Virus record (IMG/VR): IMGVR_UViG_3300046170_000391
Source of the DNA: a virus
Direction: 5' to 3' (one strand)
DNA length: 64,000 bases
Shown here one piece after another: positions 1 to 64,000 of this stretch; the first letter of the stretch is position 1, and the number at the start of each line of letters is the position of its first letter. The notes under the pieces are model-generated. The model had not been told where the DNA came from, searched no databases, and saw only the letters and a list, made by a program, of their open reading frames with translations. Made by a program: the position numbers and the translations under genes.

Positions 1-1198
1 GATGACGACCTGTTCCACCAACGTTGTCCATGAACTCAGAGATAGCAATTGGAATACCGTAAACGGCGCCAACTGAACCTGTGAGGTAAGTTGCATTCGG
101 ACCAAACTTGTCAACAGTCTGGAAATCAGAAGTTGTTACAAGATTGTTATAGCCTTCGATTGAGGTAATAAACACGAGGTCGTTACCAAGCTGTAAGCCA
201 TACTTACCAAGTGAGGTACGAGCAGCTGCGATATCTGTTGGATCAGCTTTATCGTTTGCTCCGCCTGTTGCAACAGAGAGTGATGCGTCAGATGCGAGGT
301 TTGTGATACCTTCGATAACAGATGCGTAACCTGTACCGGCGGTAATGGCGTTAGTTGGAGAAGCTGTAAAGCCTGTCAACGCGCCTGTACCACGTAGGAT
401 TGACTTATCGATGGCACGTGCCAAACGACGAGTTGCTGCAGCGCGCAAGAAGTCGAGGAGTGGAAGAACTGTATCTTCTTCTTCGTCTTTTGCGAGGTGA
501 GTTGAAGCCATAAATTTATGTGGTGTAAACTCAACTGCGCTGATGGTGTTCTGGTTTGATGCAGGAACACGAGTTGCCTCTGCAATACCAGTTGCGAATG
601 TGCCAGAAGCAAACATTGCAACATCACCGTCAGTATCTTCGTCAGCTACTGGTACACGGAAAGTCTTAGCATCCACTGCCATACGCTGGAACATAGGTGC
701 AACTACAAGCTGCTGCTCCATCTCGGTGTAGATGTTCTGTGAGAAGTTGCTCAAGAACTGGTCTACAGATGTGACTGCTTTAACTTTTTGACCTAGTTTT
801 GTGTCAAATGGGTCACGACGATTCAGCAACTTTGAAAGAATAACAGCGTTAGCCATTTCTTTTTCAGAGAACTGAGCTGCATTGCGTGACTGCTCTTGGA
901 ATTGCATCTTTGAGCGCTGAAGAGATGCGACCTCTTCTTTATATTTTTCCATCTGAGCTTTAAGTTCTGCGACTTGCTCAGATTCGCGAGGTGTGTAAGC
1001 AATTTCTGCCTCACCCTTCACGAGAGTTTGTTGGTCTTGTGCGTCTGACTCTTTTACGATAGCTTCACCGGTAGCTTTAACCAGCTCTGCAACTTGAGGC
1101 TCAGACACTTGAGCACGAGGTGCTTCTTTTTGTGTCTCGATTGCTACTTCTTTTTTAGCAGCTTCGAGATCAATTGTATCTACGACTTGATCAGCCAT
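1..1198 (-). CDS. Major capsid protein, HK97 fold, T5-like (runs off the window; not in the ORF track)
   Basis: Manual translation from ATG at 1198 with AAGGAG RBS: MADQVVDTIDLEAAKKEVA...FSQNIYTEMEQQLVVAPMF...FTPHKFMASTHLAKDEEEDTVLPLLDFLRAAATRRLARAIDKSILRG; coiled-coil N-terminus; downstream of the protease. Confidence 0.9.
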   Translation of the reverse strand, partial: MADQVVDTIDLEAAKKEVAIETQKEAPRAQVSEPQVAELVKATGEAIVKESDAQDQQTLVKGEAEIAYTPRESEQVAELKAQMEKYKEEVASLQRSKMQFQEQSRNAAQFSEKEMANAVILSKLLNRRDPFDTKLGQKVKAVTSVDQFLSNFSQNIYTEMEQQLVVAPMFQRMAVDAKTFRVPVADEDTDGDVAMFASGTFATGIAEATRVPASNQNTISAVEFTPHKFMASTHLAKDEEEDTVLPLLDFLRAAATRRLARAIDKSILRGTGALTGFTASPTNAITAGTGYASVIEGITNLASDASLSVATGGANDKADPTDIAAARTSLGKYGLQLGNDLVFITSIEGYNNLVTTSDFQTVDKFGPNATYLTGSVGAVYGIPIAISEFMDNVGGTGRH

Positions 1199-1361
1199 GT
1201 TGTCTTTCTCCTTTGTAGAAATGTTGTGAAGCTCTTCAGTCAGACTTTCGTTAGAATCTTCTTCTTCACTTGTTTGAGTTTTCTCGACTTGTGAAAGTTC
1301 ATCTGCGTTCACATTAAGAACATTATCACAGTCATTTCCGTCAGCGTCAATCTCTAAAAAC

Positions 1362-2534
1362 TTAAAGATTGGGCTTTGCTCTGTTGCGATATTTGCAACC
1401 TTTATACATTTTTTGTTGGTAATGAACTAGATCACCATTTTGAAGTTCGCTTGCGTCTGTAGAAAGCAAGTTAACAAACGGGATAGACTCATTAGGATCA
1501 CGTGCTACAAACACTTCCTCTTCATCATCCTTTTCCATTTCGTCTTCAATAGCTTCCTCGGCTTCAGCTTTGACTTCAACATCATCAGTTTCAGTTTTTT
1601 CTTCAACTGCTTCGTCATCGTCTTTTGTTTCAATGACTTCTTCAGTCTCTGTTTTCACTTCAACCTCCATATCAGCTGTTTCTTCGATGACTTCTTCAGT
1701 CTTCTCCTGAACAGCTTCCTCAGATTTTGAGTTACTCATTGCTTCCTCCTCGGTTGGAGACATTGGACGCTCGTTTACAACCTCGCCCTCCTCCATATTA
1801 TGAATTGGAACACCCAACATTGTAATATCATGTGTGTGGCCTTCGGCCTCAAGCATAACACCTCCAATGATTTTGTGAGCATGGTTAGCCATATGCGATG
1901 CGTATGTGGTTACACCATTGCCAGCATCATCCATTTCTACGGTATGATAATGACCTTCGCTCACGTCAGTAATTCCAGCTTTAATTTTACGCATCATCTT
2001 GATTTCATTTTCGTCAGCCTCTTTAAAAGACTTTTTAAACTCATTAAATTCATCATCTGAATCGAATGATTTACGAATTGAGAATAGTGAATCTTGGTTA
2101 CAAGGGACAGAAACAACAGAAATTTCTAGAAGTTCAACATCAGTAATCATCATTGAGTCATCTTCCCTGTTATATTTGCCATCCTTAACACGAAAACCTA
2201 CACTAAAACTTTTTAAAGCACCATCACGAATCAGGGTTTGTACACCATGAGTCTTTTCTGCTGCTTCGCTAACTGCGCCTTCAACAAAGATACCTTTTTT
2301 ATCGACTGTAATTTTATCAATACGACCGATAGGACAATCATGCTTATGTTGGAATAACATAACAGGATTTTTTCTAAAGTTCTCAACGCCTTTTGCCCAG
2401 GCCTCAGCAGTAACAATATCTCCAGCACGATCTTTTGCTGTTGTATTTGCATAACCTGCAATCTTGAGAGCTTTAGTTCCTTTTTTAACGCTCTTTGTTT
2501 CGAAAGCACTATTTAGATAAAATGTTTTATTCAT
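1362..2534 (-). CDS. Prohead protease (HK97 family) with long acidic C-terminal extension
   Basis: IAGYANTTAKDRAGDIV, LFQH, LKSFSVGF, ELLEISVVSVPCNQDSLF motifs. Confidence 0.92.
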   Translation of the reverse strand: MNKTFYLNSAFETKSVKKGTKALKIAGYANTTAKDRAGDIVTAEAWAKGVENFRKNPVMLFQHKHDCPIGRIDKITVDKKGIFVEGAVSEAAEKTHGVQTLIRDGALKSFSVGFRVKDGKYNREDDSMMITDVELLEISVVSVPCNQDSLFSIRKSFDSDDEFNEFKKSFKEADENEIKMMRKIKAGITDVSEGHYHTVEMDDAGNGVTTYASHMANHAHKIIGGVMLEAEGHTHDITMLGVPIHNMEEGEVVNERPMSPTEEEAMSNSKSEEAVQEKTEEVIEETADMEVEVKTETEEVIETKDDDEAVEEKTETDDVEVKAEAEEAIEDEMEKDDEEEVFVARDPNESIPFVNLLSTDASELQNGDLVHYQQKMYKGCKYRNRAKPNL

Positions 2535-3787
2535 CAGTTACTTCCTCGTTTTCTGATTCCCCTTCTAGGGGTCTTCCACCTTGAGTAGCATCAGTCGCGC
2601 TACCTGTGATGTTTTGTGGTACTCTTATACTATCATTTCCTTCTAATTTTGGAAATCTTAATCCTTCACGAGCTTCATTTGGGGTTATAATTCCAGTGTT
2701 TACCAGAGTAGAGTAGTAAACTGCCTGCGTTCTGTTATCTGGTTGTAGTGCTGGGACTGATAATTTATCAGGGCGTATGGTAACTCCACCATTAAAAAAG
2801 TGCTGAAAAGCTGAACAAAATTGATTTAATATAGGCAGTACAGTATGTAAGTAAAATAATTTTTGATTGGCTTCAATATTAGCGTTATTACCAGATTTTA
2901 ACAATACATAAGGAACTCCGATAGCTTTTGCCATATCAATTTGAATTCTTTCGATTGAGTTTTCAAAGTCCAGTTGGTCAAAGTTCACTGTAGAAAATTT
3001 ATCTATTTTTAAACCACCATCTAAAATAGCAGGATTTCGAGCACCATCAAAAATGGTAGTATAAGTAGAACGCCATGCCTCTAAGAGTCTTTGTTTTACG
3101 CGTTGCGATAGAATATTATCTGTAGTTAAAACAAACCCCGGTAGGGCATTGTTTTTAAAAAATTGTCTTTGAAATTTTATCATGTAATAATAAACTTCCA
3201 TAAGGCCTAGAATAGATTTTAGCTTTGATACTCCCCGAAAAATTGAATTTTCGTTTTCAGAGTAGACATGAATAATTTCATGAGGTTCAAAACGTATTGA
3301 TTCAGATTTACGAGTTTGTTTACCTGCTCCAAAACCATAAAAATCTTGAGATTGTTGATTATGAATTAAATAATTATAGTGAGAAACAAAAGTTTGAGAG
3401 TCAGGAACTACTTCAACATCATTAGCAGGTAGCAAGAATAAATCCTGCCCATCATAGTAAAAAAAAGGCGTTACCATCTAACATGAAATCTAAAAAAGCT
3501 CGCCTAAACATACGTACCCTATCTTCAAAAGGGTTAGGCTTGTAATTCAACATCCTATTTACTTTTTTTGCAGGGGAAGTGCCTTCAACTATCAAGGGTA
3601 ACTCAACACATGAATTGATAACCATCTCAACAGATCTGTGAACTACTTCAATCTCTCTATAAGCTTGTTCAAAATCTACAATAGTTTCTGGCGAAGCATA
3701 AGGCTCTAAGGAAGCAATTGATGGTTGAGCGGGATTTAATTTTTGAGCCACCCAACCTCTTAAGCCTAATTTTATATCATCTGCCAT
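2527..3787 (-). CDS. Portal protein, split by a 1-nt indel in a homopolymer near 3460
   Basis: ORFs 3452-3787 and 2527-3477 join as ...DFMLDGNAFF/YYDG...; PNPF, FFKNNALPG, GIITPNEARE motifs. Confidence 0.9.
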
Positions 3788-4154
3788 TTTTTGCCCTTTG
3801 AATATTCAACCAATTTTTTATTTTATCGGATAAGTGATTTGAGTACCTTTGTCCGTAAATGTTATGAAGCTGTTTATGATGAGTTGCACACAAAGTATAC
3901 AAATTCTCATGACTTAGATCAGAATAACAGTCTTGAGAAAATTGAACTCTAAGAGTGTTTATAGTCTCAACATCTTCAATCTTAATTATTTTATTTTTAT
4001 CGCACCAATTATTAAAAAGTTCACTTACGCTGTAAAGGTGGTGAAGCTCTAGACTTTCAGTAGACCCACAAATATAACATTCGTCTCTAAGTTTATAATC
4101 CTTTTTAATGAAATCTCTAATATATTTTATAGGAATGCGCTTTAATTTATTCAC
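3777..4154 (-). CDS. T5-like nicking HNH endonuclease
   Basis: KYIRD...CYICG...LELHH...TLCATHH; position between portal and TerL as in T5. Confidence 0.75.
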   Translation of the reverse strand: MNKLKRIPIKYIRDFIKKDYKLRDECYICGSTESLELHHLYSVSELFNNWCDKNKIIKIEDVETINTLRVQFSQDCYSDLSHENLYTLCATHHKQLHNIYGQRYSNHLSDKIKNWLNIQRAKNGR

Positions 4155-4825
4155 TTTACTACACTTTCATTAGCTGTCCAAGAGTTATTTTTAAATTTTT
4201 CTAGTATGTTCCATCTCATCTTAAAATGATTTGGATTTTTGTTCAGACCAACGCGGTCATCAGGCAGATTCATAACTTTTCCTGATACAGTAGGTAGAAG
4301 AGAGACATTCAATTTATCCTTTAGTAAGTAAGAAACTATTATATCATCGCCTCTTTCTGGATACCCTATTTTTTCTATATCTGCTTTTATGAGATTAAGA
4401 GAAGATTGTTTTACTAGAATAACAGATCCTACTAAAAAATCAACGAAGGAATCTTCGCACCAGTGATCAGTAAGTTCTTGATAGGAAGTAGCACTAGAAA
4501 CATTTGACTTACCGTATATCCCGCATATGTTTGTATCAAGTTTTAACATTTTTTTTACAAGGGAGGGGTGAGGTAGTAAATCATCGTCAATAATAAGTTT
4601 ATATTCCTCATCATACTCAAAACATCTGTGCCATCTCTCCATGCAATACCAATTCTTTTTATTATTCAAAACTTCTACAGGTTGGGAAAAATAAGGGTAA
4701 GGGTTATCTGGATTATTATTTACAATAGTGATAGGAAAAAGTTCTTTAAAAACATTCATTATGGTAGCAACATTATTTTGTCTTTTGTAGCTTAAAACTA
4801 TGACACGTAAACTTGAATTAAGCAT
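4151..4825 (-). CDS. Putative GT-A fold glycosyltransferase
   Basis: VIVLSYKR N-terminus, IIDDD (DxD) motif, GDDI motif. Confidence 0.55.
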   Translation of the reverse strand: MLNSSLRVIVLSYKRQNNVATIMNVFKELFPITIVNNNPDNPYPYFSQPVEVLNNKKNWYCMERWHRCFEYDEEYKLIIDDDLLPHPSLVKKMLKLDTNICGIYGKSNVSSATSYQELTDHWCEDSFVDFLVGSVILVKQSSLNLIKADIEKIGYPERGDDIIVSYLLKDKLNVSLLPTVSGKVMNLPDDRVGLNKNPNHFKMRWNILEKFKNNSWTANESVVK

Positions 4826-6065
4826 AGATAGATATGTTACTCATTTTTGAATGTGTGTAGAGAGCGTATCTAACGGCATCACATGGGTGAGATGCCCAAT
4901 CGTGAACGGGCTTTGGCGTTTCAGTATTAGGATTCCATTTATAAGAGCTCATAGAAGAAAACGTATGAGAAGCTCCCATAGTATCAAAAAATAGTTTATC
5001 TGCTTGTATTAAAACTTGCACAAAGTTAATACCGTCATTAACCGATTTGATCGCGTTTTCACAATATATATCATAATCATATGCAAAGTCAGCCTTTACC
5101 TGCTGCGCCGCAGAATCTATGTATATTGAGTCAATATTCCATTCATCAATTTTTTCTTGAATAGCAGAAGCGAGCTCAGAAGTAGTTGATTCTTTAGATA
5201 TGTACTCATCAATTATAAAGTAATTATAACCGTCAAATCCTATTACAACAAATACATTTTCATCTCTATACCCTACATCTAACCCTGCAATAACTTCTGC
5301 AAAACGCTCTCCTACATAATCATTTACGTGTTTTGCCTCGTCTAAATCTTCATATATTTGTGATTCTGTAGTTGTCCATTCACATTCATACTCTTGAGCA
5401 AATAAAGCTCGCGTGATTGATCTACGTGCTTCTTCAATGTCTTTTTCTGAAAGTAGAGGGTTAGATCTCCAGCTGTGAAGTGAAGATCCCCATTCTTCGT
5501 ACTCCTGATCGTCTCCTCGTAAGAAATAATTATATAAGTAATTACCCTTACCACGAGGAGTAGATATCCATAAGCATCTCGAATCTTTAAAGGTAGATAG
5601 TGCTGGCCTTAAATCTCTAGTAAAATATTCATCATTAGGTATAATAGCAGCTTCATCGACTATAAGTAGATTAGCGGCGCGACCCACAAGAGAGTCTCGA
5701 TTGTTAGCAGAAAGAAGTCTGAAAATAGAGCCATTAATTAACTTAACAACTTTGTCTTTTTGATTAAATTTATCTACTTCAATATCTAATTGTTTTATAA
5801 GATCGGTAACATAGTCCCAGATAATAGATGAGAGTGAAAAATTAGGAGCCACTACCATTACTTGTTGTCCGGGCTCTAAAAGCTTTGCAAAAGCTAAAAT
5901 AGCTGCTGCATAAGACTTACCAGTACGGCGTGCAGCGATATGAACGAAAAATCTGCTCTCGTTTAGTCCTTCGATCATAGCTTTTTGGGATTCATTAAAT
6001 TGAACGGGAGTGGGTAGCTTAGTCAATAATTTATCTATATTTAATCGAAAGAATGTGTCTGACAT
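4818..6065 (-). CDS. terL: Terminase large subunit
   Basis: Walker A (AARRTGKS), Walker B (LLIVDEAA), ISTPRG, nuclease GLDVG and HPCDAVRY. Confidence 0.95.
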   Translation of the reverse strand: MSDTFFRLNIDKLLTKLPTPVQFNESQKAMIEGLNESRFFVHIAARRTGKSYAAAILAFAKLLEPGQQVMVVAPNFSLSSIIWDYVTDLIKQLDIEVDKFNQKDKVVKLINGSIFRLLSANNRDSLVGRAANLLIVDEAAIIPNDEYFTRDLRPALSTFKDSRCLWISTPRGKGNYLYNYFLRGDDQEYEEWGSSLHSWRSNPLLSEKDIEEARRSITRALFAQEYECEWTTTESQIYEDLDEAKHVNDYVGERFAEVIAGLDVGYRDENVFVVIGFDGYNYFIIDEYISKESTTSELASAIQEKIDEWNIDSIYIDSAAQQVKADFAYDYDIYCENAIKSVNDGINFVQVLIQADKLFFDTMGASHTFSSMSSYKWNPNTETPKPVHDWASHPCDAVRYALYTHSKMSNISIYA

Positions 6066-6370
6066 TATTTAGGAAACATACCATAAAGAAGAGAAATAAT
6101 AGTGATGACGCCCCCGACAACGCCTCCTAACCACAAAAGTGTTCGTAAAGATGTTTTGCCTTGAGAGGCTAAATTATTTACATCATTAAGTTTTTTATGC
6201 ATCACACTCATTTCAGACGATAAAGAAGCTAACGTATTAATGATCTGCGCATAACGCTCTTCACAGACTGCTTCGTGTGCAGAGATGTTGGCTTTATTAG
6301 ATTGAGAGCGTTCATGAAGTCTGTCTAACTCAGTCTGTACTCGGTCTAATTCTCTGGTTGTTTGTTCCAT
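6065..6370 (-). CDS. Coiled-coil protein with C-terminal TM helix
   Basis: HEAVCEERY motif; hydrophobic C-terminus. Confidence 0.55.
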   Translation of the reverse strand: MEQTTRELDRVQTELDRLHERSQSNKANISAHEAVCEERYAQIINTLASLSSEMSVMHKKLNDVNNLASQGKTSLRTLLWLGGVVGGVITIISLLYGMFPK

Positions 6371-6372
6371 TA

Positions 6373-6957
6373 CTACTCCGCATAAACCAACTGTTTAGAG
6401 TACCATACGGGAATGGTAAATCGCTGGCTATTTTTTATCTCTTTAACTCCGTGATTGTAATCACCATTAGAAGGGAATACTACCGCCATCCCTTTTTTAG
6501 GACTAATTTCTATATCATGATCAGGAAAATATATCTCACCACCTTCATAATCATCATTTAAATAAAATATTACAGAATAGTCTCTATAGTTTGTTGGGTG
6601 TTCCGTATCTTTCACATGATCAGGAGCATCTTCTTGCCACGAATTATCAGAATGTACACTCATCATATCACCGGGATTCCAGAAGGTCAATTCGGTATTA
6701 TCGGGAAAAGCTAGTTCACCAAAATTTTTATATATATAAGTTTGTCCTAAAAATCGAGCGTAGTTTAGAGCTCGTTCAATACTACCAAACGGTGCTTGCA
6801 TATTTCGATGTAGTATTTTATAACTGAGTGTTTTGTTTTTAAACTGCCCTATGACTTGAGCATCGTTTATAAAAGCTTTTGGATTTTCTTTAGCAAACTT
6901 CACAAGAAAATCGCAAGTATCAGGTGTTAAGGCGTTCTCAATCTTAACTGGGGACAT
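6373..6957 (-). CDS. 2OG-Fe(II) oxygenase, prolyl-4-hydroxylase-like
   Basis: HSD...YLNDDYEGGE...HGV...R motif. Confidence 0.85.
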   Translation of the reverse strand: MSPVKIENALTPDTCDFLVKFAKENPKAFINDAQVIGQFKNKTLSYKILHRNMQAPFGSIERALNYARFLGQTYIYKNFGELAFPDNTELTFWNPGDMMSVHSDNSWQEDAPDHVKDTEHPTNYRDYSVIFYLNDDYEGGEIYFPDHDIEISPKKGMAVVFPSNGDYNHGVKEIKNSQRFTIPVWYSKQLVYAE

Positions 6958-7223
6958 TAGTTAGCACCTGGTGACGCAGGTACTCCTGGAACTCCTGAAC
7001 CAGCGGATTGCGAAGCTTCTTTATGTCTTATTTGTGTGATTAATTCGTAACGCTCTTTACTAAAAACAAAATAACACGATACAGGTAGTTCTACCCTAGA
7101 ATCATCTTGTAGAATAAAAAATCGAGATTGAGCACCCTCATTAATTCCGTCTTCTTTTATACCTTTAAGTGTTTCAAAAGTCCAAGATCCTTGTCTTTTG
7201 AATTTTACTGTGTAAGTAATCAA
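6957..7223 (-). CDS. Hypothetical protein
   Basis: GGAGG RBS, coupled to the downstream gene. Confidence 0.6.
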   Translation of the reverse strand: MITYTVKFKRQGSWTFETLKGIKEDGINEGAQSRFFILQDDSRVELPVSCYFVFSKERYELITQIRHKEASQSAGSGVPGVPASPGAN

Positions 7224-7241
7224 TTAAACCTCCATTAACAG

Positions 7242-8150
7242 TTATATCTTGATTATATAATTAACAACACTGCTAGGCAAGGTTGTTGTTAAAGCAGGTA
7301 TGCTTAGTGCAGGAATAGAGAGTCCAGGTACGCTGAGAGCAGGGATTGACAAGGCTGGTATAGAGTGATCGTGATCAGCGACAGCCAATGCAGGAATTGT
7401 CAGAGCAGGTATCGATAACCCTGGGATAGAAAGACCGGGAATTGATAATCCAGGGACAGAGTGTGTATGCGCAGCCTGAGTAACACCTGTCACAGCAGTG
7501 GCAGTTGCTGAGTCCTTAGCAGAAGAAGCAAAGGTAGCTGTAGGTACTGTTAGGTCGCCATCACCCTCTGATCCAGTTGTGCCTGCACCTGTAGTTCCAG
7601 TACCAGTAGTTCCAGTACCAGTGGTCCCAGTAGCCGTATCATTAGCCACCGTTACAAGACTTGTTTTTTCTGCAGTAGTTCCTGTTCCTGTGTTACCTGT
7701 ACCTGTGTTAGCTGTCCCAGTTGTGCCAGTGCCTGTATTAGTTGTGGCATTAGTGATAACAGAAGAAGCAGCGGCGGAACCAGTCTCTGTACCTAGTGTA
7801 GAGTTATTAGAGCCTTTACCTAGAGGAACACGGTCACGAAGATCAGGAAGACCAAAAGTACTAGAGCCATTACCTGCCCCATAGGCAGTGCCGATTACAG
7901 CGAATAGTCGAGCATAAGTAGTACGATTAACATCAGAACCGTCACAAAGCAACCAAGCAGCATTAGGAGCAGCAGCTCCTCCAAAAGGTAGAATTGATCC
8001 TGAAGGCATAATCTCAAAGCCTCCAGCTGTTGAGCCATCATGAACTCTAACATTTTTAGTGTTATTATCTACAGATAACTCACCAGCCCCGCCTGTGAAC
8101 GAGTTATTTTCTGCTGTCGTGCCTCGTCTTAATAGTAGTTGTGTACTCAT
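7242..8150 (-). CDS. Tail fibre with tail-collar domain and repeat needle
   Basis: LRRGTT N-terminus; collar motif WLLCDGS...YARLFAVIGTAYG...FGLPDLRDRVPLG; C-terminal NYIIK. Confidence 0.85.
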   Translation of the reverse strand: MSTQLLLRRGTTAENNSFTGGAGELSVDNNTKNVRVHDGSTAGGFEIMPSGSILPFGGAAAPNAAWLLCDGSDVNRTTYARLFAVIGTAYGAGNGSSTFGLPDLRDRVPLGKGSNNSTLGTETGSAAASSVITNATTNTGTGTTGTANTGTGNTGTGTTAEKTSLVTVANDTATGTTGTGTTGTGTTGAGTTGSEGDGDLTVPTATFASSAKDSATATAVTGVTQAAHTHSVPGLSIPGLSIPGLSIPALTIPALAVADHDHSIPALSIPALSVPGLSIPALSIPALTTTLPSSVVNYIIKI

Positions 8151-8160
8151 TTATTGCTCC

Positions 8161-8373
8161 TTAAAGTGCTCCTAAGTCAAATTGGCCTGTGACTGTAAAT
8201 ACGTTTGATGCGTTAGTTCCTATTATTACATTACCTTGTACGCTTAATAAGGCGTTATCTACGGTTGCCGCACTACTTATATTGATGCCTACATTACCGT
8301 TAGTATCAATCATAATTTTATCTGTTAGATCTCTACCAAGACCTCCCATAAACGGTGAAACTTTTGTACTCAT
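8161..8373 (-). CDS. Small tail-fibre-associated protein
   Basis: GNVGIN motif; C-terminus GTNASNVFTVTGQFDLGA parallels the end of 8418-10262. Confidence 0.5.
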   Translation of the reverse strand: MSTKVSPFMGGLGRDLTDKIMIDTNGNVGINISSAATVDNALLSVQGNVIIGTNASNVFTVTGQFDLGAL

Positions 8374-8417
8374 AATAACCTTTCTAACATAATTAACCTA
8401 CGTGGTCAATATAATTC

Positions 8418-10262
8418 TTAACTGAAGGCTCCACAGTCTAATATACCTACAATAGTAACTGTATTTGAAGCGTTTGTTCCTAGTGTTGTGTTTGCTACTA
8501 CTGCTAAATCATTTGAGAAACTAGTGTCTCCCGAAGCATCAGCGGTAACTGCTTTTGAAGCGGCGGTAGTGCCTAGAGTAATTCCATCAATCATACCAAG
8601 CTCGGTAGGTGTGACTGCGCTGGAAGCTGCTATTTTACCGTCGCCGTTAGTAATCATCACTCGATCACCAGTTAAGTCACTAGTAAGAACAGTAGATACT
8701 GCACCTGCAATGTTAGCTACACGACGTGCTTCAACGGCTGTAGAGGCTGCTGCCGCAACAGTAGCATTGTCTGCAATAGCAGTGTGTACAGATAATCCAT
8801 CATATTTAAGGGTAGCTGCGTCTACGATACCTACGCTTAAGTTAGAAGCAGTAACAGGAGATAGTGATGTATTAGATTTTGGATCTTTAGTGTCACTAAG
8901 CTTAAATGTTTTCGCTGATTCATCATAGAAAAGAGCAGCATTACCTTGATTACCACGATTAAAAAGCAAACCTACATCTGCACTTGGAGAACCTGATACT
9001 CCATCGGCTAGCATGATTATACGGTCTTCCACATCAAGGTTAGTTGTAGACACTGTAGTAGTGTCACCATTGATTGTTAAATTTCCAGTTATCACAACAT
9101 CATCAGTGAATGTAGTAGTAATATTATTGGCGGCTCGTCTTGCCTCAACCGCATCAAGCTGTGTCTGGATCGCACCAGAAACTCCACTTACATGGTTTAA
9201 CTCTGCTAGCGTAGTAGTCGCAACACCAACTTTTCCTGAACTGTCAGATGCTAAAGCGCGAGATGCTGTAAGGTTGCCTGTTGTAATTGTAGATACTGCA
9301 CCAGCAATATTTGCTACGCGTCTCGCTTCTACTGCTGTAGTAATACCTACATTAGTAGTAAGTCTAGACTGGATAGCAGTAGCTTCAGCAGCTACATTAT
9401 CTTGAACAACGTCAAGATTCGCATTTAAACGAGTTTCTACACTACTAGCAGATACAATTGCGGCAACATTATCTTGAACTAAATCAATATTTGCAGTAAG
9501 ACGGGTAAAGGTTACAAAATCGTTAGCAGCTGCTACAAGAGTATTAGCCGCTATTCGAGCTTGAAGCGCTGTATCTTCATTAGTAAACGCTGTAACGTTA
9601 GTAGCTAAACGAGACTGTAAAGCTGTATCTTCGTTAGTAAACGCTGTAACGTTAGTAGCTAAACGAGACTGTAAAGCTGTATCTTCGTTAGTAAACGCTG
9701 TAACGTTAGTAGCTAAACGAGACTGTAAAGCTGTATCTTCGTTATTCATTACTGTAACGTTAGCAACTCTACGAGCTTCTACAGCGGTAGTAGTAGCTAC
9801 ATTAGTAGTAAGCCTAGCTTGAACATCTATTAATTCTTGGGCAACGTTTGCCACACCACCTGCACTAGGAGTGGTGACATTTGCTTGCTCACCAGAAGCA
9901 CCTGTAACAGTAAACCCCTCATTACCTAGAGCTGAGAGAGTAATACCACCAAGTTTGATAGATGCGCCTGTGAGATGTAGATCTTTCCATTTTTTAGCGG
10001 CAGACCCAAGGTCATACACTCCATCTGTTAAAGGAATTAAATTAGCACTTAGAGTTACTGTATGACCGTCAGTATCAACAATTGAGGCAACATTCGATTG
10101 AATTTGCACTACATTTTGATTTTCATTAGTATCAATAGTAGAGATTAGATTGGCAAGAGTAACCGATTTGGTTTCATCATTTTCAATATCAACTGCTACA
10201 AACTGAGTATTTGCTACGGGAGTTTGTAAATTATTAAGTTCGGTAATCTTTTTATTAGCCAA
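8418..10262 (-). CDS. Long tail fibre / coiled-coil structural protein
   Basis: ANKKITEL start, YDLGS..KKWKDL, recurring AVEARRVAN and TNEDTALQSRLATNVTAF repeats. Confidence 0.75.
   Translation of the reverse strand: MANKKITELNNLQTPVANTQFVAVDIENDETKSVTLANLISTIDTNENQNVVQIQSNVASIVDTDGHTVTLSANLIPLTDGVYDLGSAAKKWKDLHLTGASIKLGGITLSALGNEGFTVTGASGEQANVTTPSAGGVANVAQELIDVQARLTTNVATTTAVEARRVANVTVMNNEDTALQSRLATNVTAFTNEDTALQSRLATNVTAFTNEDTALQSRLATNVTAFTNEDTALQARIAANTLVAAANDFVTFTRLTANIDLVQDNVAAIVSASSVETRLNANLDVVQDNVAAEATAIQSRLTTNVGITTAVEARRVANIAGAVSTITTGNLTASRALASDSSGKVGVATTTLAELNHVSGVSGAIQTQLDAVEARRAANNITTTFTDDVVITGNLTINGDTTTVSTTNLDVEDRIIMLADGVSGSPSADVGLLFNRGNQGNAALFYDESAKTFKLSDTKDPKSNTSLSPVTASNLSVGIVDAATLKYDGLSVHTAIADNATVAAAASTAVEARRVANIAGAVSTVLTSDLTGDRVMITNGDGKIAASSAVTPTELGMIDGITLGTTAASKAVTADASGDTSFSNDLAVVANTTLGTNASNTVTIVGILDCGAFS
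9565..9745. repeat. 54-bp tandem repeat (about 3.3 copies) inside the tail fibre
   Basis: gctgtatcttcgttagtaaacgctgtaacgttagtagctaaacgagactgtaaa repeated. Confidence 0.9.
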
Positions 10263-10782
10263 TGATCATTTCCTCGCCTGATTGAGTTAACAGAAAATCG
10301 CGCAGTTCTGTATCACTGTTGCGCTTCTGTAAATTTAAGTAATCTTGAGTTATAAACAGTTTTCCACCCTGTTGAGTGTGTAACTCAAATCCATCTTGCA
10401 TAATTATAATGTTCTTATCAGCAAGCTGTCTAATTATAACTTCTGAGTTTTGAGTTATAATAAATCCAGAACCGTCTTCTAACTCAACTCCAAAGCCTTC
10501 TTGAATAGGAGCTGCTTGACGTAGTATAAACTGGTCTGACTCTGTGGATAATAGTTGGTCGTCTGCTTGAAGAAGAATTCCAAATACATCTTCGTTTCCT
10601 GCAAATTGACGAACTAGAAAGTCAAGAGCTTGAGTCTGGATAAACTCACCTGACTGAGTAAGAATAGCAGTGATATCACCGCCATCGCCATCATCTACAG
10701 GAGGAGTAGGTACAACTGCGTCTGTTCCAAAAAATCTTTTGATAGATGACAGTGATAGAGCGAGTCTAAGGCGCGTAATCAT
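10255..10782 (-). CDS. Putative virion structural protein with (I/L)TQxG repeats
   Basis: ILTQSG/IITQNS/LHTQQG/LLTQSG; adjacent to the fibre gene. Confidence 0.5.
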   Translation of the reverse strand: MITRLRLALSLSSIKRFFGTDAVVPTPPVDDGDGGDITAILTQSGEFIQTQALDFLVRQFAGNEDVFGILLQADDQLLSTESDQFILRQAAPIQEGFGVELEDGSGFIITQNSEVIIRQLADKNIIIMQDGFELHTQQGGKLFITQDYLNLQKRNSDTELRDFLLTQSGEEMIIG

Positions 10783-11120
10783 TAGTCACGCTCACTTATA
10801 TATAGCACTCCTGTACCTGTGGTAGCAATAATTGAAATATACTTATCGTTTTGCGACGGAACATTGTCTGCTCCCAGTGAAATGTCATAGGGAATTTGGG
10901 CAGGTATAAAATGTGAGTTAGAGGTATTAGCCTCAATAGTAGCTGTCCCGGTTTCAAAAAATGCATTCACCGTAGAATAAAGAGTTACTACACGGGTAGC
11001 GTCTGATATCTGCGGTGATGTGTTAGCTGATGTAGTAAAAGGAACTTGATATCCACGATGCTGCTTGAAAGCTAGTACGGGAATTGGATCGTTTCCGTCA
11101 TCTCTTGGTTGTTTACTCAT
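10782..11120 (-). CDS. Hypothetical virion protein
   Basis: AGGAG RBS, coupled ORF. Confidence 0.55.
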   Translation of the reverse strand: MSKQPRDDGNDPIPVLAFKQHRGYQVPFTTSANTSPQISDATRVVTLYSTVNAFFETGTATIEANTSNSHFIPAQIPYDISLGADNVPSQNDKYISIIATTGTGVLYISERD

Positions 11121-11130
11121 GTCTTTTCTC

Positions 11131-11768
11131 CTAATTCTCCACGAACTCTACAATATAATACTCGTCTGATGTTGAACTTTTCTCTAACACAACAGTATCT
11201 TTTTTACAAGAATATCTGCTTCCTGCTTTCTTACCGATGTTACGCTCAATCTTTCTTTTAACGCCTAAACAATTAGATAGTGTAAAATGAGGAGTCCATT
11301 CGATTGGGCCTCCACCCATTGTCAAAAATAATACAAATAGTGTTTCAGTCATTAGTGATTTCCGTTCTTCATTTCTAGTAAACCGTCTTTTAATTTTTCT
11401 AATGAATCTTCAAGATTGTGTATACGCTTTTCATAAAAATCGAGTGTTAACTTTTGCTGTTGGTCAAACGGTGCTCGACCTTCTTCAATTTCAGTTGTTA
11501 ATTTTTCAAGTTCACTAGCTATGTGTTCTATTAACATAAACTGCTCTGAGTCTGCTGGTAGTGCTCCCAGTTCACCACGAGGCCACTTAATACGAAACTC
11601 TGTGTTTTGAGTTACATCACTTTGCATCATAGTGATCTCTGTTTCAGTTTGATTAAGTCGCTCTATAATGCCAAAGTATGCCCATGTTGCGATTGCCGCA
11701 CCTGCAATTAAACTGATAAGGTTACGCAAGGGTAGTGCTACGTTTGTGTCATCTGATATCTTAGGCAT
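11131..11768 (-). CDS. Two coupled hypothetical genes (11352-11768 membrane/coiled-coil; 11131-11352 small exported protein)
   Basis: ORF track; TM segment; overlapping stop/start. Confidence 0.55.
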
Positions 11769-11993
11769 TCTTTATCTCATCGCGGGGCGGCACCCAGCTT
11801 TCATTTGCTTTGCGCGAAGCGCTTGCGATTTTTTTATGTCTTTCGTCCCAGCTCACACGATTCAATTCGTTATCCACGTGTTGTCGAACATATTCATCAA
11901 TCCACCCATCATCTCGTGTTGGAGCACAGTCCCAGTCATCTGTTGGATCATTGATGAAGTCACCAACCCCAGTCATGTCTTGCGTGAATCGGT

Positions 11994-12443
11994 TCATTCC
12001 ATTAAATCTCGCATCAGCTTGTCATAATTGTTAATCTGTACAGCTACAGCAGGGCCAGAAGCCTTCGGCTTCAAGCTCGTCTCCACCTCTTGTAGATGCT
12101 TCATCCAGTCGAGAAGGTCTTTTTTAGAGTAGATGCCTGTTTCCACAGCTTCTTGTATCTTTTGGTCAATGACTGAATTGATTAAATTGATGCGCTTAAT
12201 TCGATTAAGATATCCTTGCGTGGCGAAGACTGAATCAATGTAGTTCTTCACTTCCTTTTTCTCTATGACCGCTGTAACGCGGTCTTCAGATATTCCATAC
12301 TCATCAGCTATTTCGTTTACGCCCTTACCGGATAGGTAATCGTTAGCTAGCGCAAGCACAACCGGGTCCAGAGGCGGAGCCTCTAAGCTGCGGTTTAGTG
12401 CATCAACAGACGTAGTAACCTGTGTTTTATTATTCGATGTCAT
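11994..12443 (-). CDS. terS: Terminase small subunit, T5-like
   Basis: HTH then EVKNYIDSVF...GY.NR...VIDQKIQEA.ETG, resembling T5 TerS. Confidence 0.75.
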   Translation of the reverse strand: MTSNNKTQVTTSVDALNRSLEAPPLDPVVLALANDYLSGKGVNEIADEYGISEDRVTAVIEKKEVKNYIDSVFATQGYLNRIKRINLINSVIDQKIQEAVETGIYSKKDLLDWMKHLQEVETSLKPKASGPAVAVQINNYDKLMRDLME

Positions 12444-12859
12444 GTTGTTATCTCCACATCATAAGTTATATTTATACTTAGGTCACATACTCCATACGGG
12501 TTCATCAAGCCTTCGTCAGTACGTACCGTAGTTATTACTGCAGACTCAACCTGATGTTGGCGATAAGTTTCAGCAAATGTTTGAACACGTTGCTCAATCT
12601 CATGCGCTAGAAGTTCTGCTGCCTCAGTAGATCCTTCTCCATAGGTATACCCTCTTAACTCAATGATAAGTGCTGCAAGCTTACGTCCAGCACCGCGATG
12701 CAATCGCGCCTCCCTACGGGGGACAAAGGTAATTGCAGGATAATCATTTAACTCGTCAATCCAACGATATGATTTATATACATTACGCGGTTCAACACTA
12801 GATATAGCTTGAAGATGCGTCACAAATGAATTGACAACATCAGTACGCCTATTTGCCAT
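12440..12859 (-). CDS. Tail terminator/completion protein (T5 p142-like), copy 1
   Basis: RRT.V...DYPAI...TDEGLMNPYG motif. Confidence 0.7.
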   Translation of the reverse strand: MANRRTDVVNSFVTHLQAISSVEPRNVYKSYRWIDELNDYPAITFVPRREARLHRGAGRKLAALIIELRGYTYGEGSTEAAELLAHEIEQRVQTFAETYRQHQVESAVITTVRTDEGLMNPYGVCDLSINITYDVEITT

Positions 12860-13287
12860 TAGTCTTCCTCATAAACCATTTCCACCTCTACATCAACTAT
12901 TCCATATGGAGAGAATAGCCCTTCATCAGTTGAGATTGCAATAACCTGTGATCGATGAACTGACAGGTTTGCCGCGTTAGCGGCATAGTCGGTAACTACA
13001 GTCTCAATATCATGTGCTAAGTTCTCAGAATCGTAAATCGAGTCTTCATCACTCATTACATATGCTCTAATAGATTGTCGCAGAGATCTGAGGTGTTGTC
13101 CATCACCTATTTCAACTAAATCTTCACGTGGAGTTCCCCCTAGTGTGATAGTAGGAAAATCGTTAATATCATCTAGATACTTATAGCCACGAGATACTTG
13201 ACTCACGTTAGTGAGGTTGCCGTTGGTAGTATTTATCGTAGATAAACGGTCTACAAGATAATTTAGGATTTCTGTACGTCGGGCCAT
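12859..13287 (-). CDS. Tail terminator/completion protein (T5 p142-like), copy 2
   Basis: RRTEI...DFPTI...STDEGLFSPYG motif. Confidence 0.7.
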   Translation of the reverse strand: MARRTEILNYLVDRLSTINTTNGNLTNVSQVSRGYKYLDDINDFPTITLGGTPREDLVEIGDGQHLRSLRQSIRAYVMSDEDSIYDSENLAHDIETVVTDYAANAANLSVHRSQVIAISTDEGLFSPYGIVDVEVEMVYEED

Positions 13288-13422
13288 GCACGTTCAATCA
13301 CTTCCTCTATTGAATTACACTCTGTGACAATTTTCAAATACGCATCAGATTTGTCTTGTTGATAATTATACCAACGTAGTATATAGTAACAAACCTGCCA
13401 ATCAGATATTTCTAAAAAATTA

Positions 13423-13680
13423 TCAGTAAACCAATCTTTGACCTAATTCGGGCACAGGCAGGTACGTTTCTAAAACATGATTTTTTTCAGTTTGTTGTGG
13501 TACAAAAGAAGGATGCAAAGGGCATGATAGGTCAAGGCATTGAAAACCTCTGTGATCTATAGGTATGCCTAACTCGTCATAGCCTACTGGGACTAACCCT
13601 CCCCAGTAAAAATTACCGGAGTCATCATCGTCAGTATCCACTGTATTAAATACTAAAGGTCCGTACTTGTATTTTTCCAT
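13423..13680 (-). CDS. Hypothetical protein (likely start MEKYKY)
   Basis: GAGG RBS before ATG at 13680. Confidence 0.5.
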   Translation of the reverse strand: MEKYKYGPLVFNTVDTDDDDSGNFYWGGLVPVGYDELGIPIDHRGFQCLDLSCPLHPSFVPQQTEKNHVLETYLPVPELGQRLVY

Positions 13681-13832
13681 ATTTTCCTCATAAAAATTTT
13701 TTAACATTGTCCTAATAGTTGAATTAGAAATTAAGTCTATAGTACTATTCCCTTTAAGGGATGTCAATTTAAGTTTGCATTTAGGCAGTTCGTGATGGTA
13801 ATATAAGTTTTTATGTCTAAACGGAGAATGCG

Positions 13833-14831
13833 ATGCAAGGACAGAGAACAGATATAGACCAATCAAATAAAGCTTTTTTACAAAGGATAAAAAATAAATG
13901 TATACTCAATGAAAATAGTTGTTGGATATGGCAAGGGACTTGTAACCAACGTGGTAGACCTATGGTATCTTGGAAAGGTATGCAAGGCTTAGTATACAGA
14001 TACACATATCTTGCTAAACACGGTAAACCTATTAAAAAAGGACTTTATGCGTGCCACTCTTGTGACGAGAAGCTGTGTTGTAATCCAGATCATATATTTG
14101 AAGGAACTAATAGAGATAATCAAATAGACTTTATGATAAAGAATGAGGGAATTATACATAATGGTTTTAATACCTATGGAGATAAGTACTGGGATGGAAG
14201 ACCAAAGATAGAATTAAAATTAATGATACCTTCAAATCTATCGGATGAAGAACGCTTTAAATGGTATAGGGATAAATATTGTCATCATGACGAAAATGGT
14301 TGTTGGATCTGGTTAAGAGAAGTTGGAGAAGACGGTTATGGTCGACTTAAGTATAGATCAAAGAAACATCAATCTCATAGAGTGATGTGGATGTTAGCTA
14401 ATGATAAAACTCCAGAAGACTTAGAACAGCTTAAAAAAGACAACCTGGTAGTAGGGCATGTATGCCCAGTAGAAGGAGCGCCTAACAAAGCTTGTTGTAA
14501 TCCTGACCATTTAGAAATCAGAACTCGATCACAAAATGGATTAGATACAAGAAGCTACTCAAAGCAAAGAAAGGAAGAACTGTACACAGACGAACAACTT
14601 TACGAGTGGCTTCACATTTATGAATTTGTAATAAATGAGTTGGGAGAAAATCATAAACTACTTAAATCGGCTAATGGAGGTAAGAATTACAAATTAATAG
14701 CAGATGGATTAATAGATTTAGGACTCGTTAATGAAAATATACGCTGTCAGTATCTAAAAGATTTATTAAGAGGTAAAAGTGCAAAACATATTCATAATGA
14801 GTTTTTTGATTGGACTCCATTATGGAAGTGA
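13833..14831 (+). CDS. Homing endonuclease with two HNH / zinc-loop domains
   Basis: Twice CWIW...(H/Y)R...H.C...CCNPDH....T..N. Confidence 0.85.
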   Translation: MQGQRTDIDQSNKAFLQRIKNKCILNENSCWIWQGTCNQRGRPMVSWKGMQGLVYRYTYLAKHGKPIKKGLYACHSCDEKLCCNPDHIFEGTNRDNQIDFMIKNEGIIHNGFNTYGDKYWDGRPKIELKLMIPSNLSDEERFKWYRDKYCHHDENGCWIWLREVGEDGYGRLKYRSKKHQSHRVMWMLANDKTPEDLEQLKKDNLVVGHVCPVEGAPNKACCNPDHLEIRTRSQNGLDTRSYSKQRKEELYTDEQLYEWLHIYEFVINELGENHKLLKSANGGKNYKLIADGLIDLGLVNENIRCQYLKDLLRGKSAKHIHNEFFDWTPLWK

Positions 14832-14938
14832 CTTCGCGTCCCAGATTTTCGAAAAATCCCTGGTCGAGGCTCAGTGGAGGTAAGTAAGTCGGCGGCACAA
14901 CATGTATGGGGTAAAACCCCCCTACCTACTACATATAG

Positions 14939-15075
14939 CCCCTAGCTAACCCCTAGCTAACCCCTTGAAAACAAAGGAAAATAAAAATGACAACCCATTG
15001 AAAACATTGGAAACTATTTTGCGTCTTGCCCTTGACTTTAACCCCTTGGATGCTTATATTATATATATAAAGTTA
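14939..15075 (+). promoter_or_regulatory. Spacer module 1: CCCTAGCTAAC tandem, two IHF-type sites, pre-early promoter
   Basis: TAACCCCTTGAAA 14958, CAACCCATTGAAA 14991, CCCTTGAC..ATGCTTATAT. Confidence 0.65.
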
Positions 15076-15091
15076 ATAAGGAGATTCAAAA

Positions 15092-15322
15092 ATGTTTATC
15101 AACTATCGCTTAAAAGCTAAACGTCAAATGGCAATCTTTGCTACTCTCGGCTTCGCTGGCTTCGCTCTTATCGTGATGTCTGGCTTGGCTATGGCTACAA
15201 CCCCTCACCAGGACTTTGCTTTTTGGGCAATGATGGGCGTTGGCATGGTTGGGTTCTTCACTCTGTTCTGGTCAATCCTTGGTTTTATCTTTGGTTTGAT
15301 CGACTACAAATCTTTATCATAG
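15092..15322 (+). CDS. Small two-TM membrane protein
   Basis: AAGGAG RBS; hydrophobic; followed by further mini-ORFs to about 15660. Confidence 0.65.
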   Translation: MFINYRLKAKRQMAIFATLGFAGFALIVMSGLAMATTPHQDFAFWAMMGVGMVGFFTLFWSILGFIFGLIDYKSLS

Positions 15323-15664
15323 GAGTTACCATGATTGAAATTTTCATAGCACTTGAAATTGGTTATATCATCTATCTAATGGCTCAATAGGAGGCGTAAT
15401 GTTCCATTATAAAGAAATTAAAGAAGCAATCGTCGAACACAAAATCGGCTCGGCTATTGTAGGTTCCACTACAACTTATCTGATTTGGTTTGCTGGATCA
15501 GTTTTAATGGGGGCATTTTAATGGATTTTGATCTAGACCAAATAGAAAAAGAAATGGACAAGATGACAAAAGAAATGTCATTAGAAGAAATCGCGGCAAT
15601 GGAAAAAGAAATTGTCGAGGGCTTCGGCCAATCATTCGAGGATATATTCGGGGCTGACTAGCCC

Positions 15665-15890
15665 CGATTTTCTTATATAATACAAACACTTACGGCAATT
15701 GGCGCCGGCCCTACAAAAAACTCAATGATTACAATGCCTTAGCTACCCCAAGGCATACCCGGCGATTTGCCTCTAAGTCATTGATTTTATTAGATAATAA
15801 AAATGATAACTCATTGATTTCATTGGAAACTATTTTCACCTTACCCCTTGATTTTTACCCTTACAATGCTTATATATAATATATAGAAAG
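15665..15890 (+). promoter_or_regulatory. Spacer module 2: four IHF-type sites, GGCGCCGGCC, promoter
   Basis: Exact WATCAA-N4-TTR (reverse) at 15774 and 15807; near matches at 15680 and 15729. Confidence 0.7.
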
Positions 15891-15911
15891 AAACATTAAA
15901 GGAATAAATAA

Positions 15912-16382
15912 ATGACTATCAAAAATATCACAATCTTTGACCTAGACGGAACCATTATCGATAGCTCGCATCGCCAAGCTACACTTCCAGATGGCACGTT
16001 AAATCTGCCAGCGTGGATTGAAAATTCCACAGCTGAAAAGATTTTTGGTGATACTGTTTTACCATTAGCTACACAGGTTCGTCGTCGTCAAAAGGCTGGC
16101 GATTATGTTATGGTTTGCACAGCTCGCAATATGAGCGATGCAGATTTTGAATTTCTGCAAGATGTCGGCATTTGCCCTCACAAGATTATCAGTCGTCCAG
16201 ATGGCAATCAAACGCCAGATGGTGAGTTAAAAGCGAAACAACTTAAAAGCTTTTTATCTCTTAAACAGTTTCAAAAAGCCTCAAAGGTTATGTTTGATGA
16301 TGCGGCTTCGGTTCGCACTGCACTTCGCAAGATTGGAATTGCAGTTATTCATCCAGAAAAAATCGAAAAAAAAGTTGCATGA
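15912..16382 (+). CDS. HAD-family phosphatase, paralogue 1
   Basis: IFDLDGT, CTAR, K, FDD motifs. Confidence 0.85.
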   Translation: MTIKNITIFDLDGTIIDSSHRQATLPDGTLNLPAWIENSTAEKIFGDTVLPLATQVRRRQKAGDYVMVCTARNMSDADFEFLQDVGICPHKIISRPDGNQTPDGELKAKQLKSFLSLKQFQKASKVMFDDAASVRTALRKIGIAVIHPEKIEKKVA

Positions 16383-16444
16383 CCCCTTGACATTTGGGGT
16401 TGCAATGCTTATATATAAGGTATAGGAAACGAAAGGTTGAAATT

Positions 16445-16645
16445 ATGTTTGGATGGATTGGATCATTTTTAGTTATCGCTCAGATGATGGCTTTGACAGT
16501 CGGGCTACCAACACACACTGCAATCATGGTTGGATTTGCTGGGGCTTGTTGTTGGATTGTCCACGCTATTCGGCGTGATGACAAGCCATTGCTTTTTGTT
16601 AATACAGCAGTTTTAATGACTGCACTTGTGGGGTTGATGCCATGA
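16445..16645 (+). CDS. Small membrane protein
   Basis: MFGWIGSFLV... after a promoter and AAAGG RBS. Confidence 0.55.
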   Translation: MFGWIGSFLVIAQMMALTVGLPTHTAIMVGFAGACCWIVHAIRRDDKPLLFVNTAVLMTALVGLMP

Positions 16646-16754
16646 AATATAATATCAAAAAAATTATGGTTGGATTATATCTGGCCTATTCAGTCGCAAC
16701 AGATACAATCATCTGGGGTGGCGCGCTTTATCTCTTAATCAATGGGGGTTTCTA

Positions 16755-17375
16755 ATGTCTGAAAGATTGCAAAATTTTATCAAGTTAAATGAACTCGCTG
16801 AAAATATCTTTGACACTGGCCGCCGTGTTGCGGTTGTGTTAGAGGGGCGCGATGGTGCGGGTAAATCTGGCACTGTTCGAGAAATCACCCGCTATATGCC
16901 ACCATACGCCTACCGCGTCCAACCGTCATTTATGCCATCAAAACGCATGATGAAATCTTGGTTGCCCGAATGGAAGAAACTTTTGCCTCAAAAAGGGCAG
17001 ATGGTTATTTATGATCGCTCTTGGTATTCTCGCGCATTGCTACAGCCTGTTATGGGATGGTGTTCAGATCGTCAATACAAAAATTTTATGCGCGACGTGA
17101 CTGACTGGGAACATGAACAGCAATTTGAGGTTGTCAAGGTTTGGCTTTCGGTTAACGAAAAAAAGCAACGTCAATTATTATCTCGCCGTGTTGATGATCC
17201 GCTTCGCTATTGGAAATACAGCCCGAATGATCCAAAATCGCTAGACGCATTTGACGCGATTACTCAAAAGAAAAATGCAATGTTTGAACTGAATTTTGAT
17301 TGGAACGTGATTGACATGGAAAGCAGGGATCATGGACGCAATCGGGTTATTGAAAATATTATCTCACAACTTTAA
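16755..17375 (+). CDS. ppk2: Polyphosphate kinase 2
   Basis: VVLEGRDGAGKSG Walker A, YDRSWYSR Walker B, K.WLSV, R..DPLRYWKYS. Confidence 0.92.
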   Translation: MSERLQNFIKLNELAENIFDTGRRVAVVLEGRDGAGKSGTVREITRYMPPYAYRVQPSFMPSKRMMKSWLPEWKKLLPQKGQMVIYDRSWYSRALLQPVMGWCSDRQYKNFMRDVTDWEHEQQFEVVKVWLSVNEKKQRQLLSRRVDDPLRYWKYSPNDPKSLDAFDAITQKKNAMFELNFDWNVIDMESRDHGRNRVIENIISQL

Positions 17376-17404
17376 TAAAAAAGGGGCGTAAGCCTCTTTT
17401 TTTA
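17376..17404. terminator. Bidirectional intrinsic terminator
   Basis: aaaaaaggggc-gtaa-gcctctttttt. Confidence 0.7.
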
Positions 17405-17409
17405 TTGAC

Positions 17410-17610
17410 AAAATCCAAGGGCGCGCCGGTTGGACGGGAAAACCTAATGAAATCAATCACTTAGCACTACCAAGACCTACCGGCGGCCGACTCGTAAGTC
17501 ATTGTTTTTAAAGGAAAATAAAAATGATAACCCACTGAAAACAAACAAAACTATTTTCACTTTGCCCCTTGATTTTTAGGGTTAGAATGCTTATATATAA
17601 AGGGTAACAG
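17410..17610 (+). promoter_or_regulatory. Spacer module 3: GGCGCGCC, IHF-type sites, promoter
   Basis: AATCAATCACTTA 17451; TAAGTCATTGTTT 17495; TAACCCACTGAAA 17528; CCCCTTGA..ATGCTTATAT. Confidence 0.7.
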
Positions 17611-17626
17611 AAAAAAGGGTTTACAA

Positions 17627-18292
17627 ATGACTATTCAAAAAAATGCTTATGTTGTCATGGATACAGAAACCAGCTTTCGCAATGGTTTGGTTTTCGATTT
17701 TGGTTGGACGACTATCGACAAGCGTGGTAATGTTCTCGGCTCGGCTGACCTCAATTTCCTTGACGTTATCTGCAAGGAAAAGCCTTACTATATCCACAAG
17801 ATTGCAGGCTATGCCAGACGCCAACGCAAAGCAATCCACAAGGTGACGACTTTTGCGGTTGGTCAACGCTTGTTCAATCTGCACATTCAACATCTCAAGG
17901 CGGCTGGTTATCGCGTTATTCTTTGCGCTTATAATGCTGGTTTTGATTGCCGCGTTTTGGGTGGCACATCTCGCGCTTTTGGTTGTGGCAAATTTTTGAG
18001 ACACTCGGTTGAGTTGCTAGACATTTGGGGTAATTGGGCGTTATCTGCTCCAAAATGTTACACAGCCCCAGCGACAGCAAGCGGCAAATTTTTGTCCACC
18101 ACTGCCCAGAATGTTTATCGCTTTGAAAGCCAACAGCCAGATTTTATCGAGGCGCATACCGCATATGAGGATACCACTATCGAGGCAGAAATTTTGCTCA
18201 AGATTTTGAGGCGTAAAAAGAGGCTGAAGGTTGTCAAAACCCCACGCGAATTTGATGCTCAGATTTGGGAAAAATTTCCAGTTGCGGCTTAA
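17627..18292 (+). CDS. DEDDh 3'-5' exonuclease
   Basis: DTET, AYNAGFD, HTAYED motifs. Confidence 0.85.
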   Translation: MTIQKNAYVVMDTETSFRNGLVFDFGWTTIDKRGNVLGSADLNFLDVICKEKPYYIHKIAGYARRQRKAIHKVTTFAVGQRLFNLHIQHLKAAGYRVILCAYNAGFDCRVLGGTSRAFGCGKFLRHSVELLDIWGNWALSAPKCYTAPATASGKFLSTTAQNVYRFESQQPDFIEAHTAYEDTTIEAEILLKILRRKKRLKVVKTPREFDAQIWEKFPVAA

Positions 18293-18380
18293 TTACGCAA
18301 AATAATTTCACTCTGACCCCTTGAAAAAAGGGGTTGGAATGCTTATATATAATATATAGAAACAAACAAAGAGGTTAAAA

Positions 18381-18854
18381 ATGACTATTAAAAATATTAC
18401 AATATTCGATCTTGATGGCACTGTGATCGACTCTAGCCATAGACAAGCGACTAAGCCAGATGGCACACTTGATCTTGCCAAATGGTTTGAAAATGCTACT
18501 CCAGAAAAAATCTTTCAAGACAAGGTTTTGCCACTGGCTCAACAAATGAGACGCAGGTCAAAGGCTGGTGATTATACCATGATTTGCACAGCTAGAACAC
18601 TAAGCCAAGCTGATCTTGAATTTTTTCATCAAGAAGGTTTATTGGTTGATAAAATTATCTCAAGAAAACAAGGAGATATGACTCCTGATGGTGAGTTAAA
18701 AGCTAAACAGCTTCGTTCGTTCTTTTCTCTTAAACAATTCAAAGACTTAAACAAGGTGATGTTTGATGATGCTCCAAGCGTCCGTAAGTCACTGAGAAAG
18801 CTAGGAATTTCAGTAATCAACCCTAACAAAATAAATCAGCGACTAGCTGGTTAG
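18381..18854 (+). CDS. HAD-family phosphatase, paralogue 2
   Basis: Very similar to 15912-16382 along the whole length. Confidence 0.85.
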   Translation: MTIKNITIFDLDGTVIDSSHRQATKPDGTLDLAKWFENATPEKIFQDKVLPLAQQMRRRSKAGDYTMICTARTLSQADLEFFHQEGLLVDKIISRKQGDMTPDGELKAKQLRSFFSLKQFKDLNKVMFDDAPSVRKSLRKLGISVINPNKINQRLAG

Positions 18855-18969
18855 AAAGGCATATAATGAAAAATTTTCGTATCTTCTTAGAAATTATCCG
18901 CACTGTGACCCCTGTTGCAATTCTCGCTTTACAGGTTGTGATATTAAATGGCCTATAAAGGCCATATTG

Positions 18970-19175
18970 GGTAGCTTAACCCGCTGAAAACAAAGGGAAA
19001 ATCAGACTGCGGCCGGCGGCCGGCGATTTTCTCAATGATTACAACAACTTACAGGCGAAAATAATTTGAAAAAAAAATGCTAACCCATTGATTTTAAAGG
19101 AAAAGAAAATGCATTTTTTTTGCATCTACCCCTTGAAATTTGACCCTAGAATGACTATATATAATAGGTAACAAG
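18970..19175 (+). promoter_or_regulatory. Spacer module 4: GCGGCCGGCGGCCGGCG, IHF-type sites, promoter
   Basis: Sites at 18977, 19039, 19081 (exact). Confidence 0.7.
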
Positions 19176-19204
19176 GAAAACCACTTTCAGAAAAGGACGA
19201 AAAA

Positions 19205-19504
19205 ATGAAAGCTCAAAACTACACTCCAGAACTCACTGCCTCAATCATCGCTGACTATCAGGCTGGCGTTGACGTTGCCGAAATCGCAGCATCTATCGAA
19301 AAGTCAATTCGCTCTGTTCGCTCAAAATTGGTACGCGAGGGCGTTTATATTGCCCAGCCAAAAGTTGCGGCTCGCAAATCTGATGAGCCAACCAAAAAAG
19401 AATTGCTGATCGAATTGGAATCAGTTGCCCCATTTTCGGTCAATGGATTCATGGGTGCGACAAAACCCGCGATTATGGATTTGATCGCTCACTTCAAATC
19501 CTAA
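19205..19504 (+). CDS. T5 A2-like DNA-binding protein, copy 1
   Basis: NYT.E...SIRSVRSKLVREGVY...KKELL...F.GATK; SVRSKL motif recalled from T5 A2. Confidence 0.7.
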   Translation: MKAQNYTPELTASIIADYQAGVDVAEIAASIEKSIRSVRSKLVREGVYIAQPKVAARKSDEPTKKELLIELESVAPFSVNGFMGATKPAIMDLIAHFKS

Positions 19505-19573
19505 AATAAATTGTGGCTGACCCCTTGACATTTGGGGTCAGTCACCCCATATATACTATAGGAGGATTTTATT

Positions 19574-19756
19574 ATGACTGTTAAAAAAATTTGGAAAACT
19601 GAGGGTCAAGAGGGTTGCGACGATTGCCAGTGGCTAGCAAACGAGACAGATGGCGAATGGCTGATCTGTGACGAATGCGAATGGGTGTTGCATGGCGAAG
19701 ATGACGGCCAGCCAGACTGGGCGCAAGAATGGCATGACTTTGACCCCGAATGTTAG
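19574..19756 (+). CDS. Small acidic Zn-ribbon-like protein
   Basis: CDDC...CDEC; C-terminal DGQPDWAQEWHDFDPEC; AGGAGG RBS. Confidence 0.6.
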   Translation: MTVKKIWKTEGQEGCDDCQWLANETDGEWLICDECEWVLHGEDDGQPDWAQEWHDFDPEC

Positions 19757-20740
19757 GCCTCGCAATTTATTGGCACGACAGGTTCGCGGGATGCAACCAC
19801 GGGTCAAACCATCGAAAAAGATTTATCGGAGGAAACCGAAAAATGAAAAAGCGCGAACTGATTAAACGCATTAGTTGTTACACCACTGTTTCGCCAATTA
19901 TGGCAATTCGGTTGTGCTGTTGGTCTGAGGCTAGATTGCAGCGCGTTCTTAAAAATATTAAAGCTATCAATGAGGTTTACAATGACACAAACAATAATCA
20001 AATCAAAGCGTTCTTTGGCAACGCTAAATAATAAACGCAACTTTCAGGGTCTAAAGCTAAAAGAAAGGCCGAAAAAGCCAGCTAAAACAAAGAGTTAGAG
20101 GGCGGCGGCCGGTGAATCTTAGGTAAGCTAACATACTGATATCATTGAATAATTAAAAGTGACCGGCGGCCAAACCCCTTTTTGTCAATGAAAACAATAC
20201 ATTGCGTGCTGCAGTTAAACCATGAAAATTCAATAAAAACAACAGGGTAGGCGTGTCAATAGAAAACTTACAGGCCAAAGTTAAGACGGACACCAGGACT
20301 GTTATGTTATAACGTATCATATTGCGTTTTAACGTGTTACAACATTAATACACACTTAGCAAGCATTCCTACCATGCGATATCAAGAGTAAGCGCTATCC
20401 AGCGCCAGTAGTAGTTCGACGATTGTCAAGTAAAAAGTCAATTCGAATGCATCTTTTTGTACGATTGAAAGCAAGTCTAAGTGCGCCAGCGCCAGTGAAA
20501 AGGCGATTGTCAAGTACAAAATCGCACAAACTAGGATAAAATTTTTATCTAAAAGTCATGTCGTTTCTGATTGACACTAGCCCATCATTCTGATAAACTC
20601 TCTTTACAAATTCAGAGAACGACCATTTTTCTGATTGTAGGCGAAAGCCAGAAACATTCACTTTTGACTTGCTTCTTGGCTAAAAATAGCGTATTATCTT
20701 TATATCAAATGAAAACAGAAACCCATAGGAGATATTCATT

Positions 20741-21049
20741 ATGGCTGCAACTATCAAAAACGTAAACTATACCGCCGAACTTACCGCAGCAATCGTTGAG
20801 CAGTACCAGCAGGGTACTGACGTGGACGCAATCGCTGATTCTATCGGTAAAAGCATCCGTTCGGTGCGTTCAAAGCTGGTACGCGAAGGTGTGTACGTAG
20901 CGAAGCCGAAGGTCGCTGCAAAGCGCGATATGGGTCCAACTAAGAAGGAACTTCTTAAGGACTTAGAAGCTACTGGTTTTGAGGTAGCTGGTTTCGAGGG
21001 GGCTACTAAAGAGGCCATCGTCCGCCTCTTGGGACACTTCGCGAACTAA
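20741..21049 (+). CDS. T5 A2-like DNA-binding protein, copy 2
   Basis: Paralogue of 19205; AGGAG RBS; TTGCTT..TATTAT promoter at about 20688-20720. Confidence 0.7.
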   Translation: MAATIKNVNYTAELTAAIVEQYQQGTDVDAIADSIGKSIRSVRSKLVREGVYVAKPKVAAKRDMGPTKKELLKDLEATGFEVAGFEGATKEAIVRLLGHFAN

Positions 21050-21070
21050 GACACTCGTCAGAGTGTTTGG

Positions 21071-21100
21071 AGGGACAGGCTTCGGTCTGTCCCTTTTTTT
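21071..21100 (+). terminator. Intrinsic terminator
   Basis: agggacaggc-ttcg-gtctgtccct followed by a T run. Confidence 0.9.
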
Positions 21101-22128
21101 ATGAACAAAATCAAGCACTTACATCTACATTATGTGCTCAACGCACCAGTACAAGTACGAAGTATAATTTCAATTGCTTGTGCACCGCTGCGCCAGTGCA
21201 AAGTCAACCATAAAGTCACATCGCTTGCTAGCATTAGTGTAAATAAATCAAAAGTCCATAGTCTATTTCCAAAACAACAAGTCATATATTCAAGTCTGGT
21301 CTAAACCCCTACCCACCCTGGTATAATAACACATAAAAACAGCTCTGCGCAAGGCTGCACTGGCTCCCTACGGTCGCCACAGTCCAATAAACAGTAAAAA
21401 TAATGTGTTATATGGTAAAAAATGGTAAAATAGCAAAGAAATAGCTGTTTTTACGTAGTAAAACAGACAAATAAGTGCATTTACGGAGTAAAATAGCTCC
21501 CCAATAAACCAGAAAATGATTGACGAGAGGGTCTGCTTGGCAGCGCTATGCGAACTCCGTTCGCGGGCTGTGCGAGAAGAATTCCGATGTAGGGAGGCAA
21601 TCATATCACTTCGTGATACAACTGTCCCAAGCACACACGCTCCGCGTGGAATCGAAATAGTGAGTATGTTTATGGAATATAGTATAAAGTGAACGAACGA
21701 AGTTCGATAGCTGGTACAGCCTCTATGCTCCCTACGGTCGCTTATGTTATCTATGTACAAAGGCTATATACACGGCTACGCAACGTGGTGTAAAAGCTGT
21801 GTAACATATGTAATAGCTATGTAATCGCTGTTACAAAAAAAAAGACGCTGTGTAATAGCTAAACAGCGGCTTCGTTTGCGTTCTGTATACAAATAATAGC
21901 AGAATATTTGTACATTGTCAACGGGTTGTATTGGGTAATTTTGTGAAATGAGAAGTTTAGAAATGACGAATTAGTTACTCTTTATTCATGTATACATTGT
22001 ACTATAATTGGTATGGATTTCAACAGTTAGGTTCATACTTTTTGTATAGTTGCTAAAGACTGTAGTGTGAAAAATGCTACAAAAATTTCTCTCTGTAGCA
22101 TTGGTAGGATATAATTTGGTTGATTAGA

Positions 22129-22668
22129 CTAAGTAAAATTATAGTGATGGATGGTTTTAATTCCAGCTGTGGTATATCTTTTGGCAGCTATTTGCATATC
22201 AGCAGTATGATTTAGAAGTCGATCATTTTCAGGATGTGTAATAATTGTGGCTTTGCCGTATGTCCACATCCAGTCTTTAAGTTCATTTTCAGTCCAATGA
22301 TCGTCTAGCACACCTTTCTTTGGAATAAGAATTGGATACTCATGTTCTACAGTGAATGGACGTTTTCCCCTAACATCTCGCCATTGAGTAATTTGTCGAT
22401 GAGTTGGGGGTTTACCTCCTCGACTTTCAGTAAGTTGTGCTTTGATATGTTCATACTCTGTCATCGCTTCTTCAGACCATTGAGTAGTCCATTGTATTAC
22501 AGATGCAGTATTATTCACCACATTCGTACACTGAGCTGAAAGTATGTCAGATGCAGCACGAAGTGAACGATCTACTAGGTTGTAAGCAAATTTTCGATTC
22601 ATATGAAGTGTAGTGCAATAGTGAGCTACATGAAGTAGTTTGTCTACTTCTTGCTTCCAATCATCCAT
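22129..22668 (-). CDS. Hypothetical protein, possible HNH-like nuclease
   Basis: TVEHEYP...IIT..EN pattern. Confidence 0.45.
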   Translation of the reverse strand: MDDWKQEVDKLLHVAHYCTTLHMNRKFAYNLVDRSLRAASDILSAQCTNVVNNTASVIQWTTQWSEEAMTEYEHIKAQLTESRGGKPPTHRQITQWRDVRGKRPFTVEHEYPILIPKKGVLDDHWTENELKDWMWTYGKATIITHPENDRLLNHTADMQIAAKRYTTAGIKTIHHYNFT

Positions 22669-23065
22669 CTATCTGCTCCTCAATTTCCTGTACAAGACAT
22701 CTAACTTCGTACCCCATCTCTTCAATCAATTCTTGAAGTGAATCTACAGCTTCATCAACTGAGTAATGGTACAGCTCTCTCTGTCTCTGCTCAGTGTCTA
22801 CAATACGGTGTGCATCATGTAACTGTTTCCACGTTCGCTCTACAAGATAAGTGTCAGCATTTGAGGGTAATGCAAAGTACGCATGAAACCACCAATTAGC
22901 TCCTCCTTGAGCACGACCACGTTGAATTGCTTGTGCATTTTTAGACCGTCCAACCTTAGTAGGAGCATGAAGCTCTGCTATTTCGTGTGTCCCAACATAA
23001 ACTCCGCAACAATCATCTGTGGCTTTTAAATCTAACCAACGATGTATTTCATGCCCTGTAACCAT
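22661..23065 (-). CDS. GIY-YIG / T5orf172-like protein
   Basis: GVYV...KVGRS...E...H...RELY pattern. Confidence 0.45.
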   Translation of the reverse strand: MVTGHEIHRWLDLKATDDCCGVYVGTHEIAELHAPTKVGRSKNAQAIQRGRAQGGANWWFHAYFALPSNADTYLVERTWKQLHDAHRIVDTEQRQRELYHYSVDEAVDSLQELIEEMGYEVRCLVQEIEEQIDG

Positions 23066-23074
23066 TTCACGCCT

Positions 23075-23881
23075 CTATTGATTAAGATGATGATATTGTG
23101 TAATCAAAGCAGTATCACGCATAAAAGAGACATAACGATTATCTACGCGATTAGCCCATGCTTCAGAGTCGAGAACAGTTGCCTGGATATCTCCGTCTAC
23201 AGGAATGTTAGCTCCAATTAGATAAGTGCTATAAGAAAAATCATGCAACACAACAGCATCTGCAACTAAATCTTGCCCACGATGAGTAGCTTCATTAGTA
23301 AGTGTAGGAGAAAGTACTACAGGACAGTACTCTCCATCTTTTGCAAGAGAGGAAATCATGTAGTCAATTTCTCCAGCAGCTAGAGCAGCTCGATAAGCTT
23401 TTGAGTTTTTGTAAGGCAGTGCTTTTGCATTTGGAAGTTCAGCGGCTAGACGAACACTCTGTTGACGAATCCATGCCCAATCAGCATATCCTAATAACAC
23501 TTCGTCTGTTAGCAGCCGATCAACTGACTGTGCTTTATTCTCTTCTCGAACACACAAAAACATAGGAGAGGCTCCAAGGTATCCATGAAACATCTCTGCT
23601 TCTACCGCACAAGGGTTATTATTACCAGCTTGCATATCAGGATAAGCGATAGCAATGGTAGGACGATCCGTAGTTTTTAGATATTCAACAGCTGCAGCAC
23701 ATCCTTTTACTACTACACGCTCACCGTGTTGATCTCCTAGTGATTGTTCTACTACTTCAGTTGTTCTACCTACAAGTCCTCCTGGACGCGCAAAAAGAAG
23801 CGTATCAATAGGCTCTTGAGCTACAGCTTGTGAAACAAGCGTCATTGCCGTAACAGCAAGCGTATAAGTTATTGTTTTCAT
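23075..23881 (-). CDS. TctC/Bug-like periplasmic solute-binding protein
   Basis: Signal peptide MKTITYTLAVTAM..; PGG motif; PYK....ALAAGEIDY; adjacent to tctA. Confidence 0.6.
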   Translation of the reverse strand: MKTITYTLAVTAMTLVSQAVAQEPIDTLLFARPGGLVGRTTEVVEQSLGDQHGERVVVKGCAAAVEYLKTTDRPTIAIAYPDMQAGNNNPCAVEAEMFHGYLGASPMFLCVREENKAQSVDRLLTDEVLLGYADWAWIRQQSVRLAAELPNAKALPYKNSKAYRAALAAGEIDYMISSLAKDGEYCPVVLSPTLTNEATHRGQDLVADAVVLHDFSYSTYLIGANIPVDGDIQATVLDSEAWANRVDNRYVSFMRDTALITQYHHLNQ

Positions 23882-23895
23882 TTTATTTCCTCTAG

Positions 23896-25221
23896 TTAAA
23901 AGTACATAATTGCAATACGTTTGGACACCCAAAAGATTGTATCATGCAATAAAAATCCAAATATCAATGGACTAGTATCAAGTTTACGCATTAATAGCCC
24001 AAACGGAACTAGCATTGCGAAAATTAAAAGATGATCTTCACCGTTCATGGTGACATTTCCTAACCACCATATCATAAAAATTAACGATGAGACAATAAAT
24101 AAGTAAAGTTTCTCTACACTAAATCCATCTAAAAAACGAAAGATGTTGATGTATTTACCTGCAACAAGTAGTCCAATAGTGGAACTTAACATGAAACAGA
24201 TAACTACTAGTGAAAAGGTATCTTGAAACCATGCAACGGTAAGAGAAACTCCTTTTGACTCTAAAATGTTATAAATTAACGCCTCAGCCGCAGTAATCGG
24301 TATACCTAAAAACAGTAAAGGAACTAACTGAGTAAAAGCTCCTGCATTATTAGAACCCTCACTAGCAATTAAACACTTAACATCCCCTTTACGATATGCT
24401 TTACCTCTAAAAATCTTCTCACCATAGTAAGCAAACAAGGTACTAGCAGAGTAAGCCAATCCTGGCACAAATCCTCCGATACACCCAATAAACGCACTCC
24501 TGAGTAAAGTTAAGTAATGATTTTTGATTTCAAGTAGTGAATGCCAGTACCCTTTAATAGTTAGCAAAGGCCAAGAAATAGCCGAACTATCTTTTAGATA
24601 GCTGTTAATAAAGTTAGGAATTATGAATAGTGCTACAATAACACATAAAGTAGGAATACCTCCATATAACGGAGTCCAGTTAAGAGTTAAATTGTGAATA
24701 CCGAGAGACTCATCATAACCAATCCATCCTAAAAATAATCCTAATAAAAACAGTATAGTGTTAATCCAAATACGATTAGGCGAAAAAAGCACAATGGAGA
24801 TGAAAGCTATTGCAAAAATAACTGCTTGTACAGTGCTATTCCACATTTCATAGAATAAAAATAGAATAGGAATACAGGCTAATACAAACATCACCGCAAA
24901 AGCACTACAAAACCAACTAGCAATAGCACTAAACATAATTGCTTTGTCGCCTTCTCCACGCCTAAACATTGTGTGACCTTCAATCACACTTGGTACAGCA
25001 GTAGCATATCCTGGAAGTCCTAGTAAGATAGCAGAAGTGTTATTAAAGTATTGGTCAATACTTATCAACACCACATAAAATAACACTACATTTACAGGGT
25101 CAAGACTCATTAAAAAAGGAAAAGCAGTTACTAAAACAACTAAACCACCAACTCCTGGCATAAGTCCCCCAAATATGCCGGAGAGGGTAGCTAATATAAA
25201 TACTACAACAGTCTCGATCAA
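23896..25221 (-). CDS. tctA: Tripartite tricarboxylate transporter large permease TctA
   Basis: G..GG.MPG.G, AILLGLPG, GCIGGFVPG, EGSNNA, LGIP motifs; multi-TM. Confidence 0.85.
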   Translation of the reverse strand: MIETVVVFILATLSGIFGGLMPGVGGLVVLVTAFPFLMSLDPVNVVLFYVVLISIDQYFNNTSAILLGLPGYATAVPSVIEGHTMFRRGEGDKAIMFSAIASWFCSAFAVMFVLACIPILFLFYEMWNSTVQAVIFAIAFISIVLFSPNRIWINTILFLLGLFLGWIGYDESLGIHNLTLNWTPLYGGIPTLCVIVALFIIPNFINSYLKDSSAISWPLLTIKGYWHSLLEIKNHYLTLLRSAFIGCIGGFVPGLAYSASTLFAYYGEKIFRGKAYRKGDVKCLIASEGSNNAGAFTQLVPLLFLGIPITAAEALIYNILESKGVSLTVAWFQDTFSLVVICFMLSSTIGLLVAGKYINIFRFLDGFSVEKLYLFIVSSLIFMIWWLGNVTMNGEDHLLIFAMLVPFGLLMRKLDTSPLIFGFLLHDTIFWVSKRIAIMYF

Positions 25222-28077
25222 TCCTTAAACTCGTCGATATCATAAGACATTCCGTCATCATGGCTCATGATGTCAGCAATAGTTTCACATAAATGTTGTG
25301 GATCGTATGGAATGTCTTGGGTAAGATAAGGAGAAAATACACCAATTTGTACCATTTCACGCCCGCCAATGTACGTATAAAAATGAAAAGTATTTGTTTT
25401 TTTATTATAAGTGTACATAACAGACTTAGTAAATTGAGGCTTACCAATAAGTTCTCTCATTTCATCTGAAAGATCATAAATATTTTTCTTCTGTTTATTA
25501 CTGCTCATCTGATTTTTCCAATGCAAAACAAACTAAATTATTATCTAATTTAACAGCAGGGCTAGTCTCGGCTGGACGACAAGAATCAAGAAGTGCCCAT
25601 TCATACCCTTCTGCCATTTGTTTTTTTGATGTGTTAACAAACTCTGATTCAGTGTATACGAACAGAGCCGAGATTGTAGCTATAAAAGTTATTAGCATCG
25701 CCATTTCCTTTGTGGTGTATGATTCTGTTGAGTGTATTTAGTAAACCAGCATACACTCCAATCCAATATTGTTGTGCCCAAGTACCTTCTTCAAGTGTTT
25801 CAATTAGTTGGGTCACTGCATCAAGTCTTTTTTCATATAATTCTATCTGTGTCACTTTAGATTATTCCACCAAATTGTAATCATAAGAGCTACGATTATT
25901 GCTACTGTGTAAAAAAATACTTGATCTGGACTAAGCAAGTTGTAAATCCTCCCAAGTAGAATCACCAATTAGGCTACAAGTCACAATACCATCTCCTGAT
26001 ACAGCGTAGCAAGAACCAATTTCATAATTACTACCCATATAGAAGTGAAAAGTAGATACGGCTTCTTCTACAGTAGCCGCATCTTCTGTCCATCCCTCTA
26101 TATCATCAACTGCTTGAAAATACAACGAAATCATTACCTACGCTTACCACGAGCTGCCTCGCGTGCCTTTTCTTTTGCAATAGTCCAAGGTTGCTTAACC
26201 TGAAATCCATTGATTTTGAGACGAATTGCCTCAATATCGAAATCTGGTTCGTTTTGAACAACACCATTCTTAACACGCAAGCCAATCGGGCGACCCCACG
26301 CATCTTTAAGTTCTACACCTTCATATTCCATTTTTTGCCTCCTAAATTTCTGATTCTGTTAATAATACACAATTTATAAACAATAGGCAACTAAAAGTCT
26401 GCTGCTGTTGGAAGATTGTTGCCCCAGTAATAATCATTTTCTTCAGGATATGGAGAGTGTTGCGAGACAGCCAAAGGTACACCAGTTTCTTTAAGGTCAA
26501 AGCAGTCATTGCATAAACCAATTCTCCATATCCCACCTGAGTAACCACAGTTCAAACACGAAGTAATCATTAGAAGCTGTCAATCATGTCTTGAATTTTT
26601 TTCTCTAGATCTTCATTTTGATTTTCTATTGTAGTAATTTCATCACGTAGTTTCTCAACTTGATCTTTTCTTTGCTGCATTACGTCACGCAACTCAGAAA
26701 GAGTAGTGCTTAGTCTCGCTGCTAGATCTGTAGCGTCTGTCACAGTTTTCCTCCTTGAAACAGTTGATATTCCGTTAAAGTAAATTTTTCCTTTATCTGC
26801 TCTATAAGCTCTTTTATTCCTCATCAGGATCAAATTCAACTCTTAGTTCAAAGTCAATAGATAATAGCATAGCTTCTGCAGCTGTTTCTGCCGCAGATTT
26901 AGATTTATAATAATCAGGTAATTCAAGCCACTCTTCTCCGATGGTATCATATATATGAGCTACCCACCCAAGTAGTGTTTTTTCAATTACAGGATTTGGA
27001 TAATCTTCTGGAGTACGAGGATCAAAAGATATTTCAATATTAGGCCACTCATGAGAGTTGAACATATCATAGTCAATGATAAGTTCTTCTTCTACAGGTT
27101 TAGGGGTAAAATCTACGTGGATTACATTATTAGACATCATCATCTCCTATCTCTGAAATACAGTCACCATAAGCCCAGTGTCCATTGTCTAAGTCAACAA
27201 CAAAAGTGCAATTTGAAGGTACACTCTGCACATCATAACCATATTTGCGGTCACTTTCGTTCGTGACCTCGATAGTTTTGATTCGTGCTATACCCCATCT
27301 TGTTACGACTTGTTGTCCAACATGAAACATCCTAAACTCCTTCAAGCTGCCCAACGTATGCATAGTACATCTCCTCAAGTCCTGGCATATCATACCACTG
27401 ATCTATAATAGCACTGTCAATAGCATCTAAAGCAGACATCTCAGAGTCAAAATAATCATACCAAGCTGCATCAGGTAAATCATCAGAGTTCAAGCCACAA
27501 ATTTTTACAAGTAGTACATCAACATCTTTTTTGAACTTGCTAAACTCAACATCTTTGACTGCCATGAGATTCTCCTTTTCTCTTTCCATAAATTCCATAT
27601 AGTTACCATAAATATCAATCTCCTGAGAACTGTAAATGTGGGGACGAAATGTCATTGCCTACTCCTAAATTTTGATTATGATATAATATAGCATAAACAA
27701 CAGGAGTAGGCAATGATAAAGAGCTCATTAATACTGACCTCGTTCTCTCTCAAGATCTCTTAATGTTCTACGTTTCAGTCTTTGTTCTATGGTTTTGGGA
27801 GGATCTTTCTCCTTCACAACAAAAATATGAGGATAAGTTAGTCTAAATAACTTAATTCTCTCTTTAATATTATGAACTTTTTGCTCTATGCTTGTTAGAG
27901 TCATTGCTCCACCTTTCGTCAAAAAGGGCTTCACTCCAGCTCATGCCAGTAACAATAAGGATCATCAAAAATCCTAAGTAAGCAAGAAGACCGTAAAGTC
28001 CCTCTCCAGTGTATTTTTCGGCTACAATGTGGAATGAGTACATTATACCAAAATTACCAAAAACAAAAAATAAGTTT

Positions 28078-28542
28078 TTAGTTAGTTTCTTTAGGAAGCG
28101 TATTTTCATCGTCGTTTTCTCCTTCTAGTTGGATGTCGATTTGCCCACAGATATAGGTTTCCATATCTTGAGGAACAAACCCTCGTTCTTCTAGCCACTC
28201 AAAGTAGTCACCAGAATTCTCTATTTCCTCCCGAAGTTCCTCCCTTTGTTCATCTGTCCAGTTGCTGTTCCAAACACGATAGTCCATCCAACAACCGTCC
28301 CAAGTATGATCACATTCAAAATCTGTTAATGCTGAGATTTCAAATTCATCATAACGACTATTCACTTCACAGTATATGTTATGGTCGTTGAGTTCTACCA
28401 TCTCTTCATCAGTTACATAAGCGTAAAAGGCTCCCCAACGCCAACCAGTTTCTACATGAACCCAAGTATTATTATCGTCCTTGAAAAACTCAATTTCCAC
28501 AGTTGACTTTTTGTATGTAGGTTCTAGTCTTACTCTCGTCAT
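28078..28542 (-). CDS. Conserved phage hypothetical protein
   Basis: ETGWRWG motif, acidic. Confidence 0.55.
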   Translation of the reverse strand: MTRVRLEPTYKKSTVEIEFFKDDNNTWVHVETGWRWGAFYAYVTDEEMVELNDHNIYCEVNSRYDEFEISALTDFECDHTWDGCWMDYRVWNSNWTDEQREELREEIENSGDYFEWLEERGFVPQDMETYICGQIDIQLEGENDDENTLPKETN

Positions 28543-29207
28543 TATGTTACCTCTAATCTACCATAATTATCTGCCCAATCTTCGACTGAACACACATCGT
28601 CCATGTCCACATTTGAGTACGGATCTGTAATTACTAATTGCTCTCCGCGAAACATAAAGTTAGCTGAGTGTAAGTCTAACTTAACAGCTTCATGAATTTC
28701 ATCAAATTCCCAGTTATCACTAATGTCATCACAGTCTCCTTCTGTGATTGCATCTGTCCACTTTCTAATCTCATCACACAATCGAATCATTGCATTAGGA
28801 TAAGGAAACACACGAGGATGCTCATCCATAAACACTCTAAATCTCATCTCGTGTTCGTCAACAATGTAGTCACGAACATACTCATAGTAATCATTATAGT
28901 TATCTGATTCGAGACGTTCCATAGTAGCGATATAATAATCATTTTGATAATCAATATAAAATGAATCAACACGTGGCACACAAGGATTACCTTCAAATGT
29001 AAGTGGTTTAATGACCTTTTCATAATAGTGTAACCAAGGATCGTAAGCGTTATTACTAATCTTGATAACTTCAGAATCATTATTACGCTTCTCCATAACA
29101 GCAGAGTAACAACCAATGCCAAGAACAGCATTACCTGCTCGTGCAGTATTCTTCATAATGTTATAAGCAGTTGCCATTACAGTATAATATCCGCAAGTTG
29201 AGGCCAA
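28542..29207 (-). CDS. Ser/Thr protein kinase, T7 gp0.7-like
   Basis: LGIGCYSAV, VIKI, MERL, DLHSAN, VITDP motifs. Confidence 0.75.
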   Translation of the reverse strand: MASTCGYYTVMATAYNIMKNTARAGNAVLGIGCYSAVMEKRNNDSEVIKISNNAYDPWLHYYEKVIKPLTFEGNPCVPRVDSFYIDYQNDYYIATMERLESDNYNDYYEYVRDYIVDEHEMRFRVFMDEHPRVFPYPNAMIRLCDEIRKWTDAITEGDCDDISDNWEFDEIHEAVKLDLHSANFMFRGEQLVITDPYSNVDMDDVCSVEDWADNYGRLEVT

Positions 29208-29931
29208 GTTTCAAGAAGTCGAATACGATCCTTTTGATTCATGTAGTATTCTAGAGCGCACCACAAAGTTTGAATCTCGTCACAGATAGCAGCATCTTTT
29301 TCTGGAAGCAGAGATAACTGAATTAAATCATCTGCGATAACACGTTTAACAACCTCTAATTGTTGCTCTGAAGTAAGTGCAATAGTTGCCATTAGTGTAC
29401 TGTGCCTCGTGTATACATTTGGTGTAGATCATGTTGTATTTGATACCATTCGCTTACGGCGGCTTCAAACCCGATAGTACCCTCACCAAACTCAAGCTGT
29501 GCTTTAATGATGAAATCTGGTTCTGCGACATTAAAGTGGTCACACGCAAAAATTTCACCTTCTAATACTGCTTCTTTGATTTTACCCATTATACTCTATC
29601 TCCCATCATTGCGTCATTAATTTCAGCAGATATCATATACTCATGCTCATCTTCCTCCATCTCAGAGGCAGCATCATACGCAAATTTATAAACATAACGC
29701 TTGATAGCAAGTTGTCCAAGAGCAGACTCGATAGCATCCCAATCATAAGCATATTCTGCTCTTTTGAGACGATCTTCTAGTTCAGATACTTGATATGCAA
29801 AAGTTTCCACAACAGGAAAAAGTTGAGTTGAAGTGGTGCAGTTGCGAATAATTGTAATGTCGTGGTTCATTGTCATGCCTATCTCCTCATTTTCTGTAAA
29901 CAGTATATCAAATATAGGACTAAAACGCAAG

Positions 29932-30612
29932 AAGGGAGTGAACTACGTTTGTCCACTCCCTCCACGAGCATTTAGATCGTGATGATCAATCAATAGGATC
30001 AACTCCGTGCCAGACAAGGTGTAAGGTGCGCTCCCCACATTGGCTTGTTGACTCTAGCTTGAGATTTTGCTTTCTCCTTGGTTGGATGCACGTTATTGTG
30101 CAATTCGTGTATAAAGTCGGAACTAAACACACTGACCTGTATGGAAGGCTAAACCCTTGGTTGTCTGGTTAGGCCAACCTAGAAGCCTCTTAGACACCGA
30201 CTACTCCGAATAGTCAGTACCCGTTTGATGATGATCTCTCATTTTAATGTCTTAACCCAAAGGTTCTACACCTCTATGAGAGTGATGACAGCCACCAGCC
30301 TCGCCTGTCACCGTGAAGGCACGATACACCGTGTGATTCCTTCCCCGACTCTCAGTTAGTTTATCCACACTGAGACACTGTGGCGGGGGTAGCTAACCCC
30401 CTTTACAGAGCAGAGCCTGGTTATATACCCAGGATGCAAGTTGGCGCTTGTAGTATCGAATTAACTGCATACCAACCGATGAGTTAAACTAAATACCCGA
30501 CCCTACCGAAGTAGTTTGTTACATAGTGCTACGCGCGCACAGCCTGGTATTTGTTTTTTCTACTCAGCCTTGCAACGCTTTACAGCCAACGGCACTGAGT
30601 AGATAGTAGTAG
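29932..30612 (-). ncRNA. Candidate large structured ncRNA A (about 680 nt)
   Basis: No ORF of 60 aa or more; GC-richer than flanks; many nested helices; ends in AGGGAGTG..CACTCCCT hairpin. Confidence 0.65.
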
Positions 30613-30615
30613 GTC

Positions 30616-30933
30616 TTAGTGCGCTACTACACCCATCAAACGAGTTAGTGCGTCTTTCGTTGCACCCTCGAACCCAGTAACATCAAAGCCTTGAGCTTCA
30701 ATATCACGCAGGATTTCTTTCTTAGAAGGGCCATCCTGCTTTGCGGCGGACTTTTTAGGAGATGCCACATATGCTCCCTCGCGAACGAGCTTGGAACGGA
30801 CAGAACGAACAGTTTTGTCCATTGATTCAGCAATCTGGTCAAGACCATCGTTGCCGAGTTCATTATACATTTCGATCATAGTATTGACCATTTCCGCAGT
30901 ATAATTTGCAGATTTTAGAGTAGCTTCAGCCAT
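30616..30933 (-). CDS. T5 A2-like DNA-binding protein, copy 3
   Basis: NYTAEM...RSVRSKLVREGAY...KKEIL...FEGATK; own TTGCTT..TATTAT promoter at about 31005-31036. Confidence 0.7.
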   Translation of the reverse strand: MAEATLKSANYTAEMVNTMIEMYNELGNDGLDQIAESMDKTVRSVRSKLVREGAYVASPKKSAAKQDGPSKKEILRDIEAQGFDVTGFEGATKDALTRLMGVVAH

Positions 30934-31044
30934 AATTCACCTCGATTAGCTCTGAAACGTGATGGCAATAGTCAGAGGCATTGCCGTTCCCTCATTCAAT
31001 AAATACATAATATCAAATAAATAACCTATAAGCAATTCAAAAAT

Positions 31045-31198
31045 CATGGGGAAGACTGTGTTCTCTACTAGCGAAGGTTGTTTTGAATGGTGCCTAGTGC
31101 TTAACACATCGTGGGCTTCTCTTGCGTTCGATACTGACAGGACTTCCCCTGAGACTTTGCGGAGGGTTCTTTAGAGTCGGTTATCCCTTACCTCAACG
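31045..31198 (-). ncRNA. Candidate small structured RNA B (about 150 nt)
   Basis: Own promoter at about 31207-31236; no RBS/ORF; GGGGAAG/CTTCCCC, TGTGTT/AACACA, ACTAG/CTAGT helices. Confidence 0.5.
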
Positions 31199-31254
31199 AC
31201 ATATAGATAATACGAAATATTTAAGTAAAAAGCAAACAGAATGTTTAGTTAGAT

Positions 31255-31742
31255 TCCAACACAGCCCCCACACCCGCCTGTTGAATGAGCCTTCTTCAAA
31301 CGAGTGAAAGAGATTGACTTTGACTACCCCCGTTGGTAGAAAAAGAACTCAATACCCAAAGCAAGACCCTTACCGTTTCGGGGAGCTACAACACGTCGCT
31401 GGTAGGCGACAGGCGACGGGAGCTCACCCAGAAAAAGGTGGGGATGTTTTTTACATCGTTTCCCCTTGCCCCTCAGAGCCGATGGCACGGTTGCGCGTTG
31501 TGCAATGCGCCTACTCTGGATATATTTACAAGCATCGAGTAGGTTTGGCTTGGGAGTCGCAAGTGGTGCCTCACTTACCTTATCGCGGTAAACGGCTTCT
31601 TTCACCCATGAGCGTGGGACAGATAAGTTACAGGCTGAGACGCTTTCCGTGACTCCGTTGGATCATTAACCGAATTTAACTTGCGCAGTGCTTTCCACAA
31701 GGGTAGCAGTACCTGCTCGGAGGATGATGCCTCAACTCATCT
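31255..31742 (-). ncRNA. Candidate large structured ncRNA C (about 490 nt)
   Basis: Own promoter (TTGCTC..TATTAT, about 31752-31780); GC-rich; near-continuous hairpins. Confidence 0.65.
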
Positions 31743-32065
31743 TGTATATACATAATATCGAAAAATTTAGAAAAGAGCAACAGCAAAGTGAAATTATTAA
31801 GAGTTGCTCGACTTATTTATTTATGGTTTTTAATCATCTCTTGGTAGCGCAAGACTACCTTCTCGTCTCTCAGGTGACAACCTGAAAAAAGCCATATAAA
31901 ACGTTCTTTCCAGTTTGCTTTGTGTGATATACCATTAGGTTCAATCACTTTAAGAGTAAAAAACTTGCTTATCATAGATTTGCTCCTTTTTCGTTCAAGA
32001 GATTAAATATATCTGAAATCAGAGCAGAAAGCAATTTTTAATTAAAAATGATTACAGTTCAATAA

Positions 32066-32863
32066 CTAATTTTCATCATTCCACCCACTTCTTCTGTAGT
32101 TTTGACGCTCTGGAATAGCAGGATTTAGGATGACCTCTTGATTTGTTTGAAAATTTTTATGAAAGCCTGAGCAGAAGAGTCTTAGTCTTTTAATATCTTT
32201 ATGATCTGTGTAGCCGATTGCCGTATATTTCTTGTTATCATAAGGTAAATGGTCAAATTTAGGCAAAGGTTTATTCAAATCTAATATAAAAGTCTCTACA
32301 TATAGATCTTCGACTTCTTCTGGAGTAATGTAAATATCGACAGTTCCATTTGAAAGTAATTTATTGACGTATTTTTGACCAGTAATTTCATATTGATAAA
32401 ATACTTCATCTAAGTAATGTGAATTAAATCTAAAAACAGAGTATGATTTTGACGTTGGAAATATCTGAACCATTCGTGATTGCCAATTATGAAGTGCGTA
32501 CGCAACTGAAGGAATCATCGGGACGGTATAAACTAGATCTTCAAAAAATATATAATCATACCCATCACGCGGTTTCATGTAATTGGCCTTGATAAAGTTG
32601 ACTTCAGGGTACTCCTGTTTACAAATATTCTCACAAACAGAGGATGCGTCCATACAATCTACATCAAGGCCAAGAGATAGTGCGTAATTGGTTAATCTAC
32701 CTACTCCGCCAGGCACAAAAAGTCCTTTTTTATTAATCCATTCATCTTTATAAGTATCAACAAAAGATTTTTGTAGTTCAAATAATCTTTTATTGTTAAC
32801 TTGAAAAGGCCCAGAATCAGTCATTGACGACTGATCACTAGGGTGAGTAATAATTCTCATCAA
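32066..32863 (-). CDS. Degenerate SAM-dependent methyltransferase-like protein
   Basis: PGGVGRL...VDCMDAS...YDYIF pattern. Confidence 0.4.
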   Translation of the reverse strand: MMRIITHPSDQSSMTDSGPFQVNNKRLFELQKSFVDTYKDEWINKKGLFVPGGVGRLTNYALSLGLDVDCMDASSVCENICKQEYPEVNFIKANYMKPRDGYDYIFFEDLVYTVPMIPSVAYALHNWQSRMVQIFPTSKSYSVFRFNSHYLDEVFYQYEITGQKYVNKLLSNGTVDIYITPEEVEDLYVETFILDLNKPLPKFDHLPYDNKKYTAIGYTDHKDIKRLRLFCSGFHKNFQTNQEVILNPAIPERQNYRRSGWNDEN

Positions 32864-33579
32864 GCAGCCTGTTTTAGCTGTACCATTTCATCAATGTCAA
32901 CGAACTGCATAGTCTCATTCTGACACAAACTATCAATCCACTCATTACGTTTTACTACTAACATAAAAGTATTTCTAGGAATTGAAGTGATATTTTGAGT
33001 TCCATGACCAGTGTGATCTGGATTGAAGATCAGAAACTGACCTTTTTGTAGATTAACAGTGACTTGTGAGTCAGCCGTCTTAAAATGGAACCAAGCCCCT
33101 CCGGGCATATCATTGAGTTGTACAAAAATACGAACTGTCTCACCATAGTCGGTGCCTTTAGTGTTATCAAAATCAGTATGAATAGGCATATGATGCCCAG
33201 GTTGTTGTTGAAAAATTCTAATACGAGATTTTTCACACTGGAACCAATCACATATAGCAGCTAGTTTTGGTGATGCAAAATATGAATCTGTATATGAAAA
33301 ATCGGATGGTACATCTTCTTTCCAAAAGTCATCACCTAGTGTGTCATGAAATGTAGACTCACCTGTGGCACTCTTGAATGAGTTGTACAGATAACCAGAG
33401 TGGATACCTTTATCATCATCCGATTGACGAATTGTTTCGTCTTGGCTCTCCTGAGTGCGAGGAGTATATTTTAGATTAGCGAGTTCATTATCCCAGTTAC
33501 CTGTGAAAATATATGAACTAGCATAAATGCCAGTTGAAGGATTATAACCTTCTGGCTCATATTGTTTTAATTCAGTCAT
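32860..33579 (-). CDS. 2OG-Fe(II)/cupin hydroxylase (AspH-like)
   Basis: QPG...HTD...HGT.N. Confidence 0.7.
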   Translation of the reverse strand: MTELKQYEPEGYNPSTGIYASSYIFTGNWDNELANLKYTPRTQESQDETIRQSDDDKGIHSGYLYNSFKSATGESTFHDTLGDDFWKEDVPSDFSYTDSYFASPKLAAICDWFQCEKSRIRIFQQQPGHHMPIHTDFDNTKGTDYGETVRIFVQLNDMPGGAWFHFKTADSQVTVNLQKGQFLIFNPDHTGHGTQNITSIPRNTFMLVVKRNEWIDSLCQNETMQFVDIDEMVQLKQAA

Positions 33580-33634
33580 TTTTCTCTCCTTTACTGAGTT
33601 TTCTCAGATTTTTATTATAACGTATTGTAAAAAA

Positions 33635-34174
33635 CTACGCTATATCCCAAATTCTAAATATTGTGTAGTCTTTACAACAATTTCTAATTAGTAATTCACC
33701 ACATATCTTTGTGGCTCCGTAAATATCTATAGGTTTTTCGCCGTTAAATTCATCAGCATAAACTCTACCACCATTCTTATTTGTGGGAATATTGATGATT
33801 TTATTTCTTAAGTGTCCTCGACTAGCTACATCAATCATTAAGCCAATATCTTCTCTGCTGACCCGACCAGGACTGTATTGTTCTTTTTTCCAAATAGCTT
33901 TTGTACTAGTGTAGATTATTCTCCTGTTAGAAAATGCAGAGACAATATTAGATAATCCTCTTACTTCAGTAGTCATCGTATCAATATCACGTCGAGGTTC
34001 TTCTTTTCTGCAAGCACGGGACAAAATTACAATGTTCTTTATGTGAGGGTGCCTATTTGCTAGTTTTTTCCACTCATCTTGTGACCATTCAAATCTACCA
34101 CTTAATGCATATCCATCAAGTTGATTAACTAAATGTTGACCTAGATAACTTGTAGCTCCAATGATACCAATCAT
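33635..34174 (-). CDS. NAD-dependent epimerase/SDR-like protein
   Basis: GIIGATSYLG, YTST, YGATK. Confidence 0.7.
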   Translation of the reverse strand: MIGIIGATSYLGQHLVNQLDGYALSGRFEWSQDEWKKLANRHPHIKNIVILSRACRKEEPRRDIDTMTTEVRGLSNIVSAFSNRRIIYTSTKAIWKKEQYSPGRVSREDIGLMIDVASRGHLRNKIINIPTNKNGGRVYADEFNGEKPIDIYGATKICGELLIRNCCKDYTIFRIWDIA

Positions 34175-34806
34175 TTTACAAACCCAGTCACGGTAAAAGT
34201 ATATTTTGGGTTAATACCTGCATTACCGCTAAGATGATATACTCCTTCTGGAATTTCAACAGCGTAACCAGAATCATATTTTGATACCATATTATCATGC
34301 ACTTGTAAAAAATGACCCCAATCCCAAGGAGTAATTGCTATGAACCAGCGAGTAATACTGCCATCACCATAACGATCTTTGAAGCCGTTATATGAGTCTG
34401 TATGAAGCGGAAGCATTTGTCCAGGATTGTATTGAAGTAGTCTAACCATGCTTGTTTCCGCATTAAGAGACATTTGATCAAACGCTTGAGTACCTATCAT
34501 AGATTTGAAAATAGTGTCGTTTTCTACTCCCCAGTTCCATTCTTGGGTATTATGTTCATTATAACCTGCCCATATAGACATTACTGATTGGCGCATTGAC
34601 TCATCAGATACAAAGGGTCTAATCGGCCCAATAGATTTATGAATAGCCGTATCTCTGTTCTGGTCAGCCCATTCAACAATTTGTTCCCACGACCAATCGA
34701 GATTAAGTTGAGTTTCTAAAGGACTTATCTCAAAATGATTGTCCAAAGAAACATTATGCTCATCTAAAAAAGTCTGATAATAATCTCTTTTTGCATAAAT
34801 ACTCAT
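34171..34806 (-). CDS. 2OG-Fe(II)/cupin hydroxylase
   Basis: PGQMLPLHTD...WDWGH...HLSGN. Confidence 0.7.
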   Translation of the reverse strand: MSIYAKRDYYQTFLDEHNVSLDNHFEISPLETQLNLDWSWEQIVEWADQNRDTAIHKSIGPIRPFVSDESMRQSVMSIWAGYNEHNTQEWNWGVENDTIFKSMIGTQAFDQMSLNAETSMVRLLQYNPGQMLPLHTDSYNGFKDRYGDGSITRWFIAITPWDWGHFLQVHDNMVSKYDSGYAVEIPEGVYHLSGNAGINPKYTFTVTGFVK

Positions 34807-35510
34807 CTTAGTTTACCACTCCAATGCATTGTAATTTTTGGTGTAACACCGCAATTAGCACTACCGTGATAAATACCCCCTAAAAGATCCCAAGTATCTC
34901 CTGCTTTCCAAGGTTGCATCACATGATTACCATAATGAAAAAAGTGACCCCAATCCCAATCAGAAACAAAAGTCATATATCTACGTAAACGAGAATAATC
35001 AGGATATTCCCCTGTCTTTCTCATATAAGACGAATAAGTATCAACATGACCAGGCATAGTCTGTCCAGCAGGTTGAACAAACAAACTCATGGTCATATCC
35101 TCAAGTGTATCTTCAAACATGGCTTTGAGAGGTTCAAAGAATCTTTCAAGTTCTTCATTAGCAAACTTAAAGTATCTAGTGTTGTGCTCATTGTAGTCAT
35201 TTTGAACCATCCACTGTTTGCAGGTATCAAATATCGGACAATGATTGACAGATTCATTAGCGTGCATAGCGTGACCATCTTTCCAGTGCCAATATTTTTG
35301 TGGAACTCTGATTTCGTTAGACTGGGCTATAGCCCAATTTCCTAACTCGGTCCAGTCTAAATGCTCAGAGTTGTACATGAAAGAATCACCATCATTATGG
35401 TTTTGTTCTTGAGCATTCCAATGCCAGGGTGATTGTTTAATAATTTCTTCAGGTATTGCGTCTTTTGGACTAATAGTAGAATCAATTCTTGCATTTATTG
35501 GATATGTCAT
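34803..35510 (-). CDS. 2OG-Fe(II)/cupin hydroxylase
   Basis: GQTMPGHVD...WDWGH...WKAGD..HGSAN. Confidence 0.7.
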   Translation of the reverse strand: MTYPINARIDSTISPKDAIPEEIIKQSPWHWNAQEQNHNDGDSFMYNSEHLDWTELGNWAIAQSNEIRVPQKYWHWKDGHAMHANESVNHCPIFDTCKQWMVQNDYNEHNTRYFKFANEELERFFEPLKAMFEDTLEDMTMSLFVQPAGQTMPGHVDTYSSYMRKTGEYPDYSRLRRYMTFVSDWDWGHFFHYGNHVMQPWKAGDTWDLLGGIYHGSANCGVTPKITMHWSGKLR

Positions 35511-36301
35511 TATACTCTTGCCCCACTAATACTACAAGTTAGCTTAAGCCTCATTCCCATATTAGTACTACAATGAGGTCTTGGGATAGGAAGATTGTAA
35601 ACCTCTCCACTTTTCCAGTTAGGAAAGTATGAATTTTCAATCTGTAATACGTGCCCCCAATGCCAATCACTAATCATAACAAGGTCTCTTACAATGGGGC
35701 CAAGATCACACACTTGTTCGTCAACCCTTGGGTTAAGGTGTTTATTATTTCTACACCAATTACCAAGATTGTCATGATGCCAAGGTAGAGTTTGTCCTGG
35801 AAGATATGCAAGTAATCTTACAAGTGCAGTATCATAGTCTATTTTCAAAATATTATCCCAAACACTTCTATCACCAATCAATCTTTTAATTTGTTCATTT
35901 GAATCTCCATAGAGTCCCCAGTTGTATTCAATAGTGTTTCGTGCATTATAACCACACTTCATGGGATAGTTACTAGTAAGTTCACTATCACCACTTCCAT
36001 GATAAGGTCTTCGTTCATAGTATTTTTTCTGACAAGTGTGTTTATTGTTAATCATGTAATGTATAAACTCTTGTTCATCAATATCTAAACGTGCATAGGG
36101 TTTAGCTTCGTAGGTCTCAGTCAGAGTGCTACCAATTTTAGTAGCCCATTCTTCGTAAGCACGATCAGGTCTTGTCTCAAGAAAATCCCATAACGTTAGT
36201 TCTGGCTGTTTAGCCATGACACTCTCTTTAATATAGTATTCAATATCTTTTGGTATCTCGCTATAGTCAGCATTAGTCTGACTAGGTGTTAATTTATCCA
36301 T
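35510..36301 (-). CDS. 2OG-Fe(II)/cupin hydroxylase
   Basis: PGQTLPWHHD...WHWGH...WKSG..HCSTN. Confidence 0.7.
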   Translation of the reverse strand: MDKLTPSQTNADYSEIPKDIEYYIKESVMAKQPELTLWDFLETRPDRAYEEWATKIGSTLTETYEAKPYARLDIDEQEFIHYMINNKHTCQKKYYERRPYHGSGDSELTSNYPMKCGYNARNTIEYNWGLYGDSNEQIKRLIGDRSVWDNILKIDYDTALVRLLAYLPGQTLPWHHDNLGNWCRNNKHLNPRVDEQVCDLGPIVRDLVMISDWHWGHVLQIENSYFPNWKSGEVYNLPIPRPHCSTNMGMRLKLTCSISGARV

Positions 36302-36926
36302 AAGTTACTCCTGTAATATTTAATGTGAATTGAGTCTTTAATCCAAAGTTTACTCCAAGATGTGGGATGCCCCAAGGAATTTCATATCCATCTCCTACTT
36401 GCCAATGAGAAAGAACTTTATCAGAGATCTGAAAAAAGTGTCCATCTTCCCAAGGAGAGACAGGAAACCAAAGTCTCTTAGCCTTTTCTTTGTGAGCGAG
36501 TGAAAATTTCTGTGTATATGTACTAGCATCGTCAAGGTGAATTGCAATACCGTGACCAGGAACTTTTACAATTAGTCTCATCAAAACAGTATCTGGTAAT
36601 AGATTAAGTTTTGCTAAATTACCGTATCCAAATATTTCTTTGAGTTGTTCATTAGTGTCACCATTATTTCCATATTTGAGTAAGAATGTATTGTGCCTAC
36701 CATACAAAAGATTCATATTATCCCTAACCCTAAGATTACCATCATCAGGATAGTGGTCTTTTTGCCTCTCCCAATCTTGATCTGCTAATTCAAAATAGTC
36801 TTCAGTAAAATCAATAAATGAATCAGAATATAAATTAAGAAAAGGTAATTTAATTAGATCAACAGGTACGTGATCATAATGAGGTACATTATAGTTTAAC
36901 AGGTACTGATATTCTTCTTTATTCAT
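36294..36926 (-). CDS. 2OG-Fe(II)/cupin hydroxylase
   Basis: PGH...HLD...WEDGH...WQVGD..HLGVN. Confidence 0.7.
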   Translation of the reverse strand: MNKEEYQYLLNYNVPHYDHVPVDLIKLPFLNLYSDSFIDFTEDYFELADQDWERQKDHYPDDGNLRVRDNMNLLYGRHNTFLLKYGNNGDTNEQLKEIFGYGNLAKLNLLPDTVLMRLIVKVPGHGIAIHLDDASTYTQKFSLAHKEKAKRLWFPVSPWEDGHFFQISDKVLSHWQVGDGYEIPWGIPHLGVNFGLKTQFTLNITGVTYG

Positions 36927-36927
36927 G

Positions 36928-37911
36928 CTACTCTCCTAAGTCTAGTTCAAAAAGCTTAAAACCTACATTAAGGTTAAGAACTGATTTTGTGTTAATTGTT
37001 GTACCAAGTAAAAACTTATATCTGTCTAGTAAGTCCTTATTAGGATCTTGGTTCATCATGGCTTTTGCCTTTAAAGTAGTAAAATTAATAGTTGAAGAAT
37101 TACGATCAGATTTTATCATAGACGGGTGTTCTTGAGCAACGGGAGTATCTCTTACAACTTCACGGGCTATATGTTTAGTATCACGAGTATCATTAGTGTG
37201 TTTAATATGATTTTTCATAATGTGACATTGTTTAGAATGTAATTTAGGTAAATCTGCTGAAGTAAAGAATAACTCTACATTTTTATGAACGTAGTCAGTC
37301 ACATTTGTTGTATCCCACTGTATATCATAATATCTATTACCAACCTTTTGAACACATGGAGAGAAATCACCATATATATTACAAAAATTACTACCTCTAA
37401 TTCTAGGAGCATACATTGTTCTGATATCTAAATTGTTTTTTCTTTCAAACCATTTATCATTAAGTATCTTTCTATACTCATCATAGCCAACATAATAAGT
37501 TGTAAACTTAGTTTTAGTTAAATGTAGAGATAACTTTTTAAGAAAGGGAAGTGTAAAAGTATTAAGTTCATAATTACCTAGATGATTAAAGTCATTAGTC
37601 AAAGATTGAGTGTAAACAACAATTTCATCTATGTGTATGTTACTTTTTAAAAAACCGTTTAATATAGTTGTAGTATCAGTACCACCACTAAACCATAATT
37701 TAATGTAGGGGTACTTATCTCTAATTTGTTTACATCTTTCGCCGACTAACTCATAAAATGATTCAGTAGGATTACGAGTAAAATCAAAGTTTGTAAAAGA
37801 TTCAGGCATCAATGTACAATTAATATCAAAGATATTGCTTCCAGCAGCTTCAATAGCTTTAAATTTCCTATCGTAATTAATACCTCTATATTCCCAAACT
37901 AGACCTTTCAT
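36928..37911 (-). CDS. PP-loop / asparagine-synthase-like protein
   Basis: LWFSGGTDT motif. Confidence 0.55.
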   Translation of the reverse strand: MKGLVWEYRGINYDRKFKAIEAAGSNIFDINCTLMPESFTNFDFTRNPTESFYELVGERCKQIRDKYPYIKLWFSGGTDTTTILNGFLKSNIHIDEIVVYTQSLTNDFNHLGNYELNTFTLPFLKKLSLHLTKTKFTTYYVGYDEYRKILNDKWFERKNNLDIRTMYAPRIRGSNFCNIYGDFSPCVQKVGNRYYDIQWDTTNVTDYVHKNVELFFTSADLPKLHSKQCHIMKNHIKHTNDTRDTKHIAREVVRDTPVAQEHPSMIKSDRNSSTINFTTLKAKAMMNQDPNKDLLDRYKFLLGTTINTKSVLNLNVGFKLFELDLGE

Positions 37912-38594
37912 TGAAGTTCAGCATTTCCAAAGAAAGATATGTCAGTAAATCCAGATATTTTAAGTATTGGACGATGGGAAAAAGATGCGTTAGCAGTTGA
38001 ATGAGGTTGACCTCTCCAATGAAAATCTATTACATCTCCTTTTTTCCAACCAGACCATTGCTTTTTTCCCATCTGGAACATCCACCCATCTTCCCAATCA
38101 GATAGTGCTACAAACAGACGACGTAGTTTAAGTCGGTGTTTGGGTTGACGATTTATAGTATCAAATGGCAGACTATGAAGAGATTCAAAATTCCTACAAA
38201 AAGTTCTCATATTGTCATAGTGTAAAACTTTTACAGTATTTGGCGGCTGTACGTTTACATCAGCTTGATATTCATCCTTAAAGCCTAAGAAATCAATAAC
38301 CTTTTGACAAAAATCGTCAGGGTAGTGCCTGTCATAACCATGAGTATAGTTGTGAGTTTCTAAACGTCCTCTCTCAGGATTCATCATAGCGGCTTGAGTA
38401 CCTACACGGAATTCGGTAGGGGGGATTAAATAAGTAAAATTATTACCAACATTACCTAAGTAAGTATAAGCACTTGTATCATAATCCCAGGTGATGGTAT
38501 TTTTCTCAATCTCTGCTTCATCATAGTTTTCACACAATGAAATAAAGTCAGAAACAGTATCGAGTGAGTTGTAAAGTTGTTTATAATCAACCAT
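37908..38594 (-). CDS. 2OG-Fe(II)/cupin hydroxylase
   Basis: HYD...WEDG...WKKGD..HSTAN. Confidence 0.7.
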   Translation of the reverse strand: MVDYKQLYNSLDTVSDFISLCENYDEAEIEKNTITWDYDTSAYTYLGNVGNNFTYLIPPTEFRVGTQAAMMNPERGRLETHNYTHGYDRHYPDDFCQKVIDFLGFKDEYQADVNVQPPNTVKVLHYDNMRTFCRNFESLHSLPFDTINRQPKHRLKLRRLFVALSDWEDGWMFQMGKKQWSGWKKGDVIDFHWRGQPHSTANASFSHRPILKISGFTDISFFGNAELQ

Positions 38595-38689
38595 AAATTA
38601 CGCCTTTGCAATAAATTTATGGAGAAATGCAAATATGAAAATGTAATAACGAGTACCTGCATACTCCAGTTATGTATTAATTATATTTA

Positions 38690-39286
38690 TTATTTTAACA
38701 GATGACCAGTAAAAACAATTAAAAATCTGTCATCTAGTCCAGCATTAACGAAACCATGCTCTACACCATTTGGTATTCTAAAAACATCGCCTTGTTTCCA
38801 AGAATTAAGAGCAAAGCCTTCTCCGTAAAAGATATGACCTAACTTACTGTCTTCTAAAGGTATCCATGCTCTCATAATACCTTTACCTATCTCTCTAGTT
38901 TCTTCCTCAGTGTATAAAGTTCCGTCTGGTTTCTTTTGTGATAAGAATGAGGGGTAAAAATCTACATGAGGAGGCTCAAAGTTTCCTGGCTTTGTCCACA
39001 CAACTTTTGCAACCCACTGTTTACTAACATCATAATTTAATTCTTCGAACCATTTGATAGGAAAATATCTTTTATCAGTAACATCTAGTCCAGCATTTAC
39101 ATTGTTATGCCAACCGTAGAATTTTTGGTATTGTTGTTCTTTTTCAGAGCGTGTAGGTAGTGCATAATCATTTAGAGCACTACTAACATGTTTTAGGTTA
39201 CCATAACCTACACTTTTCATATGTTCTAAAATATCCGCGTAAGGAAGATAATCATGAAAACCGAGATAAGGAAAACTCACAACCAT
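38690..39286 (-). CDS. 2OG-Fe(II)/cupin hydroxylase
   Basis: PG..PPHVD...WKQGD..HGFVN. Confidence 0.7.
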   Translation of the reverse strand: MVVSFPYLGFHDYLPYADILEHMKSVGYGNLKHVSSALNDYALPTRSEKEQQYQKFYGWHNNVNAGLDVTDKRYFPIKWFEELNYDVSKQWVAKVVWTKPGNFEPPHVDFYPSFLSQKKPDGTLYTEEETREIGKGIMRAWIPLEDSKLGHIFYGEGFALNSWKQGDVFRIPNGVEHGFVNAGLDDRFLIVFTGHLLK

Positions 39287-40041
39287 TTATCCTCTTCAAA
39301 ACGCATGGCAATCTTATCTTTATCCTCAACCAAAAACTGTGCAAAAGATCTACCAGAATAATAAAAGAGTGTCTTCACAGAGTTAGAGGTTTCTGGGAAC
39401 CATCCATGCATGTATTTTTCACCAAGACGTGCTAATAGCTTCTCATCTGCGTCTCTATAATCAATATCATGAGTTTTTGTATATACACGATCAGCTATAG
39501 TTTCAACATCGTAACTAGCATCTTCCATATATAATGCGATATCATATATTGTATACTGTTCATCACCAGTAATGTGCAGAGGTGTTTTCCAAGTAAAATT
39601 ACTAGTTAATGTGTAGTGAATTACATGAGCAAGTGCCTCTGGGTCTAAATAAGGAGCTGATCCTCCAAAACGATAATCATACAAAACTTTATCACAATAC
39701 TGTTCATAAAAAATAGCGTTCATCAATGGGGCTATAGCTAAAGTAGTAACATACAGCCCTGCCTCCTCTGCAAATGAATCAAGCTGTTGATGAATCATTC
39801 TGTAAGGACCAAGAGATCCAAGCTTAACAATATGTTGAATACCTCTGTCGGCACAATACAATAAAAATTCTTTACTCTGCTCAACAGTCTTTTCTTTTTT
39901 CGGAACGTACATAAACATCTTATCAAGATTATCTACTTGATTCCAAGTGCTTTTATCGAAGATATCGACATCTATATAGTTTACGTCTTTAGGAAAATAT
40001 TGTGATAGAATTGTATTTTTTCCAAAGTATCCTATGTTCAT
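39277..40041 (-). CDS. NmrA-like Rossmann-fold protein
   Basis: GIQHIVKLGS, ITG...T..DIA pattern. Confidence 0.55.
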   Translation of the reverse strand: MNIGYFGKNTILSQYFPKDVNYIDVDIFDKSTWNQVDNLDKMFMYVPKKEKTVEQSKEFLLYCADRGIQHIVKLGSLGPYRMIHQQLDSFAEEAGLYVTTLAIAPLMNAIFYEQYCDKVLYDYRFGGSAPYLDPEALAHVIHYTLTSNFTWKTPLHITGDEQYTIYDIALYMEDASYDVETIADRVYTKTHDIDYRDADEKLLARLGEKYMHGWFPETSNSVKTLFYYSGRSFAQFLVEDKDKIAMRFEEDKWL

Positions 40042-40395
40042 CTTTTTACTAATCCTGTTGAGGTTCTAAGTTTACGCTTAAGTTTCTTAAAATTTTCTTT
40101 AAGTTTAATACGTTTCCTAGATTCATGAGTTTTATTCTGCATCTTAGGATCAAAATAATCATTAATTGGGTGAGAGCCGCTACGATTTTTCAACAACGGC
40201 CTCCACTAGCATTCTTTGCAACTTTTCAATCTCAGAATTCTTACGGTCAATCTTTTTATATGATTGTTGAAGGTGAGTTTGAAGTTCATTTACATTTCTC
40301 TTTAAAATATCAATCTGTCCTTCTTTTTCCATAAGAGCATCTCTCAGTGTCTCTTCAGTAGATTTAGTGTGATCTTGCCAATTCATATTTACCTC

Positions 40396-41118
40396 CTATG
40401 ACTCTACAAAGGCACGCTCAAGTACAAAAGTTCCAGGTTCATTGCGAGTGCCTTCAACAAACCCCCTATCTTCAAGTATCTCTTTCATATCTTCATTAAA
40501 ACTCATATTACCACAAAGCATGATGCGAGCATTATCGGGGGTTATGTGTTTTAAGATATTATCCGTTTTAAGCATAGTAGTAATTCTTTCATTATTCGCC
40601 CACGGCTCTTGAGTTACTATAGGTATATAAAGTATATCTACTTCCTCACCTAAAAACTCGTCAAATGCTTGCAAATCTTTTTTGTGGGAAACAGACCAAA
40701 CAACAAAAATGCAATTAAATTGCTCATAAGTATAAGGATCACGTAAAATACTGATAAATGGAGCAATACCAGTACCAGTAGCAAAAAGCCAAAGATTATC
40801 ATTTTCTTTATGAGCAGTAAGATTAGTCATAAGTAAAGAACCAGTTGGTTTTTTACCTATCATAATTTCATCTCCAACTTCCATTTGTGAAAGTTGAGAA
40901 GTGAAAGCTCCGTCAGTTACATTTATTGAGTAGAACTCTAAGTATTCATCATACGGGCCGGATGTATATGAATAAGCTCTTTTTAACTTACCGTCTAGAG
41001 TAAGCATATTAAACTCCCCTGCGGTGAATCGGTGAGATGCTGGACGCTCAGTTCTAAAGCAAAATAGCTGATCTGTATAATGATGTATATCAGTTATGAG
41101 CACTTGATCAAATGTCAT
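40396..41118 (-). CDS. fpr: Ferredoxin-NADP+ reductase
   Basis: RAYS, ATGTGIAPF, MLCG, ERAF motifs. Confidence 0.9.
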   Translation of the reverse strand: MTFDQVLITDIHHYTDQLFCFRTERPASHRFTAGEFNMLTLDGKLKRAYSYTSGPYDEYLEFYSINVTDGAFTSQLSQMEVGDEIMIGKKPTGSLLMTNLTAHKENDNLWLFATGTGIAPFISILRDPYTYEQFNCIFVVWSVSHKKDLQAFDEFLGEEVDILYIPIVTQEPWANNERITTMLKTDNILKHITPDNARIMLCGNMSFNEDMKEILEDRGFVEGTRNEPGTFVLERAFVES

Positions 41119-41458
41119 CTATAAGCTTGCTCCAAGTTTTTAATTTTTTTCTTTTGTATAAGGCTCTCTCTTCAAGATCATCAACTTTAACTACTCCAAA
41201 CTCAACTAAAAGTTGAATCATACAATAAACGTCACCAATCTCTTCTTTAAGTAGTTTATTAGTGTAATGATTATTATGTTTTATTGATTTGCTACACGCT
41301 TGAGTAAGTTCGCCACACTCTTCCATAGTAATAACCATAAGTTGTAAAAGTGCGTCTTTTTTGAAATGATAATTAGAAGTCAATTTGCCCAAGTCCTGAA
41401 CCAAAAGGTGAACCATGACGAACGTCGTGATGAGCGTGTTGATTTTTCTCATCTTCAT
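41108..41458 (-). CDS. MazG-like nucleotide pyrophosphohydrolase
   Basis: MEECGEL...EEIGDV; true start probably downstream of 41458. Confidence 0.75.
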   Translation of the reverse strand: MKMRKINTLITTFVMVHLLVQDLGKLTSNYHFKKDALLQLMVITMEECGELTQACSKSIKHNNHYTNKLLKEEIGDVYCMIQLLVEFGVVKVDDLEERALYKRKKLKTWSKLIDDI

Positions 41459-41931
41459 AAGGACAATCTTTTATATTACAAGGCCAAATAGCAGGTTCGC
41501 TATCTGACGCACTCCACAGATTGATAGTACAAATAGAACACTTACCTACTGCTTCTCCAAAGTCTTTTTTAGCCACAATCAAATATCCCCATAACATAAT
41601 TTTCTGCACAATCTTCAGCATAACGCTCACTATGGTCGTATAGTGGTCGTTTTTCTACATGACCATCTTGTAGATACATATTAACATAGAATCCCTCTTC
41701 ATTTTTACAAACATGAGCGATTCTATCTTTATACTCACCCTCTCCCCAATAAGTACTAATAATCATCTTCATCCTCCGAGTCATAATTTATAGCAGGTAG
41801 TTCAATTTCATTAATTTTTATACAGTCTATAAGTTCGTCTGTAGTCATGTACTTAATCAATGATGTTACAAGATAATAGGGCTCTACCCAGCCGTCTTCC
41901 ATACCTTCAATAATTTGATCTCTGATATCCA

Positions 41932-42390
41932 TTAGTCTTTATCCCATGAATGTTCATAATATACTAAAAAACCCATACCACCCAGCTCATTCCACTTCTG
42001 GATAGTCCAGCGTTTATCGTCATACAACACATCGCCTGGTTGACAGTATGGAAGTTTGTCTTTAGATTGTTCAACTACAATTATATCTTCACTCTTAAAT
42101 CCGAATTGATTCAACCAGAAGTGTTTATTTTCGATTACAGTGCTGATGTGTTCTTTCTTATAGTGAGACCCTCTGGCAGTGAGAATTTTCATGTCTTTCT
42201 CTCTGGCATACATCTCTCTAAAAAATTCCATGTTTTTAGTTGGAGGTGAAGTTCTAAATATTTGAGTGTAGTTATCTGCCATAAACTTTTCCAGTTTACC
42301 GTGTCCACCAAACAAGTCACCTTCCCAACCAAGAGCAACACACCCTACATAAAAGTCAGCGATTACACCGTCAACATCTAAATATATCAC
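41932..42390 (-). CDS. 5'(3')-deoxyribonucleotidase (HAD)
   Basis: YLDVDGVIADF, ILTA, LYDD, W...GG.G. Confidence 0.8.
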   Translation of the reverse strand: MIYLDVDGVIADFYVGCVALGWEGDLFGGHGKLEKFMADNYTQIFRTSPPTKNMEFFREMYAREKDMKILTARGSHYKKEHISTVIENKHFWLNQFGFKSEDIIVVEQSKDKLPYCQPGDVLYDDKRWTIQKWNELGGMGFLVYYEHSWDKD

Positions 42391-42911
42391 TCAGATTTTT
42401 CCTGCTCTTCAGCATAAAGACGCTCTTCTTCTAAGTACTCTTGCATCCACTCAGAGGCTCCATACTCGTCATCAAGATCATCCCCAATACATTCACGTAA
42501 TTCTTCTGGAGTCTCACAGTGTGCATAGTTAATGTGTTCATCACCCCCCTCAGAATTAAAACATCCTACAAAGCACATACCCGGCTCGTAGTAGGTAGCT
42601 TCTACATAAATACCTTGTTCTTGTGCGGCTTCGTACACACCAATAGGAGGACCCCATGCAGTATCAAAAGTCATTACTACATTTAGATCATCTATCCAAT
42701 TCATATCAATGATGTTAGCATCCCACTTAGTACCCCACGCGTCAACACGAGACCAGTACCATGAGTCTTGATCCCATACTTCAGGAACAAAGAAACCAAA
42801 GAATGACCAATTGTCATCATCTGCTTCTTTTTTCATGTGCAGGTGAAGTTCGTCAGCTTCTTCTTTTGTAGGGAAAGTGAGTGTTAGATTATTGTTACAC
42901 CAATTTGGCAT
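42387..42911 (-). CDS. YubB/Api92-like ferredoxin-fold protein
   Basis: MPNWC.N, WGTKW, FDTAW.PP, YYEPG. Confidence 0.75.
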   Translation of the reverse strand: MPNWCNNNLTLTFPTKEEADELHLHMKKEADDDNWSFFGFFVPEVWDQDSWYWSRVDAWGTKWDANIIDMNWIDDLNVVMTFDTAWGPPIGVYEAAQEQGIYVEATYYEPGMCFVGCFNSEGGDEHINYAHCETPEELRECIGDDLDDEYGASEWMQEYLEEERLYAEEQEKSE

Positions 42912-42995
42912 TGCCTACTCCATATATCTGGTTAAATCTTTATCTTTGTATAATATATCAAACATCAGGCGGATAAGCAAGATCAAAGTAACTAT

Positions 42996-43439
42996 CTATT
43001 CTCTTGGGTCACGGCCTACTTGCAAAGATAGGACAGTTATACTAGATACATTTTTTTGTTTATATCCGTATAGGTGAAAGCCTTTGAACGGAGGAGTGGG
43101 GGAACATTCATAAATGAAAGGTTGTGCTTCTGCATATCTTTTCGCTGGCATATCAGCGTCAACCCCGTAGGCAAAAGAAGGGTGAAATTTATTATAAGTG
43201 AAATCAAAAGTTCCTACAGTTCCATCCTCTAACTTAACAGTGCAGACAGTGTGAGAATCACCATTATCGAAAAAAGAAGTGATAATATAAACTTTAGAGT
43301 AGTAACTACTTAACCAGAAAGCACACATTGCAGCATGCTCTCCGCATCTCCAAATACGTCTTGTAGTATCGATACGATTGTCTCTTATATTATCACCTTG
43401 ATGAGCTATAAGAGAAATCATTACTGGAGGTTTATACAT
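42996..43439 (-). CDS. Transglutaminase-like protein
   Basis: RCGEHA...HT....FDFT putative Cys-His-Asp triad. Confidence 0.45.
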   Translation of the reverse strand: MYKPPVMISLIAHQGDNIRDNRIDTTRRIWRCGEHAAMCAFWLSSYYSKVYIITSFFDNGDSHTVCTVKLEDGTVGTFDFTYNKFHPSFAYGVDADMPAKRYAEAQPFIYECSPTPPFKGFHLYGYKQKNVSSITVLSLQVGRDPRE

Positions 43440-45734
43440 AGTTTCTTAAATTAAGGCACAAGTATGACGTGAAACTGGGCAACTCCGTTGCCCCACTAGC
43501 TCCCTACGGTCGCACAACTAAACGATAGCCTGTGCCGCGCTGTTCGCCAGCGTTTTTAATCGTTTAACAGCTAACGCATATAAATTAGCATACATGAAGG
43601 CCAGTGTCCAAATTAAAATATTACCAATCGCGAGGTTTAGGATCATCTAACCAATCATCCATCACGCTAAAGTCTAAGCCTGCGCCAATGAGAATCTGAC
43701 AAGCATAGTTTGCTTCTAGATTGTACTCTATCAACGAGTAGTATCCATTTTCTGATTGATCGTAGAACATGATCCAAGGCAGCTCATGCATATTATTTTC
43801 AATACGTGCTTTTGTCACGCCAGCTATAAACGGAGTGAGACCTTCTTCAGCTTGGCGCTCATTGACTTCAGCTACAGACGCACACTGTACAGGTTTAGAT
43901 GCCCACTCAGGTTCAGCCTGTGCAGAAACTGCCCATAAGAATGCCAGAACAAAGGCTAGCGCTCTCATTCTTCGCTCATAAAGACGTCAAGCATTTCCAT
44001 GCGATCTTGTGCAGCTGCCATCTTATCCAACTCATCTTGGATTGCTTCCATAATATCAGAGTGTTCACCAATACCTGCAGGATTTTCCATGTATACTTCG
44101 ATATTAGCTTTGTGTAGTAAAAACTCTCCATGCGCATGAGCATAAGCCGCATCGAGCATATTATTCTTCAGTCGTGTCATTTTGATTCCTTTGCTGTTTT
44201 AAGTATTGATAAAGTTGAATATAATAGTAGAATGTTTTCGGATAGAGATCAGGGTCTGGTAGAGAACCAAACATCTGACACATTTCTTTTATCTCTTCTA
44301 ATTTTAACATTTAGTTAGTAAAAACCCAGATCACATTTGTCGCACTTTTGGGTTGAATTTGGTCAGCACGATGAATACCTACTGACGGTAGAGTTTGAGC
44401 AATTTCAACTGTTGGTTTAGTTTGTGTTTGAATGATTTCTTCTTCACTAGTGTAGTGGTCATAAGCGTGTGCCACTCCAAGTATTAATCCTAATGCTACC
44501 ATAGCTTCCATTATTCTGATTCCCCTTCTTGTTTAATTTGTTGTAATCCAAACTCTGTTTGTTCATAGAGATTTTGATCTATGAATCTACGTTCTCCAAC
44601 CTGTAGTTGTATTGGGTCGCGGATTACCAGTGTTTCACCACACTTTGTGCAGTAGGCTTGCATTCCAAAACGGGAAATTAAGCAAAAGTTATGTCCAAAA
44701 AATGCACATATTACGTTCATTACACACCCTCTGAATTAATTGGTTTGCAAAGGTATGTAACAGATGTCCAATCACCATCGAGAGGGATCTGTTGATACAG
44801 TCCTTTTGATAGTTCACATTCTTGTTTAGTGTCAAACCACTGAACATCTTGCACTACACAGTTTGAACCTAAACATGCGGTTAATAGAATTTGCCAAATA
44901 ATCTCCATCAGAACAACCCTACGATACCTCTTATAGCTGTATATACAATAATACCAGCTGTAAGAGCAAAAGGCAAGTATACTAACACAATCTCAATGTC
45001 GTCATGTTCTCTAAAGAATTGAATAATTTTACTCATGTTCTCCTCCTGGATCATTTGAATCAAGCATAACTCGCTTACCATTAATCCACATGTGCCCTCG
45101 TGTGCGACTTACAGAATGATAACCATCCGTGCGCAACCTAAAAAGTTCAGGTTTGTTCTTTGCAACTGTAAAGGTTCCAACAGTGATTGCAATCGCTGCC
45201 AACACAATAACGTGTGCAATAGCAGTGACTCCAAACATCCACATGCTGCCAAAGTAGCTACTAAACACAATACACCACATCCAGGCTAATACTTGCATCA
45301 CCATGTGTCGTGTGTTTAAGTCTGGAATATGTCGTAATGGATTCATATTATGATCCATGATTGTATTCCAACAGTTTATAATAAATGTGCTCATTGGATA
45401 AACTCCTTTGTTAAATGTAACACGAAGTGGATAATGAGCGTCCACTGTGTCTCTAAAATCTATTGCGTCATACTGATCTACAAAGTATCGAGTAACAACA
45501 TGACTTTTGAAATATGCTTTTACTTGATACATTAATACCTCAATAAGTAGTCCCAATGACCTGATGTTCTGACACATACCCAGTCACGATTAAGAGTTCT
45601 AAAATTGTATTCAAACTCTTGTTCTGTTTTTGCAGCATAACACTCAGCAATTGAAGTGTGTATGCTAATTTTTTCTGCTAATAAATTATTGCCTACAAGT
45701 GAAACCATTACAAGAATCCACATTATATCTCCTT

Positions 45735-45808
45735 TGGCAGAGGATCAAGGAATTGAACCCTGTCTTGCTGGGTTGGAGCCAGCTGTGCTACCGTAACACT
45801 TATCCTCT
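45735..45808 (-). tRNA. tRNA-Trp(CCA)
   Basis: Cloverleaf AGAGGAT..ATCCTCT, loop CTCCAAC, GTTCAA, encoded CCA. Confidence 0.92.
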
Positions 45809-45812
45809 ATTT

Positions 45813-45887
45813 TGGAGCGGGTAGACGGAATCGAACCGACATCCTCAGCTTGGAAGGCTGTGATAATTGCCATTATACTATACCCGC
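45813..45887 (-). tRNA. tRNA-Gly(TCC)
   Basis: GCGGGTA..TACCCGC, loop CTTCCAA, GTTCGA, CCA. Confidence 0.93.
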
Positions 45888-45888
45888 A

Positions 45889-45965
45889 TGGACGCCCTTG
45901 AGAGACTCGAACTCCCGACCTTTTGGTTCGTAGCCAAATGCTCTAATCCACTGAGCTAAAGAGCG
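45889..45965 (-). tRNA. tRNA-Arg(ACG)
   Basis: TAGCTCAGTGGATTAGAGC D arm, loop CTACGAA, GTTCGA, CCA. Confidence 0.92.
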
Positions 45966-46179
45966 TATAAATCTTATGTAGTGTATAAAACCACACACCG
46001 TTAATAGAAGGCTCAATCAATGCAACAAGTCCCGCTTCCCATAAACTTGCTTCTGTCATGATACTTACAACAGACATTGCTATAATAACATGGCCGACAG
46101 TATAAATCAAGGCAAGAGCAATACTCGATTGGCTTAAATTTTGTAATACAACGTATGCTCCTTGCCTAAACTCAGTCAC
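45943..46179 (-). CDS. DUF2061-like small membrane protein
   Basis: IYTVGHVIIA...ALIEPSINGVWFY. Confidence 0.6.
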   Translation of the reverse strand: MTEFRQGAYVVLQNLSQSSIALALIYTVGHVIIAMSVVSIMTEASLWEAGLVALIEPSINGVWFYTLHKIYTLFSSVD

Positions 46180-47578
46180 TTAACAATCCTCTGGGTAAAT
46201 GCTCTTATTACGTTCTACTTTTCTACGTGCTGCCATTCTCCAAGGGGGTCTATCCTCTGTAAAGGTTGCATCACTTGCAGGAGTCTCGTCTAACTTACGT
46301 GTTAGTGTAGCAACGCGTGACTCCATCCAACTAATAGCAGTACTAATATGCCCAGTATCGTGTGGAGCAAGTTGAGACTTAGCAAATTCAATCTCACGTA
46401 ATAGATGAATTACTCTTTCATAATCAGCTTTAGTTCCATTATAGTGCATTAGTTATCTAACTCCACTGCTGAGTGTTCCATTACAAGTGTGACTACTTCA
46501 TCCATCTGGGTGCAAACAATCTTATAGTGTTTCCATTCGTCGTCACGAGTACGACCACCAAACTCTACAAGCCAGCCGTTGTCAGCGCGTCTTACAGTAA
46601 TATCTTCATTTACTTTTGCAAGCTTGCTTGCGATAGTTCCGTCCATTTTATTAGCCATATCATTATCCTAAAATTTTGTTAGTGGTTGAATCTACATAGT
46701 CTTTTTCGTTAAAGAACTTGCGACTAACGATTTTTTGACAAATTGCGCCGTCTAAGTCGCGATAAGTTGTGACAAGTTGTTGTTCTAGTAACCCTGTAGT
46801 AGGCTGGGCAAGAAACTTGTCATGTTCCCATCCAGAATCTGTTTTAGTCATTAGTGCAATCATATAAATCTCCCATTTTTTATATCATACAAGAATAAAG
46901 GCCATAAAGCAAGAAAGGAACCACATTAGCAGCTCCTTTAGTACTTAGATTTTTTGTTTTACTTATTGTAAGAAGTCAGCTTCTTCATCAGTATAAGGCC
47001 ACATTACTTGCCACCTTTTTTCTGTTCACCCTTTGGGCGAAGGTATGTGTGATCGACATCTAACATTAGTATCTTGTCCCGTATCCATTGATTTCTGCAT
47101 TCAGACGACGCTCAAGTTCTGCGAGTGTATAAGTTGATTCACGATACTTTAATGGTTGCCCCATTGGTGTACCAGGCCAACCACCTGTTTTTGCATCGCT
47201 AAATCGCATACTGACGATGTTATTTATGAAACGTTTAATCATTTGTGTTGTTCCTTTCTAAAATTTTAGAAAGTTTGCTGATTGTTTGAGGGTTCATTTG
47301 TAGTACTCCTTCAATGTTTTATCATTAAGGATCGCCAAAACACCTGCGTAGTCTTCGTGCGGATATTCGTGACGAAGCATGTGAGCAAGTTTTTGATTAG
47401 CTTCAATTTGTCTTGAAACTTGAATCGCTCGACCCAATGCGTCTAAGTAACCTGTCATCGAAACAAACAGTGCTGCAATGAATGAATTGCGAATATATGA
47501 AGCTACCTTGTTGCAAAACGAACAAGTATAGCCCCATGTTAGGGTAAGTGTAGTCATTGATTTCTCCTCGAATATTGA

Positions 47579-47983
47579 TTATTTGATCTCAATTAAACGA
47601 GGACGCTGCTCTTCTGGAATTACTACTTGAGGTCGATCACAAGTAGTCCATCCTTAATTTCAGCTCCATGCACTTGAGTGTGCTCAGACAGACGAAACTG
47701 GCGTTTAAACTTCTTTGTACTAATTCCACGATGAATAAATTCACGACCACGAGATTCATGCTCACCTACAACGGTTAACACTCCTTCTTTAAGTTCAGCT
47801 GATACTTCATCTTTTGTGAAGCCTGCAACTGCAACCTCAATAGCAAGCTCATGTTCATTGTATTTTACAATGTTATGAGGTGGATAATGATCCATTGCAT
47901 GTGTTGAAATTTGTTCTAGTTCTTTTAGAATATGATCGAAGCCGATAAAACCAGCATTACGAATAGCGAATTGGTCCTGTCAT
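47579..47983 (-). CDS. Small heat-shock protein (IbpA-like), two apparent 1-nt indels
   Basis: FIGFD...YPPHNI...VAGF...HRGIS...F.L...DGLL.I...PEEQRPR when frames are corrected. Confidence 0.85.
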
Positions 47984-48122
47984 TTTTTTCTCCTTTATAA
48001 CAGCAAGAAATTTATAAGTCCCTAACGGCAACTTATGTACATATAGTATTAAAATTAATCCTATCAAGCAAGCTAAATTTATAAAAGTCTGGACAAATTG
48101 ACAGTTTAAAATAAAATTAAAT

Positions 48123-48626
48123 ATGATTAAAATTAACGATAAAAGCGGAATTAAATATTTAAAGTACTATCCCGACACATGCTTACCTACTATAAAAAAT
48201 ATGGTATCAGACCTGAATTTTGTTCATGTAAATATTGTAGATAGTAAAGAGGAAGATGAAATAGTAGAAGGGGCTCAATGGGAGCTTTTTGATAAAAAAA
48301 TACAATCTTTAGTAGAATTTTATAATAAATGCGTAGCCGTGTCTTTGTATAGATGTCCTATTCTTTTTCATACACAATTACCTAATTTTATACCATCTTT
48401 AACAGATTCAATGATTCATAAATATTGTGAGTTTAACGATAAAAGTTATGAAGAAGCTAAGGCTCATCTAGAACTATTGTTTGAGTTAGCTAAAGATCAG
48501 TCATGGGAAATGTATTGTTTCTATGATAAATGGTCTAATGAGATTAAATATTGTGAAGACATAAAATCTTTAAATAAAGTATTTGAAAATGCTATGAATA
48601 AAATTGAAAATCATTCTGTGATGTAA
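48123..48626 (+). CDS. Hypothetical protein (very AT-rich, opposite strand)
   Basis: ORF coupled to 48626. Confidence 0.5.
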   Translation: MIKINDKSGIKYLKYYPDTCLPTIKNMVSDLNFVHVNIVDSKEEDEIVEGAQWELFDKKIQSLVEFYNKCVAVSLYRCPILFHTQLPNFIPSLTDSMIHKYCEFNDKSYEEAKAHLELLFELAKDQSWEMYCFYDKWSNEIKYCEDIKSLNKVFENAMNKIENHSVM

Positions 48627-49573
48627 TGCAATACATAAATGACCCGTTTACAGATAGAACAAGACCTCTATTTGACATTTTTGGTTTTGGCAGATTTTTA
48701 TGTGATAGAAAAAATCCAGAAAATACAAAAAAATGGCCTTACAAATTTACTATACGTGATGACTGCCGTATGCCAACAGAACTTACTACTTTAAGTTTTG
48801 AAGAAATTTGCATGAAAAAATTAAACGAAATAAAACATATGAATAGGGATAATTGGGTAGTTTTATGGAGTGGAGGTATAGATTCATCACTTGTTCTAAG
48901 ATTATTACTAGAACATGAAAAAGATTTTAATTTTAGTGTTATGTTGTCTGACGCTTCAATACAAACTTTTCCAGAAATGTACAATGAATTACTGAAAAGA
49001 GGTATCAATCTTTTATCAATTTCAAAGTATCTTGAAATTGCTAATGAAGTATCTTATTTAGCTGGTGCTGGGGCTGACCCCTTAACATATCAATTTGCAA
49101 ACTGGTATGAAAGAGGAATAAATCCAGATATGCCTATAGATAATTTCTACACTGCTTACTCAAAGATTATGAAAAGCAAATCACTAGCAAAATTTCAAAT
49201 TGATTTGATATTAGATTCTTGCCCCTATGAATTAGAATATTTTTGTGACTTAGCTTGGTGGTATAGTTTTAATTTCGGGTGGCAAAGCACAAGTTTAGGT
49301 CATAATATAATGCTACAAGCTAACAATACGCATTACAAAAGAAAAATTGAAGCTTTTTTCACAGGGAATTTGTTTGAAAGATGGTCTTTGTCCACGTATA
49401 AATCAAGGAGGATAGATAACCACAGAGATATTAAAGCACCTATTAAAAGATTTATTTACGCACTAGGGGATAAAAACTACGCTGATAGAATAATTAAGAC
49501 TAAAAGTCATATTCTGGCTCTAGGAATGAATAAATCACATAGAGACATTGACGCTAATGGTAAACTTTTATAA
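48626..49573 (+). CDS. Asparagine-synthase-like PP-loop protein
   Basis: VLWSGGIDSS, GAGAD. Confidence 0.6.
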   Translation: MQYINDPFTDRTRPLFDIFGFGRFLCDRKNPENTKKWPYKFTIRDDCRMPTELTTLSFEEICMKKLNEIKHMNRDNWVVLWSGGIDSSLVLRLLLEHEKDFNFSVMLSDASIQTFPEMYNELLKRGINLLSISKYLEIANEVSYLAGAGADPLTYQFANWYERGINPDMPIDNFYTAYSKIMKSKSLAKFQIDLILDSCPYELEYFCDLAWWYSFNFGWQSTSLGHNIMLQANNTHYKRKIEAFFTGNLFERWSLSTYKSRRIDNHRDIKAPIKRFIYALGDKNYADRIIKTKSHILALGMNKSHRDIDANGKLL

Positions 49574-49760
49574 ATTGTGTTCTTCAATTATGTCATCAAA
49601 TCTTTGTGTAAAAAAAGACATATCTGCAATGAAAAATGATAGTAATAGTGTTAAAGCAGTTATAGGAATTGCAAAGAGCATTGATGCTAGTAAAGTAATA
49701 TTAAACCATTTAAATTGAGTAAATACGTAACTTTTTAGCTCTTCTTTTGGTACAATTAAC

Positions 49761-50304
49761 TCATTTAAACCTATAAAATATATGATCATCGATTTCAATA
49801 GTTTTCTCCTTTTGTTTTGCCCAGCTCGGTAATACGTAATCTGCGTGATAGAATAATGCTCCGCCTGTATAATCCATGTATTTAGTAGTTAAAATAGCAT
49901 TAGCAATTTCATGGGCTATCATAACAGCTTCCTCATCGAACTTAGGAAACTTATCCGTTTTTCCATCACAATACCACGAAAATTGACAACGATCTCTCAT
50001 TGGTATTAATATAGAAGGATCTTTCCATGACTTACGGTGTAACCCTTCATAAACTACTTCACAAACTGTACCAGGAAAGCGCTCATCTCTAACACGATTC
50101 ATAGTAACCATCCCAACAGCCCATTGACCAAAGTAAGATTGATTTCGTGCTTCCCAGTATATATTCTTTGCTAAACAAAGAAGTTCGTCTGCATGCTGAT
50201 TACTGATAGTTGAGGGGTGGGCGTTCTGAGCGAATAATGTCAGACTCGCGACAATCGCTACCAAACTGAATCTCAATGATGTGAACAGGTATTTCTGTTT
50301 CATT
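49761..50304 (-). CDS. SleB-like cell wall hydrolase
   Basis: CLAKNIYWEAR, VTMNRV, CQFSWYCDG, YHADYV.P.W, HIFY. Confidence 0.88.
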
Positions 50305-50571
50305 TGCAAGTTGGTGCCACTTTCCTTGAGCGATATCAAATGTTTTGAATTGAGTAATAGTATCCTTAAAAACTTCGTGCCCATCATTATCCGCTGAGTA
50401 ATAAACTGTAGCAGTTCCTCGACTACAAAACCAATGCTCAGATCTATGCTCGTGTTTTTGCCACGAAAGACGACATCCAGGATTAACTACTAGTTCTTTT
50501 ACTTTACAAGTACTATCATATTTTTGAAGTACGTCCCAGTATCCCCAGTCACGTGTTACTATTCCATCCAT
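50200..50571 (-). CDS. Cupin, mannose-6-phosphate isomerase type II C-terminal-like
   Basis: R.WG...KVKEL.V.PG..LS.Q.H.HRSEHW...IIEIQ.G...E.DI.R. Confidence 0.8.
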   Translation of the reverse strand: MDGIVTRDWGYWDVLQKYDSTCKVKELVVNPGCRLSWQKHEHRSEHWFCSRGTATVYYSADNDGHEVFKDTITQFKTFDIAQGKWHQLANETEIPVHIIEIQFGSDCRESDIIRSERPPLNYQ

Positions 50572-50804
50572 AAGTTACCTACTATATTAGCTTCATCATC
50601 AAAAACAACACCTACAGGGTTATTTATCTTATTCCAAGCTTTTAAAATCTTGGTATGTTTACAAGTCCTATAACGAGAAGGACAAGAACAGCCTCTAGTA
50701 TTGATGGTATATACATCAATTGGATAACTTGATTCTTCAAATTTTGCAACTTCATCACTAAACTTTCCTTTACGAACAACATAATCAGCCACTAAAATCT
50801 CCAT
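50559..50804 (-). CDS. SWIM zinc-finger protein
   Basis: CSCP....CKH. Confidence 0.65.
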   Translation of the reverse strand: MEILVADYVVRKGKFSDEVAKFEESSYPIDVYTINTRGCSCPSRYRTCKHTKILKAWNKINNPVGVVFDDEANIVGNLWME

Positions 50805-50858
50805 ATTTTAACTATAGTATCAAAACTATGTCTACTTTGCAATTATAAAGTATATTTA

Positions 50859-51602
50859 TTAGGAGAGGTTGTTTCTAATAATATAATTTTTCAAAAAATC
50901 TGCAAACCAGATCTGAGCATTTTCATCGTAATGAGAAGAGAAACCACTATCAATACTAGGTTGTGCTATTTTTTGATTAGATTTAAGACATAATTCAGTA
51001 AAACAATAAGAAGGCTCGTACATTTTAGGGTATCTTTTTGGATTAATATGTAAAGCATAAGGGGAAAATTCTGGTCTTCTTTCAATAACACTTTTAGAAG
51101 CATTCCAAAATATATATTTTATACCATATTTTTGGAATAAAGTTTGAAGTAATATAACACTCATTTGAAAGTCGATTAGATGTTGATGTTTGTCTGTTGT
51201 AGTAACCCAAGATTGATAGTATGCATAATCAGAATAGTTAAGAACCTCTTTATACTGTGAATCATTACCTACAACTAAGGGGCACCAATTATTATCATAA
51301 AATTGATTTTTGCCTTCACCTGAACCATCATATATCTCAGTTCTAAATATACCAGGCCATAGTATGACAAAAAAGAGATCTTTGAGGTCTCTTTTGTTAT
51401 CTATAAAATGTGTATGAATATATTCAAGAGTAGTTCTAACTACTCTGTGATTAGATGCCCCTGACATAGACAGATTCATATGATCATAACCAAGAGAATT
51501 AGCTAAATGTTGGGGCCAAGCTTTTTCATAACACTGACCTTGTTGAGGATACTCAAGTTCAGCCCCTGCTGTATGAGAACAACCGTTTGCTACAAGTATC
51601 AT
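50859..51602 (-). CDS. SGNH-hydrolase-like protein
   Basis: NGCSHTAG, G.SN, C-terminal H. Confidence 0.6.
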   Translation of the reverse strand: MILVANGCSHTAGAELEYPQQGQCYEKAWPQHLANSLGYDHMNLSMSGASNHRVVRTTLEYIHTHFIDNKRDLKDLFFVILWPGIFRTEIYDGSGEGKNQFYDNNWCPLVVGNDSQYKEVLNYSDYAYYQSWVTTTDKHQHLIDFQMSVILLQTLFQKYGIKYIFWNASKSVIERRPEFSPYALHINPKRYPKMYEPSYCFTELCLKSNQKIAQPSIDSGFSSHYDENAQIWFADFLKNYIIRNNLS

Positions 51603-52161
51603 CCCGACCCAGAAGAAATGATTGTGTTTATGAGGGGAATTGCGTTTGCTAGAATAGCTGCTTCTGATATACCCACAGGAAATAAATTACTAGAGATATT
51701 ATTTACTTCTAATACTTGTACACGGGGTCGATCCCATGCAGTATTCTGACCTATATCAGTATTGCTAAAATATATAAGATCCATGTTCTTATGGCCTGCT
51801 CCACCATTAACAAGAGTACACGTATAAGGATCCTCAGCATCTGCAGTAATTGTTACCACTAAACCTGTTCCATCCCCCGTAGATGACTCTTGTCCTACAT
51901 TAGTGTAAGTCCCATCAGCTAGTCTAGTGTTGCCTGTTAGGAAATTAAATTGTGTGACTTCCCCCTGCGTACCTTGATCATACAACTGATCGTTTTGAAA
52001 ATGATAAGAGAAATCTTCAGTCCAATGCCCGTCTGAATCTAGATGACCTCCTGTAGCAGCTGCAACTGTAGCATCTTGTTGAACATTGCTAATAAAATAA
52101 TCACTACATACAAATAAATTTGCCATTGAAAACTCCTTATAAATTAATTATATAGAATATA

Positions 52162-53343
52162 TCATTTTTTACTTGCATAAGCAACAGCTTTATGTAAGGA
52201 ACTACTTGATAATGTAAGATATTCGTAATTTTTAAATTGCGGGAACGTTTTAAAGAAGTCTGTGCCTCTATACCCATCCAAAAGAGTATTAACATCAATA
52301 AACTCTTTCATTCTATCAGGCTTATCCTCTGAGATAAAATCATTGTATAGTTTAGTTAGTCTATCGTCATGTTTGTATAATTCTTTTAATTGTTCTTTTA
52401 ATTCTCTGGGTAAGGCTTGCGCACTAAGATACGCAGGAGCGTGTAGAGGATTAAAAGTAACACGTTTTCCTAACGTATCCATAATCTCTAATAGTCGAGG
52501 TAAAGTCCACACACTGTACTTATTTACAACACAACATATCTGAGAAACAAAAGGAAAGGCTAGTTTCAAGTTAGTTAGAAAAATTTTAGTGTCAAAACCT
52601 GTTCTACTATACTCGTTTTGTGGCCCCCATCCATCACAACTTGCTAATAAACTTACTTGAGTAAAGTGTTTCCAAAGATCTCTTAAATTATAATTTTTGT
52701 AGTGTAAATTAGATAAATTAGTCGAGTAAGAAAGAATGACATTAGTACAATTATTATCTATTAGGAATGTTAATAATTGAGCATTAGCATCGGTAATTAG
52801 TGGCTCACCTCCAGAAATATTAATTTGTTTGAGAGAGTTGTTTTGAATTAACCCTTTAATGAGTTCTAAAAAACGAGGATCTTTTTTGAAGATATTAGTA
52901 GTAAGCTCTTCATCCGGCATAAAAGTGTAAAATTTATGCTTTTTATTTTCAATCGCCCAAGTGGTTGAAAAACTAGGGTTACACATACGACATTTAAAGT
53001 TACACACATTGTTTAATCGAATGTGTATTTTTTCAATATTTTTGGCATCATTTCGATAAGTTGGATATTTTACTCTATGCGTTGGGAGATTATATTTTTC
53101 ATTTTCCCAGCAGTATTTACAAGACGGATGCTTTTGATTATTTAAAAATGCTTGTCTTAATTCTTTAAGAGCATTGCCTTTTAGATATTCTTTAATGGAA
53201 TTACCCATAGGAAAACTATTAGAAGGCATAACACAACAAGGAGTAATTTTTCCATCTTCTTCTATATGCAATTCAGTCCAAGGTCTAACACAGAAATTAC
53301 TAGGTACTGGCGGCTCTTTTGAAAAGTTTTTTGATTTCGTCAT
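52162..53343 (-). CDS. Radical SAM protein with N-terminal twitch/SPASM-like domain
   Basis: C..PW...PCC...C..C; CNFKCRMC; SGGEP. Confidence 0.88.
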   Translation of the reverse strand: MTKSKNFSKEPPVPSNFCVRPWTELHIEEDGKITPCCVMPSNSFPMGNSIKEYLKGNALKELRQAFLNNQKHPSCKYCWENEKYNLPTHRVKYPTYRNDAKNIEKIHIRLNNVCNFKCRMCNPSFSTTWAIENKKHKFYTFMPDEELTTNIFKKDPRFLELIKGLIQNNSLKQINISGGEPLITDANAQLLTFLIDNNCTNVILSYSTNLSNLHYKNYNLRDLWKHFTQVSLLASCDGWGPQNEYSRTGFDTKIFLTNLKLAFPFVSQICCVVNKYSVWTLPRLLEIMDTLGKRVTFNPLHAPAYLSAQALPRELKEQLKELYKHDDRLTKLYNDFISEDKPDRMKEFIDVNTLLDGYRGTDFFKTFPQFKNYEYLTLSSSSLHKAVAYASKK

Positions 53344-53863
53344 TTGTTATTACTTTGAAATTACCAGACTCTACGCCTTTTACTATCTTTTCGTATTCTA
53401 CATGGGCTTCAGCTTGATTCTCTAGCAGAGGATTAAGAAAAGCACAACGAAGACGGCGATACATATTTTTAAATGCAGGTCCATGAGGTTTACATCTATA
53501 GTTATTTAATCTATATGAGTAATATTGTAAAGCATGAGCAACCTCGTGTAAAATAGTCATTTCTAATTTTGCTGTTTTCCTACGAGTATAAATTTCACCT
53601 ATATCTCTATCCTTAGCAAACGACGCATATTCATAGATTTTGTATAATTCGCCTTTTTGATCGCGACAAGCTGGGACCATTGCAATTGAAATACCAGGGC
53701 CATCAGCGTACATGCCCCCACGAGACCGAGAACGTCGAGAACTCCAATCAAGAGTAATACTTTTTAGCTCAAACTTAGGGTACATTTCTTGTTGCGCCCA
53801 AGCCTCAACCTCACGTGCGTACTTATAGCCAAAGCTATGCCACTCAGTTTTATTCATTCTCAA
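53300..53863 (-). CDS. SprT-like zinc metalloprotease
   Basis: HEVAH...PHGPAF. Confidence 0.7.
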   Translation of the reverse strand: MRMNKTEWHSFGYKYAREVEAWAQQEMYPKFELKSITLDWSSRRSRSRGGMYADGPGISIAMVPACRDQKGELYKIYEYASFAKDRDIGEIYTRRKTAKLEMTILHEVAHALQYYSYRLNNYRCKPHGPAFKNMYRRLRCAFLNPLLENQAEAHVEYEKIVKGVESGNFKVITNDEIKKLFKRAAST

Positions 53864-54343
53864 TATCCTCCAAAAATACTATATCATCGTGACATATAAC
53901 TTCAAACATTGCCGAACCGAAATCAAACATCTCAGCAGCAATTAAACATGCATTGTCTTCATCTTCTGCTTCAACATCCATTGTTTGTGTTAATGTAACT
54001 GTAAATTTCATCGTCTTTTCCCTGTTGCTGAGTCGGAGGCTTCCTTTGAAGAAAGCACGACAAGGTTGCCTTTATTGTATGCTTGACCAACGTGAACACC
54101 TGAGCCACTGTATGAGTTCTTACCTTTAACAAATCCATTACCAACCCGATCTGATGTAGGCAATGAAGTACAATCAGATTTATAATCAGGCATAGGTGCC
54201 GATAATTTAGTAGCTATTTTAAGTTGTGAGGGATGTAAACCTCGCTTACGTAGCCAAGCATCGTGATATGCTATTTTTTCTGCTTTTGTATATTTTTTCA
54301 TATATACATATTAGTAAATAATAGAGCAGTATGCAAGAAAGAC

Positions 54344-55288
54344 TTATATTCTAAGATCACGAAAGTTAGTTAGTGCGTCAGTATATTTTCCATCAATATC
54401 AGGAGTAAAAAGAGCTATTGCTATATTTCGTGCATCTGTGACATCTCTGAGAGATTCGCCACAAAAGATAGCAAGACGTTGACCTGAAGGAGGATTAATA
54501 CAGGCATTATTAGGATCATCAATCTGGTAGTAGGTTAGATAATCAAATATTTCTTCACATAGATTAGGATTAATAGTAAATGATTGATTGTATTGTGCAA
54601 ATAACGCAGAGAGATAAAACTCCTCAGTTCGATCACCGTCATAAGTCCACTCTCCTACGTTATATAACACATGAATTGCTTCCATCAACTCTCTATCACC
54701 AAATCTATCTATATCGCCCATACGCAAGTGACACTCAATGATAGTTTCTCCAATGACTTCAAGATTTAAACAACCAGTGTAGTGTTCAAAATTTTCTTCT
54801 ACCCAGTTATATACATAGCGATAAGTAGCGTCAGGACACTCTATTAGTTCCCAATAATCAAACATTCCGTGCTGTAGTTTTTCTCCACGTATACAATAGT
54901 GGTCTACAATCTCACCTTTACGAAGTATTAAATCAATTGAATAGTGTTCACCCATTACATAAGGAGACCAGAACAAACTGGTCAACTGAGTAGATTCATA
55001 CTGCTCACGATTGTGAATAACTTGACTTTCCATCCCTCCACCACGTAAGTTATAGATTGGTTTTAGTACGATAGGATATTGAGTAGGGTCAGTGCCTATA
55101 GGTCCATGAGGTATATCCTGCATCTCACAAACATGCATTTTATTGTAGAAATTACGATAGTTAAAAAACTCTGGATGAGAATATGCGAATTCGTCTGTTG
55201 TGGGAATATCAACTCCCCAATCAGACACATAATTTTTGTAGTATTGAGGCATCGACTCAATCGGATTGTGGTTTTTCCAAGGCATCAT
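54344..55288 (-). CDS. ATP-grasp-like protein
   Basis: YPIVLKP..N..G.G; GEHYSID; NLE.I...IIECH.R. Confidence 0.55.
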   Translation of the reverse strand: MMPWKNHNPIESMPQYYKNYVSDWGVDIPTTDEFAYSHPEFFNYRNFYNKMHVCEMQDIPHGPIGTDPTQYPIVLKPIYNLRGGGMESQVIHNREQYESTQLTSLFWSPYVMGEHYSIDLILRKGEIVDHYCIRGEKLQHGMFDYWELIECPDATYRYVYNWVEENFEHYTGCLNLEVIGETIIECHLRMGDIDRFGDRELMEAIHVLYNVGEWTYDGDRTEEFYLSALFAQYNQSFTINPNLCEEIFDYLTYYQIDDPNNACINPPSGQRLAIFCGESLRDVTDARNIAIALFTPDIDGKYTDALTNFRDLRI

Positions 55289-55827
55289 ATACTCGCTCTC
55301 TTATATCAACAACTTTTTCAGTTTCAATTATGTTGATACATAGATTTGTAATGTCAATATCTTTCCGTAAAAAGAACATTTTTTCTTGAAGTTCTTCAAG
55401 TTGTTTTTGGTAATACGCAAGTTCTTTTTCTTTGCGAAGTTTTTGATCAATAATATCCGTTAACAGAAAAATTCTATTCTCGCTCACAAGTACTCTCTCA
55501 CGGTAATAAATTTAAATTTTTTTGGGTCTTTGTTAATATCTTCCGACCAAAAACGTTCATATCTAGCTCTCTGTAAATATCCTGCAAACCAAGTTATTTT
55601 GGTAAAATCTATATCAAAGAAACAATTAGACCAAACATCAATCCAATAAGTAGAATTATATAGAACAAATGTATGAATATAGTTCTGTGCAACAACAGTT
55701 GTTTTATCGAAAGAAGTGTGTGGCTGTAGGCGCCAACACAGTCTTAAACTAGACGACTCGCAGTCACCTGAAGAATCTCTGTATTTTATTATCCATTCTT
55801 CTAACCATTTTACTAATTCTTCTTCAA

Positions 55828-56697
55828 TCAAAACTGAACCGCCGGAGACCAAAAAGTAGTACGCCCATCATCAAGCTTGATTTTTTCAACAGGATGACCG
55901 TATATATCTTTTTGCTGATTATAAACCATTACGTGTCCTCCTCTTGCTTCTACTATTTCAGAAGGATTTGATGCGAAACGAGTATACTTCCCATGATTAT
56001 TATATAAGTCAGAATAATTACGAATAGTTGCTCCGCCAGACTCATACGATGCTGATAGTACTTTACAAATTGCATAATAAAGTTTTTCAAGTTCTTTTTC
56101 GTCCAAACTACCCATTGTTCTATGAGGAGCAATACCAGCTAAAAATAGGGATTCTGATTTATAGATATTTCCTACACCAGAAATTTTTTTCTGATCCATT
56201 AACCACTTTACCACTGACCAACTGGGATTACCTCGTGCGCGGGTATTAAATTCGCTAAGAGTACAAGGATTATTAAGCATATCAGGTCCAATTGATCTAA
56301 GTTTTGCTTGAAGATCACTTTCTTTATCCACAAACTTAATAGTCCCAAAATTACGCTGATCGTTGTAGTAGACAGCAGTGTCATCATCAAAGTAAAAAGC
56401 CATCCTTGTGTGTTTGGATGGCTGGAGTTTAAAATTACCAGTCATACCAAGAGTAGTATAAATATAATATATTGGAAGCAAATCACCAAGCTCCCAATAT
56501 ATAAATTTACCCTTGTTGTGTACGGCTTTGACAGGAAATGGCCCATCATCTTCTAAATCACAATAGAAGCTGCCAAATCCTGTAGGTAGATTTTTAGTAT
56601 ACCTACCAGAGATAAAATTAATATTGATTAAATTTTTACCTCGTACAGCCCGATCAAGTTGTCTAGCTGTACGTGTGCATTCTGGACCTTCAGGCAT
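55828..56697 (-). CDS. Fpg/Nei DNA glycosylase (zincless finger)
   Basis: MPEGPE, KGK, LGMTG, D.RNFG, GPD, LMDQ..ISGVGNIY, GRTTFW.P..Q. Confidence 0.93.
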   Translation of the reverse strand: MPEGPECTRTARQLDRAVRGKNLININFISGRYTKNLPTGFGSFYCDLEDDGPFPVKAVHNKGKFIYWELGDLLPIYYIYTTLGMTGNFKLQPSKHTRMAFYFDDDTAVYYNDQRNFGTIKFVDKESDLQAKLRSIGPDMLNNPCTLSEFNTRARGNPSWSVVKWLMDQKKISGVGNIYKSESLFLAGIAPHRTMGSLDEKELEKLYYAICKVLSASYESGGATIRNYSDLYNNHGKYTRFASNPSEIVEARGGHVMVYNQQKDIYGHPVEKIKLDDGRTTFWSPAVQF

Positions 56698-56963
56698 TAG
56701 CGCATCTTAAGGTTAGCTTGACGTGGAAATCCCCAAACATCTATTGCTGGAACACGAATCATACGCTCTTTAGTATTCTTTTTATCGGGATTTGGGACAG
56801 TGAGCACAACGTTTTTACCTTTACGCCACGCAATAGCTTGATTATTACGGCGCATATCAGACTGAATATACTCACGACGAAGAGCATTTAACACAGAACG
56901 TGTTACATTTGGACGCTCACCTTTAGAGGTGTAATTTTTACCAGAACTTTTCTTACCTGCCAT
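56697..56963 (-). CDS. Basic conserved phage protein
   Basis: YTSKGERPNV...AWRKGKNV.LTVPNP; own promoter. Confidence 0.6.
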   Translation of the reverse strand: MAGKKSSGKNYTSKGERPNVTRSVLNALRREYIQSDMRRNNQAIAWRKGKNVVLTVPNPDKKNTKERMIRVPAIDVWGFPRQANLKMR

Positions 56964-57214
56964 TTGAATCTCCTGTTTTTGAAATATAAGTTAATATACA
57001 AAAATTAAAGGGACTAAGCAATTATAAAGTAGCTGAGAAAGGGGTTGAGTTAGAAGATACAGAGATATTGCTGTGTAGTTCTATAAATGTATAAATAAAA
57101 TCTGCGGGCTCATATAATTGTGAACATTTTCGACACTCTACAATATCAAGCGGCTCCACTTTACCATTCATAAACCATACTTCTTCATCAGAAGAGCAGA
57201 TAGGACATAAGCTT

Positions 57215-57961
57215 CTAGCTCTGTAAGTAGACATGATAAATTTTGCGGTGATATAAATCCATGGAATGGTCACGTGCTCCGTCAAAAAATTCACGTTTCT
57301 TCCACGCTGCTAAACGTCCACGCCATTGATCTTTAATGCGTTGCCAAGCAGTCATTTTACGAATATTTCCATAGTGATTTATATAGACAAGCTCTCCGTG
57401 ATGACGGTACACAATAGGAGGAGGTACACGAGTCACTATATCATTGTTGTTAACAAAGCGGTAATGCTTTATTTTGTCAGTACTCATTTCTTTGACGAAG
57501 CGTCTATCACCTACACGAGGGGAACCAAAAGTGTAAAGTTCGTTGGCGTCTAACCGACTTGCCATGATAGTAGCTAATGCAGCTCCGAGTGAATGACCCG
57601 TACACGTGATTCGACAATCATCATCAAATTGTTGAGCATCTAAATACTCAACAATCTCACTATACACAAGATTTATAGCATTAGCAAATCCTGAATGAAC
57701 ACGACCCCTCTCTTGGGCTCTTTTCGGCCACGCTCGGAGATCGGCTAAGACATCGGAAAGTTGGTCTGGCTCAGTACCTCTGAAACAGATAATCACTGTG
57801 TTGGTTTCTTTATCCCAAGCAACAAAACATTGTGTGCTTCCTCTATCAAACCATTTGAACTTTTCATAGCCAAATGTATCACAAGACGAACGCACTAAGG
57901 GCTCACCTGAGTAGACAAGTTTACTCAAGTAAGCCGCACGAACTGCTTTATGTGTTAGCAT
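57215..57961 (-). CDS. Class 3 lipase
   Basis: FRGT, VHSGF, GHSLG, YTFGSPRVG, D.V..VP. Confidence 0.9.
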   Translation of the reverse strand: MLTHKAVRAAYLSKLVYSGEPLVRSSCDTFGYEKFKWFDRGSTQCFVAWDKETNTVIICFRGTEPDQLSDVLADLRAWPKRAQERGRVHSGFANAINLVYSEIVEYLDAQQFDDDCRITCTGHSLGAALATIMASRLDANELYTFGSPRVGDRRFVKEMSTDKIKHYRFVNNNDIVTRVPPPIVYRHHGELVYINHYGNIRKMTAWQRIKDQWRGRLAAWKKREFFDGARDHSMDLYHRKIYHVYLQS

Positions 57962-58277
57962 TACTTTTTCTTCTTTTTATTTTTTAAGATAGCAGCTTGA
58001 AGTGCTGGTGGAAGTTTCTTTTGAGCGGCAGTAAGTCCATTACCTTTACCATTCATTTTTTTCTTACCACCATTCATTGGTTTTCCGTTTTTCTTGTGCA
58101 TAGCCATTAGCTCTTTCCTCTTCTTCCTAAGTCGATTTTTTTACCCTTATGAGGGCCTGATTTACGTGGTATCATGCCACGGGCTACAAGTCTGGCTCGG
58201 TTAGTAGAACCGATTGAGCGCCCAGACTTATATTTGCGTAGTAGTTCCGCATAGTTAATTTTTGGTTTTTTCTTCAC

Positions 58278-59126
58278 CTATACGTTCCAATCAAACGTGT
58301 CTGATTCTTCTGTAGGTGCTACTTCTAGTCCTACAAAGTTTTCACTATATTTTGTAAAACCAAAAGACGCAATTTCAGACTGAGTATACCCTATTAAATT
58401 TGATTTAGTTGAATCTTCCCAATAGTTTAGGTTTTTATAGCCCCAACCACTTGGTTTTCCAGACTCAGAAATATCTAGTTTAATCATGGAATTGTTCGCC
58501 ATAGTATCTGTAGTGATCTTATTTCTATGATAAGAGTGTCTTATCACATTACCTTTAGTTCCTGCATAGATCATTAGTACGGGAACTACTGGTTGCCGTT
58601 CATAGTAAGAACCAAAAGAAGTATTCCAGGCGATAGGAGCCATAAAAGGTGCGCTTAAAAAGCCTACATCATAACCAAAATCTTGCAAAGTTCTTGCATA
58701 TTCCATTGCTGAGATAGCTATACCTATAGCATAATTTCTGATAAAGTCATTCATCACGGCAGGATTGTTTAAAAAATTTTTCTCACCTGCTAAAAAACCT
58801 CCATCGAAATATTCGTCTGGATAATCAATACCCCAGCCGTTATCCTCAGTTTCTGAATCTAGTTCTGGTATCATTGTCCATATAGCAGCGTGTCCACAAT
58901 TTGAAATTAAATTTCTAGCAGTAGACGCATGAGTATGTACGTCCATCCAATTCCATACCTCAGAGAGTACATCTCCAGTCTCTCTATGAGGCAACCAAAC
59001 ACGCGTATGATTGCGAGAAGCCGCTGGCATTTGAAATGCTTTAACTAGTGCTTGGTTGATGTGATCTTCAGTGGGATTTTCGTTATCTGAAGCGTATCCA
59101 ACTGTTTGTAATAACATATCTCTCAT
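58278..59126 (-). CDS. Hypothetical protein, possibly nitroreductase-like
   Basis: I..AL..A..MPAA.RN; weak. Confidence 0.35.
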   Translation of the reverse strand: MRDMLLQTVGYASDNENPTEDHINQALVKAFQMPAASRNHTRVWLPHRETGDVLSEVWNWMDVHTHASTARNLISNCGHAAIWTMIPELDSETEDNGWGIDYPDEYFDGGFLAGEKNFLNNPAVMNDFIRNYAIGIAISAMEYARTLQDFGYDVGFLSAPFMAPIAWNTSFGSYYERQPVVPVLMIYAGTKGNVIRHSYHRNKITTDTMANNSMIKLDISESGKPSGWGYKNLNYWEDSTKSNLIGYTQSEIASFGFTKYSENFVGLEVAPTEESDTFDWNV

Positions 59127-59152
59127 TTTTTAATCTCCAAATATCATAAATT

Positions 59153-59668
59153 TTACCTATTTGCTAAAGGGTTGTCCAATGCTCTTTGTAACTGTTTTTC
59201 CATATCCGCTTCAAGATTTTGAATCTTCGTTTCTAAAATATCACGAGTTGCAGTGTTTTCACGGATTAACAAATCTTTTTGAGCTACATATTGATTCAGT
59301 AAATCTTGTCGCTTTACTTCAAAGCGCTCTTCAGCATCATCAATTGTGGTGCGTACATCATCTTCAACACCATTAATATCATCCTCTACAGAATCTACGA
59401 TACGTTCAAGACGAACTATGTCATCTCTTAGACCATTTTTGATATCACGTGAATACTCAAGAGCTTCATCGAGTTTTGTTTCAAGCACAGCGTTACGTGT
59501 CGCAATTTCATCAGTATCAATGTTAGCAATAATTTCTTTCATATTCATGTAGTCTTTGTAAAATTCAAAACCAGCCCAAAGACCGCCACCAAGTGTTCCT
59601 ATCAGTGGAAGGATGAGTAGTAGTTTAGAACCACCAACCTTTACTCCGGCATATTCTATCTCAGCCAT
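59153..59668 (-). CDS. Membrane-anchored coiled-coil protein
   Basis: N-terminal TM; C-terminal ALDNPLA. Confidence 0.6.
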   Translation of the reverse strand: MAEIEYAGVKVGGSKLLLILPLIGTLGGGLWAGFEFYKDYMNMKEIIANIDTDEIATRNAVLETKLDEALEYSRDIKNGLRDDIVRLERIVDSVEDDINGVEDDVRTTIDDAEERFEVKRQDLLNQYVAQKDLLIRENTATRDILETKIQNLEADMEKQLQRALDNPLANR

Positions 59669-59676
59669 TTTATCTC

Positions 59677-61566
59677 CTATCTATATTGTAAATCAGTCAT
59701 CATACTGAATTTAGGGTCGTTTAAAAACCATCTTGCAAACGAATGATCTACCGTGGGTTTTGGCGGATAGAAGTTTGCTAAGTCTAGTATTTCTTCTTCG
59801 TTATAATCTTTAAAATCTGGTACGAAAGAAATCAAAGCGAGAAGCCTACGTTGAATGTCCATTTGCTGTTCAAGTGTCACAGCAGCTTCAAGCTCTTTAA
59901 CAGCTTCAATAGCTTTCATAGCTATTAGTAATTTTAGTTTTTCTCTCTTTGAATCTACGGGATCAACTTTAGGCATTGGTTTACCAGGAATATTCTCAAT
60001 ATACTCGGGTTTAGCATTCTCTAACTCAGCTAATTCTTTTTCAATATCATCTTCCTGATTTGCTCCACCCATCATAGCATCCACGGGACTTCCCTCTTCA
60101 TTAGATTCTGATTCTAACGCAGCAATCTCTGAGTCTATGTCGTCAATCATTTCAAGTTCACCAACTTCTTCATCAATATCATCTTCTACCATTTGAAAAC
60201 CATCATCAAGTTCTACGGTTTCTTGTTCTATTACTAATTCTTCTTGCAAAAAGTCATCAGTAGGAACACTATAAAACTCAGGTTCACCAGTTGTTATGTC
60301 AGTTTCCACAGTCAATACATCATCAATCAAGGGGTCTAAAACAGTAAAGTCACCATCATTACCTGATAAATCAACATATCCTGTGCAGGTGATATCATAT
60401 TGGGGATCTAATGAGCATTGTTGATCGAAGTATGCGGTATCGTATCCTTGACAGCCTGGATCAAACAAAGCATCCTCTTCACACATTGCTATGTAGTAAT
60501 CAGGGCAGCTTGGATCTGAGGTAGGATCATTAGTACACTGTTGATTGTATGATGCAGTGGCATAGCCTGAGCATCCTTGATCGTAAAGCGGATTTAAGTT
60601 ACACTGTTGAGTATAGTAAGCATTAGCATATCCCGGGCAAGCAGGGTCATGTAATGGATTAGCAGTACACTGTTGAGTTAAGTTAGCTGCGGCGTATCCA
60701 GGACAGGATGGGTCGTATAGAGGGTTTGCCGTGCATTGCTGATTAAACAATGCATTAGCATATCCTGAGCAAGACGGGTCGTGTAGAGCATTGATAGCGC
60801 AAATATCTTGACTGAATACGATATCACCAGTCATTCTTCTTACTGCAGGTCCAGCAAAGAAACTTCCTCCATTTTGATAACCTCCATCACCACCGTCTCC
60901 GCCAGTGATAGAAATATCAAAGCTTGCAATGTCTGTGCCATACCCAAGTTGACTGTTAAACCAACTTAAACCACTTTCAGTATACCACGTACCATCTGTA
61001 GCATTTGAGTCATAATTAAAAGTATCAGTTACAACAGCTTTACCATTACTGTCTTTTATAGTAAAACTAATCTCAAGGTGGTCATCACAACCCATCATCA
61101 TACGATTAGGTACTTGTCCATGACACATACCGTTTGAAGCAAATGCATCATCTGACTTTTTATACTCCCAAGAGTATGAGAATCCATCTAACTTGATTCC
61201 TGTTAATTGTTGAAGTAGTCCTGAAACAATTTGAGAGGTGTAGGTCCAATTGGCATCTCCGTTTATAGATTCGCCGTGTAATAGAATTTGGACGTTATTG
61301 CTGCCGCCATTATAGATACCAGTGCCTGCACCTTGGTTTCCGCCCCAAAAGTCTGATTGTTGGTGAGGACCGCCACCATCAAATATTTGCAGTTCAGTTT
61401 GTGCGTGAGTATTTGGATCTTCGGCACAAGCTGTACCAGTGACGAAATTAGTAGTTCCGTTAGTCGAACAATCACCTGTTGTTAAGGATTGAGCATTAGA
61501 GAAGGAGCAATAAGAGAGCGAGAGAAATGCCGCCACCAGCAATCGCTGCGTTACGTTTCTGAACAT
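59677..61566 (-). CDS. Exported protein with Cys-rich tandem repeats and acidic stalk
   Basis: Signal peptide; seven C..(N/D)P..DP.C.GY-type repeats. Confidence 0.65.
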   Translation of the reverse strand: MFRNVTQRLLVAAFLSLSYCSFSNAQSLTTGDCSTNGTTNFVTGTACAEDPNTHAQTELQIFDGGGPHQQSDFWGGNQGAGTGIYNGGSNNVQILLHGESINGDANWTYTSQIVSGLLQQLTGIKLDGFSYSWEYKKSDDAFASNGMCHGQVPNRMMMGCDDHLEISFTIKDSNGKAVVTDTFNYDSNATDGTWYTESGLSWFNSQLGYGTDIASFDISITGGDGGDGGYQNGGSFFAGPAVRRMTGDIVFSQDICAINALHDPSCSGYANALFNQQCTANPLYDPSCPGYAAANLTQQCTANPLHDPACPGYANAYYTQQCNLNPLYDQGCSGYATASYNQQCTNDPTSDPSCPDYYIAMCEEDALFDPGCQGYDTAYFDQQCSLDPQYDITCTGYVDLSGNDGDFTVLDPLIDDVLTVETDITTGEPEFYSVPTDDFLQEELVIEQETVELDDGFQMVEDDIDEEVGELEMIDDIDSEIAALESESNEEGSPVDAMMGGANQEDDIEKELAELENAKPEYIENIPGKPMPKVDPVDSKREKLKLLIAMKAIEAVKELEAAVTLEQQMDIQRRLLALISFVPDFKDYNEEEILDLANFYPPKPTVDHSFARWFLNDPKFSMMTDLQYR

Positions 61567-62056
61567 CTTCTTTTGTCTCCATTTCTTCTACGACTGGAAT
61601 TCTATGTGGATTTGCTTTCCACTGATCAGAGGCTTTGTCACCGATCTCTCCTAAATAAGGACAAGGAGTTCCTGCCATTTCCATTGCGTCATATACTCTA
61701 CGATCTTGACATAGTACTGACACAGCAGCTACTTTCATGCCCATATCATAAAGAGTTTTTGAAATTTTGAGACGTTCACAGTTTTCATCTCTGACCATCT
61801 CACCAGTTGAGATACCCAATATTTGTGTTTGTACTGCCCCAGAAACTCCGACTGTACATAAATCAGATGATGAAGAACCAACACCTGGTGATATTGCAGA
61901 GGGAGGGGGTGATATTACGATTGTACGCGATTTAGCATCAGTGTCTACAGATGATTCAGAAGTTGAATCTGTAATAACTGTGCTAGTAGTTTGCGCAAAG
62001 GAGGCCCCACTAATTGATAGCAGGGCCATAGTTAAAATTATTTTTGTGAGTTTCAA
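61496..62056 (-). CDS. Exported Cys-containing protein
   Basis: Signal peptide; PPPSAISP, D.NCERLK, AM.MAGTPCP. Confidence 0.65.
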   Translation of the reverse strand: MKLTKIILTMALLSISGASFAQTTSTVITDSTSESSVDTDAKSRTIVISPPPSAISPGVGSSSSDLCTVGVSGAVQTQILGISTGEMVRDENCERLKISKTLYDMGMKVAAVSVLCQDRRVYDAMEMAGTPCPYLGEIGDKASDQWKANPHRIPVVEEMETKEDVQKRNAAIAGGGISLALLLLLL

Positions 62057-62276
62057 TTCACCATTCTCTAACTACTATGTAGTTTACTTTCTAGTTGTCG
62101 TTTTTGATCATATTCCATAAGCCCCAGGCTAGACCTGCCCAGACAACAATGTCTAATAAAGCCATACCGCCCCAGATAACTGCGACTGCAGCGGCTGCGA
62201 CGATTACACCGTTGTGAGTGGAACGTTCTTTGATTCTATCTGTAATCCAGCTCATCCACCACTCCTTTCTGTGTTG

Positions 62277-63366
62277 CTATTTTTTGCTCTTGTTATTCTT
62301 TCTTTTAGGCAAAGGAGATGCTAAAACTTTGCGTAGCATCTTTGACTGTTTTGCATGAGCTTTTGAGGCTCCAGCTAACAAGTCAGCAACTTTTTTAATA
62401 GTTTTATCGTTATGCACTTTTTCTCCTTTTTGCAGTAATCTTTTTCTGAGCGTTAATAAATTTTCTATAAACACCCGCTGCCGAGACCTTTCCCATCTCT
62501 CTTGCTCGTTGTTCCATAGCGATAGCCGCTTGTGTCTTATGAGCGTGAGACTTTCCTGATCTTTTAATTTTATTTACAGAGGTTTGCGCAGATTTAACTG
62601 TAGCAAAACCTAGTCCTTTTATAGTACCTTTTGGGTTTTCATCAGTGTACAAATCACTATGTTTAGTAGAATTGGCACGTTGTCCTTTTTTGCGAGGAAT
62701 ACGGGGAGCCATTACTTTTTCTTTCTTCTTTTCATAGTACTTACCATAGTAGGTTTACCACCCGGATTACCTGCAGCACGTTTACGTTGTACTGCGCTAC
62801 GAATCTGTGCAGCAGTCATACTATTAGCTTTAGAGCGAGGTACACATTTCGGGTACTTACCTCCATCACCAGCAGATTTTCTACCACAAGGTTGCCATTT
62901 ACCGTTCTTTTTAGGCGCACCAATGTTTACCCAATCACCTTTTTTACCTTTGCCAAACCATGCAGTAAGGCCGCCTCTAGGTTTAGCCATTATCTATACC
63001 CACCACCACGTTGTTTGTAGGTTCTCACTAACCAACCATTAGCATACGCTGATGGATAAACATTAAATTTTCTTTTAGCTTCTGCCTTAACTCTTGCATA
63101 TAATTTTGGATTTGTAGGTTTTGCACCTTTTTTCTTAACTGCCATTAATAGCTCCTTCTGACTCTACCTTTAAAGGGTGTTTTTTCTGCACACCAATCTT
63201 CGGGGTGCATATGACGTGGACGTTTACCTGCTGGTTTACTTACAATGCGCCCCATTGGGGTGTAAAAGGCACACCAATCTTGTTGTGGTCTACGTTTAAC
63301 AGAAGAGCTCATTGACTCCCACATTTTTGTTCCATTAGATGCTTTAGTCAATTTACGAACGGCCAT
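62277..63366 (-). CDS. Cluster of small Lys/Arg-rich proteins (62410-62712, 62712-62990, 62990-63145, 63145-63366)
   Basis: Coupled ORFs; KHSDLYTDENP, YPKCVP, YPSAYAN motifs. Confidence 0.6.
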
Positions 63367-63441
63367 GATTACTCCAATAAAAAAGGGTATATTTGTATAC
63401 CCTCATTGTTGCACTTTAGTTTTAGTATGTCAAAAAGATAG

Positions 63442-64000
63442 TTATAAAATTTGCTTTAATTCTGGAATTGCTGCAATAAAATTACGATTCCATAGAGAAT
63501 CTAATTGAGTTGTGTAATTTAAAAATTGTTGTTTTTTTGGAATGAAAATTTCTTGCTTTAAACAATCTGCTATTGGGTTAAAAAAGTTTACACTATCGTA
63601 GTAATCTAAAACACGTTTTCTATCTACTTTTTCAAGAACATAAACACTTAAAAAATCAGGATCAACTAGAAAGTTATAGTTTATACTTATCCCATAGCTT
63701 TCTGCATATTCAAATATTTTAGGTAGATTAAATATATTATATATTTGAATTGTAGTTGAAAAGTAATTAACTAAATCAAGGCAAGTTTCTAGATTGTGCT
63801 GAAATTTTTTTGCTGAAAAACCAGTTCTAATATATTCTCCAACAGCCCCCACACCGTCAAAACTAGCATAAACATCTACATCTTTAAATCTTTTCAAGTG
63901 ATCTATATGATCAACTCCTTTATAAGAGAGTACAGAAAGATTTGTTGTCATAACTAGATAAATTGACTCATATAAATTATTCTGTTCAATCAAATTTAAG
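63442..64000 (-). CDS. Radical SAM protein, C-terminal part (runs off the window)
   Basis: TTNLS, SFDG.G...EYIR.G; paralogous to the C-terminal half of 52162-53343. Confidence 0.7.
   Translation of the reverse strand, partial: LNLIEQNNLYESIYLVMTTNLSVLSYKGVDHIDHLKRFKDVDVYASFDGVGAVGEYIRTGFSAKKFQHNLETCLDLVNYFSTTIQIYNIFNLPKIFEYAESYGISINYNFLVDPDFLSVYVLEKVDRKRVLDYYDSVNFFNPIADCLKQEIFIPKKQQFLNYTTQLDSLWNRNFIAAIPELKQIL

What the first reader, a model, noticed from the sequence alone, without database searches (positions are those of the whole stretch)
31255..31742. RNA C: about 490-nt independently promoted structured RNA
Almost every segment pairs: AGCAG-GTA-CTGCT, CTTG..CAAG, long-range GGAGTC/GACTCC, TTACC/GGTAA, AAGTG/CACTT, CCTACTC/GAGTAGG, GCGC..GCGC, GATGT/ACATC, CACC/GGTG, GTCGC/GCGAC, GAGCT/AGCTC, GCAAG/CTTGC, CTACC/GGTAG, TTGAA/TTCAA. 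Overlapping ORFs in the track lack an RBS and have atypical composition.
Basis: partly seen in the sequence, partly recalled or inferred. Interest (0 to 1): 0.78.

Follow-up and report, generated by a model that had tools for sequence, protein, structure and literature searches.

The report
New large structured phage RNA
The stretch is a real gene for a roughly 490-base folded RNA that makes no protein, belongs to no catalogued RNA family, and recurs with its own promoter in many uncultured marine relatives of phage T5; what it does is unknown.

Summary
The finding holds. Window 31253-31745, minus strand, encodes a ~490-nt structured non-coding RNA with its own sigma70-like promoter (TTGCTC-N17-TATTAT, 31780-31752).

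- **Single sequence:** it folds no better than shuffles (z -0.45 and -0.57).
- **Homologues:** I collected about 30 from marine viral and metagenome contigs, in at least 8 clades down to ~70% identity.
- **Not coding:** no ORF is conserved, and indels between clades break the reading frame.
- **Covariation, 5' domain:** 94% of cells paired against 25-40% in slid controls, and 12 pairs changed on both sides against 1-5.
- **Covariation, 3' domain:** 97% against 37-47%, and 11 pairs against 0-3.
- **Strand:** 27 G:U against 0 A:C cells in the 3' domain, UUCG caps, the promoter, and a terminator in one relative all fix the minus strand.
9 of 14 are supported and 5 are not.
- **Known families:** Rfam 15 has no match, including RNase P, tmRNA, GOLLD and ROOL. 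Cultured phages and bacterial genomes have no homologue.
- **Context:** the RNA always sits next to a second conserved RNA ('RNA B') and often near tRNA genes.

Function is unknown. My best guess is a stable trans-acting RNA of the GOLLD/ROOL kind. The scan noted this stretch before only on this same genome.

The parts
31752..31780 (-). Sigma70-like promoter: -35 TTGCTC (31780-31775), 17-nt spacer, -10 TATTAT (31757-31752). The predicted start is near A31745.
   Evidence: 4 matches against 0.2 expected. A promoter of the same layout sits at the same distance from the RNA 5' end in every clade (sequences).
31253..31745 (-). RNA C, the whole transcript body of about 490 nt: 5' domain, middle domain and 3' domain.
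   Evidence: Homology between clades begins just upstream of the promoter and ends at ...GCUGUGUUGGAAU. No ORF is conserved.
31621..31742 (-). 5' domain, the universal core of the family.
- P1: 31729-31742 with 31621-31635
- P2: 31724-31728 with 31662-31666
- P3: 31717-31720 with 31670-31673
- P4: 31713-31716 with 31685-31688, capped by a variable hairpin
- P5: 31649-31655 with 31637-31641, with loop GGAANNN at 31642-31648
   Evidence: Covariance model R1 finds exactly one copy per locus. P4 caps are UUCG tetraloops in four other clades.
31633..31669 (-). Near-invariant block UUAAUGAUSCAACGGAGUCACGGAA-NNN-GUCUCAGCC. It is identical in five clades, and its P5 stem covaries in four more.
   Evidence: RNA-library contigs of divergent relatives match only this block (records 11-13, 23, 24).
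31440..31620 (-). Middle domain.
- M1 hairpin: 31615-31618 with 31605-31608
- M2: 31587-31589 with 31577-31579
- M3: 31572-31576 with 31561-31565, with invariant loop AGGCAC at 31566-31571
- M4 (tentative, invariant): 31547-31550 with 31477-31480
- M5: 31537-31543 with 31510-31516, loop GCUUGUAAAUAU
- M6: 31507-31509 with 31494-31496, loop AUUGCACAAC
- M7: 31454-31464 with 31440-31446
   Evidence: M3 has six different stems around the same loop. M5 is CCUAC/GUAGG, CCUAU/AUAGG or GUCC/GGAC. M6 is GCGC/GCGC or AGGU/ACCU.
31253..31439 (-). 3' domain.
- Pa: 31421-31425 with 31383-31387
- Pb: 31413-31418 with 31394-31399, with invariant loop CUGUCGCCUACCA at 31400-31412
- Pc: 31379-31381 with 31373-31375
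- Pe: 31363-31369 with 31287-31293
- Pd: 31335-31339 with 31324-31328
- Pt, the terminal hairpin: 31277-31285 with 31255-31264, with G-rich loop GCGGG-N-GGGGC at 31265-31276
   Evidence: 96.6% of cells paired and 11 pairs changed on both sides. add Pc, Pd, Pe and Pt. One search counts 27 G:U cells against 0 A:C cells.
31036..31206 (-). RNA B, the constant neighbour of RNA C. It has its own promoter here (31235-31207) and ends in a long closing stem GGGGAAG.../...CUUCCCC followed by a U run.
   Evidence: A homologue lies next to RNA C in every clade, in the order C-B or B-C.

Best explanation
Window 31253-31745 (minus strand) is the gene of a stable, structured, non-coding RNA of about 490 nt. 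It is a new family carried by uncultured marine phages distantly related to T5.

**Shown**
- It has a conserved sigma70-type promoter, so host RNA polymerase should transcribe it.
- It folds into three domains.
  - The 5' domain has five helices and is present in every family member.
  - The middle domain has conserved hairpin loops (AGGCAC, GCUUGUAAAUAU, AUUGCACAAC).
  - The 3' domain has an invariant 13-nt loop and a terminal hairpin with a G-rich loop.

**Inferred**
- The RNA acts in trans as a free-standing folded RNA. It is probably part of an RNA-only or RNA-protein assembly with its constant neighbour RNA B.
- Its invariant loops contact a highly conserved partner such as the translation or RNA-processing machinery.
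- This is the same kind of role suspected for the tRNA-island RNAs GOLLD and ROOL.
For: **Conservation**
- The element is 97-99% identical in contigs whose flanking genes are 35-80% identical or unrelated.

**Family size**
- About 30 loci in at least 8 clades carry it, each with a promoter at the same distance from the RNA start.
- One model hit per locus, with scores of 69-165 bits.

**Covariation**
- 5' domain: 94.4% of cells paired against 25-40% when partners are slid, 12 pairs changed on both sides against 1-5, score 0.266 against at most 0.08, and 0 of 500 shuffles reach it.
- 3' domain: 96.6% against 37-47%, 11 pairs against 0-3, score 0.442 against at most 0.147.
- Middle domain: the M3 stem takes six sequences around the invariant loop AGGCAC.
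- Variable hairpins are capped by UUCG tetraloops in four clades.

**Strand**
- The 3' domain has 27 G:U cells and no A:C cell.
- The promoter and the surrounding gene block are on the minus strand.
- In L038 an intrinsic terminator on the same strand follows the terminal hairpin directly.

**Not coding**
- Indels of 5, 4, 21 and 1 nt separate the clades.
- No ORF is shared between clades.
- Only 2 protein-database hits were found for the 112-aa ORF.

**Stand-alone gene rather than a leader**
- What follows it differs by clade: RNA B, a terminator, or a manA RNA and then a tRNA.
- The order of B and C is swapped in two clades.
- tRNA genes lie nearby in several loci.

**Presence in RNA libraries**
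- Contigs from four marine metatranscriptome studies cover it. Some bridge the C/B junction (records 6, 8, 9, 17, 19, 21, 22).
Against: - The single-sequence folding energy is not better than shuffles.
- Function, partner, transcript ends and stability are not measured. Metatranscriptome contigs cannot show strand or ends, and DNA may be present in those libraries.
- In the window no terminator follows the RNA. RNA-library contigs run across both its ends, so it may be made partly as a longer C-B transcript and then processed.
- P2 and M4 never vary, so they rest on sequence complementarity alone.
- M2 and M3 compete for two bases.
- Alignments A5 and A7 were fitted to the model structure, which favours it.
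- The clades are few, so the covariation counts come from a small number of independent events.
Confidence: 0.55

Rival explanations
1. It is a cis-acting leader or riboswitch-like sensor. It would control transcription or translation of what lies downstream: RNA B and the conserved 105-aa DNA-binding-like gene at 30616-30933.
For: - No terminator separates C from B in the window, and RNA-library contigs bridge the junction.
- In clade 3, C and B are only about 12 nt apart with no promoter between them.
- The order C, B, 105-aa gene is kept in clades 1-3.
- In clade 4 a manA RNA, a published riboswitch candidate, follows directly (PMC2864571).
Against: - RNA B ends in a terminator-like stem plus a U run, and the 105-aa gene has its own promoter.
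- In L038 the RNA is followed by its own terminator.
- In clades 4 and 5 the order is B then C, and in L032 the 105-aa gene lies 5.5 kb upstream.
- What lies downstream is not constant.
Confidence: 0.12
2. It is a ribozyme or the RNA subunit of a processing enzyme. One example would be a very divergent RNase P-like or other tRNA-maturation RNA that serves the phage's own tRNAs.
For: - It lies in or near tRNA clusters.
- Short blocks are conserved at a level comparable to rRNA.
- By my recollection of the E. coli RNase P sequence, clade 1 has local look-alikes of RNase P motifs: GGGUGAAAG and GGUAAGUGAGGCACC.
Against: - No Rfam RNase P, hammerhead, twister or other ribozyme model matches, even at E up to 10.
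- The RNase P-like strings are confined to clade 1 and are replaced in other clades.
- No P4-type pseudoknot was found.
Confidence: 0.1
3. It is an origin or primer transcript. A folded RNA with a G-rich 3' end would form a persistent RNA-DNA hybrid that primes phage DNA replication, as ColE1 RNA II does (my background knowledge).
For: - Its length of about 490 nt is similar to RNA II.
- It has a strong promoter, and in the window no terminator follows it.
- It has a conserved G-rich terminal loop, GCGGG-N-GGGGC.
- An AT-rich stretch follows it.
Against: - The G-rich run sits in a hairpin loop whose stem covaries, which means it is used as RNA structure.
- L038 terminates the RNA immediately.
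- What lies downstream differs by clade.
- No replication genes are adjacent.
Confidence: 0.06
4. It is a small protein gene (31314-31652 plus strand or 31324-31605 minus strand), or only chance pairings in a spacer.
For: - ORFs of 112 and 93 aa exist.
- The folding energy is no better than shuffles.
Against: - The ORFs are truncated, shifted or absent in relatives: the 112-aa ORF is already only 71 aa in L016, 95% identical in DNA, and no ORF of 40 aa or more exists in L030.
- They have no Pfam or PHROG match.
- Indels between clades break the frame.
- Covariation is far above the controls.
Confidence: 0.02

Closest known systems
GOLLD and ROOL RNAs (Rfam; Weinberg 2009 and 2017; cryo-EM in PMC12286853)
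   Same: - They are large (roughly 500-800 nt), elaborately folded RNAs of unknown function.
- They are encoded by phages and prophages, often near tRNA islands.
- GOLLD combines one universally conserved half with one variable half, and one GOLLD came from a marine metagenome (PMC12286853).
- RNA C is likewise phage-borne and near tRNA genes, and it has a universal 5' domain with variable middle and 3' domains.
   Different: - No sequence or structure match to either Rfam model, even at E up to 10.
- Here the conserved half is the 5' one.
- The hosts are marine T5-like phages, not phages of Lactobacillales, mycobacteria or the rumen.
- Oligomer or cage formation was not tested.
manA RNA motif (RF01745)
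   Same: - It is a marine, phage-borne structured RNA (PMC2864571).
- A genuine manA RNA (61.3 bits, threshold 55.2) lies directly 3' of the RNA C homologue in clade 4.
   Different: - RNA C itself does not match manA.
- The window's 3' domain occupies that position instead and shares no structure with manA.
- manA is thought to be a cis-acting 5' UTR element.
Bacterial RNase P RNA
   Same: - It is a stable RNA of similar size linked to tRNA biology.
- Clade 1 shows a few short look-alike strings.
   Different: - No Rfam hit.
- The look-alike strings are not conserved across the family.
- No P4 core was found.
Candidate structured RNAs catalogued from IMG/VR (PMC10690425)
   Same: That survey covered the same data source, intergenic regions of IMG/VR contigs. 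It may therefore hold an anonymous motif that overlaps part of this RNA.
   Different: - I could not check the catalogue.
- The main text describes no large RNA from marine T5-like phages.
- No name or function exists for such a motif.

Membership tests
Any Rfam 15 family (4227 models) | Score at or above the family's gathering threshold | tested here: not met
   The window gave only three tRNAs at the gathering threshold. Nothing relevant appeared at E up to 10 in 29800-32100 or in six divergent loci, apart from manA beside the element.
GOLLD / ROOL | Match to the family covariance model (conserved 3' region of GOLLD; ROOL pseudoknotted core) | tested here: not met
   No hit at E up to 10.
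GOLLD / ROOL | Phage-encoded and located at or near tRNA genes | tested here: met
   The phage is identified by terminase, protease and other hallmark genes. tRNA genes flank the RNA in L030, L023, L028 and L037, and lie 14 kb away in the window.
GOLLD / ROOL | Self-assembly into a homo-oligomeric RNA cage | not testable with these tools
   This needs native gels or cryo-EM of the transcript.
manA RNA (RF01745) | Match to the covariance model | tested here: not met
   RNA C does not match. Only the neighbouring stretch L030 2831-3000 does.
RNase P RNA | Conserved P4 core and conserved regions CR-I to CR-V, as detected by the Rfam models | tested here: not met
   No hit at E up to 10. The look-alike strings occur only in clade 1.
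Structured non-coding RNA gene (generic) | Helices kept by compensatory changes, beyond what controls give | tested here: met
Structured non-coding RNA gene (generic) | Own promoter and terminator, and no conserved ORF | tested here: met
   Every clade has a promoter. L038 has a terminator, while the window has none directly after the RNA. ORFs are not conserved.
Structured non-coding RNA gene (generic) | A discrete transcript with defined ends seen in vivo | tested here: inconclusive
   RNA-library contigs cover it, but they show neither strand nor ends.

The most novel reading that the evidence does not exclude
RNA C, with its constant partner RNA B and perhaps RNA A, is a previously unrecognised class of large ornate phage RNA. 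It would build an RNA-only or RNA-protein machine that acts on a universally conserved host component such as the ribosome, a tRNA pathway or RNA polymerase during infection by marine T5-like phages. It would be a third, unrelated example beside GOLLD and ROOL, and it is present in ocean metatranscriptomes.
Probability: 0.35. Interest if true: 0.85.

Novelty: new variant of a known kind. Interest (0 to 1): 0.74.

Why it matters
- **Rarity.** Large, elaborately folded RNAs of unknown function are rare, and each one found so far (RNase P, group I and II introns, OLE, GOLLD, ROOL) has revealed new biochemistry or architecture.
- **Quality of the candidate.** This one has a clear family, a well-supported fold and blocks conserved at rRNA level. 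It also has a constant partner RNA and appears in RNA libraries from the ocean.
- **What it opens up.** The fold can be taken directly to structure probing, cryo-EM and partner pull-downs. It also gives a marker for an uncultured lineage of marine T5-like phages.
- **Wider point.** It shows that phage regions rich in stable RNA genes hold more than tRNAs.

Tried and rejected
**Searches that found nothing**
- Rfam at the gathering threshold and at E up to 10 gave nothing for RNA C.
- blastn of the region and of the 5' domain against 50,697 cultured-phage records gave no homologue; the only hit was a 24-nt chance match to a Clavibacter phage.
- tblastn of the neighbouring kinase-like protein against the same records gave no match.
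- No whole genome is held for this window.

**Chance pattern matches**
- The 17-mer hits L006-L011 share only the seed with the window.
- The soil contigs L017, L020, L022 and L025 share only the 21-mer and did not match the model.
- The one hit in bacterial genomes, L034, is a GC-rich chance match.

**Ideas dropped**
- RNase P, tmRNA, group II domain V and hammerhead were considered from short look-alike strings. All were dropped because nothing is conserved across clades and no model matches.
- My first middle-domain helix 'M2 outer' (GCC/GGC) was dropped. GGC lies in the invariant AGGCAC loop of the better-supported M3 hairpin.
- I looked by eye for a conserved partner of the invariant loop CGCCUAC. 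It can pair with GUAGGCG of M5/M6 in clades 1-2, but that pairing is lost in other clades.
- Similar checks against RNA B gave nothing consistent.
- Resemblances to 16S rRNA strings rest on my memory of the sequence and were not pursued.

**Metatranscriptome coverage**
- The RNA-library contigs that were laid left 29000-29400 and 32082-33000 uncovered.
- The runs were chosen because they hold this stretch, and contigs do not measure expression. I therefore draw nothing from the uncovered parts or from the depth figures.

Full report
**Where it lies**

The window is part of an uncultured phage. It encodes a large terminase, a head protease, an HNH endonuclease and three tRNAs. The terminase is closest, at about 40% amino-acid identity, to T5-like phages such as My1, Slocum and PSTCR5. 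No cultured phage matches at the DNA level.

Genes from about 21.4 to 47.9 kb run on the minus strand. The finding sits in a 2-kb stretch that is richer in G+C (0.49-0.54 against about 0.36 around it). That stretch holds only one convincing protein gene, 30616-30933, a 105-aa DNA-binding-like protein.

**Checking the observation**

- On its own the 488-nt stretch does not fold better than shuffled versions, on either strand (z -0.45 and -0.57).
- The promoter is real as a motif. TTGCT-N17/18-TATTAT occurs four times in 64 kb against 0.2 expected. Three of the four lie on the minus strand at 31780-31752, 31235-31207 and 31035-31007.

**Relatives**

Exact-pattern scans of IMG/VR and JGI metagenomes, and one look-up through a spurious ORF translation, gave about 30 loci.
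- One group is 95-99% identical over 29050-32041, while the flanks are only 35-80% identical or unrelated.
- The other groups are about 70% identical or share only blocks.
- I count at least eight clades: the window group; L014/L023/L012; L038; L039; L035/L036; L029/L031; L027/L030/L032; L028/L033 with L037.

All come from marine or estuarine samples. Bacterial species genomes gave only a chance hit.

Every member has a sigma70-like promoter at the same distance from the conserved 5' end. In L038 an 11-pair intrinsic terminator follows the last helix directly.

**Not coding**

- Between clades there are indels of 5, 4, 21 and 1 nt.
- The 112-aa and 93-aa ORFs of the window are shortened, shifted or absent in relatives. 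L030 has no ORF of 40 aa or more.
- Neither ORF matches Pfam or PHROGs.
- Among 5.8 billion proteins, only two fragments match the 112-aa ORF.

**Structure**

*5' domain (31742-31621).*
- P1 joins the purine-rich 5' end to a pyrimidine-rich strand.
- P2 is AUCAU/AUGAU.
- P3 alternates CCGA/UCGG with CUGG/CCAG.
- P4 is closed by a hairpin of variable length that carries a UUCG tetraloop in four clades.
- P5 presents the loop GGAANNN.

A covariance model built from ten sequences finds exactly one copy per locus at 69-165 bits and none elsewhere in the window.

| Measure, 17 distinct sequences | As proposed | Partners slid by 1-3 columns |
|---|---|---|
| Cells forming a standard pair | 94.4% | 25-40% |
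| Pairs changed on both sides | 12 | 1-5 |
| Covariation score | 0.266 | at most 0.08 |

None of 500 shuffles reaches the observed score. P5 was invariant in the first five clades. It covaries once L035-L039 are added: GAG/CUC becomes GUG/CAC, GUGG/CCAC or UAGGG/CCCUG. P2 never varies.

*3' domain (31439-31253).* It has these helices:
- Pa;
- Pb, with the invariant loop CUGUCGCCUACCA;
- the small hairpin Pc;
- the 7-bp helix Pe, which encloses a variable hairpin Pd;
- the terminal hairpin Pt, whose loop is always GCGGG-N(3-6)-GGGGC.

| Measure, 8 sequences from three clades | As proposed | Partners slid by 1-3 columns |
|---|---|---|
| Cells forming a standard pair | 96.6% | 37-47% |
| Pairs changed on both sides | 11 | 0-3 |
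| Covariation score | 0.442 | at most 0.147 |

Later members extend the covariation of Pt: UUCAACA/UGUUGGAA, CUUAACA/UGUUAAG, GCAAC/GUUGC, UGACCA/UGGUCA and CAACG/CGUUG.

*Middle domain (31620-31440).* It is shared by six clades.
- M3 takes six stem sequences around the fixed loop AGGCAC.
- M5 takes three and M6 two.
- M2 and M3 compete for two bases.
- M4 is invariant, so both M2 and M4 are tentative.

**Strand**

- In the 3' domain, 27 cells are G:U and none is A:C. That gives 96.6% paired on the minus strand against 83.7% on the plus strand.
- The 5' domain is less decisive (20 against 12).
- The UUCG caps, the promoter, the L038 terminator and the surrounding genes all point the same way.

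Nine of the fourteen pairings agree with covarying or conserved helices and five do not.
- The AGCAG-GTA-CTGCT hairpin competes with P4, which is the one that covaries.
- CTTG/CAAG uses the conserved junction GAAAG and is broken in L003 and L005.
- GGAGTC/GACTCC uses the P5 strand and is not kept in other clades.
- GCAAG/CTTGC and TTGAA/TTCAA conflict with Pe and Pt.

**Context**

- A second conserved RNA, 'RNA B' (31206-31036 here), lies next to RNA C in every clade. The order is C-B in most and B-C in L030 and L033.
- In L029 and L031 the two are about 12 nt apart with no promoter between them. In the window RNA B has its own promoter.
- In L030 a genuine manA RNA (61.3 bits, threshold 55.2) replaces the window's 3' domain and is followed by a tRNA.
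- tRNA genes lie near the element in several loci.
- The 105-aa protein is 76-83% identical across clades whose other proteins are 33-40% identical. It lies downstream of C-B in clades 1-3, but 5.5 kb upstream in L032.

**Expression**

Contigs from four marine RNA-library studies cover parts of RNA C and bridge the C/B junction and the promoter. Contigs show neither strand, ends nor level, and DNA may contaminate such libraries. This shows only that the sequence is present in RNA libraries.

Several short contigs match only the near-invariant block 31631-31673, or 31474-31513, and then diverge. More relatives therefore exist than I could fetch.

**What it is**

The evidence fits a free-standing gene for a structured RNA. 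It is not a leader, because its downstream neighbour changes and it can carry its own terminator. It is not a protein gene.

No Rfam family matches, including RNase P, tmRNA, GOLLD, ROOL and the ribozymes. In kind it is closest to GOLLD and ROOL, which are large, ornate, phage-borne RNAs near tRNA islands with unknown function (PMC12286853).

The mechanism is inferred, not shown. Some blocks are identical across clades whose proteins have diverged to 35% identity. That suggests contacts with a very conserved partner, and the constant pairing with RNA B suggests a joint assembly.

I put about 0.93 on 'real structured RNA gene' and about 0.55 on the combined statement that it acts in trans. The rivals are a cis leader (0.12), a ribozyme or processing RNA (0.10) and a replication primer (0.06).

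**Limits**

- There are few independent clades.
- Alignments A5 and A7 were fitted to the model.
- Model E-values are rough.
- The IMG/VR catalogue of candidate RNAs (PMC10690425) could hold an anonymous overlap that I could not check.
- The scan had noted this stretch before only on this same genome.

Noticed in passing
window 31036-31206 (minus strand): 'RNA B' is a conserved RNA of about 170 nt with its own promoter (31235-31207). It has a long closing stem GGGGAAG.../...CUUCCCC followed by a U run. A homologue lies next to RNA C in every clade, in either order. It has no Rfam match.
   Followed up: partly
window 29932-30615 (minus strand): 'RNA A' is a G+C-rich stretch of about 680 nt without an ORF, downstream of the 105-aa gene. 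It ends at a terminator-like hairpin (29963-29931). A 70-nt core of it (RNA positions about 259-335) recurs in L030, L032, L028 and L033. It has no Rfam match.
   Followed up: partly
window 30616-30933 (minus strand): This 105-aa protein (PHROG 1725, 'DNA binding protein', E 2e-7) is 76-83% identical across clades whose other proteins are 33-40% identical. It usually sits just after RNAs C and B, so it is a possible protein partner of the RNAs.
   Followed up: partly
L030 2831-3000 (plus strand): A genuine manA RNA (RF01745, 61.3 bits) lies in a T5-like marine phage contig, directly after the RNA C homologue and before a tRNA. manA was described from T4-like cyanophages and marine metagenomes.
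   Followed up: partly
L038 about 1745-1850 (minus strand); also the 3' end of the L036 stretch shown: After the RNA C terminator comes a tRNA-like piece: GGCGAUGAGUGGCAGAGUGGUUAUGCG...GGUUCGAUUCC. It has D-loop and T-arm signatures, but ARAGORN does not call it. It may be an unusual or truncated tRNA-like element.
   Followed up: no
window 29050-32041: In several contigs the whole block is about 90% identical or more, with sharp ends at 29050 and 32041, while the flanks differ. It contains a 113-aa ORF, RNA A, the 105-aa gene, RNA B, RNA C and a 52-aa ORF. The block behaves as a conserved cassette in a mosaic genome.
   Followed up: partly
window 31817-31975 (minus strand): A 52-aa ORF just upstream of the RNA C promoter is conserved at about 64% identity in clade 2 (L014, L023). 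It has no known family.
   Followed up: no
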